Below are positions 1 to 64,000 of a DNA stretch of 64,000 bases, piece after piece. Within the stretch, counting starts at the first letter, position 1. Each line of letters begins with the position of its first letter. The DNA is from Candidatus Staskawiczbacteria bacterium (lineage in GTDB: Bacteria > Patescibacteriota > Minisyncoccia > Minisyncoccales > Staskawiczbacteraceae), in NCBI GenBank assembly GCA_023245155.1, contig JAHFKV010000001.1, positions 459,034 to 523,033 of the forward strand, in the 5' to 3' direction. A program made the position numbers and the translations under genes. The notes under the pieces are model-generated. The model did not search any database. It saw only the letters and a list, made by a program, of their open reading frames with translations, and was not told the DNA's origin.

Positions 1-621
1 AAAGATGGGCATTTAATTGAAAGTAAGAATTATTCGGTAAATGGTGCTGATGGGAAAAAGTTAAAAAAGTTACTGAAAGTGCCCGGGGCGCATAATGTTT
101 CGAACGCCTTATCGGCATTGGCAGTGGCGAGGATTTTGGGGGTTAAAGATGTAGTTTCGTTTAAGGCACTGGCAGAATTTAAGGGAACCTGGCGAAGGTT
201 TGAAACTAAACAAAGCAATGGCATAACGGTTATTTCTGATTATGGGCATCATCCAACGGAAGTAATGGCAACACTTAAAGCTGCGCGGGAAAAGTTTGGG
301 CGTCAGAAAATTTGGTGTATTTTTCAGCCGCATCAGCATCAGCGCACGTATTATTTGTTCAAAGATTTTGTGAAACTTTTCAAAACGGTAAAGATTGATC
401 AAATTATTATCACCGACATTTACGATGTGGCTGGACGTGAAACAAAAACCATCAACCAAAAAGTGGATTCGCAACTGTTAGTCAAAAAAGTTACTAAAAA
501 GAATGTGCAATATATGCCGATGGACAAGGCAGAAAAGTTCGTCAAAGAAAATATTAAGAGTGGAGAAGTGCTGATTATCATGGGCGCGGGAGACGTTTAT
601 AAATTATTTGATAAATTTTAA
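1..621 (+). CDS. murC: UDP-N-acetylmuramate--L-alanine ligase MurC, C-terminal portion (5' end outside window)
   Basis: Frame 1 is open from base 1 to TAA at 619-621. Motifs PGAHNVSNALSALAVA, ISDYGHHPTEV and IFQPHQHQRT are typical of the Mur ligase central/C-terminal domains of MurC. Confidence 0.85.
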   Translation, partial: KDGHLIESKNYSVNGADGKKLKKLLKVPGAHNVSNALSALAVARILGVKDVVSFKALAEFKGTWRRFETKQSNGITVISDYGHHPTEVMATLKAAREKFGRQKIWCIFQPHQHQRTYYLFKDFVKLFKTVKIDQIIITDIYDVAGRETKTINQKVDSQLLVKKVTKKNVQYMPMDKAEKFVKENIKSGEVLIIMGAGDVYKLFDKF

Positions 622-623
622 GT

Positions 624-657
624 AAAAAAACTGGCAAGACCCTGGGGAGTCTTGCCA
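624..657 (-). terminator. Intrinsic terminator of the minus-strand RNA locus (may also serve murC)
   Basis: Stem 632-640 pairs with 649-657. The A-run at 624-630 on plus is a U-run on the minus transcript. Confidence 0.6.
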
Positions 658-938
658 TATGCGGTGGCTGGGAGCTGGTTTATTCAATGCTCCTAGACGT
701 ACCGGCTTTTGACCGGCTGGTGCTGACGACCCGCCTGTCTGCTCTAGGCTTTTTCTTGCGGCATTCGAGGCGGCGTTCTCCCTCGAATGGTACGATTCCT
801 CTGCATCCGCAGATGCAGAGGAAGATCGGAGGCCCATCCTCCGATCGAAACATTGCTTTCCTGGTCAATTGCGAGTCCTTTATAAAAGGGGTTTGTTGAG
901 CCAACTCTGGCAAAGCCTATTGCCATCAAGCAGCCCAC
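625..938 (-). ncRNA. GC-rich structured RNA candidate, class unassigned
   Basis: Framed by its own promoter and terminator. Perfect hairpins at 762-789, 796-823 and 824-846. The predicted 5' and 3' ends are complementary. ORFs are open in several frames on both strands, as in GC-rich non-coding sequence. Confidence 0.5.
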
Positions 939-944
939 GTCAAT

Positions 945-972
945 ATATTAACCTTTCTACGGTAAATGTCAA
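945..972 (-). promoter_or_regulatory. Sigma70-type promoter, TTGACA (972-967), 16-nt spacer, TAATAT (950-945)
   Basis: Read directly on the minus strand. The predicted start is near 938-940. Confidence 0.5.
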
Positions 973-1026
973 GAGTTGATGCAATGTTTATACACTTTTA
1001 ATTTTTCAATAATTCAGTATACTTAT

Positions 1027-2217
1027 ATGAATATGCAACAAGCTAACCAAGAGAAAATTGAAGAGGCGTTAACGCGCGGAGTAGAGGAGGTGATTGTCAA
1101 AGATGAATTAAGGCAAAAAATGCTTTTTGGCAAAAAGCTGCGGATTTATTTTGGCGTGGATCCAACTGGCGCTTTGTTGCATTTGGGGCATGCAGTGGTT
1201 TTGTGGAAGCTACGAGAATTTCAAGAACTGGGCCACGAGGTGATTTTACTAATTGGAGACTTTACGGCCAAAATTGGAGACCCTTCCGGCCGTGATGCAA
1301 CGCGTGTGCCGCTGACTGACAAACAGATTAAGGAAAACATGAAGGATTACAAAAAACAGGCGGCCAAGATTTTGGACTTTTCAAAGGTGAAAGTAAAACA
1401 TAATTCTACTTGGCTTTCTAAACTGAATTTTGCCAAGATTTTGGAATTATCCACGCATTTTACGGTTCAGCAAATGCTGCACCGGGACATGTTTGACAAA
1501 AGAATGAAAGAAAACGCGCCGATTAACCAGTCTGAGTTTATGTATCCGCTGATGCAGGGATATGATTCAGTAGCCATGGATGTGGACTTGGAAATTGGCG
1601 GAAATGACCAAATGTTTAATATGCTGGCCGGCAGAACATTGCAGAAAGCGTACAATAATAAAGACAAAGACATTTTAACGGCGAAATTATTGTTGGGGAC
1701 GGACGGCCGTAAAATGAGCAAGACGTATGACAACGCCATTTATTTAACTGACGAGCCAAATGATATGTTTGGGAAAATTATGTCCATTAAAGATGAGCTG
1801 ATTGCAGATTATTTGGAAATTGCTACAAGATTATCAAATAACGAAATTTTAGAAATTAAGAAAATTCAGAACCCGCGAGATCAAAAAGCTTTGTTGGCCA
1901 AAGAAATTGTGAAGATGTATCATGGGGAGAAAGCCGCACAAGAAGCGGCGGAAAATTTTATCAAAATTTTCCGCCGGCACGAAACGCCCACTGAAATTGC
2001 AGTTTTCAAAACTTCGCGCGTAACTTATCCAGTTTTAGATTTATTATTTGATGCAAAACTGGCTGAATCAAAAAATGATGCCCGTCGCGTAGTGGAGGGA
2101 AATGGCGTAACAATTAATAATGTTAAAGTCACCGACTGGCGGCAAGAAATTAATTTGGAAGACGGCATGGTAATCCAGTTTGGCAAGCGAAAGTTTGTAA
2201 AAATAAAACTAAAATAA
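1027..2217 (+). CDS. tyrS: Tyrosyl-tRNA synthetase
   Basis: HLGH and KMSKT class I signatures (GALLHLGHAVV, GRKMSKT) plus a C-terminal S4-like domain. The start is moved to the ATG at 1027 because the ORF-track N-terminus overlaps the divergent promoter. Confidence 0.9.
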   Translation: MNMQQANQEKIEEALTRGVEEVIVKDELRQKMLFGKKLRIYFGVDPTGALLHLGHAVVLWKLREFQELGHEVILLIGDFTAKIGDPSGRDATRVPLTDKQIKENMKDYKKQAAKILDFSKVKVKHNSTWLSKLNFAKILELSTHFTVQQMLHRDMFDKRMKENAPINQSEFMYPLMQGYDSVAMDVDLEIGGNDQMFNMLAGRTLQKAYNNKDKDILTAKLLLGTDGRKMSKTYDNAIYLTDEPNDMFGKIMSIKDELIADYLEIATRLSNNEILEIKKIQNPRDQKALLAKEIVKMYHGEKAAQEAAENFIKIFRRHETPTEIAVFKTSRVTYPVLDLLFDAKLAESKNDARRVVEGNGVTINNVKVTDWRQEINLEDGMVIQFGKRKFVKIKLK

Positions 2218-2390
2218 TGGAATACAATTACCCCAAAAAATCAATCTGGAAGTGGATATTACTATATTTAATTATCGCGGCCGTAGCCTACGGCGCAGTG
2301 TACTACTTTTTCTTTTACAAAAAGGGTGGCTACAACTACAATTCGCAAAGTTATCAAAACAACTATCAAGTGCCGAAACAATTAAAGTAA
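2217..2390 (+). CDS. Small membrane protein (57 aa), hypothetical
   Basis: The ATG overlaps the tyrS stop (ATAATGG). There is one hydrophobic helix, WKWILLYLIIAAVAYGAVYYFFFY. It falls below the ORF-track length cutoff. Confidence 0.35.
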   Translation: MEYNYPKKSIWKWILLYLIIAAVAYGAVYYFFFYKKGGYNYNSQSYQNNYQVPKQLK

Positions 2391-2399
2391 AAATAAAAA

Positions 2400-3815
2400 A
2401 TGCAACGATTTCTTATCAGCGAAACGGCCAAACACATTGGCGAAAAAGTGAAAGTAGCCGGATGGGTGACCGTGCGGCGCGCACATGGCAAGTTGGTGTT
2501 TATTGATTTGCGCGACAGGTCGGGAGTTTTGCAATGCGTGTTTGTGCCGTCCGTAAATAAAGAGGCGCATGAAAAAGCGCAGGAAATTCGCACTGAATGG
2601 GTGGTTGAGCTGATCGGGCAAGTTATTAAGCGCCCGGAAAAAATGGTGAATAAAGAAATTGAAACTGGAAGCGTTGAAATGTCTGTGGAAGAAGTGCAAG
2701 TGATTTCAAAAGCCCAAACTCCGCCGTTTGATGTGACCACCAGTGGCATGGAAGTGAATGAAGAAGTACGCATGAAATACCGCTATTTAGATTTACGCCG
2801 GCCACGGCTGCAGCATAACCTTATTATGCGACACAAGGCAGCAAAATTTGTTAGAGATTTTCTAACTGCTGAAGGTTTTATTGAAATAGAGACACCAATG
2901 CTGACCAAGTCTACTCCGGAGGGATCAAGAGACTTCGTGGTTCCATCTCGTTTACAGCCAGGGAAGTTTTACGCATTACCGCAGTCGCCACAACAGTACA
3001 AGCAGTTATTCATGGTGGCTGGTTTGGAAAGATATTTTCAGATTGCGCGAGCACTGCGGGATGAAGACGTAAGAGGGGATAGGCAGTTTGAGCACACGCA
3101 AATTGATATGGAAATGAGTTTTGTCCAAAGAGAGGACGTCATGGAATTGAACGAGCGTATGATTATTGCGGTGGTCCAGAATTTATTTCCTGAAAAGAAG
3201 ATACAAGAGATTCCATTTCCGCGTTTAAGTTACAAGGAGGCTATGGAAAAATATAATTCTGATAAACCGGATATTCGCACGGACAAAAATGATCCAAATT
3301 TACTGGCTTTTTGTTGGGTGATTGATTTTCCATTTTTTGAAAAAACAGATGAGGGCGGTTGGACGTTTACGCACAATCCGTTTTCGGCTGCCAAACCAGA
3401 GTTTGCCAAAGATCTGATAGAAAAAAAGAATATTGGCAATATCTTAACCACTCAATACGATTTGGCTTTAAATGGTGTGGAAGTTGGCGGAGGCAGCGTT
3501 AGAAACCATACTCCTGAAGCCCTGGAAAAAGTATTTGAAATTATGGGGTATAAGACTGAAGAAATTAAAAAACAGTTTAGTCACATGCTCGATGCTTTTA
3601 GTTTTGGAGCTCCGCCACATGGAGGGATTGCCTATGGATTTGATAGGCTCTTGGCCACGCTTTTAAATGAAACGAGCATTCGCGAGGTAATTGCTTTTCC
3701 AAAAACCGGGGATGGCCGCGACTTGATGATGGATGCCCCAAGCGAAATTTATCCGGCACAATTGAAAGAGTTGCACATTAAGGTTGAAAATCCGAAACTA
3801 AAGAAGAAAGCATGA
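2400..3815 (+). CDS. aspS: Aspartyl-tRNA synthetase, bacterial-type core without the GAD insertion
   Basis: FIDLRDRSGVLQCVF OB-fold region. Class II motif 2 is FQIARALRDEDVRGDRQFEHTQIDMEMSF and motif 3 is GGGSVRNH...GIAYGFDR. At 471 aa it is shorter than typical bacterial AspRS. Confidence 0.9.
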   Translation: MQRFLISETAKHIGEKVKVAGWVTVRRAHGKLVFIDLRDRSGVLQCVFVPSVNKEAHEKAQEIRTEWVVELIGQVIKRPEKMVNKEIETGSVEMSVEEVQVISKAQTPPFDVTTSGMEVNEEVRMKYRYLDLRRPRLQHNLIMRHKAAKFVRDFLTAEGFIEIETPMLTKSTPEGSRDFVVPSRLQPGKFYALPQSPQQYKQLFMVAGLERYFQIARALRDEDVRGDRQFEHTQIDMEMSFVQREDVMELNERMIIAVVQNLFPEKKIQEIPFPRLSYKEAMEKYNSDKPDIRTDKNDPNLLAFCWVIDFPFFEKTDEGGWTFTHNPFSAAKPEFAKDLIEKKNIGNILTTQYDLALNGVEVGGGSVRNHTPEALEKVFEIMGYKTEEIKKQFSHMLDAFSFGAPPHGGIAYGFDRLLATLLNETSIREVIAFPKTGDGRDLMMDAPSEIYPAQLKELHIKVENPKLKKKA

Positions 3816-4666
3816 TTATTCTCGCCGATCCCAACCGGAAGATAAAAAAAGCACTGAAGGTGGCTTTGGTATCTTTTTTTGTAGTTGCATTGATGGTTGC
3901 TTATGGCATGCCTTGGGGTCAAAAAAATGCTTTAGCCGGATTGGAAGCAAGTGCTTCCAACCAGATGCCGTTAACTAATTTACCTGTCTACCATCAGGGC
4001 GCGGGGAATTTGCAGATCGAAGCACCCTCAGCAATTTCAATTGCAGTTGGTTTTGAAAACGACAAGGTTCTATTTGCCAAAAACGAAACAGAGCAACTGC
4101 CCATTGCCAGCTTAACAAAATTAATGACAGCCTTGGTGGTATTTGAGCGGTATGATGTCAGCCAGGTCCATGATTTGCTGTTTGATATGCTGATTGAATC
4201 TTCAAACGAAGCTGCCCAAACTCTTTCAGGCATGATGGGACAGGAAGCATTCGTAGCAGCCATGAATGCGCGGGCCAAAGATCTGGGAATGGCCAACACT
4301 CATTTTGCAGACAGTTCTGGTTTAAGCCCTCAGTCAGTTTCCAGTGCCCAAGATGTAGTAACGTTGGCAGAATATTTGTTTGAACAGTATCCGCTATTCC
4401 GTGAAATCATCAGTTTACCAACGTACCAACTAAGAGTAAATAACCAGTTTTACACTATTGCTAACACTAACAAATTGCTGGGCCAAGATAATATTATCGG
4501 CGGTAAAACTGGATTTACCCAGGAGGCAAAAGGTTGCATGATGGTGGTGCAGCAATCTTTGCAGGAAAGCCACTATATTATTAGTGTGGTACTGGGCTCG
4601 CAAGACCGTTTTTTGGAAACAAAACATATTATTGAATGGGCCAGCCAGGCCTACACATGGCAATGA
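3812..4666 (+). CDS. D-alanyl-D-alanine carboxypeptidase (serine peptidase S11 family)
   Basis: SxxK (ASLTK), SxN (SSNEAA) and KTG (GKTGFT) motifs, with an N-terminal membrane anchor. Confidence 0.8.
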   Translation: MIILADPNRKIKKALKVALVSFFVVALMVAYGMPWGQKNALAGLEASASNQMPLTNLPVYHQGAGNLQIEAPSAISIAVGFENDKVLFAKNETEQLPIASLTKLMTALVVFERYDVSQVHDLLFDMLIESSNEAAQTLSGMMGQEAFVAAMNARAKDLGMANTHFADSSGLSPQSVSSAQDVVTLAEYLFEQYPLFREIISLPTYQLRVNNQFYTIANTNKLLGQDNIIGGKTGFTQEAKGCMMVVQQSLQESHYIISVVLGSQDRFLETKHIIEWASQAYTWQ

Positions 4667-5694
4667 CCAATTTAACCTTCAGCGTAATAAAAGTGTTGGG
4701 AACATCGGCTGTGGCATCGGCCATTGCCATTTTATGGGCACCTCTTTTAATTGATTTTTTGTACAAGCACCAGCTCTGGAAGAAAACTGGCGGTAAAAAA
4801 GCCATTAGCGGGGAAGAAGCAGTGGTGTTTAATAGTTTACACAAAGAACGTGAAACTAAAGTTCCGCGCATGGGCGGGCTGCTGATTTTCATTACCGTGG
4901 TAGCCATTACGCTCGTTTCTTACTTTACTCCGTTGAATTTCTTGTCCCGGAGCCAAACCTGGCTGCCGTTATTTACCTTGATGGCCGCATCACTCTTTGG
5001 TTTGCTGGATGATATCCTCGTGGTTTCTAATTTGGGAAAATATATCGGCGGGGGAATTTCATTTAAAAAACGCCTTGTGGTGGTGGCCCTGATTGGCTTG
5101 GCCGGCGGACTTTGGTTTTTTTATAAACTGCAGTGGGATGTGATTAGCATTCCGTTGGTGGGCCACTTCGCAATTGGCATTTGGTATGTGCCATTGTTTG
5201 TGTTGGTGATGATTGCTTGCTGGTCAGGGGGTATTATCGACGGTATTGACGGCTTGAGCGGCGGCGCGTTTGCTTCTATGTTTGGAGCTTTCACGGTGAT
5301 TGCGTTTTCACAAGGAAAAGTGGATTTGGCCACCTTCTGCGCAGTTATTACGGGAACCCTGTTTTCTTTTTTATGGTTCAACATCCCCCCTGCCCGTTTT
5401 TACATGACCGAGGTGGGCAGCCTGGGCTTGGTAGCCACGCTTTCAGTAGTTGCATTTTTAACCGATTCAGTGGTAGTTTTGCCCATTATTGCTGGATTGT
5501 TGGTGCTGGAAGTTGGTTCGGTTATCATTCAATTATTGAGCAAAAAAATCCGTAAGAAAAAGATTTTTTTAAGCACGCCCATCCACCATCATTTTGAGGC
5601 CATCGGCTGGCCCGCTTACAAGGTTACCATGAGGCTCTGGATTGTGGGCATCGTTTTGGCAATTATTGGTGTAGTAATCAAATTGCTTGGCTAG
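4636..5694 (+). CDS. mraY: Phospho-N-acetylmuramoyl-pentapeptide transferase MraY
   Basis: GLLDD, IDGIDGL and HHHFE motifs in a polytopic membrane protein. The start is uncertain; ATGs at 4657 and 4663 are also possible. Confidence 0.9.
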   Translation: MGQPGLHMAMTNLTFSVIKVLGTSAVASAIAILWAPLLIDFLYKHQLWKKTGGKKAISGEEAVVFNSLHKERETKVPRMGGLLIFITVVAITLVSYFTPLNFLSRSQTWLPLFTLMAASLFGLLDDILVVSNLGKYIGGGISFKKRLVVVALIGLAGGLWFFYKLQWDVISIPLVGHFAIGIWYVPLFVLVMIACWSGGIIDGIDGLSGGAFASMFGAFTVIAFSQGKVDLATFCAVITGTLFSFLWFNIPPARFYMTEVGSLGLVATLSVVAFLTDSVVVLPIIAGLLVLEVGSVIIQLLSKKIRKKKIFLSTPIHHHFEAIGWPAYKVTMRLWIVGIVLAIIGVVIKLLG

Positions 5695-5720
5695 TGCGTT
5701 TGGTATACAATACATAGTAT

Positions 5721-6941
5721 ATGAATTTTGATGTGAATCCACCGGTAACTCCCGGCCCCAAAAAGAAAAAAGTCATTCAGTACCTGATTTGGATAGTAAT
5801 CATCGCCACGGTTTTTGGTGGTGGGTTTTTGGTTGGTCAGAAAACTAAACATTTGGCGGTACAGCCGGGCCAAGTTGATTTCTCCTTGTTTTGGGATGCT
5901 TACAATAAGCTGCATCAAAACTATATCAGCTCAGACAAGATTACCGACCAGAAAATTTTATATGGGGCCATTGATGGTATGACCAGGAGTCTGGGCGACC
6001 CTTATACCGATTTTTTTGATCCCATTCAAGCTAAGGCTTTCCAGCAACAACTGGCCGGGTCGTTTGAGGGCATTGGGGTGGAAGTGGGACTGAAAAAAGA
6101 CCAGTTAACGGTGATTGCTCCGCTCAAAAACACGCCAGGAGAAAAAGCCGGTTTAAAAGCGGGGGATTTGATTATTAAAATCAATGGCAAAAGCACCGAT
6201 GGCATGTCAACTGATGATGCGGTCAACCTGATCCGGGGCAAAGGCGGAACTACCGTCACCATAACCATTTTCCGCGACGGATTTACCCAGCCCAAAGACA
6301 TTGCAATTACGCGGGCTACCATCACTATTCCTTCCATGGATTGGGAATTAAAAAATGGAAACGTGGCCTATATCCGCTTTTACCAATTTGATCAGACTCT
6401 GGCCGCAGATTTTAAAAAAGCCGCATTTGAAATTTTGTCTTCACCCGCTAAGAAAATTGTTCTGGACGTGCGTAATAATCCCGGTGGTTACCTGGAAATT
6501 TGCCAGGAGGTGGCCGGCTGGTTCTTAAAACCTGGCCAAGTGGTCACCTTGGAGGACTTCGGCAAAGGCAAAGAACAAAAAAAATATCCGGCCCAGGGCA
6601 ACGGTGCATTTGCAGATTATCCGATGGTGGTGTTAATGAATAAGGGTTCGGCTTCCGCCTCTGAAATTTTAGCGGGGGCTTTGCATGACAACCGTAATGT
6701 AAAACTGGTGGGAGAAAAATCATTTGGCAAAGGTTCAGTGCAAGAAGTTACTCCGCTGCAGGATGGCCAATCATTTTTAAAAATTACCATTGCCCATTGG
6801 CTGACTCCCAAAGGCAATTCCATTTCAGAAGTGGGTTTAAGCCCCGATATAAAGGTGGTCGCCAATGATAATGACATTGAAGGCTCTGCAAATGATACTC
6901 AGCTTGCAAGAGCCCTTGAAATAATAACCGGCATGCAGTAA
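5721..6941 (+). CDS. Carboxy-terminal processing protease (peptidase S41) with PDZ domain
   Basis: LDVRNNPGGYL, GSASASEILAGAL and SFGKGSVQ motifs, an N-terminal TM anchor, and a PDZ-like GLKAGDLIIKING. Confidence 0.85.
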   Translation: MNFDVNPPVTPGPKKKKVIQYLIWIVIIATVFGGGFLVGQKTKHLAVQPGQVDFSLFWDAYNKLHQNYISSDKITDQKILYGAIDGMTRSLGDPYTDFFDPIQAKAFQQQLAGSFEGIGVEVGLKKDQLTVIAPLKNTPGEKAGLKAGDLIIKINGKSTDGMSTDDAVNLIRGKGGTTVTITIFRDGFTQPKDIAITRATITIPSMDWELKNGNVAYIRFYQFDQTLAADFKKAAFEILSSPAKKIVLDVRNNPGGYLEICQEVAGWFLKPGQVVTLEDFGKGKEQKKYPAQGNGAFADYPMVVLMNKGSASASEILAGALHDNRNVKLVGEKSFGKGSVQEVTPLQDGQSFLKITIAHWLTPKGNSISEVGLSPDIKVVANDNDIEGSANDTQLARALEIITGMQ

Positions 6942-6965
6942 TATGGAACCTGTAATGCAAAAATC

Positions 6966-7424
6966 ATGAAAGTTATATTACTAAAAGACATTGAAAACGT
7001 GGGAAAAAAGTTTGAAATAAAGGATATAAAGCCCGGCCATGCCCGGAACTTTTTGATCCCTCAGAATTCAGCCAAACCAGCCACCAAGCAGAATTTAGAA
7101 TGGCTTGAAGAACAGAAAAAAGTGGTGGAAGCGGCGGTTACAGAAGAACTAAAGCACGTACAGGAATTGGCTTCAAAGATTGACGGTTTGGAAGTTACCA
7201 TGATGGTTAAAATTGGTGAAGACGGTCAGCTGTTTGAATCTATTAACACCCAAAAAATTTCAGAAAAGTTAAAGGAGATGGGCTTTGAGGTGAAGAAATC
7301 ACAGATTAATTTAGAAAAACCGATTAAAGAAGCTGGCGAATTCCCCGTGAAGGTAAGTTTAGACCACAACTTGGAAGCCGAGCTGAACGTAATAATTACT
7401 GGTGAAAAAGAAGCTGAGATGTAA
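6966..7424 (+). CDS. rplI: 50S ribosomal protein L9
   Basis: MKVILLKDIENVGKK...GHARNFLIPQN is a typical L9 N-terminus. Confidence 0.9.
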   Translation: MKVILLKDIENVGKKFEIKDIKPGHARNFLIPQNSAKPATKQNLEWLEEQKKVVEAAVTEELKHVQELASKIDGLEVTMMVKIGEDGQLFESINTQKISEKLKEMGFEVKKSQINLEKPIKEAGEFPVKVSLDHNLEAELNVIITGEKEAEM

Positions 7425-7451
7425 TCTCAGTTTTTTCTTGCAGGACACATT

Positions 7452-9083
7452 ATGGCAAAATATATTTTCGTAGTAGGCGGAGTAATGAGTGGAATTGGAA
7501 AGGGTATCGCGACCGCTTCTATTGGTCGCATTTTAAAAAGCAAAGGCTTTCGTGTTACCGCCATCAAAATTGATCCATACATCAATGTGGATGCGGGCAC
7601 CATGAACCCCACCGAACACGGTGAGGTTTTTGTATTGGACGACGGTTATGAAACAGACCAGGATATGGGTAACTATGAACGTTTTTTAGACGAATCACTG
7701 CCTTCCATTAATTACATGACTACAGGCCGGGTGTACCAGGAGGTCATCCGCCGTGAGCGTAACTTAGAGTATAAGGGTAAAAACGTGGAAGTGGTTCCCG
7801 ATATACCACTTGAGGTAATACGTCGCATTAAAGAAGCCACGGTGCAAGCCCAAGCAGATATAACGCTCATTGAAGTGGGGGGCACGATCGGTGAATATCA
7901 AAACATTATCTTTTTAGAAGCGGCTCGTATGCTAAAGCACGAGTGTCCTGCGGATGTGGCCGTGGTGATGCTTTCCTATGTTCCCATACCCCAAAACATT
8001 GGTGAAATGAAAACCAAACCCACCCAGTATGCGTCGCGCGAGTTAAATTCCGCGGGGCTTCAAGCCGACGTTATTTTGGCCCGGGCTCTGGTTTCCCTTG
8101 ACCACAAGCGTAAAGAAAAGATTGCAACCTTTTGTAACATTCTGCCAGAACGGGTAATTTCGGCCCCGGATGTGGAAAGCATTTATGATGTACCGCTGAA
8201 CTTTGAAAAAGACGGACTAGGGGATATATTATGCGACATATTAGGTTTAAAAAAACAGCCCACTGACCTTTCGCAATGGCAGGCATTTGTGGCTAAAGTA
8301 AAAAACGGTAGTAAGAAAGTGAATATTGCCGTGGTGGGAAAATATTTCATGTCGGGCGACTACGTGCTTTCCGACGTATATATTTCTGTTATTGAAGCTT
8401 TAAAGCATGCTGCTGCCCACCATGACGCTAAAATTCAGCTTTCATATTTAGACTCGGAAGAATATGAAAAGAATCCTGAGAAATTGGAAGAGCTGCGGAA
8501 ATTTGATGGCATATTAGTACCAGGCGGATTTGGCAGCAGGGGAGTGGAAGGAATCATCAGTGCCATTCGCTTTGTGCGTGAAAATAAGATTCCGTATTTT
8601 GGTCTGTGCTATGGGATGCAATTAATGTGTGTTGAATATGCAAGAAATGTGGCTGGAATCCCGGATGCCCACACCGCAGAAATAAAACCAGAAGCCAAAA
8701 ACACGGTGATTGACATTATGCCCGAGCAAAAAGAAAAAATGGCCCGCGGGGAATTTGGCGGTACCATGCGTTTGGGCGGATATCCTTGCAAGTTGCGCCA
8801 TGATACCATTGCGTTCAAAGCCTATGGTGATGCTAACGAAATCCGTGAGCGCCACCGGCATCGTTTTGAAGTTAATCCAAATTCACTCATCAAACTTACG
8901 GAGGCCGGCCTTAAGTTTTCAGGCGTTTCTCCCGACCACCGTTTAATGGAAATTGCTGAACTTCCAAAACAAAAGCACCCATTTTTCTTGGGTACTCAAT
9001 TTCATCCTGAATTTTTATCGCGGCCGCTAACCCCGCATCCACTCTTTTGCGCTTTTATTTCGGCAGCACGTGCACAACAGTAG
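7452..9083 (+). CDS. pyrG: CTP synthase
   Basis: [20 protein letters not shown]-terminus and a glutamine amidotransferase domain with GLCYGMQ and HRHRFEVN. Confidence 0.95.
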
Positions 9084-9333
9084 CCAGCCTTTGCTTGCCA
9101 TTAAAGAGTTTTTTGCGCATACTTGAAAATTTGACGGTTCCCGTAATGGCTGCATACAAGGTATCGTCACCTCCCTTTTTCATGTTGCTTCCTGCCAGGT
9201 ATTTGGTTCCACGTTGGCGCACTACAATCTGGCCAACTTTTACCGTTTGGCCTCCGTAAATTTTAATTCCTAAACGCTGAGCAGCCGAGTCTCTTCCAAG
9301 CCTGGATGCCCCTGTTGATTTACTGGTTGACAT
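9055..9333 (-). CDS. rpmA: 50S ribosomal protein L27
   Basis: [22 protein letters not shown]...[11 protein letters not shown] is the L27 signature. The start is moved to the ATG at 9333 because the ORF-track N-terminal 50 aa are not L27-like. The 3' end overlaps pyrG convergently by 29 nt. Confidence 0.85.
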
Positions 9334-9403
9334 GACTTTTGAGCATTTAAATGTTAATATCCGAATATTAGCAAAAATATCATAGTTTGTCAAAATATCT
9401 TTC

Positions 9404-10087
9404 ATGAAAATACCCCAGCATATCGTCTTGTTTCCCGACGGTAATCGAAGATGGGCTAAAACCAATAATCTTTCCATTAACAAAGGCTATTTGGCCGGCG
9501 AAAAAAACTTCGCTGATTTTTTACGTTGGTGCAAAAGCAGGGGAGTCAAGGTGATTACCGTATTTGGTTTTTCAACCGAAAACTGGAAACGTCCCAAGCA
9601 GCAAGTGAATTTTCTCATGCACCTGTTTGAAAAATATTTGGGCGAGGGGATTGAAGATCTTACCAAAGAGGGCGCTAGAATAAAAATTATCGGTCAAAAA
9701 GAAAAGTTATCTCCATCACTGCAACAAGTGATAAAAAACGTAGAATCTGCCACAGAGAACAACACTGCCATTCATATTAATTTGGCAGTTAGTTATGGTG
9801 GCAGGTGGGATATTTTGCAAGCCTTTAAAAAAATGTCAGAGGAGGGGATTGCCTCAAGTAAAATAACAGAAGAATCTTTGGAGCGATATTTGTCTACGGC
9901 TGGCCTGCCCGAACCAGATTTAATCATCAGGGCGGGTGGCGAAATGCGTATTTCTAATTTTGTGTTGTGGCAAGCGGCCTATGCGGAGCTTTATTTCTCC
10001 CCCAAAATGTGGCCGGATTTTAATGAGCAAGATTTAGATACGGCCTTAGAAGAATTTGATAGGCGTCATCGGAGATTTGGCTCTTGA
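9404..10087 (+). CDS. uppS: Undecaprenyl diphosphate synthase
   Basis: [26 protein letters not shown] and a C-terminal RFG. Confidence 0.9.
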
Positions 10088-10125
10088 CAGAACATGTAAA
10101 ATATGCTAGATTCACCCTAGCATAT
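10084..10125 (+). promoter_or_regulatory. Promoter TTGACA (10084-10089), 17-nt spacer, TAGATT (10107-10112), overlapped by a perfect inverted repeat ATATGCTAG-N7-CTAGCATAT (10101-10125)
   Basis: Read directly. The -35 overlaps the uppS stop codon. The 9-bp palindrome arms span the -10 and the predicted start site. Confidence 0.55.
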
Positions 10126-10150
10126 TTCACTTACACCCAGGAGTCCCGCC

Positions 10151-10510
10151 ATGAAAAGCCAACCCAGCTACCGGCCCGTACTCGAGGTGTTGGAAAAAAG
10201 GGAAGCGACGGCAGGAGGAATCTCTCTTTTTCCGGAGGCCTTCATGCTGTCACCCCTGCCGCCACAAGCGCTTGCTGCGCTCTGGCTCCCAACACACGAA
10301 GAGGTGCCACCCCCTTTCCAGTTGGGGGTGCAAGAAGCCAAGTCCAAGTCATGGTTTCCACCAGAGCATGAGTGGCGTTATCTCGCGCCCAGCCACAATA
10401 CTCCCATGTGCTGGGATCCGTGGCTTGATGCGCGAGTGATTGCCAATCCGTATGCGTCTCTGTTGAATGGCAAGGAGATCGGGTTCTGGATTGAATTTGG
10501 TCTCCTTTAG
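10151..10510 (+). CDS. Hypothetical protein (119 aa), GC-rich, Pro/Trp-rich
   Basis: AGGAG lies 7 nt upstream of the ATG. The gene has its own promoter and terminator. I recognise no family. Confidence 0.5.
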   Translation: MKSQPSYRPVLEVLEKREATAGGISLFPEAFMLSPLPPQALAALWLPTHEEVPPPFQLGVQEAKSKSWFPPEHEWRYLAPSHNTPMCWDPWLDARVIANPYASLLNGKEIGFWIEFGLL

Positions 10511-10533
10511 CCGATTCATCGTGGCTAGAAACT

Positions 10534-10567
10534 AACGTCCCTTCTTTTGGAGAGTAGGGACGTTTTT
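10534..10567. terminator. Bidirectional hairpin terminator shared by convergent genes
   Basis: AACGTCCCT (10534-10542) pairs with AGGGACGTT (10556-10564), followed by a T-run. On the minus strand it directly follows the endonuclease stop. Confidence 0.6.
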
Positions 10568-11087
10568 ATTGTACATTTTGAGCGTGTTTTGTTAGCGACT
10601 TGGCCATGCTCATCCATTTTCCCTGGCGCGTTTTGTTTTTGTACTTACCGGACAATTTGTGCAATTCTATCAGAGAATGCAAATCTGATTTTTCCCATGT
10701 TGATAATGAAACACCCTTGTTTTTGTAAATAATCTGAGCCGCTTTTTGCCACACCTGAAAATCTTTTTTCTTTTCACCAGCCAGTGGATTTTTTTGGAAG
10801 TGGGGGATTACCACATCTTTAATCTCATCAATATTTTGCACTGAAAGCCTCGCCTGGCCGCCCTGCCCTGAGCTTGTCGAATGGGTCACCATTCCACAGC
10901 CAATTTCCCTGCCCGCTTTTTGCAATGTTTTTATTTCGGATTTGGGCAAAGTTACCACAAACTGAATTTTCCAGCGGTAGTAGGTGGGTGAGCCGGTTCT
11001 TTCGTGCCGTGTATCTTTCCTGAACTGCAAATCAAAACAGCCACTTTCATTTACCAATTGTGTAACACTGAATTTTTCTTTTATCAT
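10566..11087 (-). CDS. Free-standing LAGLIDADG-family homing endonuclease (single-motif, about 173 aa)
   Basis: The N-terminal LVNESGCFDL is in the LAGLIDADG position. The family-typical block is VQNIDEIKDVVIPHFQKNPLAGEKKKDFQVWQKAAQIIYKNKG...LIELHKL. The TAAAAT -10 ends 5 nt before the ATG. Confidence 0.7.
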   Translation of the reverse strand: MIKEKFSVTQLVNESGCFDLQFRKDTRHERTGSPTYYRWKIQFVVTLPKSEIKTLQKAGREIGCGMVTHSTSSGQGGQARLSVQNIDEIKDVVIPHFQKNPLAGEKKKDFQVWQKAAQIIYKNKGVSLSTWEKSDLHSLIELHKLSGKYKNKTRQGKWMSMAKSLTKHAQNVQ

Positions 11088-11104
11088 AATTTATTTTAGC
11101 AGAT

Positions 11105-11119
11105 ATTCAATTATGCGAC
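11105..11119 (+). repeat. Left copy of a 15-nt direct repeat ATTC(A/T)ATTATGCGAC
   Basis: Matches 11733-11747 at 14 of 15 positions. The pair brackets the GC-rich cassette. Confidence 0.35.
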
Positions 11120-11165
11120 AAGACCGCTTTCAAAAGGCGGTTTTTGGTTGCGCGACGATGGGGTA

Positions 11166-11193
11166 TTGACAAGTTCTTATAGTGTGCTATGAT
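11166..11193 (+). promoter_or_regulatory. Promoter TTGACA (11166-11171), 16-nt spacer, TATGAT (11188-11193)
   Basis: Read directly. The -10 ends 6 nt before the ATG at 11200. Confidence 0.5.
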
Positions 11194-11268
11194 TAAGGTA
11201 TGGCGATTGGGATGTTCCTATATTCGCTATATACCTTAACGCAGGATGTTTCCTGCAAGGAGTTCTTT

Positions 11269-11667
11269 GTGAAGGCAATCCTGAAACTGATGGGCGTTTC
11301 GGTCAGCAAACTCGAGGCTCTCCAAAAGTTGCTAGCGAGCGACAGATTCCACGGAGTCTACGTTCAAGCACCATGGAGTTCCATTTCGAACAACGAACCG
11401 GAGCAAAAGAGGGTGAACTGGGCACAAGTCGTCCGGTCAACCTCCAAGGATGGCGACGACTATCTCGTTGACCTGGAGCTGGTTCTCAGCTACAGCATCA
11501 ACCACGACGTCGTTACCGTCAAAGATCCGGTTTTGGATGAAGACCGAGAGGAAATGATCCGGGGCGATTATAAAGTCATCCCGCCGTTCAGCCTCGTGCA
11601 AGAGATCTGGACTGTCCTCGGTGTCTATTCCGAATCCGAGCAGCCCAAAAGGATCAAAGTGGGCTAG
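11269..11667 (+). CDS. Hypothetical acidic protein (132 aa from GTG 11269; alternative leaderless ATG at 11200), GC-rich
   Basis: AAGGAG lies 6 nt upstream of the in-frame GTG at 11269. A terminator follows directly. I recognise no family. Confidence 0.5.
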   Translation: MKAILKLMGVSVSKLEALQKLLASDRFHGVYVQAPWSSISNNEPEQKRVNWAQVVRSTSKDGDDYLVDLELVLSYSINHDVVTVKDPVLDEDREEMIRGDYKVIPPFSLVQEIWTVLGVYSESEQPKRIKVG

Positions 11668-11678
11668 TCGCTGATATG

Positions 11679-11722
11679 CCCTGCAAATTACAACATGACG
11701 TTGTGAATTGCAGGGCTTTTTT
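11679..11722 (+). terminator. Intrinsic terminator
   Basis: CCCTGCAAATTACAAC pairs with TTGTGAATTGCAGGG, followed by TTTTTT. Confidence 0.65.
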
Positions 11723-11732
11723 CTTGCTCCAA

Positions 11733-11747
11733 ATTCTATTATGCGAC
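11733..11747 (+). repeat. Right copy of the 15-nt direct repeat
   Basis: ATTCTATTATGCGAC, followed by a perfect 10-bp hairpin at 11753-11776. Confidence 0.35.
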
Positions 11748-11799
11748 TACCAGAGCACCTAACTCTTTAGGTGCTCGGTAAGTGTTCGCTGTGGCTCTC

Positions 11800-12786
11800 T
11801 TAATTCTTCATATTCTTGCCTGAATGAAACTGGCGGTGGACGTCGCGCAAGCGCTTGTTGGTGACGTGCGTGTAAATTTGGGTGGTGGCGATGTTTTTGT
11901 GCCCTAAAAATTCTTGGACGGTGCGGATGTCAACGCCTTGGGTCATTAAATCGGTGGCATACGAATGGCGTAGCGTGTGAGGCGTGGTAAATAGCGGAAT
12001 GCTCGCCAACACAGCATATTTTTTTACAATTCGCTCAACGCTTCGGGGAGTTAAGCGATTATCATTATCCGTATTTTCTTTTTGCAAATTAATAAACAGG
12101 GCCTTGGATTTTGAATTGCGCACCGACAGCCATTTTTTAATCCAATTTAACGCGCGCTCGGAAAAATATACGGTGCGCGGATTACCGCCTTTGCCGATGA
12201 TGCCCAATTCCAAATCCGGTTTATTTTTGATGCTGGCGAATTGTTCAAGGTTTAAGGAAATTAATTCAGCGATACGCAGACCGGTGGAAAACAGCGCTTC
12301 CAACATGGCTCGGTTTCGGATGCTTAAATAGTCGGTGGCATCGGCGGAAGTTAAAAGCTTCTCAATTTGCTCTACGGTCAGGAATTTGAGCGTTTTTTCG
12401 CGTTTATCGCCTTTGGGAAGCGTTATTTTGTCTGGGGGCAATGAAACTATGTCTTTAGCTACAAAGTAGCCTAAAAAGGCCCTTAAAGCGATTAAATAGT
12501 AGTTTTGGGTGCTTTTTTTGAGGGTGGGGCTGAATTCCAGGCCGGTGAAGCCTTTTTGCTTGGGTTTTTGGAATCTGGATAGGTAAAGTCGGTATTCCCA
12601 GATGTGCTCAGAGGTGAGTTGATGGGGGAGCAGGGAAGTCAGGTTTTTGGCCTTTTGCCACTCGGTAAACTTATGCAAGTAGCGCGCATAATTTTTTTGC
12701 GTGTTGTCGCGCAAACCTTTTTCCACTTCGCAATAATCCAAAAAATCCGGAATGTGGTCAATGATAGTTTTAGAAGACTTTTTCAT
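11800..12786 (-). CDS. Tyrosine site-specific recombinase (XerC/XerD/integrase family)
   Basis: The C-terminal catalytic region is HTLRHSYATDLMTQGVDIRTVQEFLGHKNIATTQIYTHV, and the N-terminus resembles a SAM-like core-binding domain. Confidence 0.85.
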   Translation of the reverse strand: MKKSSKTIIDHIPDFLDYCEVEKGLRDNTQKNYARYLHKFTEWQKAKNLTSLLPHQLTSEHIWEYRLYLSRFQKPKQKGFTGLEFSPTLKKSTQNYYLIALRAFLGYFVAKDIVSLPPDKITLPKGDKREKTLKFLTVEQIEKLLTSADATDYLSIRNRAMLEALFSTGLRIAELISLNLEQFASIKNKPDLELGIIGKGGNPRTVYFSERALNWIKKWLSVRNSKSKALFINLQKENTDNDNRLTPRSVERIVKKYAVLASIPLFTTPHTLRHSYATDLMTQGVDIRTVQEFLGHKNIATTQIYTHVTNKRLRDVHRQFHSGKNMKN

Positions 12787-12893
12787 GTTGTTTTCGCACC
12801 CTTATTTTACGCCCCTAGTACCATGTCGCTTTACCTACATTTTGCGACATATTATATATTAAGCATAAGCCCTACTGGGGCTAGTGTCAAGGG

Positions 12894-13271
12894 TTATTTT
12901 GTAACCGTAACTGCCGGACAGCTGCCCAGCTCTTGCGGAGTCACTCCTAAAAATTGTAAAACTTTTTCGGCTAATATTTTTTTTACCGCCGTCGTGGAAT
13001 TTTCCACCAGATTATCTTTTTGCTGGGTTATTTGTTGCTGTACTTGTTCCTGGGTTTTAGCCACTTCCCCACTCACCTGTCCGGCCGGGCCGCTTAATTT
13101 GTCATAAACATTCTTTTTCAGCCAATCCTGGGCTTTCCCGATATAAGTATCTTCTGATTTCACGCCGTTAGAATGCGCCCCCGAGATAATGTTTGGCAAA
13201 AACAATAGTTGGCTCAAAAAAGCTATCACTAATATCAAAATAATAATGGCACTATTTTTTATCAATGGCAT
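12894..13271 (-). CDS. Membrane-anchored hypothetical protein (125 aa)
   Basis: An N-terminal TM helix followed by a Gln-rich coiled segment. It overlaps the gltX start by 20 nt. Confidence 0.4.
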   Translation of the reverse strand: MPLIKNSAIIILILVIAFLSQLLFLPNIISGAHSNGVKSEDTYIGKAQDWLKKNVYDKLSGPAGQVSGEVAKTQEQVQQQITQQKDNLVENSTTAVKKILAEKVLQFLGVTPQELGSCPAVTVTK

Positions 13272-14667
13272 CTTGAATGCGTTGTAATGTTTTCTCCTTC
13301 CCTAAAATTTCGGCAATCTCGGGAGCCGGGGCTGAAGCCTTCTTGCCCGATAATGCAATGCGGAACGGCCAAAAGATTTGACCCTTGTTCTCTCCCGCCG
13401 CTTTTTCAAGCACTTCTTGGATGGCAGCCACTTCCCACTTTTCTAATCCCCGCAATATTTTGTCGCATAATAACAATGCATCTTTCACTTGTTCACGATT
13501 CATCTTGTCCCATGCCAGCAAAGCCGTATCATAATCCAGTTTTTCTTTTAAAAAGAAATCGGCCAGTTCAGTGATGTCTGACAGTTTTTTCATCCGGCCC
13601 TGACATGAAGCTACGATTTTTTCAACCGTTTTGGCGGGCAGATTATGTTCAGGCAAAAATGAGGCGCATAGCTTGGTCAAGGCTGGGACTGACTTTTGAC
13701 GGATATAAAGCCCGTTCATAAAATCGAGTTTTTGTACATTAAACACCGCTCCGGATTTTTGGACTTTTTCTAAGGAAAATTCTTTTTCTAATTCTTTAAG
13801 GCTAAAAATTTCTTGTTCCGTGCCCGGATTCCAGCCCAACAAAACCATAAAATTAATCAGGGCTTCGGGTAAATATCCGGCTTGGTGATAATCGCTGACC
13901 GCTACGTCGCCAGCTCGCTTAGACATCTTAGATTTATCGGCGTTAAGCATGAGTGGCAAGTGAGCGTATTCAAGCTTGGGAAAACCTAAGGCTTCTTGTA
14001 AAAGAATATGCTTTGGAGTGTTGGCGATATGGTCTTCCCCTCTGATGATATGTGAAATTTGCATTTCGTAGTCATCAACCACCACGGCGAAGTGATACAA
14101 GGCCGAATCAATATGTCGGGCAATCACAATATCTCCCATTAAGCCTGCGTCAGACTCAATCTCTCCTCGAATAAGATCAACAAATACCACTTTTTTACTA
14201 GGCACCCTCAAGCGGATTACCCCGCTGGTATTATTTTTATCGCGGCATGTGCCATCGTATTTAGGTGCCAATCCCCTACTCTGTTGATCTTGGCGCTTGG
14301 CTTCCAATTCTTCCGCATTGCAGTTACAGTAGTATGCTTTTTTTTCAGCTAATAATTGTTCCAGATATCTTTTATAAATGTCGGTGCGTTGAGATTGTTT
14401 ATAGGGTCCGAATTTTCCGCCAATGTCTGGACCTTCGTTCCAATCTAAACCCAGCCAATGCAGTTCATCGATGATATTTTGGACGTATTCTAATTTTGAG
14501 CGCTCGGTATCGGTATCCTCAATACGTAAAACCGTCTCACCCCCCATTTTTTTAGCGAATAAATAATTAAATAAAATGGTTCGGGCGTTGCCGATATGTA
14601 AAAGTCCCGTTGGTGACGGCGGAAAGCGCAGGCGGATTTTTTTTGGTACTTCAATTTTCTTTTTCAT
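13252..14667 (-). CDS. gltX: Glutamyl-tRNA synthetase
   Basis: RFPPSPTGLLHIGNARTILFNY (HIGH region) and KMSKR. Confidence 0.9.
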   Translation of the reverse strand: MKKKIEVPKKIRLRFPPSPTGLLHIGNARTILFNYLFAKKMGGETVLRIEDTDTERSKLEYVQNIIDELHWLGLDWNEGPDIGGKFGPYKQSQRTDIYKRYLEQLLAEKKAYYCNCNAEELEAKRQDQQSRGLAPKYDGTCRDKNNTSGVIRLRVPSKKVVFVDLIRGEIESDAGLMGDIVIARHIDSALYHFAVVVDDYEMQISHIIRGEDHIANTPKHILLQEALGFPKLEYAHLPLMLNADKSKMSKRAGDVAVSDYHQAGYLPEALINFMVLLGWNPGTEQEIFSLKELEKEFSLEKVQKSGAVFNVQKLDFMNGLYIRQKSVPALTKLCASFLPEHNLPAKTVEKIVASCQGRMKKLSDITELADFFLKEKLDYDTALLAWDKMNREQVKDALLLCDKILRGLEKWEVAAIQEVLEKAAGENKGQIFWPFRIALSGKKASAPAPEIAEILGKEKTLQRIQDAIDKK

Positions 14668-15772
14668 GGAGGTATTCTAAGATTTCCCTGGCAATGGCTT
14701 TGGCTGCTAATAGTTTTGAAAAGCGCAGGGCGGCTTCTTGCATCTGTTGGCTATGGACCGGGTTCCGGACAATATTATTAATTTCCCCGATAAAAAAGTT
14801 TGGGGTCAAATTTCCCTGTTCAACAATTATGGCTGCTCCGGTGGCTGCATACTGGTAAGCATTTTTTGATTGGTGGTCACCCGCAGCCGTCGGTAAAGGA
14901 ATTAGTATGCTGGGCTTGCCAACAGCGGCAATTTCAAAAATGCTGCCCGAACCCGCCCGGGAAATCACTAAACTGGCAGCAGTATAGGCGTGTTTTAGTT
15001 GCACTTCATCTAATGTTTCGTGTAAGTGGTAATAGGGTGCCAATTCTTTGGGAATAATGGCATCAGCTTCAGCTTTTGTTTGCTTAAAATTCTGTTTGCC
15101 GCATACATGGATTACCTCGTAATTTTTCAACAATTCCCCGGAAATTTCCAAGATAAAATCGTTAATGGTTTGGGCGCCCTGAGAGCCACCATACACTAAC
15201 AGCACTGGTTTTTCAAAGGTAATGCCCAACACTTCCTTAGCACCTTCATTGCTGCCCTCTAGTAATTCTTTTTTAATGGGAGTGCCTACCGTTAGGGTTT
15301 TTTCTAAATCAAAATATTCAGTTTTTTCAAATGAAGTGAATATTTTTTTAGCCCAGGCCGAAGCGGCCATGTTGCTGCGCCCCGGAACAATGTCGCTTTC
15401 ATGGATAAACAAAGGAATGCCCAGAGTTTTTGCGCACCAAGTCACTGGCAGAGCCCCGGTCCCCCCTTTGGAAAATACGAGCTGTGGCCGGATAAATACC
15501 AGCAAGAAAAAGCTTTGCACGAAGCTAATGGGAATTTTGAAGATACCATCAACAATATTGGCCAACGAAAAATAACGGCGTAGCTTACCCGCCAGAATAG
15601 TGTGGTTGATAATCCCCTCTTGGCGCAAGGTATATAGGCTGACCGCGTCATTGGGGCCAATATAATGGATGGCCAAATCATTGGCCGGATGGAGCCTGCG
15701 CAGTTCCCGGGAAACCGCCACCAAGGGCATAATGTGTCCCCCGCTCCCCCCGCCGGTAAATAAGATTTTCAT
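14651..15772 (-). CDS. murG: UDP-GlcNAc:undecaprenyl-PP-MurNAc-pentapeptide GlcNAc transferase MurG
   Basis: MKILFTGGGSGGHIMPLVAV is a typical MurG start. The start is set at the ATG at 15772 (ATGA overlap with the ftsW stop) instead of the ORF-track start at 15925. Confidence 0.9.
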   Translation of the reverse strand: MKILFTGGGSGGHIMPLVAVSRELRRLHPANDLAIHYIGPNDAVSLYTLRQEGIINHTILAGKLRRYFSLANIVDGIFKIPISFVQSFFLLVFIRPQLVFSKGGTGALPVTWCAKTLGIPLFIHESDIVPGRSNMAASAWAKKIFTSFEKTEYFDLEKTLTVGTPIKKELLEGSNEGAKEVLGITFEKPVLLVYGGSQGAQTINDFILEISGELLKNYEVIHVCGKQNFKQTKAEADAIIPKELAPYYHLHETLDEVQLKHAYTAASLVISRAGSGSIFEIAAVGKPSILIPLPTAAGDHQSKNAYQYAATGAAIIVEQGNLTPNFFIGEINNIVRNPVHSQQMQEAALRFSKLLAAKAIAREILEYLHEKEN

Positions 15773-16893
15773 GCGTTTTTGGATATATTTAATAATAGCC
15801 CAATAGCCATCAGTTCTGCAATGATGTGGCTGCCACCGTAGCTGAAAAAGGGCAATGGGATGCCCGCTAGCGGCCAAATCCCTAACGATGAAGCAATGTT
15901 CATAAACGTTTGCACTGCCAGCCAAACTATCACCCCTATGGCCACCAGTTTACCGAATTTATCGGTGGCGTTATGAGAAATTTTTATGCCCTGCCAAAAA
16001 AATAATAAAAAGGTGATGATACAGGCAACGCACCCGGCAATGCCTAACTCTTCACCCAAAATGGCAAAAACCGAGTCAGACATGGCTTGCGGCAAAAAGC
16101 CGAATTTTTGGGTTGACATACCAAGTCCTTTGCCAAAAATCCCGCCTGAACCAATGGCTAAAAGCGATTGGCGTAACTGAAAACCAATACCCAGGGGATC
16201 GGTATCAGGATGCAAAAAAACCAGAAAGCGCTGCACGCGGTAAGGTTCAATTTTTACGAGCAATAAAGCACCGGAAATTCCGCCCAACAACGACAAAACG
16301 GTATGCCATAACGGTGTGCCAGCGGTGAAATAAACCGCCAGTAAGGAAAGAATAATGATGGCCAAGGTGCTCATATCTTTTTGTAAAAACAGCAAAGCGG
16401 AAATAACGGCCAATAAGCAGATAAATGGCACATAGGTTTTTATAAATTGACTCCAAGTTTTTTGGGCAAAGGCCATTACCCCCCGTTGACGGTTTTCAGA
16501 AAACTTAGCTGAAAGCCAGGCTGACAAATAGATAATGGCAGTCAGTTTTAAAAATTCGGACGGCTGAAGGCTAATAGGCCCAATGCTGATCCAGCGGTGG
16601 GCGCCGAAAAGTTTGGTTCCAATAATCGGCACAAACACAACGGCCAGAAAAAACAAATTCAGCAGGAGTAAGGGCAGAGATACTTTTTTTAAAAAATTCA
16701 GCGGAAGGGTAAAAAGGATTACCGCCGCCACCAAGCCGATAGCAATGGAAATAAGTTGGTGGAAAATATAGTGGTTAGTGTTGCCAAAAGCCTGTATGGA
16801 GGCGGGTGCTGAAAGAGTTGCCAGAAAAAATGATCCGGCGGTTAACAGTAGCGCGGCAAAGAATAAAAAATAATAATTAATAGCCCGTCTCAT
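15769..16893 (-). CDS. ftsW: SEDS-family peptidoglycan polymerase FtsW/RodA
   Basis: A 10-TM protein with the conserved C-terminal PLPFFSYGGS motif. It sits between murD and murG. Confidence 0.85.
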   Translation of the reverse strand: MRRAINYYFLFFAALLLTAGSFFLATLSAPASIQAFGNTNHYIFHQLISIAIGLVAAVILFTLPLNFLKKVSLPLLLLNLFFLAVVFVPIIGTKLFGAHRWISIGPISLQPSEFLKLTAIIYLSAWLSAKFSENRQRGVMAFAQKTWSQFIKTYVPFICLLAVISALLFLQKDMSTLAIIILSLLAVYFTAGTPLWHTVLSLLGGISGALLLVKIEPYRVQRFLVFLHPDTDPLGIGFQLRQSLLAIGSGGIFGKGLGMSTQKFGFLPQAMSDSVFAILGEELGIAGCVACIITFLLFFWQGIKISHNATDKFGKLVAIGVIVWLAVQTFMNIASSLGIWPLAGIPLPFFSYGGSHIIAELMAIGLLLNISKNA

Positions 16894-19205
16894 TGAGAAA
16901 ACTTCTTTATAAATTTTTTGAATTCATTGCCCTTTACTTCAAAGTTTTTCCAAAGTGAAAAACTGGGGCTGGCGCACGAAAGCAGACAAACACTCCCCTT
17001 CTCGGTGTTTTCGTAGGCGAATTTCACTGCTTCTTCCATACTTTTAGTTTCAAAAACATGTAACCCCTTTGTAAATTTGATTATTTTTCTGCCGCTATCA
17101 GGGAATAGCACAATATTTTTAATCTTATGTCGCATAATAGTTTTCCTGAGCTCTTTAAAGTCATAACCCCTGTCTTGCCCGCCCAGAAAAATAGTACCGA
17201 TTTTCTTGAGGGCCTCAATAGCCATAATGGTTGAATCGGGTGTGGTTGAAATTGCGTCGTCATAAAAGGTGATGCCTTTAAATGTGCCCACGTTTTCTAA
17301 TCGGTGTTCTAGGCCCTTAAAACTTTTTACAGCCTTTTTTATGTTTACTTCGGGAATTTTTAAAATTCTGGCAACTCGTGCAGCCGCTTCAATATTATTT
17401 TGGTTATGTTTTCCCAGTAAATGAGTTTCGTATTTCTGTTTAGCTTTTACGCAAAAAATGAGGTGGTCATCTTTTGACTGAAATGCAAAGATATTTTTCT
17501 TAGCCGCATAATACGCTTCTAAGCTGCCGTGGAAATCCATATGTTCGGGGAATAAATTGGTAATCACGGCAATATCAGGTGAAAATTTGATATCATCTAA
17601 CTGAAAACTGGAAAGTTCTAAAACAAACAGGGTGTCTTTTGATACGGGCTTTATGAGCCGTTCAATCATGGGAATGCCGATATTGCCCATGATTTCCACC
17701 TTTTTGCCGGCAGCTTTCAGGATGTGATATACCAGACTGGTAGTGGTGCTTTTACCCTTGCTGCCAGTGACGCCAATAATCGTATTTTTGCCCTTCACGC
17801 GCGAAAAAAAGATGTTGGTGGGCGTGGTGTAGTAACCTGGAATTTGGCTTTTATGAATACCGGGAGTTTTGATGGTAATATCGGCATTCTCTGTAACGAT
17901 TTTTAGTTTGGGATAATATTTCTTTAAAAACTTTTTCGTGGCTTGGCCTTCAATGCCTTCTGCCCGTACAATCTGCGCCGTTTCCATGCCCAGGAGTTTA
18001 TATTGTTCTGGAACAGAGTTCTCTTTTTGGATTTGCCAAACTTCCGGGTGTTTTTTAATTCCCAGCGCATCTTGGACCTCTTCAAATGTTCCCACGCAGT
18101 CAAACGGCTTCATGGTCCCCTGCCCTGCAATATCCTTAAATAACGGCCGTAAACTTTTTTCTTTTGATAAATCTTTGCCGAAAATCTTTAGCATTTCTTT
18201 TTTAGGTAATGAGGCTGAAAACATGGCCCAGGCAAACACGCACTTGGCGCATTGGCAACACCACAGTTTTCCCGTGAGCCTGTTTTTGATTCTGAAATTC
18301 TTATTGCAACTGGAAAAATAGGGGAAATACTTTTTATGCTTGGTAAATAATGTTACGATCCGGATTTCATAGAACGGCCGCAGTAATGAAAAATACAGCA
18401 CATCCTTACTGATGATATTTTTAACGTATTCTTGGAATAGTGCTTCAAATTCAAATGACTTTGACCACTGGTGATTAATTTCCAGTCCCTTATAATTTAA
18501 GTTTCCAAAATTACTACTGTGTTCGTTGCCAACAATGAAATAGCGGTAGCCATAGGCTAAGCAAGAAAATATCCCTAAAAACGCGTAAATAGCAGAAACG
18601 GGGATGTGGCCATTGTAAGGGTGTTTCTGGTGCACCTTTTCATCTAAAACCCGTTGCAGTTTTAAGCTGTCGCTTCCGATAAGCTGGATGATTTTTTCTA
18701 TAATCGGAGAAGGATTATTTTCCACAGCAAAAGCGGTAATAGCAAAGTCCCCCTCTTTTAATAATTCCGCAGCCACGATTGAATCCTTCCCCCCTCCAAT
18801 GCCTACCAGGCTGCGGTTTGGCAGGTCATAGCTTACCGTTTCTGGTTTCTGGTTTTTTGTGGAGGTGAATTTAGGGCTGATGGATGGATCTAAATTATTC
18901 TTAAAGAAAAATTCCCCCAAACCTTTTTTGTAAACGGTGTTCCAAAAATCAGCCTCTCCTTTCGATAACCTATATGGCAGTGAAATTCCCGGAGCAGCAT
19001 GGAATTTCCAATAGCTGATGCCAAGCATGATGTGCAGCGCTTCTAAGAGTTTTTTGGGCACGGCTTGGTCGGGCGTAGCTGACAGTAAAATGGTTTCTTT
19101 CCAATCTAGTTGGGAGTTGTCATCAAACTTTGTCGCATAATAAAATAGTATCCGTTTCTCGGAAGGCTGGTATTCATACTTTGTAAATTCAAAAATCATA
19201 GCCAT
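16890..19205 (-). CDS. murD: Fusion protein: N-terminal PP-loop (GGGKDS) ATP-pyrophosphatase-like domain plus C-terminal UDP-MurNAc-L-Ala--glutamate ligase MurD
   Basis: The C-terminal ~365 aa carry IIGVTGSKGKSTT, HNQNNIEAAARVA, LEHRLE and DDAISTTP (MurD). The N-terminal ~400 aa carry VGIGGGKDSIVAAELL and a Cys cluster, CCQCAKC. Confidence 0.8.
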   Translation of the reverse strand: MAMIFEFTKYEYQPSEKRILFYYATKFDDNSQLDWKETILLSATPDQAVPKKLLEALHIMLGISYWKFHAAPGISLPYRLSKGEADFWNTVYKKGLGEFFFKNNLDPSISPKFTSTKNQKPETVSYDLPNRSLVGIGGGKDSIVAAELLKEGDFAITAFAVENNPSPIIEKIIQLIGSDSLKLQRVLDEKVHQKHPYNGHIPVSAIYAFLGIFSCLAYGYRYFIVGNEHSSNFGNLNYKGLEINHQWSKSFEFEALFQEYVKNIISKDVLYFSLLRPFYEIRIVTLFTKHKKYFPYFSSCNKNFRIKNRLTGKLWCCQCAKCVFAWAMFSASLPKKEMLKIFGKDLSKEKSLRPLFKDIAGQGTMKPFDCVGTFEEVQDALGIKKHPEVWQIQKENSVPEQYKLLGMETAQIVRAEGIEGQATKKFLKKYYPKLKIVTENADITIKTPGIHKSQIPGYYTTPTNIFFSRVKGKNTIIGVTGSKGKSTTTSLVYHILKAAGKKVEIMGNIGIPMIERLIKPVSKDTLFVLELSSFQLDDIKFSPDIAVITNLFPEHMDFHGSLEAYYAAKKNIFAFQSKDDHLIFCVKAKQKYETHLLGKHNQNNIEAAARVARILKIPEVNIKKAVKSFKGLEHRLENVGTFKGITFYDDAISTTPDSTIMAIEALKKIGTIFLGGQDRGYDFKELRKTIMRHKIKNIVLFPDSGRKIIKFTKGLHVFETKSMEEAVKFAYENTEKGSVCLLSCASPSFSLWKNFEVKGNEFKKFIKKFSQ

Positions 19206-19275
19206 TTTGCTATAGAATTTACTTGATTATATCACACATTTTTCCTTCCGAACATGAAAAGCGGCAGGGTAAATG

Positions 19276-19305
19276 AAAACAGCCCCGCCACGGCGGGGCT
19301 GTTTT
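19276..19305. terminator. Bidirectional GC hairpin terminator
   Basis: AAAACAGCCCCGCC..GGCGGGGCTGTTTT. Confidence 0.6.
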
Positions 19306-19314
19306 CTGCTATGT

Positions 19315-20439
19315 TTACGGATTTGTTGAAAGCCTTCGGAAAATGATGACGAACAAGGCAATTAATACAATCACGATAATAATCCACAAATACCATTTCT
19401 TAACGAAGTCCAGGAATGGTGAGCTATTACCTGAAACGGCGGCAGTATTAGACCCGGCCACCGCGGTAGTTGAGGTAATATTTAAAGTTACTGGATCTGA
19501 ATCAGCCGTAGTATTGTTTGAAGTTACCCGTCCGATAACCTGGATTGTTTGGGCATTTTGTGATTGTACCAATCCGGTAAAGTAAACCGCGCGGGAAGTG
19601 TTAGGCGGCAATGAACCCAAATCAATTCCTGAAACTACGTTGCCTGCTGAAGCTACGCCGTCAATTTTTAAATTTCCCGTGTAAGCAATATTGTTAGTAA
19701 GGTCAACAGAAACCATGGCAGCTGTGGCGTCGCCACCGGTGTTTTTTACCGTTAGCAAGAATTCAGCATTGTCATTATTGACCAGGTTAATGTTTTTGTT
19801 CCATTCCATGTCGCTGGCTTGTTTTTTTCCAAAAAGTGAAACCACCAGCATTTTGTTCTGGCTGTTAACCACCGTGGTAGTTTTTTGGACTGATCCGTTA
19901 GTAGAAGTTTGATTTTGAGCGGACTGAACCGTTTGGCCTTGCACATTGGCAGCGCAGTAGGCGGTATAATCAGCTGAGCCCTGGGCGCAGGTTGAACCAT
20001 CGCATACTAAACGGCTTTTGCAGGCGTCATCAGCACAGCTGTCAATCGTACAAGAATTGCTGTCTTGGCAGCTCTGGTAAATGCCTTGGCGTACTCCTTT
20101 TGAATCGTACCATTGCACGTTATTTTGATAACAAAACGTCCGGTAGTTTTGGATGTAGCCGGTACCCTTATAGGTGGTAGTGCCGCCAGCGGTGGTTCCG
20201 CCCGTGTGAGTTGTCCCCGCTTTATTTACGCAAGCGCCGTTAGAACAAGCTTGATTAGTCAAGCTACAGTTTTGGGCCACTGACAAGATATTGCCGTTTA
20301 CATCGTACCAATAAGAAATATTACTGATACATTGCTTATATTCGTACCCCGCTGCCGCCTGGGCAATTCCTGTGTGGAAAACTGCTGCGCCAGCTATAAC
20401 CAATATTGCAAATAGGGCTAGTTTATAGGTAATTTTCAT
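19315..20439 (-). CDS. Secreted Cys-rich surface protein with a CARDB/DUF11-like domain and a C-terminal TM anchor
   Basis: Signal peptide; two C...WYD..G...C...C..G.C repeats; a beta-sandwich-like region LLTVKNTGGDATAAMV; a C-terminal helix WYLWIIIVIVLIALFVIIF. Confidence 0.55.
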   Translation of the reverse strand: MKITYKLALFAILVIAGAAVFHTGIAQAAAGYEYKQCISNISYWYDVNGNILSVAQNCSLTNQACSNGACVNKAGTTHTGGTTAGGTTTYKGTGYIQNYRTFCYQNNVQWYDSKGVRQGIYQSCQDSNSCTIDSCADDACKSRLVCDGSTCAQGSADYTAYCAANVQGQTVQSAQNQTSTNGSVQKTTTVVNSQNKMLVVSLFGKKQASDMEWNKNINLVNNDNAEFLLTVKNTGGDATAAMVSVDLTNNIAYTGNLKIDGVASAGNVVSGIDLGSLPPNTSRAVYFTGLVQSQNAQTIQVIGRVTSNNTTADSDPVTLNITSTTAVAGSNTAAVSGNSSPFLDFVKKWYLWIIIVIVLIALFVIIFRRLSTNP

Positions 20440-20560
20440 TAGTTTACGATTAATTAAATAACTTATTATAAATACTAAAGGTTAATGGATTATCAAATCC
20501 TTGTCAAACGCTTTTTATCTTGATGATTAATTATAGCATACTAAATAACTCTGTGTCAAT

Positions 20561-20603
20561 AGGACAACTAAAAACCGCCTATGAGGCGGTTTTTAGTTGT
20601 CCT
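20561..20603 (-). terminator. Intrinsic terminator after the major pilin gene
   Basis: AGGACAACTAAAAACCGCCT-ATGA-GGCGGTTTTTAGTTGTCCT. Confidence 0.65.
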
Positions 20604-20609
20604 TATGTC

Positions 20610-21089
20610 CTATCGGGTAACTGAAATGGTTTGGCTAAGATCAGCTTCCGGTGCGGAAACAGTATAGCGGCCATTTGAGTCAAACATGATGTTATATCCG
20701 GTATTATAATCGGTAGCACTAGTCCACACACCGACACTTGGGTCTACTGGTACCTGGCTGGAAATATAGGTTGGGGTTAAACAAGACAAATCAATGGTTG
20801 TGCTGGCTGGTGATACAGCAGAGCCGGTTTTGGCAATGGTGTACACGGTACCAACAGTTAAGGTTGGGCACCCTCCCCCCAAAGCACCTTTGTTGTCAGC
20901 CAAGTTTTGGCCGACGGCGTTTAAGATGGTGTTAACGTTGCTTTGGCGCTGGGTGTTGCGAGCCTGGGCAAATTGCCTGGCAGGATTAATAGCAATGATA
21001 ACAATGGTGGCCAAAATGGCGATAATGCCGATAACGATTAAGATTTCAATAAGGGTAAAACCCTTTTTTGATGAATTAAGTTTAAACAT
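20610..21089 (-). CDS. Type IV pilin (prepilin-type N-terminal cleavage/methylation domain)
   Basis: KKG|FTLIEILIVIGIIAILA carries the class III signal motif with Glu at +5. Confidence 0.8.
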   Translation of the reverse strand: MFKLNSSKKGFTLIEILIVIGIIAILATIVIIAINPARQFAQARNTQRQSNVNTILNAVGQNLADNKGALGGGCPTLTVGTVYTIAKTGSAVSPASTTIDLSCLTPTYISSQVPVDPSVGVWTSATDYNTGYNIMFDSNGRYTVSAPEADLSQTISVTR

Positions 21090-21155
21090 GGTTGTTCTTT
21101 ATTTAGTAGTAATTTCTCCGACCTTTTCTTTTTATTTTTCTTTCATTGTATCAAA

Positions 21156-21569
21156 TTAGGGGCAAGTGGTAAATGTGGCGCATTCATCCCAGGAAATAAT
21201 TTTGAAGGCAGTGGTATTGGTGGCAATAACTTTTAAATTGGTATAGGAACCGTTAATGATTGCTTGGGTTTTTATCAGTGTTTGGCCACCGGTATTTTGA
21301 GATGAAATAATGGTGCAGATATCTTTTCCCACAGAAACTGTTTTATTGGATTGATATAGGTTGTTTGCCGAATCTAAAATGGCGGCATCAACACAGGCTT
21401 CAGCTAAGGCAGCACTGCGTTCTTTCGATTCTGAATCCAAGATGTTCAAACGGGTGAAAAATCCGCTAAAACCCAGGCCTAGGGTAATGGCCAGCAAAAT
21501 GGTCGCAATAATAATTGCTGACATTAAGGCCATGTAACCCCCTTGTGTTTTTTTAGATGTGGTAACCAT
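21156..21569 (-). CDS. PilX-like minor pilus protein
   Basis: The N-terminal hydrophobic segment GGYMALMSAIIIATILLAITLGL lacks Glu+5. The gene lies inside the pilin cluster. Confidence 0.45.
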   Translation of the reverse strand: MVTTSKKTQGGYMALMSAIIIATILLAITLGLGFSGFFTRLNILDSESKERSAALAEACVDAAILDSANNLYQSNKTVSVGKDICTIISSQNTGGQTLIKTQAIINGSYTNLKVIATNTTAFKIISWDECATFTTCP

Positions 21570-21570
21570 A

Positions 21571-22062
21571 TTATTTCCGTAAATATTTCATAAAAGAAAA
21601 TCCTTGCCGGGCCGGTTTTCCGTTTTGGTCGGCGGTAAGAGTGAAATTAATGGTTACGGAATCTGGTTGGCCATTTACCCCCGCCGATTTTGAAAATGAT
21701 CCATCGGAAACCGCTATGGAACTGGCGTTTAGAATCACCGGATCAGGTTGACCGCTCTCCAAAGTTACATCCCCCCCATCCAGCTTAAATATTAATTGAG
21801 CAGTTGTTCCATTCATGGGTTTTGAGATGGTAAGCGTAGAAGCGGTTTCATTAAAACTGGTTGCTCCCGTTAATGCCCAGGTAATTTTACGAAATAAAAA
21901 GTTAGCCTCTTGTTGCAGAATAATGTGGTTATAAGAACCGTCAGCGCTTTGGATGATTTGATAGGCGCTCAATAATCCGCCACCAATAATAATGGTAAAA
22001 AGGGCGATGTATAATAGGCTTTCGATTAAGGTAAATCCTTTTTGGTTTAGTGGAGTTTTCAT
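21571..22062 (-). CDS. Prepilin-type minor pilin
   Basis: QKG|FTLIESLLYIALFTIIIGG. Confidence 0.7.
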   Translation of the reverse strand: MKTPLNQKGFTLIESLLYIALFTIIIGGGLLSAYQIIQSADGSYNHIILQQEANFLFRKITWALTGATSFNETASTLTISKPMNGTTAQLIFKLDGGDVTLESGQPDPVILNASSIAVSDGSFSKSAGVNGQPDSVTINFTLTADQNGKPARQGFSFMKYLRK

Positions 22063-22065
22063 GAT

Positions 22066-24048
22066 TTATGTTCCTGGATAAATAATGGTGATGCTCCCCT
22101 GGTTATTACTAGTGTCGTGGGAGGCCAGATACAGATAATTCCCTTCGCATTCAATGGATGTTCCCGTGGTGATTTGCTGACCATTGGACGTTTCAATAAC
22201 TTTAATCGGGGCGGGAATTTTACCGGTTTCTGGAGCGTCAGCAATATTATATATTTGGACCTGACTCGTGGTCGTTACAAATGCTAAGTAGTCGCGCACT
22301 AAAATCCCCAGAACTCCCTGGTTCCCAACGTCAACTGAAGCAATAACCGGTGAAACCGGCATGGCAGGAAAGCCAAGCGTGAGTGATGCGTGCTGGTTCC
22401 CTAAATAGGTTATCCCGGTAAGACCTCTGGAATCGGGTTTACCAAGCGCGCGGCTGGCGTAACCGTGAGTGGTGGTATAGTCTCCTGAAAGATCTGTTCC
22501 GTTAACAACTCTGGCAACACTGTTTGCATACATGCTGGTTCCATTTTGAAAACGTAATTCCACCGCGTCGATATTTCCTCCCGATCCAATATTGGGTTTG
22601 CCACCCGGTGTGTACACATCAATGGTGAAATAAACGCCCTTGGGATTTGGGGTTCCATTGGCATCACTGGTATAGAGGTCATAAAATTCCGCGCCAGTCG
22701 CAAAATCATTTTTTTGCGCGCTTGGGCCACCCGGGATTTTCGTGGTTAATTGAGTATTGGTTATTCCGCGGTAATATGACCGTGAAGCAACCGAGGCTCC
22801 CCCGGCAGATTGTTCATAGGTAATAACTGCCGTTAAGCCTGAACGTTCAAGTAGCGGAGGATTGATTTCGCCAGAATTTGAAGTGGTAGTAATTTTAGAA
22901 TCGTCTAATATATAAAACTGATTAGAAGTTGTGGTGGTTCCAAGATAGGTTGTGTCACCCACTCCGTACACCGTCGAACCGGTTCCGGTTGTTTCATTAA
23001 CTCCACCAACTTCAGAAATACCGCCGGCAGGGTTGCTAATATCAAGTACTTTTAATTCTTCGGTGTCGGCACTGGCCACATAGGCAAAGGTATTTTTTAC
23101 AAAAATGGAATTAACGGTTTGCCCAATGTCATAGCTGCCAATGCGTACGGGAACATTTGGATTGCTAACATTAATTACGTTAAACTCCGGGCCGGTAGCG
23201 GCCGCAGTTAATCCGAGGTAGACTTTTTTGTTGGCATAAAAAATGGTGTTGCCCAAAGCTTGGCTACCCGTACCCGTAACATTAGTCAGTTTATAGTTGG
23301 CAATAACCGTTGGATTATTGGCATTATGAATATCAATCACTTGTAATTGGGCAGTTCGGGATGTATTGGCAACATAGGCATAATCTTCTGCCACGGCCAC
23401 TCCTTTTAATCCTGAACCCGTATTGATAGCTTTAATCAAGGTTGGATTTTTAGGGTTTTGGGAAATATCATAAATGTAAAAATCATTGGCCGCCGCTCCC
23501 TGCAGGTTGGCGGTGGTAACATATAGTTTTCCATCGCGGGCATCAACGCCGGTCACGGGATTACCTCCAACGCTGTCAGCTACGCTAATTGAAGTAGTTT
23601 GAGCATTAGACCATTCGCCCGTAAGTACTGAACTGCACGTGCTAGGGCCAGCTGTATCAACGCCGCTTGCGTTGGTTAACAGTGTGCTTAGTTGGATGTT
23701 TAAATTACGGTTGCCCTCGGCATCCCAAGTTACGTGGCTGGTCACTTTTTTAGTATACAAACCAACTTGTTCTACGCTGAGAGATTTTTGATAGATAGAA
23801 TCTCCCGTTGCACTAACCGGGTTAACCAAATTAAAATCTAACTTGGCCGCGGCCCGGGCATTTTCTAACAAGGCTTCAGCTTTGTATAAAGCTTCCTGAT
23901 TGGTTTCTGAGTCAACGGAAGCTGATTGGCTGGAAGAGACTAATGGCAAAACCGCCGAAATCGCCAAGACAATCAGAACCATGGCAATGATGATTTCCAA
24001 TGTCGCTATCCCTTTTTGATTTTTCATGTTAAATGTTGTATATTTCAT
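22066..24048 (-). CDS. Pilin-like N-terminus fused to an LVIVD-repeat beta-propeller (putative pilus-associated adhesin)
   Basis: QKG|IATLEIIIAMVLIVLAISA at the N-terminus. Repeated units YAYVANTSRTAQLQVIDIHNANNP, FAYVASADTEELKVLDISNPAG, FNVINVSNPNVP and FYIYDISQNPKNP. Confidence 0.7.
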   Translation of the reverse strand: MKYTTFNMKNQKGIATLEIIIAMVLIVLAISAVLPLVSSSQSASVDSETNQEALYKAEALLENARAAAKLDFNLVNPVSATGDSIYQKSLSVEQVGLYTKKVTSHVTWDAEGNRNLNIQLSTLLTNASGVDTAGPSTCSSVLTGEWSNAQTTSISVADSVGGNPVTGVDARDGKLYVTTANLQGAAANDFYIYDISQNPKNPTLIKAINTGSGLKGVAVAEDYAYVANTSRTAQLQVIDIHNANNPTVIANYKLTNVTGTGSQALGNTIFYANKKVYLGLTAAATGPEFNVINVSNPNVPVRIGSYDIGQTVNSIFVKNTFAYVASADTEELKVLDISNPAGGISEVGGVNETTGTGSTVYGVGDTTYLGTTTTSNQFYILDDSKITTTSNSGEINPPLLERSGLTAVITYEQSAGGASVASRSYYRGITNTQLTTKIPGGPSAQKNDFATGAEFYDLYTSDANGTPNPKGVYFTIDVYTPGGKPNIGSGGNIDAVELRFQNGTSMYANSVARVVNGTDLSGDYTTTHGYASRALGKPDSRGLTGITYLGNQHASLTLGFPAMPVSPVIASVDVGNQGVLGILVRDYLAFVTTTSQVQIYNIADAPETGKIPAPIKVIETSNGQQITTGTSIECEGNYLYLASHDTSNNQGSITIIYPGT

Positions 24049-24062
24049 GTTTCAAGAAGCGA

Positions 24063-24569
24063 TTACCAGTCTATGCGGCCCTCGCTGTTAATTGAAATAG
24101 TATGGAATTTTCCCGCGCTGCTTAAGGTGATATTTAAAGGTTTGGTTGTGCAATTAGATGTCACGCAGTTGCCATTGAGTTGGTCAAAAACAATATCAAA
24201 AGGCAGCGGAACCGGGTCGGTAATGGAAACTGCATAAGAAACGTCAATGGTCACATCTTTAGAGCTTGGGGCGTATGCAGTGCACTGAGGATTGGTTGAT
24301 GGGCACTCAAACAGAACATAGGTTAAGGGGGAAGCCTGAAAATGTACACCATGCCGGGTTTGGTTAATGTTGTCTAATGACTGGTTACGGGCTTTTTGCA
24401 GAATGGTTATCAGGTTGTTTTTTTCCGCTGAAAAAGAATAACTTTTATAGGCATCAAAGCTGATCAGTAATCCAAAACCGATAATGGCTGCCAGGATGGC
24501 CATCACCACTAAGATTTCTATCAAAGTAAAACCCTTATTATTTTGGCGATAAATGTTGGGTAATGCCAT
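24063..24569 (-). CDS. Prepilin-type minor pilin (FimT/GspH-like)
   Basis: NKG|FTLIEILVVMAILAAIIGFG. Confidence 0.7.
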   Translation of the reverse strand: MALPNIYRQNNKGFTLIEILVVMAILAAIIGFGLLISFDAYKSYSFSAEKNNLITILQKARNQSLDNINQTRHGVHFQASPLTYVLFECPSTNPQCTAYAPSSKDVTIDVSYAVSITDPVPLPFDIVFDQLNGNCVTSNCTTKPLNITLSSAGKFHTISINSEGRIDW

Positions 24570-25614
24570 AAATTGGGGTGATAATTGAAATAGCGATAAA
24601 GCCGACTAGTACTCCCATGAATACCAGGAGCATCGGTTCAACCATGGTCGATAAATTTTTCGTGGTTTCGTCCAGTTCTTCTTCATAAACATTGGCTAAA
24701 TACGAAAACGTTTCGCTTAACTTACCGGTGGTTTCAGCCACGGCAATCATTTGTGCTGCTGCTAACGGGAATACGGCACTATTCTTATTCATGTTGGCGG
24801 AAATGCTTTCTCCCTTCATGATATTTTCAGCAATAACAGTCAATTCCTTTTTGTATACTAAATTCAGGGTGGTTTCTGAGACGATTTGGAATGATTGGAC
24901 TACGGTTACCCCGCTATTAAGCAACAATCCTAATGTTCTGAAAATACCGGTGGAGTTGTAGGTCTGCATAACTCTTCCTAAAAACGGAGTTCGCAGCAAT
25001 AGTGTCTGGAACCAGAAACGGAAAGATTTTATTTCCCACAAAAGGGTAAAGCCAACCATGCCCAAAGCCAACAGTACGGCAATCAGCGCGCCATAATTTC
25101 GTAGTGCCAAATTAACGAAAATCAAGAATTTGGTGGTCCAGGGCAGGTCATAATTCAAACTTTTAAACACCGGGAGAATCTTGGGGAAAATAAATACGGT
25201 GAGCACAATGGCGATAACCAATGTGGCAATCACAATAAAAATTGGGTAGACCGAAGCCCCGATAATTTTTCTGTGCAGAGCCTGTTTTTTCTTTAAGGTC
25301 AGAGCCAGGTGGTCAAGGTTATTGCTTAAGTTTCCAGACATTTCACCAATGGCAATAATATTAATGGTCAGTTCCCCGAAAATCTTTTTGAACTTTTTCA
25401 AGGCTCCTGCCAAGTATTGCCCATTTTCAACATCTTTGATGACAGCATCCATAATGGCAATCATGGTTTTGGATTTACTTTGTTCCTTAACCATGCGCAG
25501 GGAGGCTAAAATAGGTACTCCCGCTCGCAATAAAACCGCCAACTGCTTGATGAATTGGATGTGTTCTTTCAGTGACAGCCGCATAAAAAGTTGTTTGAAT
25601 GATAGTTTATTCAT
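24538..25614 (-). CDS. pilC: Type IV pilus assembly platform protein PilC (GspF family)
   Basis: Two GspF-like repeats and three TM segments. The gene lies between the ATPase and the pilins. Confidence 0.85.
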   Translation of the reverse strand: MNKLSFKQLFMRLSLKEHIQFIKQLAVLLRAGVPILASLRMVKEQSKSKTMIAIMDAVIKDVENGQYLAGALKKFKKIFGELTINIIAIGEMSGNLSNNLDHLALTLKKKQALHRKIIGASVYPIFIVIATLVIAIVLTVFIFPKILPVFKSLNYDLPWTTKFLIFVNLALRNYGALIAVLLALGMVGFTLLWEIKSFRFWFQTLLLRTPFLGRVMQTYNSTGIFRTLGLLLNSGVTVVQSFQIVSETTLNLVYKKELTVIAENIMKGESISANMNKNSAVFPLAAAQMIAVAETTGKLSETFSYLANVYEEELDETTKNLSTMVEPMLLVFMGVLVGFIAISIITPIYGITQHLSPK

Positions 25615-26749
25615 GGAGTGTTCTTAATACTTCTTCGGTAGTGGTAATTCCAACCTCTACTTTGGCGAAACCATCTTCTGCCATAGTAGCCATTCCCTGT
25701 TTTTTTGCTTCAGCTTTAATTTCTTCAGCCGTTCCTTTGCGGTGGATAATTTCCCGGATGGTGTTATTCACTTCTAATACTTCGTTAATACAAACTCGTC
25801 CGCTGTAGCCGGTCATATTGCATGCTAAGCATCCTTCTTTGCTTTTGCAATTCTGGCACATGCGCCTAACCAAACGTTGGGCGATGATAATGTTCACGGT
25901 GGAAGCAATCAAGTAAGGTTCAATGCCCAAGTCAATCAAGCGGGGCAAGGCACCCACGGCGTCATTGGTATGGATGCTGGACAACATCAAGTGCCCGGTT
26001 AAAGCAGTGTTAACCGCTAAACCGGCGGTTTCTTGGTCGCGGATTTCCCCCACCATAATAATGTTAGGGTCTTGGCGCAACATAGAACGCAACCCGTTGG
26101 CAAAACTTAAGCCGGTTTTAGCGTTTACCCCGATTTGGTTTACGCCCTCCAAAGAATATTCAATGGGATCTTCAATAGTAATAATAGAAGTCTTGGGATT
26201 ATTGAGTAGCTTCAGTAAGGTATATAATGTGGTAGTTTTCCCTGAACCGGTTGGGCCGGTTGCTAAAATCATACCGTAGGGATATTTAATGGCTCGCAAG
26301 ATTTTTTCTTGATCATTTTTAGAAAATCCCAGGACATCTAAAGAAAATTCCTGATTTTGGTCTTTGAGTAAACGTAAAACGGCGTTTTCGCCATAATAGG
26401 TTGGAACAATGGAAACACGGATGTCTATCGGCCCCGATTGGGATTGTATTTTAAAGCGTCCGTCCTGAGCCGTTTGGTGCTCATCGGTCCGCAAACCTGC
26501 TAAGATTTTAATGCGGGAAATAACTTCGGAATGAATAGATTTTGGCAGGGATTTATCATCTTGCAGTACGCCGTCAACGCGTAACCGTATGCGCACTACT
26601 TCAGCTTGCGGGTCAATGTGAATATCGGAAGCTTTAATATTATGCGCCAATTCAATCAAATAATTAACAACGTTAATAATCGAGGCTTCTTGCCCGTTAT
26701 TGATTTCCAGCTCTAAGGTTTGACGGATTCTTTCTAGTGTGGTTTCCAT
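25607..26749 (-). CDS. pilB: Type IV pilus assembly ATPase PilB (GspE family, short N-terminus)
   Basis: Walker A GPTGSGKTTTLY and the tetracysteine motif CQNCKSKEGCLACNMTGYSGRVC. The start is set at the ATG at 26749 because the upstream ATG lies inside the -10 box. Confidence 0.85.
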   Translation of the reverse strand: METTLERIRQTLELEINNGQEASIINVVNYLIELAHNIKASDIHIDPQAEVVRIRLRVDGVLQDDKSLPKSIHSEVISRIKILAGLRTDEHQTAQDGRFKIQSQSGPIDIRVSIVPTYYGENAVLRLLKDQNQEFSLDVLGFSKNDQEKILRAIKYPYGMILATGPTGSGKTTTLYTLLKLLNNPKTSIITIEDPIEYSLEGVNQIGVNAKTGLSFANGLRSMLRQDPNIIMVGEIRDQETAGLAVNTALTGHLMLSSIHTNDAVGALPRLIDLGIEPYLIASTVNIIIAQRLVRRMCQNCKSKEGCLACNMTGYSGRVCINEVLEVNNTIREIIHRKGTAEEIKAEAKKQGMATMAEDGFAKVEVGITTTEEVLRTLHE

Positions 26750-26769
26750 ATGATTTATTAAGATGGTAT

Positions 26770-26798
26770 ATACTATCATATCAAATTGTGTGTGTCAA
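26770..26798 (-). promoter_or_regulatory. Promoter TTGACA (26798-26793), 17-nt spacer, TAGTAT (26775-26770) for the pilus operon
   Basis: Read directly on the minus strand. Confidence 0.5.
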
Positions 26799-26810
26799 TA
26801 GCTGGCAACT

Positions 26811-26842
26811 AAAAAAACCTCCGCCATGGCGGAGGTTTTTTT
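26811..26842. terminator. Bidirectional terminator
   Basis: AAAAAAACCTCCGCC-ATGG-CGGAGGTTTTTTT. Confidence 0.7.
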
Positions 26843-26851
26843 ATAGATTAT

Positions 26852-27583
26852 TTATTGTTGGGAGGGCGTCTTTTTGTAAAAACTTTTTACAACATAGTAA
26901 GCAATAGCTAGGAGCACCAAAATACCCAAGATCCAGGCGGCATCTTTGTTCAATAAAGCATCTTTAATAGACGCTAATAGGCCATTTCCAGCCGGTGTGG
27001 TTGAAACAGCAGCGGGTCCCCCGGCTGCGGCCGGGCTCACTGTTTCATTGGTCGGTGTGGCGTTTCCTGTAGCTGGTTCTGGTGTGGTTGTTGTATTAGG
27101 AGTTGTTGGAGATGACGCACTGCTTGTGGAACTTGATAATACGCCCTGAATGGCATAACTCCCATTTGCAGATGTTGAGATCACTTTATTACTTTGATTA
27201 ATAGTTTCCACGTTTGCTAGATTAATGGATCCTGTCCCTGGGATGGTAGCTTGGGCGGAAATGTTTAATAGTGTTTTTGCACCCACGACGCACTGGGGAA
27301 TCCCCACCACAAAATGTGGGTTTTGGCACGAAGGGGCTGATTGAGCCATAATGCCGGCGGCAATGCTAATGGTTTGGCAAGAAAGATTGGTAAAACTAAT
27401 GTCTCCGGAAATGACGCAGACGCTATCATTTTGGGTTGATAATTCAACACTAGCTTGTAGTGTTTCTCCTAGATTTTTAGTGGCCGTGGCAGGTGCCACT
27501 GAAACTGAAGTCTCGGCGCTAGCGATGCCTGCAATACTTAACGCAACTAATGAGGCCAATCCGATTTTTGTAAGAGTGTTCAT
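26852..27583 (-). CDS. Membrane-anchored surface protein with a cohesin-like domain (putative dockerin receptor)
   Basis: Signal peptide, a ~140-aa beta-rich domain, a Thr/Pro linker and a C-terminal TM helix WILGILVLLAIAYYVV. It lies 4 nt downstream of the dockerin-bearing gene. Confidence 0.45.
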   Translation of the reverse strand: MNTLTKIGLASLVALSIAGIASAETSVSVAPATATKNLGETLQASVELSTQNDSVCVISGDISFTNLSCQTISIAAGIMAQSAPSCQNPHFVVGIPQCVVGAKTLLNISAQATIPGTGSINLANVETINQSNKVISTSANGSYAIQGVLSSSTSSASSPTTPNTTTTPEPATGNATPTNETVSPAAAGGPAAVSTTPAGNGLLASIKDALLNKDAAWILGILVLLAIAYYVVKSFYKKTPSQQ

Positions 27584-27587
27584 GGTA

Positions 27588-30500
27588 TTACTTTCTCCAG
27601 TTAAACATTAATATTGCTAAATCCGCTAAATTGACAATGCCGTCGTGGTTAATGTCGCTCATGAAAATGCCCGTTTTGCCCCAATCGGATAATAAGATTG
27701 CAAAGTCAAATTCATCCACGTGGCCATCTTGGTTAATATCGCCCGGTGTGAAAACCTGGGCAACACTCCCTCCTCCGCCTGAGCTAACAGGTGTTGGTGC
27801 GGGAGCTGGATTTGCTGCAAAGTTTGCCGTTACAGAAATATCGGCAGTCACATTGGCGTCGGTTCTTGGATTAGCGGTTGATTCGTCAGACCAGTTCACA
27901 AAATGAAACCCGCCATTTGCTACAGCCGTTACGGCAGTTCCGCTTGCGCCATTATTTACCGTTTGGGGCGTAGTTCCGGTAATACTGCCATTGGTACCAG
28001 CTGCATACGTAAGGGTATGAGTCGGAATAGCGGTATTGGTTATAGTGCAAGTTGCCGGTGTTTCGTTGTTGGTGGTTACCGTAATCACTCCATCGGCATT
28101 GCAGGCATCGCTAAATGCGGTTGTAAATCCTACAGGGCCACCAGTTTCACTGATAGTGTAGTTTCCAGTAGGTAACCCAGAATACGTTGTGCCGCTCGCG
28201 TTACCTGCTTGCGGGCTGGTGGCAACATCAGTTCCGTTTTGCATGACATGGATTTGGAAACTAGCTGAAGTGACTGTTTCGCCGCCGCCCTGCACCACTT
28301 TAATAACTTTCAAACTTCCGGTTTGGCGAGTGTTGGTGTAGGTACAAGTAGCCGTTTCACCAGAATCCACATTAATTACGTGGCTGGTGGGAGCTGGCCC
28401 ATCAATTCCCGCGTTTTCGCCGTCATATTTACAGATTACGCTATTGAAACTCCAGCCACTTGGAACACTTGGTTCGTCTACGGTGTAATTGGTATTCGCA
28501 TTAATGGTAATTGGGTCACTGGTTTTGGTGCCGCCGGTAGTGGTAAGAATTACGGGGTCTTTTCCTGTTACGGTAAACGTAAAGGTATCATTATAATTTT
28601 CATTGCCGGTATTCTTTACAATGATTACATGGCCCGGCTGGTCGTCGTTAGTAATAGTGCAAACCCAAGCTTCTTGATTAGCCACAGAAATATTCCCATC
28701 AGTATTGCTGGTCTGGCCGTCAGTACAGCTGATACTTTGGTCAAAACCGGTCAAATTTCCAGGGTTGTCTTCTGAGACCACGTAGTTCCCCGGTGTAAAG
28801 AATTTGGATAATTCACTGGTCATAGAGGTGGTCACCGGCGAATTGTCGCTTTCTGGGTCTGGCACGCTGGTAACTTTCAATGGGAAGTTATTTAAGGTGA
28901 AGTTTCCGCCATTGTCATTGGGTAAGTTTTTGATTATGGTAATAGCTCCTTGTCCCGCCGGAATATCGCTATTGGTAATGGTGCACGTGGTTGATTCGTT
29001 GACTACGCCACCGCTGGTAATAACTACATTAGTGCAGTTGCTTGAAGAAATAGCGTAGGGTGGCGCTTCCGGATTTAATATTTCAGCAATACTATAGGTT
29101 CCCGGATCTAAAGTTAAATCTTTTTCTCCTAATAATGGATTATCGCCATTCTGGTCAAAGTAATAACTTCCCGCGTTGTTTACGGTAAATGAAAATTGTC
29201 CGGCGGTTCCGGTACCTCCATTAGGATTAGTAACAATCTTTTTAACCAACAAATGGCCCTTTTTCTGGGGGTTGGTAATAGTGCAAACCGCATCTTGGCC
29301 CGGGCTCAATGATTCAATGTTGCAATCAGCGCTATAGCCGATAGTCCCATAATTGTCATTTTGGTCTTCGGTGACCGCATACGAAGTTCCCGGAACCAGG
29401 TTGGCATAAGTAACATCATAATTTTCCCTGAACGTACTGCTCGGTCCCCCGTTAAGATGGGCGGTAAATACGGTATTATCACTTACTGGGGTGGTCCCAT
29501 TTGGCGCCACCACCTGTTTTTTAACGGTTATAGATCCGCGTTTGGTATTAGTATAAGTACAAGTTATGGTTTCGCCCGCATCAAGTGTTATGCTGGCTGT
29601 TTTTGTATCTTGATTAGTTGTGGTATTTTCAGTGCCTGTTTCGGCGCATGAAAGGCTGGTAAAATCCCAACCGGTTGGTAAGGTCCCCTCGGTTACTGAA
29701 TAGGTTCCCGGCAGAATATTTGAAAATATTTTATCCGGACCGCCTTCAGGACTAGTGTCTATTTGGAAATTAGAAAGTCCGGTTCCGGTGGTTGAAAAAT
29801 TAAAGGTTCCCGTTCCGCCCGTGGAAACTTTAGTAATTTTAATAGTTCCTTTTTTGGTGTTGGTAATAATGCAATTGGTGGTATTTCCTGCAGTGACGGA
29901 AATATTTTGGCAAGCCGAAACATCTTCAACCCAATTAGCATCTGCAGTTTCGCTAATAGAATAGGTTCCCGGAGTTACGGTGAAATCTTCAGCATGGTTG
30001 GTTGCCAATGTTGTTCGCGTGGCCGGAGCGGTTATGGTGCCACTGCCCGTTGCAGTAATGGAAAAAGCCGTTGTGTCGTTAGCGGGAATAGTAACCTTGG
30101 TAACGTGAATGGTTCCGGTGGTAACAATCGCGTCTCCGGTAATCAAAACTCCATCTACTCTGAAATGTTCAACATCAGAAGTTGGCCCGCTTGTTTCGTC
30201 TCTGAATTTAACCAGAAAGGTGGTATTGTTCATCCCCGCATTAGTAATGGCTGATTGCGTAGTCCAAGAAGCATCGTTTCTCATATCGTGATTTGCCAGT
30301 TGAGTCCAGCCGGTAGTTTCACTACAAATATGCCCACTGGCTGCTTTAAATTCAACCAAAGCATTGTCGCTAGCACTACCAGAATCACTGTCACCTCTCC
30401 AATAATATGAAAGCTTTACATTGCTGTAGCCAGTGGTCGTAATTGTTCTACAGATATACCCAGATGATCCCAGCATCACCGCAAATCTTCCGCCATCAGG

Positions 30501-30722
30501 GCTGGCGCTATCATTTCCACTACTAGCGGCTCTTACTTCAGCATCGTCTCCGGCATTTCCACCTTCACTCCATCCAGACACCGTGGTGCTGGTAGAACCT
30601 GTACCAAATCCATCAGAAAGGATGGTGGTTGATGCACTTGTTATCCCTGGATGTACTACAAAAAAACCGCCCATTATAAAAAGCGCGGCTAGGACAAACA
30701 AAAACTTTTTTGGAGTAGTCAT
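27588..30722 (-). CDS. Giant secreted protein: jelly-roll-like N-domain, tandem Cys-bracketed Ig-like modules, InlB-B-repeat-like domain, C-terminal dockerin
   Basis: Signal peptide; at least 7 modules ending in C-T-[IFY]-T-N; HTLTYAAGTNGSITG...FHFVNWSD; a C-terminal pair of DINQDGHVDEFDFAILL and DINHDGIVNLADLAILM. Confidence 0.75.
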   Translation of the reverse strand: MTTPKKFLFVLAALFIMGGFFVVHPGITSASTTILSDGFGTGSTSTTVSGWSEGGNAGDDAEVRAASSGNDSASPDGGRFAVMLGSSGYICRTITTTGYSNVKLSYYWRGDSDSGSASDNALVEFKAASGHICSETTGWTQLANHDMRNDASWTTQSAITNAGMNNTTFLVKFRDETSGPTSDVEHFRVDGVLITGDAIVTTGTIHVTKVTIPANDTTAFSITATGSGTITAPATRTTLATNHAEDFTVTPGTYSISETADANWVEDVSACQNISVTAGNTTNCIITNTKKGTIKITKVSTGGTGTFNFSTTGTGLSNFQIDTSPEGGPDKIFSNILPGTYSVTEGTLPTGWDFTSLSCAETGTENTTTNQDTKTASITLDAGETITCTYTNTKRGSITVKKQVVAPNGTTPVSDNTVFTAHLNGGPSSTFRENYDVTYANLVPGTSYAVTEDQNDNYGTIGYSADCNIESLSPGQDAVCTITNPQKKGHLLVKKIVTNPNGGTGTAGQFSFTVNNAGSYYFDQNGDNPLLGEKDLTLDPGTYSIAEILNPEAPPYAISSSNCTNVVITSGGVVNESTTCTITNSDIPAGQGAITIIKNLPNDNGGNFTLNNFPLKVTSVPDPESDNSPVTTSMTSELSKFFTPGNYVVSEDNPGNLTGFDQSISCTDGQTSNTDGNISVANQEAWVCTITNDDQPGHVIIVKNTGNENYNDTFTFTVTGKDPVILTTTGGTKTSDPITINANTNYTVDEPSVPSGWSFNSVICKYDGENAGIDGPAPTSHVINVDSGETATCTYTNTRQTGSLKVIKVVQGGGETVTSASFQIHVMQNGTDVATSPQAGNASGTTYSGLPTGNYTISETGGPVGFTTAFSDACNADGVITVTTNNETPATCTITNTAIPTHTLTYAAGTNGSITGTTPQTVNNGASGTAVTAVANGGFHFVNWSDESTANPRTDANVTADISVTANFAANPAPAPTPVSSGGGGSVAQVFTPGDINQDGHVDEFDFAILLSDWGKTGIFMSDINHDGIVNLADLAILMFNWRK

Positions 30723-30793
30723 ATTTTTTAAATAATACTCTTTAATTACATCATCTTATATCTTGCAATTCAAAAGTCAAGTTTTTATGCATG

Positions 30794-31118
30794 AAAAAAG
30801 AGTAGTCCTACGCGAGCGCGAGTCTCGGGGCGAACTACTCTTCATCGCATGGTGCCAGAAGCTGGGGTTTGGTCATATTGACCGTTGCTATCAGGGAACC
30901 GTCGTGATTCGCGGAATTCCGAATTGTAGGTTCGGAATCTCCCCACGAACCGGGATCCTCGGTCCTGACATATGCAAGCTATTATGGCACTCGCGACCGA
31001 AAGGGAACTAGCGCGGGGCCATGCGCATGGCCACCTCCTGTTGTTGGAACCGCTTCGCATCGTGTAAACCGGGCATCCATTATGCCAGGTCATCACGAAA
31101 GATATGCGAAGAACGGTT
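30794..31118 (-). ncRNA. GC-rich structured RNA candidate, class unassigned
   Basis: Promoter TTGACA (31153-31148), 17-nt spacer, TAACAT (31130-31125). A long terminator hairpin at 30798-30842 has a U-run. There are many local perfect stems, for example 30916-30938 and 31017-31032. The only long ORF has a random-looking R/S/W/C-rich composition. Confidence 0.45.
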
Positions 31119-31170
31119 TTCATGATGTTAGCAAAAGGCAAGATCCGTGTCAAGCCCCCCTGTGGAAAAC

Positions 31171-31737
31171 TCAACCAGATTTCATTTTTTTAACCGTTTG
31201 GAGCATGGCCGGTAATTTTTTGAAACTTTCCACAAAGGCATTCATCATGGTGGTGCCACGGAGTGCGGCTGAGGGATGAAACATGGGAGCCACATGCCAA
31301 TTCCCTGTCCTGAATAGTTTTCCCTGGTCACGGCTAATCTTGGCTTCTGGTAAAAAATAATTCATAGAAAACCTGCCCAGCGGAATAATGATGGTAGGTT
31401 TGATGATTTCAATTTGCCGTGTTAAATAGGGTTTGTAAGCTTCAATTTCTTCGGGAAGAGGATCACGGTTTTCGGGCGGCCGCCGCTTTACAATGTTAGT
31501 AATATACACGTCCTCTTCTTTCCAACCCAGGGCACGGATTTGTTTTCGCAATAGTTGGCCGCTCCTGCCCACAAATGGCCGCACTAATTCATCTTCAAGT
31601 GCGCCCGGAGCTTCGCCAATAAACAATACTTCGCCGTCAGGATTCCCTTCACCAAATACTAGATTTGTGGTGAGGGGCAAGCTAGTATCGGCAATAATTT
31701 CCTGTTTTAGTTTTTCTAATTCTTTAATTTTGTTCAT
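31171..31737 (-). CDS. udg: Uracil-DNA glycosylase, family 4
   Basis: GEGNPDGEVLFIGEAPGALEDELVRPFVGRSG and HPSAALR motifs. Confidence 0.85.
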   Translation of the reverse strand: MNKIKELEKLKQEIIADTSLPLTTNLVFGEGNPDGEVLFIGEAPGALEDELVRPFVGRSGQLLRKQIRALGWKEEDVYITNIVKRRPPENRDPLPEEIEAYKPYLTRQIEIIKPTIIIPLGRFSMNYFLPEAKISRDQGKLFRTGNWHVAPMFHPSAALRGTTMMNAFVESFKKLPAMLQTVKKMKSG

Positions 31738-31801
31738 ATACTATTATGTATAACAAAAAATCGCCGGTTTGGCGACTTTTTGTTGCAAAGATACTGGGAA
31801 A

Positions 31802-32248
31802 TTAATTTCCAGAAGTCTCCATTCCAGAATTTCCGCTATCGCTAACGGATCCAGGAGCTTTGCAAGCTTTGGCGGCTGTTCTAAAACTTGTCCAAGCAGA
31901 CATTTTAGCGCTTTGCCAAGTTTTTCGGGCAGTCTTCATAGATGCAGAAAAATTAGACCAAGCCGTTCTCACATCAGTTTTCACATCAGCATACGTGCTC
32001 TTGGTATAAGCTGATGCCAAAGCGGTTGCCCGGGCTGAATATGCTCCGTTAGCAGAAGCGGTGTATGCAGTCATGGCGGTATCAATGGCTGTTTCCCTTG
32101 CCGCTACCGCAGTTCCCACGCAGGTTATTTTAGTGGTGATGCTGGTTGATGTGTCAGCGGTGCCGGTAGTTTGGGCTAATGCTCCAACCGCAAAGGTTGC
32201 TGCAAAAGCCAAGGAAGCGGTGGCGATAATAAGTTGTTTTTTTGTCAT
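31802..32248 (-). CDS. Secreted Ala/Thr-rich hypothetical protein
   Basis: Signal peptide MTKKQLIIATASLAFAATFAVGALA followed by a helical A/T/S-rich body. Confidence 0.45.
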   Translation of the reverse strand: MTKKQLIIATASLAFAATFAVGALAQTTGTADTSTSITTKITCVGTAVAARETAIDTAMTAYTASANGAYSARATALASAYTKSTYADVKTDVRTAWSNFSASMKTARKTWQSAKMSAWTSFRTAAKACKAPGSVSDSGNSGMETSGN

Positions 32249-32277
32249 GTTTTTAAATTTATTAATATGAAGTATGT

Positions 32278-32574
32278 TTAAGCGATAGTGTTTGCTGGTG
32301 GCGAATGATTTTTGATAAAATATATCTTGGTACTATTATTTACAATAAAAACAAAAATAAGAATATCGCCAATAATGAAAAATATTGGTACTGGATTATT
32401 GCTACCGGCGTCAAATAGGACTGCGTGTGCATCTATCTTGGGCAAGCCCATGTCATAATCTTCTTCTCCTGCTAAAGATACATTTTGCTGCAATAGCGGG
32501 ATAAAAATTACCGCTGTGATCAGCGTGGGAATTAGAAATAGAAAAAGTTGCGGTAATATTTTTTTCATGTGCAT
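32278..32574 (-). CDS. Small membrane protein, hypothetical
   Basis: AAGGAG precedes the ATG. There are two hydrophobic helices. Confidence 0.4.
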   Translation of the reverse strand: MHMKKILPQLFLFLIPTLITAVIFIPLLQQNVSLAGEEDYDMGLPKIDAHAVLFDAGSNNPVPIFFIIGDILIFVFIVNNSTKIYFIKNHSPPANTIA

Positions 32575-32613
32575 CTCCTTTTATTATAGTGCGCTCAAAA
32601 AATATTGCAAATG

Positions 32614-32684
32614 TGGACCCACGGGGAATCGAACCCCGCCCTCGTCCATGCCATGGACGCGTAATGCCGATTTACTATGGGCCC
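32614..32684 (-). tRNA. tRNA-Ala (anticodon GGC)
   Basis: A cloverleaf can be read by hand: acceptor GGGCCCA/UGGGUCC with G3:U70, anticodon stem CGUCC/GGACG, loop AUGGCAU, T-arm CGGGG-UUCGAUU-CCCCG. No CCA is encoded. Confidence 0.9.
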
Positions 32685-32938
32685 ATAATTAATTTCTGCT
32701 CCAGAACTATTTTTTCAATAATATGTCTGTTTTTAAAATTTTTCAACTTCAATTCCATGCGCCTTGCATCTATCTCATTTGTATACTCTTTTTGGAAAAC
32801 AATTTTTAGTGGTCTCAAATATTTCAAGGATTTCGTTTTACCTGAGTTGTGTTCTGCTAGTCGTCTTTCCAAGTCATTGGTGCTGCCAATATAGTATCTA
32901 CTATTTTTCTCACTTTGTAAGATATATAAGAAATACAT
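32675..32938 (-). CDS. GIY-YIG nuclease superfamily protein (87 aa)
   Basis: MYFLYILQSEKNSRYYIGSTNDLERRLAEHN carries the GIY...YIG motif. Its stop codon lies inside the tRNA-Ala 5' acceptor stem. Confidence 0.8.
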   Translation of the reverse strand: MYFLYILQSEKNSRYYIGSTNDLERRLAEHNSGKTKSLKYLRPLKIVFQKEYTNEIDARRMELKLKNFKNRHIIEKIVLEQKLIMGP

Positions 32939-32990
32939 ATTTTTCCCCGATGTCTACCGGGATCCCGACTTCATGATTTATTTTTAATAA

Positions 32991-33056
32991 GTGCGTCGGG
33001 AAACCCCCGCCCTCCCCGATGTACATCGGGGCGTCATACCGCTAGACCATAGGCCC
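32991..33056 (-). other. tRNA-like element (degenerate or atypical tRNA)
   Basis: The 5' part folds like a tRNA: GGGCCUA acceptor strand, GUC/GAC D-stem with an AGCGGUA loop, and a CCCCG/CGGGG anticodon stem. The loop is 8 nt (AUGUACAU) and neither a canonical T-arm nor an acceptor 3' strand is present. It shares GAGGGCGGGG with tRNA-Ala. Confidence 0.4.
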
Positions 33057-33064
33057 GTGCTTAC

Positions 33065-33092
33065 ATCATACTATTTTTTAATTTTTTTTCAA
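33065..33092 (-). promoter_or_regulatory. Promoter TTGAAA (33092-33087), 16-nt spacer, TATGAT (33070-33065) driving the tRNA-like/GIY-YIG/tRNA-Ala unit
   Basis: Read directly. The predicted start is 1-3 nt before the tRNA-like 5' end. Confidence 0.5.
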
Positions 33093-33094
33093 TG

Positions 33095-33126
33095 AAAAAA
33101 GGCGTCCCGTGGTGAGCCGCCTTTTT
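33095..33126. terminator. Bidirectional hairpin terminator
   Basis: AAAAAAGGCG...CGCCTTTTT. Confidence 0.55.
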
Positions 33127-33144
33127 GATTTCCCCTGCCATTAC

Positions 33145-33312
33145 TTATGACCGAGGAAACCCACTACAATACCAGGTGATGATGCCTAGTACAGTCAGGC
33201 ATCCCATCACCACGGCGCAAAGTATCAGGAATCCCTTCCCCGACAGCGTTGCGCAATCGCACTCCTCATTGCGGGTAATCCTTTTCCCGCAAAAATGACA
33301 CTGTCCGGACAT
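33145..33312 (-). CDS. Small Cys-rich membrane protein (55 aa), GC-rich
   Basis: Hand translation: MSGQCHFCGKRITRNEECDCATLSGKGFLILCAVVMGCLTVLGIITWYCSGFPRS. It has a CxxC...CxC head plus one TM helix, and falls below the ORF-track cutoff. Confidence 0.4.
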   Translation of the reverse strand: MSGQCHFCGKRITRNEECDCATLSGKGFLILCAVVMGCLTVLGIITWYCSGFPRS

Positions 33313-33398
33313 TTTGCCCCCGCTGTTAATGTGTTTTGACCCCTATAATTTAATTATATCACTAATAAAATACCCTGTCAATAGACAGGGTATTTACA

Positions 33399-34178
33399 TT
33401 ATACGATCAACTTTGATTTCCATAACCACCATCCTGCAATCAGTAGTACCAGCGGCACAAAGAAAGAATCGGTAAGGAGGTCATTGGTTAATCCAGTTGA
33501 AACGCTAGTAGCGCCCAATACGCTGCCGCCAGTAATGTATATAGTCGTTGAAGCTGAATTCGACTGGCCATAATTATTGCTTGCATACAGCGAACAGCTA
33601 TACGTGTTTTGGCTGTTGTACGACGGAGCAGTATAGATTGGCTGGGCAACTGTTGAGCTGGATACGCTACCGCCGTTGCAGGTCCATGAATAGTTAACAG
33701 GATTTCCATTGGAATCATATGCATATCCTTGCAATGTTGTGCTTTGTCCTGGATTCAAATAAAGGGAGGACCCGGCGTTTACCGTGATGGATCCATTTGG
33801 ACTATTAAATTGTCCGGCGGTAAATTGCAGGTCTTGGCCATAGGTTGTGCCAGCAGTATTTTGGGCAACGGCTCGGAAGTGATAGGTTTGGTTCGCAATC
33901 AGGCCGGTAATTTGTCCGCTAAAAGTGCCAGAATAATTTTGAGTGGTTATGTAAGTGGTGTTTGAATAATTAGTGCTCGTTCCCCACTGGAACCAAACGG
34001 TAGCGGAATTGTAACCGCCCAAATCATACAAATTACCATTTAACGTAGCATACGTGCTTTGGATGTAGCTAGCAGAGTTAGTTTGCACTTGCGGGCTGGA
34101 AATAGCCGATGCGGGGCTGGTTACAAGTACTGCTCCAAAAACAACTAACGATACCACTGCAATTCTTAAGATGTTCAT
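33399..34178 (-). CDS. Secreted protein with Fn3-like and PKD-like domains and a C-terminal TM anchor
   Basis: Signal peptide, an Fn3-like YHFRAVAQNTAGTTYG, a PKD-like NYSWTCNGG, and a C-terminal FFVPLVLLIAGWWLW. Confidence 0.55.
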   Translation of the reverse strand: MNILRIAVVSLVVFGAVLVTSPASAISSPQVQTNSASYIQSTYATLNGNLYDLGGYNSATVWFQWGTSTNYSNTTYITTQNYSGTFSGQITGLIANQTYHFRAVAQNTAGTTYGQDLQFTAGQFNSPNGSITVNAGSSLYLNPGQSTTLQGYAYDSNGNPVNYSWTCNGGSVSSSTVAQPIYTAPSYNSQNTYSCSLYASNNYGQSNSASTTIYITGGSVLGATSVSTGLTNDLLTDSFFVPLVLLIAGWWLWKSKLIV

Positions 34179-34285
34179 GATGTTAATTTTTTGTTAATTT
34201 CAATTTTATAGTATACCTACCCAAAAATAATTACAATATGTATCGCTCATATTTTCCTACACGGGAAGGACTTCTCCTTGTACAA

Positions 34286-34311
34286 ATTAAAACGGCGACA
34301 TGAAGTCGCCG
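34286..34311 (-). terminator. Terminator after tRNA-Lys
   Basis: CGGCGAC-TTCAT-GTCGCCG followed by a U-run on the minus strand. Confidence 0.6.
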
Positions 34312-34320
34312 CTTAATTTG

Positions 34321-34392
34321 TGCTCCCACCAGGATTCGAACCTGGAACCAATTGCTTAAAAGGCAACTGCTCTACCGTTGAGCTATAGGAGC
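34321..34392 (-). tRNA. tRNA-Lys (anticodon UUU)
   Basis: GCUCCUAUAGCUCAACGGUAGAGCAGUUGCCUUUUAAGCAAUUGGUUCCAGGUUCGAAUCCUGGUGGGAGCA with anticodon loop CUUUUAA. No CCA is encoded. Confidence 0.9.
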
Positions 34393-34466
34393 ATAAGTGC
34401 ATCTTGTTGCAGCAAAATGCACTTGTTTCAAATTTTAATGTAAAAATACCAAATTGTCAATTTTCC

Positions 34467-35549
34467 CTATAACCCCTCTTCTTTGAGTTGCTCCAATAAT
34501 TTTTTCTGTTCACGTGTTAATTTCTTTGGCGTTTTGATGATCAATTCCACGTACATATTGCCTCTTCCGTAACTTCCATAATGCACAATCCCCTTTTCGC
34601 TGATGCGTAAAATTTTTCCCGATTCAGTTGCGGGTGGAATTTTTACAATGATATTTTTGTTTTCTAATGTTGGCATGTCTAAACTGCCGCCTAAAATCGC
34701 ATCCGAATAATTAATTTCACGGCTGACATACAAATCATCGCCTTTGCGTAAAAACACCAGATGCTTTTTTACAAAAATCCGCACAAATAAATTTCCTGCC
34801 TTGCCATTTTTCTTGCCAGCGTCGCCTTTACCTTCAATTTCCAGAGCTTGATTATTATCAATTCCCGCGGGAATGGTAAATTCAATGTCTTCTTGCCCTT
34901 TTAATCTGCCTTCCCCATGGCATACGTTGCATGCTTTTTCAGGCTTGTTGCCTTCACCTTTACATTCCGGACAGGTTGCAAAAGCCGTATAACTTCCCAA
35001 AATAGTACGCTTCACTTCTTGGACTTGTCCACTACCGCGGCATGAAAAACATTCATTAATTTTTGTGCCGGGTTCAGCGCCTTTGCCTACACATCGTGTA
35101 CACGTAATTTCTTTTTTCAGAGTAATTTTTTTGTGAATCGGTTGCAAAGTTTCTTCTAATGTAATTTCAATGTCAATTTGAATGTCTTTACCCTTTTTAA
35201 TATCTTTTTTGTTGGCCCTGCGCCCCCCACCTCCGCCAAATTGAAAGAAGTTTTCAAAAATATCCCCCAAATCTTCCGCGTCAAAACCGCTTGCTCCCTG
35301 ATTCTGCCAAGCCCAATTAAAATCTTGGGCGCCACCTCCGCCATTTTGATCAAAGGTTCTGCCAAATTGGTCATACTGTTGGCGTTTTTCGGCGTTGCTC
35401 AAAACCTGATAAGCTTCATTTATCTCTTTAAACTTCTTTTCATCCCCGCCTTTGTCAGGGTGATACTTATGAGCCAGCTTGTGAAAAGCCTTTTTAATTT
35501 CCTCTTGACTGGCCTGTTTAGTTATGCCTAATGTTTCGTAGTAGTCCAT
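34467..35549 (-). CDS. dnaJ: Chaperone DnaJ
   Basis: J-domain with HPD (KYHPDKGGD), a G/F-rich region, and four CxxCxGxG zinc motifs. Confidence 0.9.
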   Translation of the reverse strand: MDYYETLGITKQASQEEIKKAFHKLAHKYHPDKGGDEKKFKEINEAYQVLSNAEKRQQYDQFGRTFDQNGGGGAQDFNWAWQNQGASGFDAEDLGDIFENFFQFGGGGGRRANKKDIKKGKDIQIDIEITLEETLQPIHKKITLKKEITCTRCVGKGAEPGTKINECFSCRGSGQVQEVKRTILGSYTAFATCPECKGEGNKPEKACNVCHGEGRLKGQEDIEFTIPAGIDNNQALEIEGKGDAGKKNGKAGNLFVRIFVKKHLVFLRKGDDLYVSREINYSDAILGGSLDMPTLENKNIIVKIPPATESGKILRISEKGIVHYGSYGRGNMYVELIIKTPKKLTREQKKLLEQLKEEGL

Positions 35550-35663
35550 GTTTTTGAGAATTTAGAATCTAGTATCTAGAATGAAAAGTATGTACAATAA
35601 TTATTTTAACTGATATAGTTACGATGTGTTGTCAATCATTCTCTTTACGAAAAGGATACGACA

Positions 35664-35867
35664 ATGTTCCAAAAGAAGTTCTTTGTCATAGTTTCTTTGT
35701 GTGCTAGCCAACTTTTCTTTGCCATGATGTGTGGCAAAAATTGTTGGTGGGGCACCACAGAAAGCTGGATGTTTTGGTCGTCGCTATATTTCTCCAACGG
35801 AATCGTACTCACTGGATGCGTTGCATCAATCCTATTCAACCGATTCAAAAGGAGGGCCAGCTCTTAA
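35664..35867 (+). CDS. Small Cys/Trp-rich membrane protein (67 aa), hypothetical
   Basis: AAAGGA precedes the ATG. Two hydrophobic segments. A plus-strand terminator follows directly. Confidence 0.4.
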   Translation: MFQKKFFVIVSLCASQLFFAMMCGKNCWWGTTESWMFWSSLYFSNGIVLTGCVASILFNRFKRRASS

Positions 35868-35891
35868 ACCCGCAGGGACTAAGCAGACCCA

Positions 35892-35928
35892 CTGCCTCCG
35901 CTTCATTGATCTGAGGCGGATTTTTTTA
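35892..35928 (+). terminator. Intrinsic terminator
   Basis: CTGCCTC (35892-35898) pairs with GAGGCGG (35913-35919), followed by ATTTTTTT. Confidence 0.5.
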
Positions 35929-37812
35929 CTGTTTTTCCTTAAACTCTCCTTCTTCCGCTCTTGGTTCTTCTTTTGGCTTTTCTTCGGTGCCTGGTGCGCC
36001 AGGTTGCGGTTGCTGTTTATAAAGCTCTGCGCCAATTTTTTGCATGTGCTCACTTAAGTCCTTTGTCTTGGTTTTAATTTCCTCAATGTTATCAGTCTTT
36101 TGCGCTTCTTTCAACGCTAAAATTTTCTCTTCAGCGGTTTTTTTCATGTCTGCGTTTACTTTTTCGCCAGCATCCTTAAGGGTTTTTTCTGCAGTATAAA
36201 CCATGGCATCTGCCAAGTTTTTGGTTTCAATGGATTCTTGTTTTTTCTTGTCTTCCGTAGCGTGAAGCTCAGCATCTTTTTTCATTTTTTCCACTTCTTC
36301 TTTTGAAAGTCCAGAAGACCCCTCAATTTTAATACTTTGCGTTTTGTTGGTAGCCTTATCTTTGGCAGACACATTTAAAATTCCGTTGGCATCAATGTCA
36401 AAGCTGACTTCAATTTGCGGAGTTCCGCGTGGCGCAGCCGGGATGCCATCTAACATAAACCTACCCAGCGTTTTATTATCCGCTGCCATGGGCCTTTCTC
36501 CTTGCAGCACATGGATTTCCACGCTTGGCTGGCTGTCAGCGGCGGTTGAAAAAACTTGCGTTTTGGCCGTTGGCACGGTGGTGTTTTTGCTAATTAAAAC
36601 GGTACTTACCCCGCCCATGGTTTCAATTCCCAGGCTCAGGGGCGTAACATCCAACAGCAACACATCTCGCACATTACCCTGCATAATTCCGCCTTGAGTT
36701 GCAGCGCCAATCGCCACCACTTCGTCCGGATTCACTTCTTTATTGGGTTCTTTGCCAAACAATTTTTTCACTTCTTCAATAATTTTTGGCATTCTGGTTT
36801 GTCCGCCCACCAAAACCACTTCATTAATTTGGCTGGCCTCCAAACCCGCTTCTTTCAAAGTTTTCTTGACCAAATCAATACTTTTATCAATATAATCCCC
36901 CACCATTTGCTCAAACTGCGCTCGGCTCAACTTATAGAGCAAATGTTTTGGCCCATCACTTCCAGAAGTGATAAACGGCAAGTTAATTTCTGTTTCTTGG
37001 CTGCTGGAAAGTTCAATTTTGGCTTTTTCAGCCGCTTCTTTAATTCTTTGCAACGCCAAATTGTCTTTTGACAAATCAATGCCATTGTCTTTTTTGAAAG
37101 CAGTCACAATCCAATCCATCACTTTTTGGTCCAAATCATCCCCGCCCAAATGTGTGTCTCCGCCCGTGGCTTTTACTTCCACGGTGTCAGCACCCACATC
37201 CAAAATGGAAATATCAAACGTTCCTCCGCCAAAGTCATACACCACAATTTTTTCATCTTTCTTTTTGTTAAGTCCATAAGCCAAAGCCGCGGCGGTTGGT
37301 TCGTTAATAACGCGCTTTACATCAAATCCGGCAATTTCTCCGGCAATTTTAGTGGCTTTTCTTTGGCTGTCATCAAAATATGCCGGCACCGTAATAATGG
37401 CTTCGGTAATGGTTTCTCCCAATTTTGCTTCCGCATCAGCTTTTAACTTTTGCAAAATCATAGCGCTGATTTCTGCTGGGTTAAGCCACTTATCTCCCAT
37501 TTTTACATCCACGCCGCCATCGGCACTTTCTTTAATTTCATAGGGCAAATTCTTTTTGTCTTTTTGCACTTCAGCATCAGAAAACTTTCGGCCAATTAAT
37601 CTTTTGACCGAAAAAATGGTATTGGTTGGGTTAGTAACCGATTGCCGTTTAGCCAAAACCCCCACCACGCGCTCACCCGCTTTAGTAATCGCCACAATAG
37701 AAGGCGTAGTCCTAGCCCCCTCTTTATTTTCAATAATCTTCGGCTCCCCATTTTCCACAATCGCCATTGCCGAGTTAGTTGTGCCTAAGTCGATTCCTAG
37801 TATTTTGGACAT
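35926..37812 (-). CDS. dnaK: Chaperone DnaK (Hsp70)
   Basis: [22 protein letters not shown] and [10 protein letters not shown]. The start is moved to the ATG at 37812. Confidence 0.95.
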
Positions 37813-37924
37813 GAATTTTGAACGAAGTGAGAAATTCACTTTGAAAATCAGGTTGAAATTTTCATATACCGTCACTTCTAGACCTGATTTTCATTGCGAC
37901 ACCTTACTTTGTTGCTTTAATTAT

Positions 37925-38305
37925 TTAATTTTTATTAAACCAATATTCTGGTAGTAAATCTTTTAACTTCAAAACTTTATTTTCTAAAATAACTTCTATT
38001 TCTTTGTTTTCTGGATTTATCTGCATCATTAATTCTCTACATTTACCGCACGGGGATAAAATTTTACCATCGCTTCCAACCGCTACAATTGTTTTTATCT
38101 TTGATTCGCCGCTAGTCGTCATACTTGCGATTGCACTCACCTCGGCACAAAATCCAATTCCACAACCACAGTCCAAGCAAGTGCCAACATATATATTTCC
38201 CTTGTCAGTTATTAGCGCAGAGCCAACTTGACCAATTACACATTGCTCGCTTAATTTCTTTTCAATGGCAACTTCGGTAGCCCTTTTTATTAATTCTTTT
38301 TCCAT
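37925..38305 (-). CDS. cdd: Cytidine/deoxycytidylate deaminase-fold protein (small homotetrameric CDA type)
   Basis: Zinc motifs CAEVSAIASM and PCGKCRE. 126 aa. Confidence 0.75.
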   Translation of the reverse strand: MEKELIKRATEVAIEKKLSEQCVIGQVGSALITDKGNIYVGTCLDCGCGIGFCAEVSAIASMTTSGESKIKTIVAVGSDGKILSPCGKCRELMMQINPENKEIEVILENKVLKLKDLLPEYWFNKN

Positions 38306-38310
38306 AAAAG

Positions 38311-38859
38311 TTATTTCTTTTTTAGTTTGAATAATTGCGTGTCGTATCCCAGCTTCTCCTCATCTTTTTCAGTTAATCTGAACGGTTTTACTGCCTCAAA
38401 TAACTCTTTTCTGATTGATTCAGCGTCTGAATTTGCGTCATCGGTCATTTTTTCAAGCTCCATGAAGGTTCCCAATCCTTCCACGTTATCCAAGCACACT
38501 TCGTACTTCCCTAATTTACCTTTCTTGCGCGTTTTCTTCACTTCCACTTCCGGTTTCCAGCCTAAGGCTAACAGTATTTGGTGCATTATCTTGCCATCCT
38601 CAACCTTAGTTTCGTATTCGTCATTATCTAATTCGTGCGTTCGTTGCCGTTTGAGCGTAACCTTGGCCGTGCCGTTTTCGTTCCGGATTCTCATCACCAG
38701 TAATCCCTCCCTTGGTGTGGTAAATATGCTGGGGTCATTTAATGAATACACCACATCATGCTGCGAAATTTCTTTGGAAATCAGCAAACCAGCATCGGTC
38801 AGCTTTTTCTCAAGTTCATCCAAATTATTCACCCGTAATTTTATTTCTATTTCGCGCAT
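38311..38859 (-). CDS. CYTH-domain protein (class IV adenylate cyclase / triphosphate tunnel metalloenzyme)
   Basis: N-terminal EIEIKLRV (ExExK) motif. Length and charge pattern are typical of CyaB/ThTPase-like CYTH proteins. Confidence 0.7.
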   Translation of the reverse strand: MREIEIKLRVNNLDELEKKLTDAGLLISKEISQHDVVYSLNDPSIFTTPREGLLVMRIRNENGTAKVTLKRQRTHELDNDEYETKVEDGKIMHQILLALGWKPEVEVKKTRKKGKLGKYEVCLDNVEGLGTFMELEKMTDDANSDAESIRKELFEAVKPFRLTEKDEEKLGYDTQLFKLKKK

Positions 38860-38860
38860 G

Positions 38861-39595
38861 TTACTTTAGTAAGTCTTTTATATTTGAATTACTGATTCCA
38901 AGCGAAAGTGATGCGGTTAAATTTGGTGGCAATTGCCATGAATTAAATCCATGCACCCAGCCTATCACTTTCCCACTCCGCGAAGAGATGATCGGGCTTC
39001 CGCTGCACCCAGGGAAAAACAATTGATCTACTTCAAACAAATGTACGCCCTTCATGATTACAGTTTCTTCCACACCCTGGGGGTTGATAAATTTATAACT
39101 GTTATCTTTTATATATTTAGTAACGATATTCCCCTTAAAAAGCCTTGGCGTAATGCTTAAGTCTCCCAAGGTGCCAGCGCTTAGCCATTCAACTTGATCT
39201 CCTGCATCCGGTTCTTGCGGGTCGAAATCCAGAGCCTTAATGTTATTGGGAATTCCCATTAATGTAGCTATTTCTGTATTTTGCGTGCTATCTATTTGTA
39301 AAATGGCAAGATCCCACTCTGGTTTAAATGTTATTTGGTGTACTTTCAATGAACTAATTTGGATATTCCGCAAATCAAAATCTGGTGTATTGTCACTTCT
39401 TTTGATAATAGAGTATATGATTTTCCCATTATTATCTTCACTACCCTCACCCACCACATGGTTGCATGTGATAATTTTTACTGGATTAGTATCAATAACA
39501 AAACCCGTGCCCACCACGCGAGCATTATTTTCTTTTAACGAGGTATCAATTCTTAAAATTGCGAAAACACTATCGTAATATTTTATTTGGTTCAT
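38861..39595 (-). CDS. Trypsin-like serine protease (S1 family), no signal peptide
   Basis: GTGFVIDTN..ITCNHVV (His) and FPGCSGSPI (Ser). There is no N-terminal hydrophobic segment. Confidence 0.7.
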   Translation of the reverse strand: MNQIKYYDSVFAILRIDTSLKENNARVVGTGFVIDTNPVKIITCNHVVGEGSEDNNGKIIYSIIKRSDNTPDFDLRNIQISSLKVHQITFKPEWDLAILQIDSTQNTEIATLMGIPNNIKALDFDPQEPDAGDQVEWLSAGTLGDLSITPRLFKGNIVTKYIKDNSYKFINPQGVEETVIMKGVHLFEVDQLFFPGCSGSPIISSRSGKVIGWVHGFNSWQLPPNLTASLSLGISNSNIKDLLK

Positions 39596-39600
39596 GGAAA

Positions 39601-40053
39601 TTATTTGTTTACCTTTATCTTACTTGGCCTCAATACCTTTTCCCCCATCATATATCCTTTTTGTAATTCCTCTGCCACTGTTCCGCTTTCGCCGCCTTCT
39701 ACTTCCTCTACGATTTCCATGGTTTCTGGGTTGAATTTCTGGCCGATTACGACAATCTCCTCAATCCCCTCTTTTTTTAGAAAATCAACAATCTGTTTGA
39801 TAATCTGCGAAATGCCTTCGTTATCGGGTAAACTTTTTTGTGCCAAATAAATACTATCAAAAATGGGCAATACTTTTTCAATTAAATCGGCTTTACTATA
39901 TTGTAACAGAGTCCCCATGCGCTCCATTTCATCTTTTTTGTAATTTGCCAAATCTGCCGCCGCTCGCTTCCAGTTATTCAAATACTCATCCGCTTTATCT
40001 GGTTCTTTTTTTACCTGCCCTGAATCTTGTTGAAGGGTTTCTTCGTCTGTCAT
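39601..40053 (-). CDS. grpE: Nucleotide exchange factor GrpE
   Basis: WKRAAADLANYKKD and the C-terminal GYMMGEKVLRPSKIKV. Confidence 0.85.
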   Translation of the reverse strand: MTDEETLQQDSGQVKKEPDKADEYLNNWKRAAADLANYKKDEMERMGTLLQYSKADLIEKVLPIFDSIYLAQKSLPDNEGISQIIKQIVDFLKKEGIEEIVVIGQKFNPETMEIVEEVEGGESGTVAEELQKGYMMGEKVLRPSKIKVNK

Positions 40054-40055
40054 TG

Positions 40056-40490
40056 TTATAATGAGCCTAAAATAGTTAATATTTCATAAACGGTCTCCTG
40101 CTCCACCGAACCTTGAGCCTCGTCCAGTAACGTTAATTTTCGGTGCAAGGATTTTACCAGATCTTCTGCTATAGCTAATTCTTTTTTAATGTTTTCACGG
40201 GTTTCCTGGATTTCGCGGGAAATAAAATGAGGTAGTTGATGATGTTGGGGGGTAATGGTAACCGTAACAAAATAGCGGTATCCCTTTTCGGTTGGCACGC
40301 GGCCGGCGGAAGTATGGGGCTGAGCCACGTACCCTGCTTCCATGAGTTCTTGTAATTCGTTGCGAATGGTAGCAGGAGACATATCAAGCCTGCCCTTTTT
40401 CTTTAAAAGATTTGAACTAATCGGTCCGGCATGGTCAATGTATTCTCTAATCAATATTTCCAATAATTTCCCTTGGCGGTCACTTAACAT
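40056..40490 (-). CDS. hrcA: HrcA-like heat-shock repressor, N-terminal winged-helix portion only (144 aa)
   Basis: LSDRQGKLLEILIREYIDHAGPISSNLL...SPATIRNELQELMEAGYVAQPHTSAGRVPTEKGYRYFV. It is much shorter than canonical HrcA. Confidence 0.75.
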   Translation of the reverse strand: MLSDRQGKLLEILIREYIDHAGPISSNLLKKKGRLDMSPATIRNELQELMEAGYVAQPHTSAGRVPTEKGYRYFVTVTITPQHHQLPHFISREIQETRENIKKELAIAEDLVKSLHRKLTLLDEAQGSVEQETVYEILTILGSL

Positions 40491-40515
40491 GTAAAGATGA
40501 ACCTATTGTAGCAAA

Positions 40516-40542
40516 TTAGCAAACGCTGTCAAGGACTGCTAA
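40516..40542. promoter_or_regulatory. CIRCE-like operator TTAGCAAAC-N9-GACTGCTAA
   Basis: Compare the consensus TTAGCACTC-N9-GAGTGCTAA. The outer 6 bp of each arm are perfect. It sits 26 nt upstream of the hrcA start. Confidence 0.6.
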
Positions 40543-40549
40543 TTGCTTA

Positions 40550-40601
40550 CTACAAACAAAGAAGGCGGGTTAATGCCTTCAGTGATTTGGGCGAACCCGC
40601 C
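40550..40601 (-). terminator. Hairpin terminator after the GC-rich 67-aa ORF
   Basis: GGCGGGTT (40564-40571) pairs with AACCCGCC (40594-40601), followed by a U-rich tail on the minus strand. Confidence 0.45.
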
Positions 40602-40611
40602 ATGCGATTGT

Positions 40612-40815
40612 CTACGAGAACGAACTTCTTTCCCGAAGTTTGTCTGCTGGATTCCAGACTTCGAAGGTTAGCACTATACCCGGCGGAGCATTTTTTACCG
40701 CGTCAAGAATACGCAGCATTAGCTCGACGAGTTCGGCCTTATCCTTCTTGGAAATGACTTGTTCTCTGAACATGGGAGTCATCGGAGGATGCTGCCTGAA
40801 ACGAGTAACGGCCAT
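40612..40815 (-). CDS. Hypothetical protein (67 aa), GC-rich
   Basis: AAGGAG lies 6 nt upstream of the ATG. The gene has its own terminator. I recognise no family. Confidence 0.5.
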   Translation of the reverse strand: MAVTRFRQHPPMTPMFREQVISKKDKAELVELMLRILDAVKNAPPGIVLTFEVWNPADKLRERSSFS

Positions 40816-40920
40816 AGGTGACTCCTTCTTTGAGATGATGTGATTGGCTCGACGCTAAATTAAATGATTTTAATGCAGTGTTAAACCAATCACTACAAAG
40901 AACAACGTTATTAAATCATC

Positions 40921-41298
40921 CTACGTCTTTTTGTTTTTCAAATCAAGACATACCGAGTTAATACAGTATCGTTTGCCGGTTTCTGTTGGGCCATCGTCAA
41001 AAACATGTCCTAAATGTGATTTACAATTTGAGCAAATAATTTCTATACGCCTGGAACCATCCTCATCTTCCTGCTGGATAATTGCTCCTGGAATAGCTTT
41101 GTCAAAACTGGGCCAGCCGGTGCCGCTGTCAAATTGCGCATCGCTAGCAAAAAGCGCTTGACCACACACCATACACACATAGCTGCCATCTTCCGATTTG
41201 TGCACATATTTTCCCGTGAAAGGCCGCTCAGTCCCCTTCTCTCTTAACACATGATACTGTTCTTTGGTAAGTTTTTGTTTAATGTCTTCTTCTTGCAT
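40921..41298 (-). CDS. msrB: Peptide-methionine (R)-S-oxide reductase MsrB
   Basis: Two CxxC zinc motifs (CMVCGQ, CSNCKSHLGHVF) and RYCINS. Confidence 0.9.
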   Translation of the reverse strand: MQEEDIKQKLTKEQYHVLREKGTERPFTGKYVHKSEDGSYVCMVCGQALFASDAQFDSGTGWPSFDKAIPGAIIQQEDEDGSRRIEIICSNCKSHLGHVFDDGPTETGKRYCINSVCLDLKNKKT

Positions 41299-41302
41299 AA
41301 TT

Positions 41303-41836
41303 TTACCTTAATAATTTAGCAAACTTTTCCTGAACTTTTTTTAGTTTTGGGTTAATGATGACTTGGCAATATCCCTGCTGCTTATTATTTTCGTAGTAGT
41401 TTTTATGATACTCTTCAGCGGGATAAAATTCTGTAAGTGGTTCAATAGCTGTGACGATAGGTTTGCCCAGTTGGTTGCTGGCATTAATATCTGCAATAAA
41501 TTTTTCGCAAATTTCTCGTTGGTTTAGATTTACATAAAAGATAACAGAACGATACATGTCGCCCACGTCATAATCTTGTTTATTTACGCTCGTCGGATCA
41601 TGGCTGGCAAAAAATACGGTTAGCAATGTCTCCAGCGGAATAGTATCAGCATCGTATTCTATCCTCGCCGCTTCAGCGTGGCCGGTAAAACCATTAACAA
41701 CCTGCTCATATGTTGGGTTTTTAATTTTACCACCCGCATACCCAGGTTCAACCGAAACGACGCCCTTAAGCATCTTAAAAACCGCTTCGGTGCACCAAAA
41801 ACATCCTCCACCAAATACGACTGTCTCCATTTTCAT
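41303..41836 (-). CDS. msrA: Peptide-methionine (S)-S-oxide reductase MsrA
   Basis: GGGCFWC active-site motif and GYAGG. Confidence 0.9.
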   Translation of the reverse strand: MKMETVVFGGGCFWCTEAVFKMLKGVVSVEPGYAGGKIKNPTYEQVVNGFTGHAEAARIEYDADTIPLETLLTVFFASHDPTSVNKQDYDVGDMYRSVIFYVNLNQREICEKFIADINASNQLGKPIVTAIEPLTEFYPAEEYHKNYYENNKQQGYCQVIINPKLKKVQEKFAKLLR

Positions 41837-41890
41837 GACCTCATTGTACCATAAAAGCGCCCGTTAACCGAGCGCTTTTATTGTTCTTGA

Positions 41891-42325
41891 TTAGTCTACG
41901 CAAACTCCAGAGGCCGGGCACCGGTCAGTGCAACCGTTAGCATTCTGGGTAACTTTTTTGTAGCCGGTATAGTCAACGCAGAATGTAGATCCGGCAGGTT
42001 CAGCAGTAGTGGTTTTTAAGGTTGAACACCCACACCAGGTGGTGGCAGTACAAGTATGTGCCGGAGTTCCGCCCGCAGCCAGAATTGCAGCTTCAGGTCC
42101 GGTTAATTTTGGATCTGCGCAGAAAGCTGTGTAATTTCCATTCTGATCAAAATACACTGCTCCGTTAGTTAATACCGTGGCCTCATTTCCCTTGATGGCC
42201 GAATTTTTACCCTGATTGATGTAGCCAGTGACATTTACCAGTACAATGGCTGCTAAAACGGCGATGATGGCAACCACCACGAGTAACTCGATGATGGTAA
42301 AGCCTTTTGATAAGATTTTCTTCAT
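41891..42325 (-). CDS. Type IV pilin (second, unlinked copy), Cys-rich C-terminal domain
   Basis: SKG|FTIIELLVVVAIIAVLAAIVL. Confidence 0.8.
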   Translation of the reverse strand: MKKILSKGFTIIELLVVVAIIAVLAAIVLVNVTGYINQGKNSAIKGNEATVLTNGAVYFDQNGNYTAFCADPKLTGPEAAILAAGGTPAHTCTATTWCGCSTLKTTTAEPAGSTFCVDYTGYKKVTQNANGCTDRCPASGVCVD

Positions 42326-42391
42326 AGGTTTTAATTAATAGTATTTATCTATTATAATTCCCATGAAGATTAGTGCGCAAGTGGATAAATG

Positions 42392-44206
42392 CTATCCCTT
42401 CGCTTTTCGTTCAGCTTGTTTAGCGGTCAGTTCGGTTAAATACATTTTCCGGATGCGTACCGTTTTGGGCGTAATTTCCACTAATTCATCATCACTAATG
42501 TATTCAAGGGCATCTTCCAGCCCCATTTCCTTTGGTACGTTGAAATGCTCATCACTTCCTTCGCCCTTGCTCCGCATATTGGAAAGTTGTTTAGTTTTGC
42601 ATACGTTCACGCGGATATCTTCACTGCGGGAATTTTGCCCTACCACCTGGCCCTCATACACCGCAATGCCATGATCCAAAAACAACACTCCCCTATCTTG
42701 CACATTGATTAAACCATAGTAATTGGTGATTCCTGATTCTGAAGCGACCAGGGAGCCATTGTTCGGTTCCTTCCAATTTCCTGGATCTTCCATATATTGA
42801 TGAAAACTGGTGTTCATGATGCCCAAGCCTTTGGTATCAGTTAAAAATTCATTGCGGTAACCAAACAAGCCCTTCGTGGGGATAATAAATTCCAAGAAAA
42901 CCGTTGTTCCGTGGCTGCGCATTTCTTTCATTTCCCCCTTCCGGCCGCCTAATTTTTGGATAACGGCGCCATGATATTGTTCAGGCACTTCAATAAATAT
43001 CCGTTCCCAGGGAACCATATCCTTGCCATCCACTTGCCGCATAATAACTTGGGGGCGGCTAACTTGGAATTCATAACCTTCCCGGCGCAACCGTTCAATG
43101 AAAATGGCCAGATGTAATTCTCCCCGGCCTGAAACAATCCAGTGGGTTGGGTCAGTTTCTTGAACGCGTAAGGCCACATCGGTTTCTAGTTCTTTAAAAA
43201 GCCTCTCTTTGATTTGACGTGAAGTGCAAAATTCCCCTTCTTTACCCGCAAACGGCGAATCATTAACCATAAAGGTCATTTTAACGGTGGGTTCTTCAAT
43301 GTTAATGATGGGCAAAGCGTTGGGATTCTCTGCGTCTGCGATGGTTTCGCCAATGGTGGCATCAGGGATCCCGGCGATAGCGCAGATGTCGCCGGCAGTT
43401 ACCTTATCAGTTTCAATTTTTCCCAATCCAGCGAACGTCATAAGTGAGGTAATGCGATATTTTTTCTGGACTCCTTGGCGATTAATCTGCGTGATTTCCT
43501 GTCCGGTTTGCACTACCCCGTTATACACGCGGCCAATGGCAATCCGGCCCTTAAAATTGTCAGCTGCAATAGAGGTCACCAGTATTTGCAAGGGTTTGGC
43601 CGCGTCAACCACCGGGCTGGGAATGTGCTGGATAATGGCATCAAAAATTGGCACAATATCGGTCATTTTTGCCAAATCCGGCTCTAGCCCTGCCTTACCA
43701 TCTCTTCCTGAAGCATAAATAACTGGAAAATCTAAAGAGTGGTCCCCCGCGCCAAGTTCCAAAAATAATTCCAACGTGGCATCAAGAGCCCATTGAATGC
43801 GCGCATCCGGTTTGTCTATTTTATTGACCACTACAATAATTTTGTGGCCCATTTCCAAAGCTTTTTTTAAAACGAATCTGGTTTGGGGCATGGGGCCCTC
43901 TTTGGCGTCAATTAACAGCAAGCAACCATCGGCCATATTCAAAACGCGCTCCACTTCCCCGCCAAAATCGGCGTGACCGGGCGTGTCAATGATGTTAATT
44001 TTAATGTCTTTATATTGTACTGAAGCGTTTTTTGAAAAAATGGTGATGCCGCGTTCCCGTTCCAATTCATTGCTGTCCATAATCATTTCCTGATCCTTGG
44101 CTTCTTTGTTTAAATGTGTTTTTGACTGACGCAAAAGCGCGTCCACTAATGTGGTTTTCCCGTGGTCAACGTGAGCGATGATGGCGATATTTCGCAGATT
44201 GTTCAT
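42392..44206 (-). CDS. typA: Translational GTPase TypA/BipA
   Basis: NIAIIAHVDHGKTTLVD, DTPGHADF and NKID. The start is moved to the ATG at 44206. Confidence 0.9.
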   Translation of the reverse strand: MNNLRNIAIIAHVDHGKTTLVDALLRQSKTHLNKEAKDQEMIMDSNELERERGITIFSKNASVQYKDIKINIIDTPGHADFGGEVERVLNMADGCLLLIDAKEGPMPQTRFVLKKALEMGHKIIVVVNKIDKPDARIQWALDATLELFLELGAGDHSLDFPVIYASGRDGKAGLEPDLAKMTDIVPIFDAIIQHIPSPVVDAAKPLQILVTSIAADNFKGRIAIGRVYNGVVQTGQEITQINRQGVQKKYRITSLMTFAGLGKIETDKVTAGDICAIAGIPDATIGETIADAENPNALPIINIEEPTVKMTFMVNDSPFAGKEGEFCTSRQIKERLFKELETDVALRVQETDPTHWIVSGRGELHLAIFIERLRREGYEFQVSRPQVIMRQVDGKDMVPWERIFIEVPEQYHGAVIQKLGGRKGEMKEMRSHGTTVFLEFIIPTKGLFGYRNEFLTDTKGLGIMNTSFHQYMEDPGNWKEPNNGSLVASESGITNYYGLINVQDRGVLFLDHGIAVYEGQVVGQNSRSEDIRVNVCKTKQLSNMRSKGEGSDEHFNVPKEMGLEDALEYISDDELVEITPKTVRIRKMYLTELTAKQAERKAKG

Positions 44207-44304
44207 GCGTTTGATTATAATATAAAAATTAGAGAATGTCAAAAGAAAATCCCGCGCAGATGTAAACATGCTTGCGCGGGACAGATGCGAGATTGGTGGA
44301 CGGC

Positions 44305-44532
44305 CTAGACCGGGATGGGCCTTAGATCGATGCCGTGACTTTCCCTGAGAGCTCTTTCGGTCACTTCATCTAGCATGGGCGCCATGCCGGTCGCAACCAA
44401 AGCACGATGGATCGCCGCCGCCGTTTCGCCTCCCCACTCTCCATCGGCGACCATTGCCGGAGACCCGAATCCGAGTCTGATGAGTTCTCCCTGGAGAAAC
44501 TTAATCTGGCCGGACGACAAGATTCTAGCCAT
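44305..44532 (-). CDS. Small protein with a peptidoglycan-binding-like (PG_binding_1-type) fold, GC-rich (75 aa)
   Basis: GAGGAGGG lies 4 nt upstream of the ATG at 44532. The pattern IKFLQGELIRLGF...VADGEWGGETAAAIHRAL resembles the LQ..L..LGY..DG.FG..T..AV motif. Confidence 0.5.
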   Translation of the reverse strand: MARILSSGQIKFLQGELIRLGFGSPAMVADGEWGGETAAAIHRALVATGMAPMLDEVTERALRESHGIDLRPIPV

Positions 44533-44552
44533 GATACCCTCCTCTTTTTGAA

Positions 44553-44614
44553 ACTTCTGCAACTTCGGTTGCAGAAGTTATTAAAATACTAACTTTTTAT
44601 TTTTTAAATGTCAA
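44553..44614 (-). promoter_or_regulatory. Promoter TTGACA (44614-44609), 17-nt spacer, TAGTAT (44591-44586), plus a 5'-UTR hairpin (44553-44580)
   Basis: Read directly. The UTR hairpin CUUCUGCAAC-CGAA-GUUGCAGAAG sits just before the RBS. Confidence 0.5.
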
Positions 44615-44618
44615 GCAA

Positions 44619-44653
44619 AGAAAAACCGCAGCGAGACCCCAATCGCTGCGGTT
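44619..44653. terminator. Terminator after the STAS gene
   Basis: ACCGCAGCGA (44625-44634) pairs with TCGCTGCGGT (44643-44652), flanked by A/T runs. Confidence 0.6.
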
Positions 44654-44670
44654 TTGGACCAACTCCGGTT

Positions 44671-45015
44671 TTACTCCCTAAGGAGTTTGAGCGCCTCCTC
44701 CTTGTTCTGAGTGGTCTTTAGGGTCTGGTCTAGCTTCATGCTTGAAAAGACGCTGGCGAGCTCTTCGCTCACGTAAAAAACCAACTTCGCCTTCATCCTC
44801 CTGGGTAGTGGAGCCAGCATTCCCAGGAATCTGGAAGAGAATTCTTCCACGGATCTGAGGTTAATGAGTAGCTTAACTTCCGCTCCGTCCAGGGCAGTGA
44901 TTTCCTGGCCAATTTTTAGGGCCATCTCTTCATCGCGGACAGTCGAGTACGGAAGCGTCGCAATGACGATGCCTCCGTCATGCTCGACATGCAGGTAATG
45001 TGTGCCCGTGGGCAT
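44671..45015 (-). CDS. STAS-domain protein (anti-sigma-factor-antagonist-like), GC-rich
   Basis: AAGGGAGG lies 7 nt upstream of the ATG at 45015. The pattern ...VIATLPYSTVRDEEMALKIGQEITALDGAEVKLLINLRSVEEFSSRFLGML resembles SpoIIAA-like STAS. The promoter is TTGACT-17-TAATTT at 45061-45089. Confidence 0.55.
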   Translation of the reverse strand: MPTGTHYLHVEHDGGIVIATLPYSTVRDEEMALKIGQEITALDGAEVKLLINLRSVEEFSSRFLGMLAPLPRRMKAKLVFYVSEELASVFSSMKLDQTLKTTQNKEEALKLLRE

Positions 45016-45095
45016 GGGGGGACCTCCCTTACGAAATGAGTTGTAATGTGCCACAGTTAAAAATTACCACAGGATAACTGTTGAGTCAATCACGG

Positions 45096-46616
45096 TCAGG
45101 CAAATCCCGGGAAAAAGTCGGTTTTTATATGATTCTTGGGTACACCCATTTCTTTCAGGGTTTGCTGGAAAGATACAATCATAGATCTTGGTCCTGAAAT
45201 GTAAAATATTCTTTCTTGGTAGTCGGGTGCTTTTTTCTTAATCATTTGGCTGCTAATAAACCCAATTTCATGGTCAAAACCAGCGGGGATGCCGTTGGAA
45301 TCATGTAAGGTATAAATTGTTTTGGTGCCCAATTTTTCTTGGGCTTCTTTAAACACTTCTTGGTAGGCAATATCTGCAAAGCTATTGTTGGCATAAAAAA
45401 GAATAATATCACGCCTCTCATTGGTATCAATCAAATATTTTATCATGCTCCGAAAAGGCGTGATGCCGATTCCCCCTGCAATGAATACTAATTTTTGGTC
45501 CGGATTCTTAGGCAACGTGAAATCTCCTGCCAATTGAGATGCTATAATTTCTTCGCCCTTGTCTAAGGTTTCCAGCGCCTGCTTGTAGCTACTGGGTTTA
45601 TCGTAAAACTTTACACCAATACGGACGGTGTTTTCAGTGGGGCTTGAAGCAATGGTAAAATAGCGGCGGATACCACGGGTATCTCGTTTTTTGTGAGCTA
45701 GAGTCCATTCCAAATATTGGCCAGGGTGGAATTTGAACAGACCCTTGGGTTCAAATATAAAATCATAGGTATTGTTGGCAATGGAAATCTTTTCTTTGAG
45801 TTGTAATATGAGTTTTTCTTTTGGGCTGACAAGATATGAAAAGATATTTCCGGCCAGTAATGCCAATTCCGGGGAAAAGTAAAATCCAAAAATATTAACA
45901 AATGGCGCATATAGAACCCCGGTCAACGCCCCGTACATCATGCGCTTATTGGTAGTTGGAGGTGTGGTAGCTGGTTCTGTAAGCATGATCAGGGAGAAAA
46001 ATAACAGCGGCGAATCAATAAGCAGGGCTTTGGCGATAAACATACTGTTTTGGCCTGCCAAAAAAGCGTGACCAATGACCATGGCCGCCGATACTGCCAG
46101 AAAGCTCAATACCAAATCCCAACGTTTGATTTTACGGGTAATAAGGAATCCACTAATGGCCACCAGGGGCAACATGCATAAGGTGCCAATCCACCAGCTG
46201 GCATATTGGTTGAATGCCAGTGCAGTCAATGCTACGCCGAACGCTGCCGGATTGAAAATATGTTTTTTACCCACAGCCAATACATATTTTGACGCCATCG
46301 CAAACACGCTAGCCCAGACTAAGAACATGCATTGAGCTGCGTTAGTCGGCGGAGTAATAATTAAAGCAAGAATTAGGGCGGTAATATAGACCGATTCGGT
46401 GTTGGACGGCGCCCGGTATATTTTTGTAAATAGGTAGTTTACCGTCAAACATATTATCAATAAAAAAACGGCTGAAAATGCCAGAGAAAGCGGATTGTAG
46501 GGCAATGCGTGGGTCGCTGCTAGGGCTACTCCTCCAACCACTAAAAAAATCAACGAGTACAGGGTGAGGCGGTACATCGTGATTTTATTCAAAAAGTTAT
46601 CTATCAATTGAAGCAT
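45096..46616 (-). CDS. Membrane RnfD/NqrB-like domain fused to a ferredoxin-NADP reductase-type FAD/NAD(P)-binding domain
   Basis: N-terminal polytopic region with KHIFNPAAFG and MLTEPATTPPT. C-terminal RRYFTIASSP (FAD) and FIAGGIGITPFRSM (NAD). Confidence 0.7.
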   Translation of the reverse strand: MLQLIDNFLNKITMYRLTLYSLIFLVVGGVALAATHALPYNPLSLAFSAVFLLIICLTVNYLFTKIYRAPSNTESVYITALILALIITPPTNAAQCMFLVWASVFAMASKYVLAVGKKHIFNPAAFGVALTALAFNQYASWWIGTLCMLPLVAISGFLITRKIKRWDLVLSFLAVSAAMVIGHAFLAGQNSMFIAKALLIDSPLLFFSLIMLTEPATTPPTTNKRMMYGALTGVLYAPFVNIFGFYFSPELALLAGNIFSYLVSPKEKLILQLKEKISIANNTYDFIFEPKGLFKFHPGQYLEWTLAHKKRDTRGIRRYFTIASSPTENTVRIGVKFYDKPSSYKQALETLDKGEEIIASQLAGDFTLPKNPDQKLVFIAGGIGITPFRSMIKYLIDTNERRDIILFYANNSFADIAYQEVFKEAQEKLGTKTIYTLHDSNGIPAGFDHEIGFISSQMIKKKAPDYQERIFYISGPRSMIVSFQQTLKEMGVPKNHIKTDFFPGFA

Positions 46617-47355
46617 AATTTGAAAAACCAGTGGTTTGCGTGGCTATGCCATTTTTGTTAATAAAATAGCCCTCTAGTCCAGATTTTTTTTCAATAAAAT
46701 TGATACCGTTTTTTTGCATGGCGAAGGCGGCGGTGGCAAAGCGATCGGCTTCATAAATATTAGGACCAATTACAGTTACGCTGACAATGTCAGTCAGTTC
46801 TTGTTGACGGTTTTTGGGATTATAAATATGTGCTCCGCGTTCGTAGGCCCCGGAGGTAGCGATACCCTCGTTATTCTTTAGTAAAACTACTTTGACAATT
46901 TCGTTTGGCTTGAAAGGATTTTTAATCCCCACACTCCAGGGCTTATCCTCATTATTGGTGCCATGCGTTTGAATATCACCGCCCGCTTCAACATAAAAGT
47001 TTTTATATCCTGCTTTTTCTAATATTTTTGCGGTGTTAAAAATAGCCCAACCTTTAACGATTCCCGAGGGATCAAATTTTCCCTGATTATTTCTTATATC
47101 AAAATACCCATCAGTCGTTTGCCGAGTTTCATCGCATAATAAGATTATTGTTTTCATGTCTTCGCTCCAATCAGCTTTCTTTAAATCCCCCTTGTTAATC
47201 TTAGTAATTTCACTGGTTTCTTTGTAGGTACTGAAGGTTTCGTCAATATACGTAAAATAGTCAAAAACACTTTTCAATGTTTCTTTGTCCGTAGCAACGT
47301 CGCACACTTGGACGGTTACGGGCATACCCATAATGAGACGGGTTTCCTTGATCAT
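46597..47355 (-). CDS. apbE: FAD:protein FMN transferase (ApbE family)
   Basis: MGMPVTV..., GYFDI, DPSGIVKGWA, VEAGGDI and TSGAYER motifs. Confidence 0.85.
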   Translation of the reverse strand: MIKETRLIMGMPVTVQVCDVATDKETLKSVFDYFTYIDETFSTYKETSEITKINKGDLKKADWSEDMKTIILLCDETRQTTDGYFDIRNNQGKFDPSGIVKGWAIFNTAKILEKAGYKNFYVEAGGDIQTHGTNNEDKPWSVGIKNPFKPNEIVKVVLLKNNEGIATSGAYERGAHIYNPKNRQQELTDIVSVTVIGPNIYEADRFATAAFAMQKNGINFIEKKSGLEGYFINKNGIATQTTGFSNYASIDR

Positions 47356-47795
47356 TAAGAAGCTTTTGCCAGAGCTGAGGCCAATGACTGCATGAAACCT
47401 TCGCTGGTTTGAGTGGCACCCGAAACAATGTTAACATTGGCGCTCTGGGCGGTAATGGCTTCTTGCTTTAAAATGGGAGCAGATTGGTTGCTAAGATCGG
47501 TGGTGTGGCCAGGCTTATCGGGAAATTTTAAGATTTGTACATCGGCCATTTTACCGCCGTTAATAATCGCCGATACCTGTACGTCGCCATAAATGGTACT
47601 GGCCACCTCGCCGGTATACTGGCCATCTTTAAAGCCAGTTTGAGTTGCTGGCGGAGGTGTAGTACCGCCTGAATTATTATCTTGACCCGTTGTAATCGGC
47701 GCAGCGGGAGTACTTGAAAACTTTTGGTATATGATAAAAGCCCCCACCGCCATGATAATACACAATGAAACAATGATTGTTTTTATATTTTTCAT
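47355..47795 (-). CDS. Membrane-anchored extracytoplasmic FMN-binding domain protein
   Basis: N-terminal TM helix. The FMN_bind-type motif VSGATQTSEGF contains the Thr that ApbE flavinylates in homologues. Confidence 0.7.
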   Translation of the reverse strand: MKNIKTIIVSLCIIMAVGAFIIYQKFSSTPAAPITTGQDNNSGGTTPPPATQTGFKDGQYTGEVASTIYGDVQVSAIINGGKMADVQILKFPDKPGHTTDLSNQSAPILKQEAITAQSANVNIVSGATQTSEGFMQSLASALAKAS

Positions 47796-47855
47796 AATAA
47801 TATTCTAACAAAAAAATCGTATTATTACCATACGATTTCTTTGTTAAAAAGGTTG

Positions 47856-48344
47856 TTAGTTTATCTTTAACATCTCAATTTGGAAAATCAATGTGGCGTT
47901 TTTCGGTATTATCGGTGGAACTCCATTGGGTCCATAAGCTAATTCGGGTGGAATGGTTAAGGTTCTCTTTTCACCCACCTTCATGCCGATTACTCCCAAA
48001 TCCCAACCCTTAATTACTTTTCCGATGCCAAGGATAAAAGGAAACGGGGTGTTCCGGTCAATACTTGAGTCAAACTTTTTTCCATCAATTAAAGTGCCCA
48101 CATAATTCACTAAAATCTTATCCCCCGCCTTAGCCCCCGTTCCGCTACCTTCTTTGGTAATTTCAATTTTCATGCCTTGGATAGTTGAAGTATTAGTGTT
48201 AGTAGTATTCTCGTTATTTGAAGGGGTGGTATTTTGATTTGTAGTAGCGGGCGCTTGTGAGGATCCAAAAAAGACCAAATACAGGCCCAGTAATATCACC
48301 ACCACGATTACTAAAATAATAATTACGAGAAGGATTCTTGACAT
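47856..48344 (-). CDS. FKBP-type peptidyl-prolyl cis-trans isomerase with N-terminal membrane anchor
   Basis: YVGTLIDGKKFDSS, GIGKVIKGWDLGVIGMKVGEKRTLTIPPELAYG. Confidence 0.85.
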   Translation of the reverse strand: MSRILLVIIILVIVVVILLGLYLVFFGSSQAPATTNQNTTPSNNENTTNTNTSTIQGMKIEITKEGSGTGAKAGDKILVNYVGTLIDGKKFDSSIDRNTPFPFILGIGKVIKGWDLGVIGMKVGEKRTLTIPPELAYGPNGVPPIIPKNATLIFQIEMLKIN

Positions 48345-48439
48345 AGTATAATAGCCTTATTTTTATTACGTTAATCCATTTTATTAAATGCATACAACAA
48401 TGTAAATAGACAAAACAGTGGATAACTTATTTGCCGCGG

Positions 48440-49924
48440 TCAATACCACCGAGATATTACTTTACCCACTAAATATTCAATGGGGGCGTAGTTATCGGTT
48501 ATTTCATTGTTTCCCGAAAAATCAATAGTACTGGTATTAATGTTTTTTTGAGCAAGAGTCGGGTTAATCGCAAAATCAATCTTTTTACTACCGTTAATTC
48601 CCAAAAAAATAACATTCTGGGGTTTTGTTGAATCGGGCGATTCCACGGCGAAAAAATAGCTGTTTTCAAAAACACTTTTGAAGGTTTTCATTTCCGATAT
48701 TATTAACGATTGGTTTTCTTGCTTTAAGGATCCGGCAAAGTTTCCGATAAATACTCCATTGGAGGTAAGCTTGCTTTTAGCCAGGGTAAAAAATTCTTTG
48801 GTGGTCAAATGAATGGGTATGGAAAATAACGAATAATATGCGTCCCCGACAATAATGTTGTAGGCAGTGTTAGTTTTTACTAAGAGCCGCCGGCCATCTT
48901 CGGTATAATTGTGCAGCCGGGGATTTTCTTCTAAGTTGAAATACTTTTTTGCATTCGCATACAGCTCCGGCTCAATTTCTGCCACATCAACCTGCATGGT
49001 TGGTGAATCTTTTAACAGCGCCCTGGGAATTGAATATGCTCCGCCGCCTAGCACCAATGCCCGCGAGGCAGTGGGGTTAATTAATTGATATAAAGCATAA
49101 TACTTCGTATAGTCATACACCAGATTATCAGAATTTTTATATATGGCGGCCGAATAACTGCGGTCTTGGAATAAAAAACGGGCTGGCTGACCCTTCCATT
49201 CGCCATCCACTATCTTTATTTTTTCATACATGCCATCTTTTTCATAAATAACCCACTGATTTTTTTGGGTGTATATGTTTTGCGCAAACAGACTGGCACT
49301 GATTAATAAAACCATTATCAAAACACCTTCTTTATGGAATGGCTTTTGGCTTAAAAAATGCATTAAGCCCCAAACAGAAAGAATAGCACCCACCCCCGTC
49401 ATAATAGCGTTAATGCCAAAATATGGGATGAGAAAAAACCCGGAAAGAATCGTACCGCAAATGCTACCAAGGGTAGACCAAAAAAATATCTCCCCGGCGG
49501 TTCTTCCAAGTTTTTCATCAGATGTCTTATGCAGCTTGATGGCAATGGGAGATACTGTTCCAAGCGCAAATGCCGGCCCGAAGAAAATGATTGATGAAAA
49601 AATGAGCGGCCCCAATGTTATTGAGAATAATCCACTGAATAGTTGCAAGAGCGCGGAGCTAATAACTTGCATTACCAGTATGGTAAGTCCGCTTCCGAAT
49701 ATAATCAGATAAAAAACTTTGGCATAAGGATATTTATCAGCGGTTTTGCCTCCAATATAATATCCTAATGAGAGCGCCGCCAAAATGACTCCGATTACTG
49801 AGGAAGTGGTATAAATAGTGTTTCCATAGTAAGGAGAGAGGATTCTGATAGCCAGAATTTCTACAATCAATACTGCGGTTCCGGTAATGAAAACCGATGC
49901 CAACAAGAAAACGTTCTTTGTCAT
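48440..49924 (-). CDS. Polytopic membrane domain fused to a spermidine/spermine synthase-like methyltransferase fold
   Basis: About 7 N-terminal TM helices; C-terminal ALVLGGGAYSIPRALL, VDVAEIEPEL and IIVGDAY. Confidence 0.65.
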   Translation of the reverse strand: MTKNVFLLASVFITGTAVLIVEILAIRILSPYYGNTIYTTSSVIGVILAALSLGYYIGGKTADKYPYAKVFYLIIFGSGLTILVMQVISSALLQLFSGLFSITLGPLIFSSIIFFGPAFALGTVSPIAIKLHKTSDEKLGRTAGEIFFWSTLGSICGTILSGFFLIPYFGINAIMTGVGAILSVWGLMHFLSQKPFHKEGVLIMVLLISASLFAQNIYTQKNQWVIYEKDGMYEKIKIVDGEWKGQPARFLFQDRSYSAAIYKNSDNLVYDYTKYYALYQLINPTASRALVLGGGAYSIPRALLKDSPTMQVDVAEIEPELYANAKKYFNLEENPRLHNYTEDGRRLLVKTNTAYNIIVGDAYYSLFSIPIHLTTKEFFTLAKSKLTSNGVFIGNFAGSLKQENQSLIISEMKTFKSVFENSYFFAVESPDSTKPQNVIFLGINGSKKIDFAINPTLAQKNINTSTIDFSGNNEITDNYAPIEYLVGKVISRWY

Positions 49925-49930
49925 TCCTTA

Positions 49931-52900
49931 TTAGTAGAATTGTTGATCGTTATTCTCCGGCGGTAAGATAAACTCGTTGTTGTGTTTTTGCTCCGGTTCA
50001 GTGGTTGAAGAAGATGGTGCGTGTACCGTAAATTTTGCAGGATCAGAAGTTTCATCTTGGCAAATTCCAGAACCTGCGTCAGTCGGGTTAGTAACCGTTA
50101 CATTATATGTTCCAGCGCTTGCAATATCGCTATCGGGTATTTCGGCAGTAAGTTTAGTATCGGAAATATAGGTTGTGTTTTTTGGATTACCTTTAAAGTT
50201 TACCACCGAATCTTGTACAAAATTGGTACCCTTGACCGTTAATGTAAAGCCCGGATCACCTTCATCTGCCGATTTTGGATCTATGCTAGTAATAGTAGGT
50301 TTCGAACTGCTCGCATCTCCAATGGTAATTGTTTTTGAATTGGAGGCGCCGCTAGAAGAGCCATTGGGAGGATTTATCACTTGCACGCTGTAGGTGCCAA
50401 GATTTTCCTGGGATATGTCACCAGTTAACTCAGTGGCTGAAACAAATGTGGTTGGGATAGCGTGGGTAAACGGCCCCGGGTTTACCGTAAGATAAATGGT
50501 GGCACCGGAAACAAATCCACTCCCATTAACAATGATGGTATCATTGGGGCCACACGGATCTATGCTGGTTATAACGGGGTTTTTAGTGTTAGTAAAAGTA
50601 CAGGTGGTAACTTGGCCGCCCAATATGGTGACATTGTTTGCCTGTTGGTTTGCATTATCAGCAACATATGATTTGTCACAACTAACAGAACTAAATGTCC
50701 AGCCACTAGGCATGCTTTCTTTGATAGAATTAATGGTTCCAGCATCTATCCACACTGGACCGGCCGAACCATTACCCTTCACTGTTGTGATGCTTGCCGT
50801 ATATGGCGAATACGCATAATCAAATTTTCCATCTCCGCCGATCGCTTTCTTAATTATTTTTAATTGTCCTTGCTGAGAGTTACTAAACGTACAGGTAATA
50901 GTTTGTCCGGCCGGAATCACGAGGCCGCTGACGCCGAAAGATGCTTTTGTATACGATGCGCTACCACAATCCACGTCGTTGAATTTCCAATCATTGGGAA
51001 TTCCTTCGGTAATAGTATAAGCCCCTGGATTTACCGTCATGTTACCAGTCGTTCCTGTTCCTCCGGAAGTGGTGATACTCGGGCTAAGCGTTGATGCTCC
51101 TGAAACCGTAAATGTGAACGTGCCAGGATTAGTTGTTCCGGAAGTATTTTTTACAATATTAAGTTTTGTTCCGCTCGACTGTGAATCAGAAAAAGTACAA
51201 ATGGTTTGTCCAGCCCCGACGGTTACGCCTGTAGGCCCGGCAGAGCCCGGAGTAAATGTGCCTCCCTTATCGCAGCTGGCAGAATTGAGTGTCCAACCGC
51301 TGGGAATCGTTTCTAAAACGGAATAGTTGGTTCCGGCCGGTAAATTGGGTATGGTAGCATTACCGGTTCCAGCCGATGTTGTCACGCAAGTATTGCCTGT
51401 TGCCGCGCCGCTAACGTTAAAACAAAATTGGAGTGTACTGTTATTCCCTGGTGTATTTTTTACAATTTTAATGGAGCCTGTCGCCGTCGGGCTATACGTA
51501 TTGGTAATGGTACATGTTGCCGTTTGCCCATTCGTGAAAGTAACGGTATTTTTGCTGGTGAGAGATCCTGCATCACAAGACCACGATCCGGCGGTGTAGT
51601 TGGCAATGTTACTTTCAGATAAAACATATGTTACACCCGCGCTGACCGTGTGAGCATTGGCAGAGGCTCCATTGTCACTAAAACTACCAGAAATAGATGT
51701 GGCTGTCAGCGTCCAGTCGCCGGCGGTCGCAGTTCCGCCGCCCGTATTAATCACTGTCTTGACTAACCTTAAGGTAGGGTTGTTGCTGGTGGTATAATTA
51801 TAATCATTAAAAGTGCAAGTAAGATTATCATTGTTGGCAAGAGTAATACCAGTAATGCTATTACCGTTTTTTGAAGATCCTTTGGCGGGATTGCAGCTTG
51901 CTGAACTGAGAGTAAATCCCGAAGGAATGTTAACTTCGTTAAGAGAGTAGGTTCCTGGGGCGATATTGGAAATAGTAGTTGAATCGCTGTAGGCATTAGG
52001 ACTGGCGGGATTCAATGCGGGTATGGTTGGGCTTGAATTACCTCCAGTGAGAGTAAAATTAAATGTACCACTTGCTCCATTGGTGTTTTTCACCAGAGTA
52101 ATACTGGCAGTAGAAGTAGTGCTATTGTAAGTATTTGTGAGCGTGCAGGTTATATTTTGACCATTAGAAAGGGTGATATCACTTCCAGAAAGTGATCCTC
52201 CGGGGCAAGACCAGCTCCCAGCCGTGTATCCAGAAGGCCCAGATTCAGCAAGATTATATGTATTTCCTGCAACAACCGTGTGGAATTGAGTAGAATCGCC
52301 CCAGTCACTAAAAGCTCCCGGAGGGCCATTGGCTTGCATAATGAAGCTATGGGCAGTAGCAGTTCCCCCGCCGGTATTAACTACATTTTTTGCCAGTTTT
52401 AACGTGGGAGGCCCGGAGGTGCCAGCATAGGTATTCGTAAATGTGCAAGTGACAATTTGTCCTGAAGTTACGTTAAAAGTGGCAGTGCGGGTGCCAAGGT
52501 TGCCAGAACTGCTTCCATTATCGCAACTGATAGAATTGAGCGTCCATTGGCCTGCCAAGGTACCCTCGGTTGACGCATATACTCCCGCTGGAACGCTGGC
52601 TGAAAGAGTACCATTGTTAACATTAATAGTTCCCGCAACATTTCCTGTAAACGAGAATGACCCAACACTATTAACCATGACTTTTTTGACGATGATAGTA
52701 GCATTCGGCGGCGGAGTTGAAGCATAATTTGCCATTACGGTCCTGTTTGCGTTCATAGTTACGCTACAAGTGACCGTGCTAGAACTATCGCATCCGCTCC
52801 AATTTACAAAAATTAATCCTCCCCAATTCGCAGGAGCTGAAAGAGAAACCGGTGTTCCAGCGGCGATACCGGGCTTGGGATAATTGGTATTACCACCCCA

Positions 52901-53920
52901 TGCATTACCGTTAGAGCTCGTTATAGGAACACCAGCCACTCCGGTAGAATTAACCGTAAGCGTGTAAGATGGCAGAGTGTTATTAAAGGTACACGTGGTT
53001 GTTTGCCCGGCTACAATATTTACTGCGGCGGGAGTTCCATTAGTACAGCTAGATGAATTAAATACCCACCCGCTCGGCATATTTTCTGTAACAGAATAGG
53101 TTCCTGCGGCCATGGTTAGGCTATTGGATCCCGTGCCGGAAAACGTTGTGACATTAATATTTGAAGGTGTGGGAAAAAGAGGGAAACTGAAAGTGGCATC
53201 CCCTCCGGTGGTATTTTTTCGTATTGTGAGAGTGCCTTGATTATTAACCACATTAAAGGGCAATGCATTACCAAATAAGTTAACAGGGTTAACGGCAGTC
53301 AGCATAAGTTGCCCAACTGTGGCCAGGTCTAAAACGGTTAGGGGTATTGTAAAATGGTTTGCATCCAGAAAAGTTCCTGCCCGGGTTGCTCCATTAACGA
53401 CGGCCTGGGTAGATGCCGTAAATGGACTATTGTCAGCAGTTGCCGTAACCTGTTGCGATGATGTTCCTTGAGGCGCTGATGATGGGCTTAAACTGATAAG
53501 ATGAGGGGTAATTCCAGCCGGATTTACGGTGAAATTCACAGCATTAGAAGTTCCTCCTCCGCCAACAATGGGCTCAGAGGCGTTTACAACCGTTACCGAA
53601 TAAGTCCCGACGGAGAGGATATTCATATTGCCAGCTGAAACTATCAAAGAAGTTGAAGTCCCTCCCGATGAAGAAAATTGAATTTGGAAACCCGGCTTAG
53701 TAAAAAATATTTGGGATGCTGATAAAAACCCTGTCCCATTAATGGTTACTCCTCCCACAGGAGCACTACTGAATATCATTGAGGCAGGATTAATACTGGA
53801 AATTGAGGGCGTTGGAGGTTGCGTCGGAGGTGGATTAAAAGCTGCTGCCTGGTTTGCGACTAAAAATAAGAATAAAAATCCTATTAAAATGGTAAATTTT
53901 TTGAAAATATTTTTATTCAT
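49931..53920 (-). CDS. Giant secreted surface protein: IPT/TIG-like domains, tandem Cys-bracketed Ig-like modules, InlB-B-repeat-like domain
   Basis: Signal peptide; at least 8 modules ending in C-T-[FIL]-[TSN]-[ND]; IPT-like PVITSIDPCGP...VNGSGF and PTITSIDPKS...VKGTNF; FVNWSGCDSS. Confidence 0.75.
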   Translation of the reverse strand: MNKNIFKKFTILIGFLFLFLVANQAAAFNPPPTQPPTPSISSINPASMIFSSAPVGGVTINGTGFLSASQIFFTKPGFQIQFSSSGGTSTSLIVSAGNMNILSVGTYSVTVVNASEPIVGGGGTSNAVNFTVNPAGITPHLISLSPSSAPQGTSSQQVTATADNSPFTASTQAVVNGATRAGTFLDANHFTIPLTVLDLATVGQLMLTAVNPVNLFGNALPFNVVNNQGTLTIRKNTTGGDATFSFPLFPTPSNINVTTFSGTGSNSLTMAAGTYSVTENMPSGWVFNSSSCTNGTPAAVNIVAGQTTTCTFNNTLPSYTLTVNSTGVAGVPITSSNGNAWGGNTNYPKPGIAAGTPVSLSAPANWGGLIFVNWSGCDSSSTVTCSVTMNANRTVMANYASTPPPNATIIVKKVMVNSVGSFSFTGNVAGTINVNNGTLSASVPAGVYASTEGTLAGQWTLNSISCDNGSSSGNLGTRTATFNVTSGQIVTCTFTNTYAGTSGPPTLKLAKNVVNTGGGTATAHSFIMQANGPPGAFSDWGDSTQFHTVVAGNTYNLAESGPSGYTAGSWSCPGGSLSGSDITLSNGQNITCTLTNTYNSTTSTASITLVKNTNGASGTFNFTLTGGNSSPTIPALNPASPNAYSDSTTISNIAPGTYSLNEVNIPSGFTLSSASCNPAKGSSKNGNSITGITLANNDNLTCTFNDYNYTTSNNPTLRLVKTVINTGGGTATAGDWTLTATSISGSFSDNGASANAHTVSAGVTYVLSESNIANYTAGSWSCDAGSLTSKNTVTFTNGQTATCTITNTYSPTATGSIKIVKNTPGNNSTLQFCFNVSGAATGNTCVTTSAGTGNATIPNLPAGTNYSVLETIPSGWTLNSASCDKGGTFTPGSAGPTGVTVGAGQTICTFSDSQSSGTKLNIVKNTSGTTNPGTFTFTVSGASTLSPSITTSGGTGTTGNMTVNPGAYTITEGIPNDWKFNDVDCGSASYTKASFGVSGLVIPAGQTITCTFSNSQQGQLKIIKKAIGGDGKFDYAYSPYTASITTVKGNGSAGPVWIDAGTINSIKESMPSGWTFSSVSCDKSYVADNANQQANNVTILGGQVTTCTFTNTKNPVITSIDPCGPNDTIIVNGSGFVSGATIYLTVNPGPFTHAIPTTFVSATELTGDISQENLGTYSVQVINPPNGSSSGASNSKTITIGDASSSKPTITSIDPKSADEGDPGFTLTVKGTNFVQDSVVNFKGNPKNTTYISDTKLTAEIPDSDIASAGTYNVTVTNPTDAGSGICQDETSDPAKFTVHAPSSSTTEPEQKHNNEFILPPENNDQQFY

Positions 53921-54004
53921 TTTATATTTTATAATGAGAAAATTATTAATTACATAATTTTACCATTTAAAAAATATGTCAACAATGTGGATAACTCTGG
54001 ATGC

Positions 54005-54481
54005 CTAAGCGCTTCCAATAAGTATTCCCGCCAAGAGCACTAAAAATCCGCCAAATACCACCTGCAGGACCGAAAGGGCGAAATTCATTTTAAAATAACG
54101 ATATCTGATATAGGCGATAACAATGAGTTCCAAACCAACTACGAAATACGCCAAATATAATGCTTGGTTAAGCTCGGCCAGAATAAAGGGAACGGTGTGT
54201 AAGATCCCGCCTAAAAAAGTCATAGCTCCGGTAATAAACCCGCGACGGAAAGGGTGCCCCCGGCCCGTATGTTCACCTGTATCAGAAAGAGCTTCGGCAA
54301 AACCCATTGAAATAGCCGCTCCAATAGCAGCTGATAATCCAATGAGCAAAGCAATGTGTGGGCTTTTAGTAGCAAAAGCCGCCGCAAATAGCGGTGCCAG
54401 AGTTGAAACCGAGCCATCCATTAGCCCTAAAAGTCCCGGTTGGATATATTGTAAAATGAGATTTCTATTATTTTCGTCCAT
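54005..54481 (-). CDS. VIT1/CCC1-family membrane protein (putative iron/manganese transporter), short form
   Basis: LLGLMDGSVSTLAPLFAAAFA and ISMGFAEALSD, with 4-5 TM helices. Confidence 0.6.
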   Translation of the reverse strand: MDENNRNLILQYIQPGLLGLMDGSVSTLAPLFAAAFATKSPHIALLIGLSAAIGAAISMGFAEALSDTGEHTGRGHPFRRGFITGAMTFLGGILHTVPFILAELNQALYLAYFVVGLELIVIAYIRYRYFKMNFALSVLQVVFGGFLVLLAGILIGSA

Positions 54482-54485
54482 TTGG

Positions 54486-54812
54486 TTATTTCACTAAGCT
54501 TCCTGGTGGAATTTCTTTATCCGGATGTAATACAACGGGCCCATCGGGTGAATCGGCGCATAGTATCATGCCCTGACTTTCCAATTCACCTAATTTTTTT
54601 GGTTCCAAATTAAATGCAAAAGGACAAAGCTTTCCGATTAACTGTTCAGGCGTATAAAATTTAGCTATACCAGCTAAAATTTGCCGTTTTTCAGTAGTAA
54701 AATCAACCTCTAATCTCAAAAGCTTATTAGAATCAGCTACTTTTTCAGCAGTTACAATTTTACCGATGCGAATATCTACTTTTTTGAAATCTTCGAAACT
54801 TATGTGGTTCAT
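54486..54812 (-). CDS. tRNA-binding domain protein (CsaA/Trbp111/EMAPII-like OB fold)
   Basis: FEDFKKVDIRIGKIVTAEKVADSNKLLRLEVDF...QILAGIAKFYTPEQLIGK. Confidence 0.8.
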   Translation of the reverse strand: MNHISFEDFKKVDIRIGKIVTAEKVADSNKLLRLEVDFTTEKRQILAGIAKFYTPEQLIGKLCPFAFNLEPKKLGELESQGMILCADSPDGPVVLHPDKEIPPGSLVK

Positions 54813-55965
54813 GGGGTTTATTATACGACATTATTGGGGGCGAGGGCAATTCTGGTAATTGTGAAATGGGAATAGTGGATCTTATCAGCCGCTCAATTTC
54901 CCGCACTTTAGATTTTTGATCTGGTTGCACAAAAGAAATGGCCCGGCCTGTCAATCCAGCCCGGCCCGTGCGGCCAATGCGATGCACATAATCCCCTGCT
55001 CCCTCTGGTAAATCATAATTTATTACCAATTCAATACCTTTGACATCAATGCCGCGGCTGGCAATGTCAGTAGCCACCAATACCCGGAACTTTCCCATTT
55101 TAAAACCATCAAGTGCCATGCGTCGTTGCCCTAAAGATCGGTTTGAATGAATTTCTGCTGCCGTGAAACCCTTGGCGTTTAAATTCCGGCAGATTTTTGT
55201 AGCGGCAAATTTAGTGCGGCAAAAGACCAGCACACTACCTTTGTATTCTTCCAGTAATTTTTCCAACAAAACACCCTTATTTTCTTTCTTAATGAAAAAT
55301 AATTCGTGTTCCACTTTTTCATTGGCGGTTCCGGGGCGGGCAATTTCCACGCGTACCGGTAACTTCATGTAGGTGGTGGCTATTTTAATAATAGCGTCGG
55401 GCATGGTAGCTGAAAACAGCATTGTCTGCCGTTCTTTGGGCAATGATAGTAAAATTTGCTTGATTTGCGGAGCAAAACCCATGTCCAGCATACAATCGGC
55501 TTCATCTAATACTAAAATAGAAACATTGCTTAAGTTCAGTGTTTTTCTCTTTAAATGGTCATTAATCCGACCCGGAGTTCCGATGTAAATGTGCGGGTTC
55601 TGACGAATAGAATTGACTTGAGGGTACATGGAAGCTCCGCCAATTAACACCGAAGTTTTCAAACCAAACGGCCTGCCAATTTTTTGTAGGGTTTCATTAA
55701 TTTGCAGGGCCAATTCACGAGTTGGTAAAATCACCAATCCTCTGCCCTTCTGGTTTGCCATTAAGCGCTGTAATAGCGGAATGCCAAAGGCCAGGGATTT
55801 TCCGGTTCCTGTTTGAGCGATGCCCACAACATCCTTTCCTTCAATGGCCACGGGAATGGCTTTATGCTGGATAGGCGTGGGAGTAACAAAATTTAGCTGT
55901 GTCAATACTTTTAAGATATTTTCACCAATGCCAAGATTAGTAAACATTTCAGAGTTTTGATTCAT
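54760..55965 (-). CDS. DEAD-box ATP-dependent RNA helicase
   Basis: Q-motif region, AQTGTGKS, VLDEADCMLDMGF, SAT and HRIGRTGRAG. The basic C-terminal tail overlaps the next gene by 53 nt. Confidence 0.9.
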   Translation of the reverse strand: MNQNSEMFTNLGIGENILKVLTQLNFVTPTPIQHKAIPVAIEGKDVVGIAQTGTGKSLAFGIPLLQRLMANQKGRGLVILPTRELALQINETLQKIGRPFGLKTSVLIGGASMYPQVNSIRQNPHIYIGTPGRINDHLKRKTLNLSNVSILVLDEADCMLDMGFAPQIKQILLSLPKERQTMLFSATMPDAIIKIATTYMKLPVRVEIARPGTANEKVEHELFFIKKENKGVLLEKLLEEYKGSVLVFCRTKFAATKICRNLNAKGFTAAEIHSNRSLGQRRMALDGFKMGKFRVLVATDIASRGIDVKGIELVINYDLPEGAGDYVHRIGRTGRAGLTGRAISFVQPDQKSKVREIERLIRSTIPISQLPELPSPPIMSYNKPHEPHKFRRFQKSRYSHR

Positions 55966-56033
55966 ACTTCTATTATATAATAAAAAATAACTAATGTCAA
56001 ATCAAAACAAAAACCGCCTTGCGGCGGCTTATA

Positions 56034-56318
56034 TTATTTCGGTCCCCACATCCACTTCGGGCTCTCCCCTGTTTTGTAACAAATGTATATCAATAACGCC
56101 ACAGCTAAGCCAATACTGGTGAAAAATACTATTTCATCGTTTTTAGTTTGGGAGCCGGCGTCAAACATAACCGCCTGGAAAAAAATAAAGGCAACAAAAA
56201 CGGCAATAATAACCCAGCCCTGCCACTTGGCGGGCGTCCATCCCCAACCGTACAGTTTGCGCTTAAACCAGTAACCTTCGGGGTTATATTTTATATATTC
56301 GATATATTTTTTGAACAT
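56034..56318 (-). CDS. Small membrane protein, hypothetical
   Basis: Two TM helices and a Trp-rich N-terminus. I recognise no family. Confidence 0.4.
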   Translation of the reverse strand: MFKKYIEYIKYNPEGYWFKRKLYGWGWTPAKWQGWVIIAVFVAFIFFQAVMFDAGSQTKNDEIVFFTSIGLAVALLIYICYKTGESPKWMWGPK

Positions 56319-56323
56319 AGATT

Positions 56324-57190
56324 TTAAACCGGTATTGCTGCTCGTAGCTTATGGCGGCGCCGCTTAATACATTTATTACAGCATACCACTTTCCTTGAAG
56401 GTCTTATAGAGTCGTCATTATAGAATTCTTCGCAAGGAGTCGCACAATAAATACACTTGGCAACAATTTCGCGGCCAGGTGTTTCAACCACCGGGGTGAC
56501 AATCCGGTTATCAAACACAAAGAGTGTTCCCTTAAAGTGTTTACCGGGGAACTTTTTCATATAGGTGTGGATCCCGTCTTTTAATTGGTAAATGTTTTTA
56601 AAACCTTTTTTCTTTAACAAGCACGTTCCCTTTTCGCACCGAATATCACCCGTACAGACCGTAATCACTTTCTTGTTTTTTAAATACTTAAGCTCTTTTA
56701 TTTTTGCGGGCAGTTCGCGGAAAAACCGTAAGCCCGGATTAACTGTTTTTTCAAAATATCCTGCTTTAATTTCATAATCATTACGTAAATCAAGCACCAC
56801 AAAATCCTCGTTTTTTTGGTACATTTTTTCCAGTTGCGCGGCGGTTACCATTTTACTGGTATTTTTTTTAACGTTTAAATCCCCCACTCCCAGTGTCACG
56901 GTTTCCGGCCGGGTCTTTACCATTAATTTAGTAAAAGCTTTTCCGTTGCCTTCGCTTTCCTTAAAGACCACGTTTTTGAACATGGTCTGTTTTCGCAAAG
57001 CTCTAATATAACCCTTAATGTCTTTGGCAGTTCCCTCAAAGGTGGCATTAACACCTTCGGGGGCAATTAGCATTCTGCCCTGCAAATTAAAATCGGCAGC
57101 AATCTTTTTGTGCCGGTCTCTGAACTTTTCAGGATTTTTAATTTTCGCAAACTTGTAGAAAAGTATTACGGTGTATGGCTCTTTTTTCAT
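56324..57190 (-). CDS. trhO: Rhodanese-domain protein of the UPF0176/TrhO family (tRNA U34 hydroxylase-like)
   Basis: YTVILFYKFAKI N-terminus and the rhodanese loop CTGDIRCEK. The start is set at the ATG at 57190, 4 nt after the upstream stop. Confidence 0.75.
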   Translation of the reverse strand: MKKEPYTVILFYKFAKIKNPEKFRDRHKKIAADFNLQGRMLIAPEGVNATFEGTAKDIKGYIRALRKQTMFKNVVFKESEGNGKAFTKLMVKTRPETVTLGVGDLNVKKNTSKMVTAAQLEKMYQKNEDFVVLDLRNDYEIKAGYFEKTVNPGLRFFRELPAKIKELKYLKNKKVITVCTGDIRCEKGTCLLKKKGFKNIYQLKDGIHTYMKKFPGKHFKGTLFVFDNRIVTPVVETPGREIVAKCIYCATPCEEFYNDDSIRPSRKVVCCNKCIKRRRHKLRAAIPV

Positions 57191-57194
57191 AGAT

Positions 57195-57974
57195 CTATTG
57201 TCCATCTGCGTGTTTCGCATTGAAAACTGAAAAATAATTATTCCACTTCTTTAATTTATTTTTTATTTCTACCCTACGCTTATTTGTAATTCTTGAAAAT
57301 AATGCTTCTTTTTCTCTTGGAGATAAATTAAAGATAATTCTTAATAATTTTGATGCAAGTATATTGTTTTGATTATTTATATGTTCAATAATATATTTTT
57401 TCCCGTGGATGTGGTATCGCAATCCAGCAATTTTTTCTTCTAAATAGGATGGCTGAGGATTAATTCTTAAAAAAACAAATGCATGAACTGATTTGGCCCC
57501 AACGCTTTTCAGATAACGAGTAGATCCATAAATTGCAGATGCTGTTGCGCACACGTCATCAATTAAAATGATGTTTTTACCCTTCAAGGATTTACCTTGA
57601 TAATATAAAGATTTTTTAATAGCAGCCCTCCTTTGCGACGGACTACATTGAGAATACGAAATCTTTTTGAATATATTTTTTTGCCCTAAATAAATCCTTG
57701 ATATCTTTAATTTTTGAGAAATAATATCTGCTATGACATCGGCGGGAGCAGGACTGATAATAGATGGATGACTCACTACAGCCCAACCCTTAGTTTCCTT
57801 TTTTATCCTGGGCAAAACGCGAAAAATCTTTTTTATTATCTCATCGGCAGCAAACGTAATTTTTTCTTTGTTACCAAGTTTAATATCAGAAACCGTCCTG
57901 CAAAGCAGTGAGTTTGAATGGACAATTCCGCTGGTATGTTTTTTGCAAAATACTAATCTAGCTTTTTGCGTCAT
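57195..57974 (-). CDS. Type I phosphoribosyltransferase-fold protein (ComF-like) with a C-terminal extension
   Basis: The PRPP-binding loop is NIILIDDVCATASAI. The N-terminal region has spaced Cys/His residues. Confidence 0.6.
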   Translation of the reverse strand: MTQKARLVFCKKHTSGIVHSNSLLCRTVSDIKLGNKEKITFAADEIIKKIFRVLPRIKKETKGWAVVSHPSIISPAPADVIADIISQKLKISRIYLGQKNIFKKISYSQCSPSQRRAAIKKSLYYQGKSLKGKNIILIDDVCATASAIYGSTRYLKSVGAKSVHAFVFLRINPQPSYLEEKIAGLRYHIHGKKYIIEHINNQNNILASKLLRIIFNLSPREKEALFSRITNKRRVEIKNKLKKWNNYFSVFNAKHADGQ

Positions 57975-58068
57975 GGCAAGTAGTGGGAGTTTACGTAGCA
58001 GGATTCATAGTATTATGTGAGTCTACCAGATTTTATGCAAATGAAAAGACCGGCTGTATAATTATTTT

Positions 58069-58308
58069 TTAACAATAATATGAAACAAATGCCAAGACTT
58101 CATTTCTCCTTTTCCAGTTGGAGCCATAACTTCTTCTTCTTGAAAATACAATTCCTTGTAATAGAAGGTAGATGCTGTCATTTAAGGCTACTGCGCCCAA
58201 ATCAAGGGCAGCGTGTTTGTTTCCTACAAATGCAAGCGCCTTGACCAATAGCGGCCTGGGTGGTTTCCCTTTCAGGCGCCGATAATATTCTTCCCAATTG
58301 TCATTCAT
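58069..58308 (-). pseudogene. Probable remnant of a class I SAM-dependent methyltransferase
   Basis: ALDLGAVALNDSIYLL resembles a degraded motif I (LDLGCG.G.DS..L). The ORF ends after 79 aa with a non-homologous tail. Confidence 0.3.
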
Positions 58309-58309
58309 G

Positions 58310-58675
58310 TCACTTTTTCTTTTTAGGTTTTACCCCGCCCGTAGGCCTAGCCTTCGGGCTACGGCTGAGGGGCAGTGGCACATTATCTGCTGTATCGCGA
58401 ATAAAATTACTGAGCCATTCCCTATCTTCCCACTTTTCTTCGGGTATTAATAAATAGTTTTTAGCTCCCGGGTACGGTGGCGCGTTGTGACTTGAGTCTA
58501 AATATTTATCAGAAATGGGCGTAATTTTTACAAAAATATTATCATCGCACACCAGGCCCACGATTTTTTCGTTGCAATATAATCCATATTCACCAAACAT
58601 AGGCCGCGCCCGCATGTGGCCGGCATCAGCCATTTGTTCTAAAAAGTATTGTATGTTTTCTTTACTGGTTGGCAT
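58310..58675 (-). CDS. TfoX N-terminal domain protein
   Basis: ARPMFGEYGLYCNEKIVGLVCDDNIFVK is typical of the TfoX_N family. The C-terminus is basic. Confidence 0.7.
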   Translation of the reverse strand: MPTSKENIQYFLEQMADAGHMRARPMFGEYGLYCNEKIVGLVCDDNIFVKITPISDKYLDSSHNAPPYPGAKNYLLIPEEKWEDREWLSNFIRDTADNVPLPLSRSPKARPTGGVKPKKKK

Positions 58676-58699
58676 ACTAAAATTTCATATCCCCGCATG

Positions 58700-59476
58700 C
58701 TATTTTTTCGGTTTTACTAAGAAAGACTTTGATTTTCTGTTATATGATGCTATTTCTTGAGCTTCTAAACTTGAATGACTTTCCAAAAATTCATTGAATG
58801 ATTTATATTCGCCCATGCCTTTTACATCCAAATCGTTTAATTTCCAATCGTCAAAACATAAAATCGCTTCCTCGGTCAAAAGTGGCCCTACAAAATCAAG
58901 TACAGCTTTTGATGAACTGTACGTGTCACAGTCAATAAATACGATGCCAATTTTCTTTATTTTATATTTTTCAATAGTTTCTTTATTCAATGTGTCTTGA
59001 TACCAGCCTTTTATCCAGTTAACATCATTGGGATTTACATTATTTCTCTGCAAACACTCTTGCATTTTTTCAAATGAACAAGCATAAAATCCTTTTTTCC
59101 AAACGCCATCATCCTCTTTTTCTGCACCAGCTGGTAAACCTTCAAAGGCATCAAAACCAAAAAACCTGCTATTAATTCCAAGCCTTTTTACTGTTACATA
59201 CATACTTGCAAGTGATGAACCGTTAAAAATACCAAACTCAAGGTAATCCCCTATTTCTCTTCCCTTAATAGCTTGTAATTTTAAAATGCAATCGGCAAAA
59301 AATATTTTTAAATTTTCTGGTGGTACCAAATGCACACTGCAAATATCTTTAACTGCTCCTAGGGTGTAAGGTGACTTTGGTACTGGAAAAAACTTTCTGT
59401 ATACTATTTTTCCCATTCTCTGAATGGTATTATATCTAAAGTTCATATTTTTATCGCATAATAATTTATACTCCAA
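58700..59476 (-). CDS. TylF/MycF-family class I SAM-dependent O-methyltransferase
   Basis: GDYLEFGIFNGSS, FGFDAFEGLP and FIDCDTYSS. Confidence 0.7.
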   Translation of the reverse strand: MEYKLLCDKNMNFRYNTIQRMGKIVYRKFFPVPKSPYTLGAVKDICSVHLVPPENLKIFFADCILKLQAIKGREIGDYLEFGIFNGSSLASMYVTVKRLGINSRFFGFDAFEGLPAGAEKEDDGVWKKGFYACSFEKMQECLQRNNVNPNDVNWIKGWYQDTLNKETIEKYKIKKIGIVFIDCDTYSSSKAVLDFVGPLLTEEAILCFDDWKLNDLDVKGMGEYKSFNEFLESHSSLEAQEIASYNRKSKSFLVKPKK

Positions 59477-60047
59477 ACTGCTTTTTAATTTCCGCCATTT
59501 TGGCGGGGTCTAATTTGGCTTCCAAGAATCTGATTTTTAGTTCCGGTTCACCAAATTCATCGCCTAAAACCATTTCAAAAAATTCATCAAAGCTTACCAA
59601 AAGCAAATCTATTTTTTCTGCGCCGTCCAACTCTTGTTCAGCTATTTTACGACATCCTTTAGCGATGAAAGTGTATATGACCCATTCCATTTTGCTCACC
59701 GGCTGGAAGGCGTCGAACAGGGCCCACTCCTTTGCTTCATGTCCCGTTTCTTCCAGTAATTCTCTTTTTGCAGCTTCTAAAGGGTCTTCGCCTTCGTCTA
59801 TTCTACCGCCAACTAATCCAAGAGAAGATTCTTTACCCGGCTGTTCTTCTCTGGCCAGAATAATTTTCCCTTCTTCTGTGACAGAAATAACCATGGCAGT
59901 ATCTGGCCTTTTTACCTTTTCAAATGTTCTCATTTTCCCGTCGTAGCCTAGCAATTCCCACTGATACACATCAAAAATTACACCTGTAAATACTTTCTTG
60001 GCGTTTTCCGGCAACGGCTGGTTTGAAGTAGGTTTTTTAATTTGCAT
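59466..60047 (-). CDS. Nudix hydrolase (ADP-ribose pyrophosphatase-like)
   Basis: Nudix box GGRIDEGEDPLEAAKRELLEETG. The N-terminal beta region is like NudF-type enzymes. Confidence 0.8.
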   Translation of the reverse strand: MQIKKPTSNQPLPENAKKVFTGVIFDVYQWELLGYDGKMRTFEKVKRPDTAMVISVTEEGKIILAREEQPGKESSLGLVGGRIDEGEDPLEAAKRELLEETGHEAKEWALFDAFQPVSKMEWVIYTFIAKGCRKIAEQELDGAEKIDLLLVSFDEFFEMVLGDEFGEPELKIRFLEAKLDPAKMAEIKKQFGV

Positions 60048-60074
60048 GAATTCTAATTATTTTTTCATTTACAA

Positions 60075-61202
60075 TTATACTGCATCCATAAATTCATCAA
60101 AACCATTACCATCGAATATTTTTATTTTAGCATTTCCCCATTTTTTTGAAATTCTTTGAAATGCCGAATATTTACCAGTATCCGAAAAAGCGCTCTTCAT
60201 GTCAACTAAAATAATTTCTTTATTTAGAAAATCTAGACTGCTCAGATTATCTATAAATGCCTCATCCCCAAAATTATATCCGATTGATATTATTAAGTTA
60301 GAATTTTTTATCTTCCTTTTTGCCAGCTCTAATTGCTCCTGGAAAAAAACATTTTCTGGGTTTATTGAGGCGTGAATTGGTATCAACATAAGCGGAAAAT
60401 CAAAGTGAGATACGGGTTGTATTTTTTTCTCACTAGTCATAATTTGTTGATATGAGTAAAAGTTTGGTTTTTTTTGACGAAGACCAATGATTCGCAAAAA
60501 GTCTTTTGAGGAACTCTTGTCGCTCATCATTTTCGAAAATAGTGCGTGAGTAGTATGTGTCTTCTGGTCAGTTTCAATAAAAGGTTTTCTAAAGATATAT
60601 CGAAAATTAATACTTCCATGCATTTTTACAATCGCGGGAATTAGGCCAGTGTAACTCTTGGAACTATTGAATTCTCTTTCTGTGGTGTCTCTATCCGCTA
60701 TTAGGTAGGATTTTTCTAAAATTGTATCATAATTAAAAGACAAGCATGACCAGCGCCCTTTACCATATAGGCTCCACATAAGATTAATGATGGTTCTATA
60801 ATTATTGGTTGAATCAGTAATAACGTCTTCTGATGCTAGAAAAAAAATATCTTCTAAATACTGAAGAAACCTACCGAAAAGATTATCTTCTTTGTTTTGC
60901 GCATAGAAAGAACTAAGATATCTCTCTAAATCATTTTCATAATTACGCAAATCTCTAGTGTAATCACTTTTATTATTTTTTATAAAAATATTTTCAGGCC
61001 GATTAATAACTTGATTAACAACGTTATTGGAATCATTAAATAAATCTCTAACTACTGGTGGCTTGTAAAAGTGTTCTTTTGAATATCCGTAAGAAGCGCC
61101 AGCACCAAAAATAAGACATGCTTGACTATTTGGTTTACTTGCAGAGTCCCTAATTAACTTTTTTAATTCTTCGCCCTGGATTAAAATATTTTCTTCCGTC
61201 AT
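60075..61202 (-). CDS. SIR2-like domain protein (SIR2_2 type, stand-alone)
   Basis: CLIFGAGASYG (Rossmann GAGxS), SFNYDTILE, VKMHGSINF (catalytic His region) and SIGYNFGDE. AT-rich gene. Confidence 0.7.
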   Translation of the reverse strand: MTEENILIQGEELKKLIRDSASKPNSQACLIFGAGASYGYSKEHFYKPPVVRDLFNDSNNVVNQVINRPENIFIKNNKSDYTRDLRNYENDLERYLSSFYAQNKEDNLFGRFLQYLEDIFFLASEDVITDSTNNYRTIINLMWSLYGKGRWSCLSFNYDTILEKSYLIADRDTTEREFNSSKSYTGLIPAIVKMHGSINFRYIFRKPFIETDQKTHTTHALFSKMMSDKSSSKDFLRIIGLRQKKPNFYSYQQIMTSEKKIQPVSHFDFPLMLIPIHASINPENVFFQEQLELAKRKIKNSNLIISIGYNFGDEAFIDNLSSLDFLNKEIILVDMKSAFSDTGKYSAFQRISKKWGNAKIKIFDGNGFDEFMDAV

Positions 61203-61453
61203 TTAGAGTGATTAATTTCAATTATTTTAACTTTCTCTTCTCTGCTCAACCGCTTTAAATCCCTCTCCCGCTTGCGCGCGGCGGAATAGGTTTTGAAAAC
61301 CTGTGAATATTTTAGCTTAACCGGCCTTCTGATTTTCGTATAATGCGCGCCGGATTTTAAGTGATTATGCGCATGCAACCGTTTTTCTAAATTATTCGTG
61401 CTGCCCACGTAAAATGTGCCATCTTTGCACTTCAAAATATACACGTAAAACAT
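61199..61453 (-). CDS. GIY-YIG nuclease superfamily protein (84 aa)
   Basis: MFYVYILKCKDGTFYVGSTNNLEKRLHAHN. There is a 4-nt ATGA-type overlap with the SIR2-like gene. Confidence 0.8.
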   Translation of the reverse strand: MFYVYILKCKDGTFYVGSTNNLEKRLHAHNHLKSGAHYTKIRRPVKLKYSQVFKTYSAARKRERDLKRLSREEKVKIIEINHSK

Positions 61454-61541
61454 TGATTAAATATAGCACTTTGCACGAATCTTTCAATAAAATCGTTGCA
61501 TTTAGCATTTTTTTTGTATAATATTTAATAATGATAATTTT

Positions 61542-63095
61542 ATGAAAACTAAGCCAAAACAAAATAATCAAAATATGACTGCGATTGAACGTATTTTTAA
61601 TTCGCTAGACCTTCAATCACGAGGCTGGATTTTTAAAAAAGACTTAGAGCAAGGCCTTGCTGATAGGGGTATATTACTGGATGATGTGCGCATTAGGCAG
61701 ACAGCCGACCAGTTAAAAAAGTTAAAAGCTGACGAAAAAGTTAATGCTGTGATTTTTGCCAAACTGGTGAGACCCCACATTACCCTTATTGAAAAAGCCC
61801 TGACGGGAAATTTGGTAATCCCGGACTTTAAAAACTTTTCCAGCTTTATTATCAATCTCTATAATAGAACCATTCAAAATGAAGAAGGCAGCGTATCGGG
61901 CGAAATTCCAGAATTAGCCAACGCCAACCCGAACCAATATGCCCTATCAATCTGCACCGTAGACGGGCAAAGATTCAATATTGGAGATTATCGCGCTTCA
62001 TATTTGGCCCGCTCAACTGCAAAATTTTTAAACTACTGCCTGGCTTTTGAAGACCAAGACCAGCAAACTATTTATAAATCAATCGGCTATGGTCCCAAAG
62101 AAAGCGAAATTGACCATATTATGCTCAATAAAAACGGACTTCCGCATAACCCTTTTACTAATTCGGGCGCATTAATGATTGCATCAATGCTTTACCCCAA
62201 GCTTGCAGAAAAAGTCCGCTTTGAAAAAGTTAAAAAACTATGGAAAGAAATGTCGGGAAATATTTCTTGCGGATGGAATAGCAATGCTTTTTCTTCTGAA
62301 AAGAAAAATGCTGGTTATGACCGTGCGTTGGCCTACTTCATGCAAAAGAAGGGGCTTTTGCCCAAGGGTTCGGTAGATAAACATTTAGAGTTTTTATGGC
62401 AATGCCAAAATATTGAAACAACTACAGAGGCACAAGCTGTAATAGGAGCGACGCTGGCAAATGCCGGTGCTTGTCCAACCAACGAAAAAGATGTTTTAAA
62501 ACCTAATATTGCCAGAAATTGCCTTTCGGCCATGGCTCTGGCGGGAATGAATGAATATTCAAGTGAATATAACTTTTCCATAGGCTTACCGGCTACAAGC
62601 GGTAATTCCGGCGTAGTGGTAATTGTAGTCCCAGATGTAATGGGTATCGCCGTTTGGTCGCCTCGGGTTGATGGAAATGGCAATGGCATGAAGGGATTGG
62701 ATTTTTCACGCAAATTCATCGAGCGGTTCAATTTTCACGCCTTCGACAGCAAGATTAAGAATATAAATAAAATTGACCCCAGATTGAAAAAAAATGAAAT
62801 CAAAATGAAAAGTGTTATGGCGCTCACTTCGGCAGCGTCCATTGGAGATGTGGATGAACTAAATCGCCTATATTCTGTGGGTGTTGACTTAAATGAGGGG
62901 GAATACGATAAACGAACGGGTATACACCTTGCCGCTTCTGAGGGACATTTGGAAGCAGTGAAGTTTTTTATAGAGAAAAATGCAGACATTAATCCCAAAG
63001 ACCGCTGGGGTGGTACACCTATTACTGATGCGAAAAGGGGTGGACATAAAAAAGTATTTGAACTTTTGAAAAAACACGGCGGAAGAGAAAGTTAA
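61542..63095 (+). CDS. glsA: Glutaminase with an N-terminal EF-hand-like helical domain and C-terminal ankyrin repeats (metazoan GLS-like architecture)
   Basis: The glutaminase core has S-x-x-K (RSTAKF), NPFTNSGAL and GLPATSGNSGVVVIVVP. The C-terminal EYDKRTGIHLAASEGHLEAVKFFIEKNADINPKDRWGGTP is an ankyrin module. Confidence 0.85.
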   Translation: MKTKPKQNNQNMTAIERIFNSLDLQSRGWIFKKDLEQGLADRGILLDDVRIRQTADQLKKLKADEKVNAVIFAKLVRPHITLIEKALTGNLVIPDFKNFSSFIINLYNRTIQNEEGSVSGEIPELANANPNQYALSICTVDGQRFNIGDYRASYLARSTAKFLNYCLAFEDQDQQTIYKSIGYGPKESEIDHIMLNKNGLPHNPFTNSGALMIASMLYPKLAEKVRFEKVKKLWKEMSGNISCGWNSNAFSSEKKNAGYDRALAYFMQKKGLLPKGSVDKHLEFLWQCQNIETTTEAQAVIGATLANAGACPTNEKDVLKPNIARNCLSAMALAGMNEYSSEYNFSIGLPATSGNSGVVVIVVPDVMGIAVWSPRVDGNGNGMKGLDFSRKFIERFNFHAFDSKIKNINKIDPRLKKNEIKMKSVMALTSAASIGDVDELNRLYSVGVDLNEGEYDKRTGIHLAASEGHLEAVKFFIEKNADINPKDRWGGTPITDAKRGGHKKVFELLKKHGGRES

Positions 63096-63122
63096 TAATA
63101 AAAACATCCAGACTTAAAACTC

Positions 63123-63419
63123 ATGGCCTATAATAAACAATTAGAAGATTCCATGGTCGTGTGCTGGGCCGCGGCTCAAGGCGATGTCCACGAACTTCAA
63201 CGTTTGTACGCAAACGGCGTTGATTTAAATACTGCAGATTACGATGGCCGAACCGGCATACACCTTGCCGCATCCGAGGGTCACTTGGAGGCAGTAAAAT
63301 TCTTGGCGGCAAAGGGAGTGGATATACATGCCAAAGATCGTTTTGGCGGTACGCCGCTTATAGATGCCAAGCGCGGGAATTTCAAAAAAGTAGTGGAATT
63401 TTTAGAAAAATATAAATAG
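63123..63419 (+). CDS. Stand-alone ankyrin-repeat protein, paralogous to the glutaminase C-terminus
   Basis: DYDGRTGIHLAASEGHLEAVKFLAAKGVDIHAKDRFGGTPLIDAKRG aligns residue-by-residue with 62844-63080. Confidence 0.75.
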   Translation: MAYNKQLEDSMVVCWAAAQGDVHELQRLYANGVDLNTADYDGRTGIHLAASEGHLEAVKFLAAKGVDIHAKDRFGGTPLIDAKRGNFKKVVEFLEKYK

Positions 63420-63421
63420 AT

Positions 63422-64000
63422 ATGAACAAAATAACGAAGGTCTATGTGCTAAATACCGGCGGAACCCTGGGAATGATTGGAAACCCTCTTAGGGCAGCAA
63501 AATCTGCCGCAGAATTAATGGAAGGCATTGCTCCCCCAAGAGATGTTGAAGTGGTCTTTGATGATTTTAAATTACGGCAAGACTCAACCAATATTTTGCA
63601 TGCAGAGCGCGCCATGATGGCGCGGCAAATAGAAGCTAACTATCAAAAGTTTGATGCGTTTATTGTTATGCACGGCACAGATAGCATGGCTGAAACAGCC
63701 GCGGCGTTTTGTATGTTTTTTAAAGAATCTTTGCAAAAACCGCTCATTTTAGTTGGTGCCCAAATGACGAAAGACGAAGTGGGTTCTGATGTGTACATGC
63801 AACTTTCCAATTCATTTAGGATAGCTAAGTCTTTCCACCAGCATAATGTGGTGGGTGTTTACAACGTGTGTATTGGAGATGTGTGGGACGGCAGCCGTTT
63901 AAAAAAGAGGGCTGAATCAAACTTTATGGCGTTTTATACTCCGGGCAGAAACCCGGTAGCACGAATTTGGCCACATATTCATTTTGAAGAGGGCGTTAGA
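63422..64000 (+). CDS. Type I L-asparaginase family protein, N-terminal portion (3' end outside window)
   Basis: Hand translation is open to the window end. VYVLNTGGTLGM (TGGT) and IVMHGTDSMAETAAA motifs. Confidence 0.8.
   Translation, partial: MNKITKVYVLNTGGTLGMIGNPLRAAKSAAELMEGIAPPRDVEVVFDDFKLRQDSTNILHAERAMMARQIEANYQKFDAFIVMHGTDSMAETAAAFCMFFKESLQKPLILVGAQMTKDEVGSDVYMQLSNSFRIAKSFHQHNVVGVYNVCIGDVWDGSRLKKRAESNFMAFYTPGRNPVARIWPHIHFEEGVR

Follow-up and report, generated by a model that had tools for sequence, protein, structure and literature searches.

A hairpin-rich minus-strand locus between murC and tyrS in Candidatus Staskawiczbacteria is a structurally unusual variant of a small Cys-rich gene cassette

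Introduction

Does a GC-rich, hairpin-rich block in the genome of a Candidatus Staskawiczbacteria bacterium encode a structured RNA or a small protein? The block occupies positions 624 to 972 of a 64,000-nucleotide stretch of DNA (the window, from whose first letter all positions are counted), where it forms a minus-strand unit between the Mur ligase gene murC and tyrS. An initial annotation, made by reading the letters, took it for a structured noncoding RNA (ncRNA) of no recognizable class and named a Cys-rich open reading frame (ORF) as the rival reading. Here, we describe the transcription signals, structure, synteny, and leader homology of this locus. It falls outside the known RNA families and can be classed as a variant of a small Cys-rich gene cassette with an unusual structure, and we hold with high confidence that it descends from, or is built on, a zinc-ribbon mini-protein cassette.

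Results

A minus-strand transcription unit outside the known RNA classes

The locus lies between murC, with its stop codon at 621, and tyrS, which starts at 1027, both on the plus strand; the Pfam domains recorded on the identical ENA contig (Mur ligase and TyrS) bear out these flanks as first named. As expected of a sigma-70 promoter, with consensus hexamers and a spacer of 16 to 18 nt, the minus strand carries TTGACA at 972 to 967, a 16-nt spacer, and TAATAT at 950 to 945 (972 to 945 overall; 10 of 12 consensus matches), and transcription is predicted to start at about G938. At the other end, an intrinsic terminator of the Rho-independent kind (657 to 625, minus strand) combines a GC-rich stem of 11 pairs at 657 to 632 with the tract GTTTTTTT, which holds a run of seven U. 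Promoter and terminator had both been proposed by eye at these places, and the scan for such signals supports the self-contained transcription unit of about 310 nt that had been drawn from them. The described GC-rich block is likewise present, with 57% GC at 660 to 860 against 42% across the window. The convergent murC has no plus-strand terminator directly 3' of its stop codon. No gene is called over 624 to 972 on the window's own contig, a silence that is uninformative because gene callers overlook true members of the family described below.

Comparison with known RNAs returned nothing at the locus. With 4,227 Rfam models at the gathering score, the sole match in the whole window was a tRNA at 34321; at E < 10, only chance snoRNA and miRNA matches appeared between positions 500 and 1100, and no T-box was found in the window. 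ARAGORN called no tRNA and no tmRNA in positions 1 to 3000. The initial statement that no RNA class can be recognized thus holds, with no match to RNase P RNA, tmRNA, SRP RNA, 6S RNA, or a T-box. A tmRNA reading, hinted at by GGGCUG at the 5' end and CAGCCACC at the 3' end, was ruled out, since the T-arm and the G3:U70 pair are both missing and ARAGORN made no call. A repeated palindromic element (REP/BIME, MITE, or RPE-like) was also ruled out, the locus being single copy in the 64-kb window and such an element being found in none of the related loci. Rfam matched nothing at the gathering score in 34 related loci, and blastn and nhmmer found no DNA homologue of the whole locus, or of its body alone, in 160 to 164 related loci.

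Elsewhere in the window, a tRNA-Ala(GGC) at 32613 to 32684 (minus strand) reaches 52 bits with the tRNA model of Rfam and is absent from the list of the whole-window gathering scan. Upstream of it lie a GIY-YIG-like ORF of 87 aa (32675 to 32938) and a second tRNA-like 5' fragment (about 33055 to 33000). The region from 32613 to 33060 (minus strand) suggests the insertion of a mobile endonuclease at a tRNA gene.

Perfect hairpins cluster in the body of the unit

An inverted-repeat scan recovered, at their exact coordinates, the three back-to-back perfect hairpins that the initial annotation had picked out on the minus strand. The first (824 to 846) has 9 bp and a 5-nt loop and directly adjoins the second (796 to 823), which has 12 bp and a 4-nt loop of the UNCG type, C(UGCG)G; the third (762 to 789) has 9 bp and a 10-nt loop. 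Counting perfect Watson-Crick hairpins with stems of 9 bp or longer gave 14 in the window, 4 of which fall within 632 to 846. Among 3,000 dinucleotide shuffles of 624 to 940, the mean was 0.011 such hairpins and none of the shuffles held two or more, indicating that the clustering is far above chance. Folding of the minus strand gave a minimum free energy (MFE) z of -5.35 against shuffles, no shuffle being as stable, and folding of the plus strand gave -4.67. All 30 pairs of the three stems are Watson-Crick, with no G-U, so that both strands fold almost equally well. The initial annotation had also paired the two ends of the transcript; such complementarity is possible, but it needs a bulged G, and a local 5' hairpin, kept in relatives, competes with it.

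Two of the hairpins cover codons of the candidate ORF discussed below, the second those of FLCICGCRG and the third those of PFEGERRLEC. The RNA structure of the ORF region was compared with synonymous-codon permutations encoding the same protein, which gave z = -5.0. Members of the zinc-ribbon family, whose mRNAs too are more structured than shuffles, gave a mean z of about -1.4 in the same test, with a range from +0.3 to -3.0. Structure this far beyond codon constraint indicates that the hairpins stand as a feature of their own and do not follow from the peptide sequence.

Controls within the window bear on how GC content and hairpins are to be read. Two other GC-rich islands turned out to be self-contained cassettes for small ORFs, in each of which a perfect 5' hairpin and a terminator accompany a promoter close to consensus: one at 10084 to 10565 (plus strand), whose ORF at 10151 to 10510 encodes a 119-aa orphan, and one at 44305 to 44610 (minus strand), whose ORF at 44305 to 44532 encodes 75 aa with a sub-threshold PG_binding_1 match. 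GC-richness is thus no evidence for an ncRNA in this genome. Perfect hairpins, in turn, are compatible with coding in this lineage, since the tyrS coding sequence itself holds one of 14 bp with a 3-nt loop at 1946 to 1976 (plus strand; CGGCGGAAAATTTT-ATC-AAAATTTTCCGCCG, encoding AAENFIKIFRR). L001 retains this stem. Synonymous differences disrupt it in L161, L004, and L163; in the more remote L002, L003, L013, and L164, amino-acid differences add to the synonymous ones.

Relatives carry a zinc-ribbon mini-gene in the same slot

Relatives were gathered from genome and metagenome collections through TyrS as an anchor, together with a protein-database search. TyrS places the window in Ca. Staskawiczbacteria, with best identities of 73 to 77% in the genome and metagenome collections and 80% for the closest relative, L161, from the protein database. 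Apart from L162, which is the same strain (1 SNP in tyrS), the searched collections contained nothing above 80% TyrS identity. The murC-tyrS spacer proved evolutionarily fluid among these relatives: it is empty in L003, L007, L083, and L163, is occupied by a gene for a small membrane protein in L081 and L087 and by other small ORFs in L084, L086, and L092, and harbors a T-box in L005 and probably L006. The L005 T-box (2377 to 2575, plus strand, upstream of tyrS) scores 56.6 bits against RF00230 (E = 1.3e-11), which is below the gathering score of 93, so that it is missed at the default threshold; that of L006 (about 2530 to 2720, plus strand) was judged from sequence only.

In at least 12 loci (L001, L002, L004, L013, L022, L030, L082/L091/L164, L085, L115, L124, L130, and L161), the slot holds a minus-strand cassette made up of a TTGACA promoter, a leader, a Shine-Dalgarno (SD) sequence, an ORF of 60 to 90 aa, and a terminator. 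These ORFs follow the pattern C-x3-10-C-x3-[LIV]-P-x-G-x3-C-x2-C with a basic tail, that of a four-Cys zinc ribbon. Between L124 and L130, about 10 of the 11 nucleotide differences in the Cys core are synonymous, showing that the zinc-ribbon family is truly protein-coding. Pfam and NCBIfam hold nothing for this family beyond sub-threshold zinc-ribbon matches, and in L164 no gene is called over a clear member. L161 carries two tandem zinc-ribbon mini-genes (2380 to 2945, minus strand), one of type A (LCRGGCGTELPRFEFYCTSC) and one of type B (CRTPDCINPKPKDGSFCDMC), the latter like the ORFs of L001 and L002; the gene caller called neither. The unit in the window occupies this same slot, divergent from tyrS, with a promoter and a terminator of its own.

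The leader of the locus is homologous to those of the relatives

Two elements make up the 5' leader of the minus-strand transcript. The 5'-terminal long hairpin (897 to 937) consists of an outer helix, P1, a 2-nt GA bulge on its 5' strand (927 to 926), and a second helix, P2 (925 to 908). It is followed by a short hairpin, CCUUU-UAU-AAAGG (877 to 889), which sequesters the SD sequence AAAGGA at 881 to 876. A profile of the L161, L004, L013, and L087 leaders, taken from downstream of the promoter, found its best match in the 64 kb, both strands included, at 935 to 871 of the minus strand, over its full length (E = 0.0064), the next-best match having E = 1.1. Including the promoter, for which the relatives have TTGACA types at the equivalent place, lowered E to 0.0018. 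The stretch from 935 to 871 is thus homologous to the leaders of the relatives' zinc-ribbon cassettes.

When six leaders were folded independently, five adopted the P1-GA-P2 arrangement, with quite different stem sequences and the bulge usually beside a U-G pair; in L004, P2 is kept and a 4-nt internal loop replaces the GA bulge. RNAalifold on four leaders gave the SD hairpin as the sole consensus helix, its CCUU/AAGG pairs being kept in all. The start codon of the relatives lies 5 to 9 nt after AAGGA, and the equivalent position in the window is TTG 868. These data define a leader motif, in which a GA-bulged 5' hairpin precedes one that sequesters the SD. A scan with a generic descriptor for the bulged hairpin was unspecific (100 matches against 67 in shuffles).

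A candidate promoter of tyrS overlaps this region on the plus strand (920 to 949; TTGCCA, an 18-nt spacer, and TATATT; 10 of 12 matches). Its -10 (944 to 949) overlaps the -10 of the cassette (950 to 945, minus strand), and competition between the two promoters may therefore occur. Its -35 (920 to 925) is the reverse complement of helix P2 and lies antisense to it, so that the divergent tyrS promoter might explain part of the leader conservation.

A second conserved leader type was seen upstream of tyrS on the minus strand in L084, L086, L092, L094, L115, L124, and L130. It contains ...CTTTCAAACCTRCTY..., a stem, and the extended SD GGAAAGGACAAGTC, and Rfam has no match for it. It precedes zinc-ribbon ORFs in L115, L124, and L130 and, in L084, L086, and L092, another small-protein family with a common G/I-LFNT motif.

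A Cys-rich ORF at family spacing with no family similarity

The candidate ORF runs from 868 to 680 on the minus strand and comprises 62 codons from TTG 868 or 57 from ATG 853, the two starts being in frame. Its translation (MTRKAMFRSEDGPPIFLCICGCRGIVPFEGERRLECRKKKPRADRRVVSTSRSKAGTSRSIE), which includes the stretch MTRKAMFRSEDGPPIFLCICGCR..., shows a cluster of Cys residues and a basic tail. Read from the SD-proximal TTG, the frame stays open to 680, 22 nt short of the terminator, and we estimate the chance of this at the local GC content as about 0.1. Open frames on both strands had been described, and three on the minus strand and one on the plus strand are indeed open. Among the initial proposals, the Cys-rich ORF gains the most from the comparative data, although the AGGAAAG placed before ATG 853 is poorly spaced; TTG 868, by contrast, lies 7 nt after AAAGGA and is the counterpart by position of the relatives' start codon.

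In an ungapped comparison, the ORF has Cys at family positions 1, 2, and 4 (C18, C22, and C36), with [V]-P after the second. The third family Cys is R33, with CGC in place of TGC, a single transition, and an extra Cys stands at position 20; the ORF thus departs from the four-Cys spacing C-x3-10-C-x9-10-C-x2-C. The pattern C-x3-C-x3-[LIVM]-P-x8-C, a motif chosen post hoc, occurs once in the six-frame segments of the window (72,077 residues), in this ORF, and is present in 9 of 13 family members. The GC contents of its three codon positions are 0.48/0.57/0.60, against 0.47/0.39/0.42 for the genome. GC1 is therefore near the genomic value and GC2 and GC3 are raised, a signature that matches type-A members in this frame only.

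The similarity measures gave a different picture. Against the family HMM, the ORF scores 0 to 3 bits, while left-out members score 23 to 45 bits, except L001 (13) and L002 (7). Pairwise z values against the family, from composition-preserving shuffles, range from -1.1 to +1.0 and are no better than those of other frames, whereas true type-A pairs at comparable genome distance reach 3.7 to 14.8. The ORF is thus without significant similarity to the zinc-ribbon family. A concatenation of four frames found nothing at E <= 10 among 5.8 billion proteins, an exhaustive phmmer search with the 62-aa ORF found no homologue among 1.84 billion representatives, and Pfam, NCBIfam, and PDB profiles gave no match. 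A match to phrog_19715 (E = 4.6e-4, over 21 basic residues) was discarded as compositional, tblastn against phages giving E values no better than about 3. The codon-usage likelihood is negative also for true family members and so does not discriminate. AlphaFold2 gave no confident fold for the window ORF (pLDDT 48) or the family (pLDDT 43), and both models are uninformative. The peptide is basic and not hydrophobic.

Discussion

As described above, the locus combines signals of a small gene with a structure that such a gene does not require. Our tentatively preferred reading, to which we give somewhat less than half of the weight, is a highly diverged or decaying Cys-rich mini-protein gene with a heavily structured mRNA. 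The unit would be a monocistronic minus-strand mini-gene, running from a strong promoter through the GA-bulged 5' hairpin and the SD hairpin to an ORF of 57 to 62 codons and the terminator, and it would be the positional and leader-level counterpart of the Staskawiczbacteria-specific four-Cys zinc-ribbon mini-proteins. Its coding part would have diverged past recognition in this lineage, keeping three of the four Cys at family spacing, with the three perfect hairpins laid over it. The transcript would still be an mRNA, and its heavy structure may control stability, translation, or both. The 5'-terminal hairpin might stabilize the transcript or bind a protein, possibly its own product; the SD hairpin would restrict the initiation of translation; and the abutting internal hairpins could slow or gate translation or protect the RNA. 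Translation itself, and zinc or nucleic-acid binding by the product, are likewise what we infer from these features.

The weightiest argument is that the open, SD-defined frame, the Cys spacing, the GC signature, and the basic tail together favor continued translation. Next in weight, the extreme, codon-independent structure, the orphan status, and the lost zinc ligand favor a function at the RNA level or decay. In third place, intact signals and a GC content above that of functional homologues fit neutral decay poorly. Counting against the mini-protein are the missing similarity to the family, a structure beyond that of the synonymous-codon permutations, the lost zinc ligand, the TTG start, the orphan ORF, the post hoc choice of the Cys motif, and the pLDDT of 48. 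Of the initial reading as a structured ncRNA, the exceptional structure and the lack of a known class stood, whereas the noncoding status was not established.

An RNA reading stays as a rival because the ORF is an orphan without family similarity and because the hairpins exceed coding constraint. One form of it, which we consider unlikely though worth serious weight, is a stand-alone structured ncRNA of about 310 nt, a new class derived from or inserted into the old cassette. It would retain the cassette's promoter, leader hairpins, and terminator, with its action residing in the three stacked hairpins, which might bind a protein or serve as a decoy. The MFE z of -5.35, which no shuffle equaled, the four perfect hairpins in about 215 nt where 0.011 were expected, and the C(UGCG)G tetraloop capping one stem all suit such an RNA, as does a structure (z = -5) that goes beyond what the amino-acid sequence accounts for and stands out even among the family. 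It would also be consistent with an ORF lacking family similarity while other genomes have well-conserved orthologues, and with a GC content exceeding that of the homologous genes, since neutral decay in an AT-rich genome would act in the opposite direction. A homologous RNA, however, was not found in the 160 to 164 related loci, and Rfam holds no relative; stems built of Watson-Crick pairs only, with a plus strand that folds almost equally, are unusual for an RNA under selection on a single strand. The frame defined by the SD is open (about 0.1 by chance) with family-like Cys spacing and codon-position GC, and the other GC-rich blocks of this genome are small ORFs. Rather unlikely, in our judgment, is a mini-gene turned into a structured or dual-function RNA, in which the promoter, 5' hairpin, SD hairpin, and terminator would be kept and the old zinc-ribbon coding region would be recast as the three abutting perfect hairpins, which would carry the function.

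The same lost ligand, a single transition away, and the SD-aligned TTG would also be expected of a decaying zinc-ribbon pseudogene, now functionless, whose hairpins would be by-products of template-switch (quasi-palindrome) mutations. No family similarity is left, the slot is fluid (empty in four relatives, with other genes in L081, L084, L086, and L092), and perfect Watson-Crick-only stems fit a recent mutational origin. We regard this as improbable, given a near-consensus promoter, an intact leader fold, SD hairpin, and terminator, 62 codons without a stop, and a GC content of 55 to 57%, above both the genome and the functional homologues; three adjacent, independent perfect palindromes are, moreover, hard to obtain without selection. 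Still other readings share a small probability among them. They include a type-I-toxin-like module, in which a small ORF would be kept inert by SD sequestration and pairing of the 5' and 3' ends and controlled by antisense read-through from murC. The SD does lie within a hairpin, the ends can be complementary, and murC, which converges on the unit, lacks a plus-strand terminator just past its stop, but the peptide is basic and not hydrophobic, end pairing competes with the conserved local hairpin, and neither an antisense promoter nor toxin homology was found, making this module very improbable.

If the mini-gene did turn into an RNA, the locus would be a rare documented coding-to-noncoding transition in a minimal-genome bacterium, and a noncoding locus would show the birth of a structured RNA from a small gene in a reduced genome. 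If, as in the reading we prefer, it is coding, it would be an extreme, fast-evolving member of an undescribed CPR family of zinc-ribbon mini-proteins, whose genes are routinely missed by gene callers and carry a conserved, probably regulatory 5' leader. Either way, equating a GC-rich island with an ncRNA is unreliable here, as small, strongly expressed ORF cassettes are GC-rich too.

Among known systems, the housekeeping ncRNAs (RNase P RNA, tmRNA, SRP RNA, 6S RNA, and T-box) resemble the locus in being GC-rich structured blocks in an AT-rich genome, on the 300-nt scale and with their own promoter and terminator; the locus differs in lacking a tRNA-like end and in matching none of the covariance models, even at E < 10. 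SgrS/SgrT and RNAIII/hld are dual-function or heavily structured small mRNAs in which extensive stable hairpins accompany a small ORF on a short transcript. A short, hairpin-rich transcript with a small ORF is common to them and to the locus, a resemblance of kind only, as the locus has no known target, base-pairing region, or homologue. One-domain zinc-finger micro-proteins occur in prokaryotes, for example, in Haloferax volcanii (PMC6562870). These micro-proteins and generic zinc ribbons (Pfam DZR, PF12773) share with the locus a very small size and little beyond one Cys4 knuckle pair, and 5 of 13 family members have sub-threshold DZR matches; the window ORF differs in lacking a Pfam or NCBIfam match and in belonging to another lineage. 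The closest comparison is with the Staskawiczbacteria zinc-ribbon family itself (P0001 to P0005; ORFs of L004, L013, L161, and others), whose members carry no annotation beyond "hypothetical protein." The window shares with it the slot, the orientation, the cassette anatomy, an ORF of about 60 codons, and a homologous leader, as well as Cys 1, 2, and 4, [LIV]-P after the second Cys, a basic C-terminal tail, and raised GC2 and GC3. It differs in an ORF without significant similarity, an Arg for the third Cys, the extra Cys 20, and the TTG start, and it is set apart by three perfect hairpins and an mRNA structure far stronger than that of any member.
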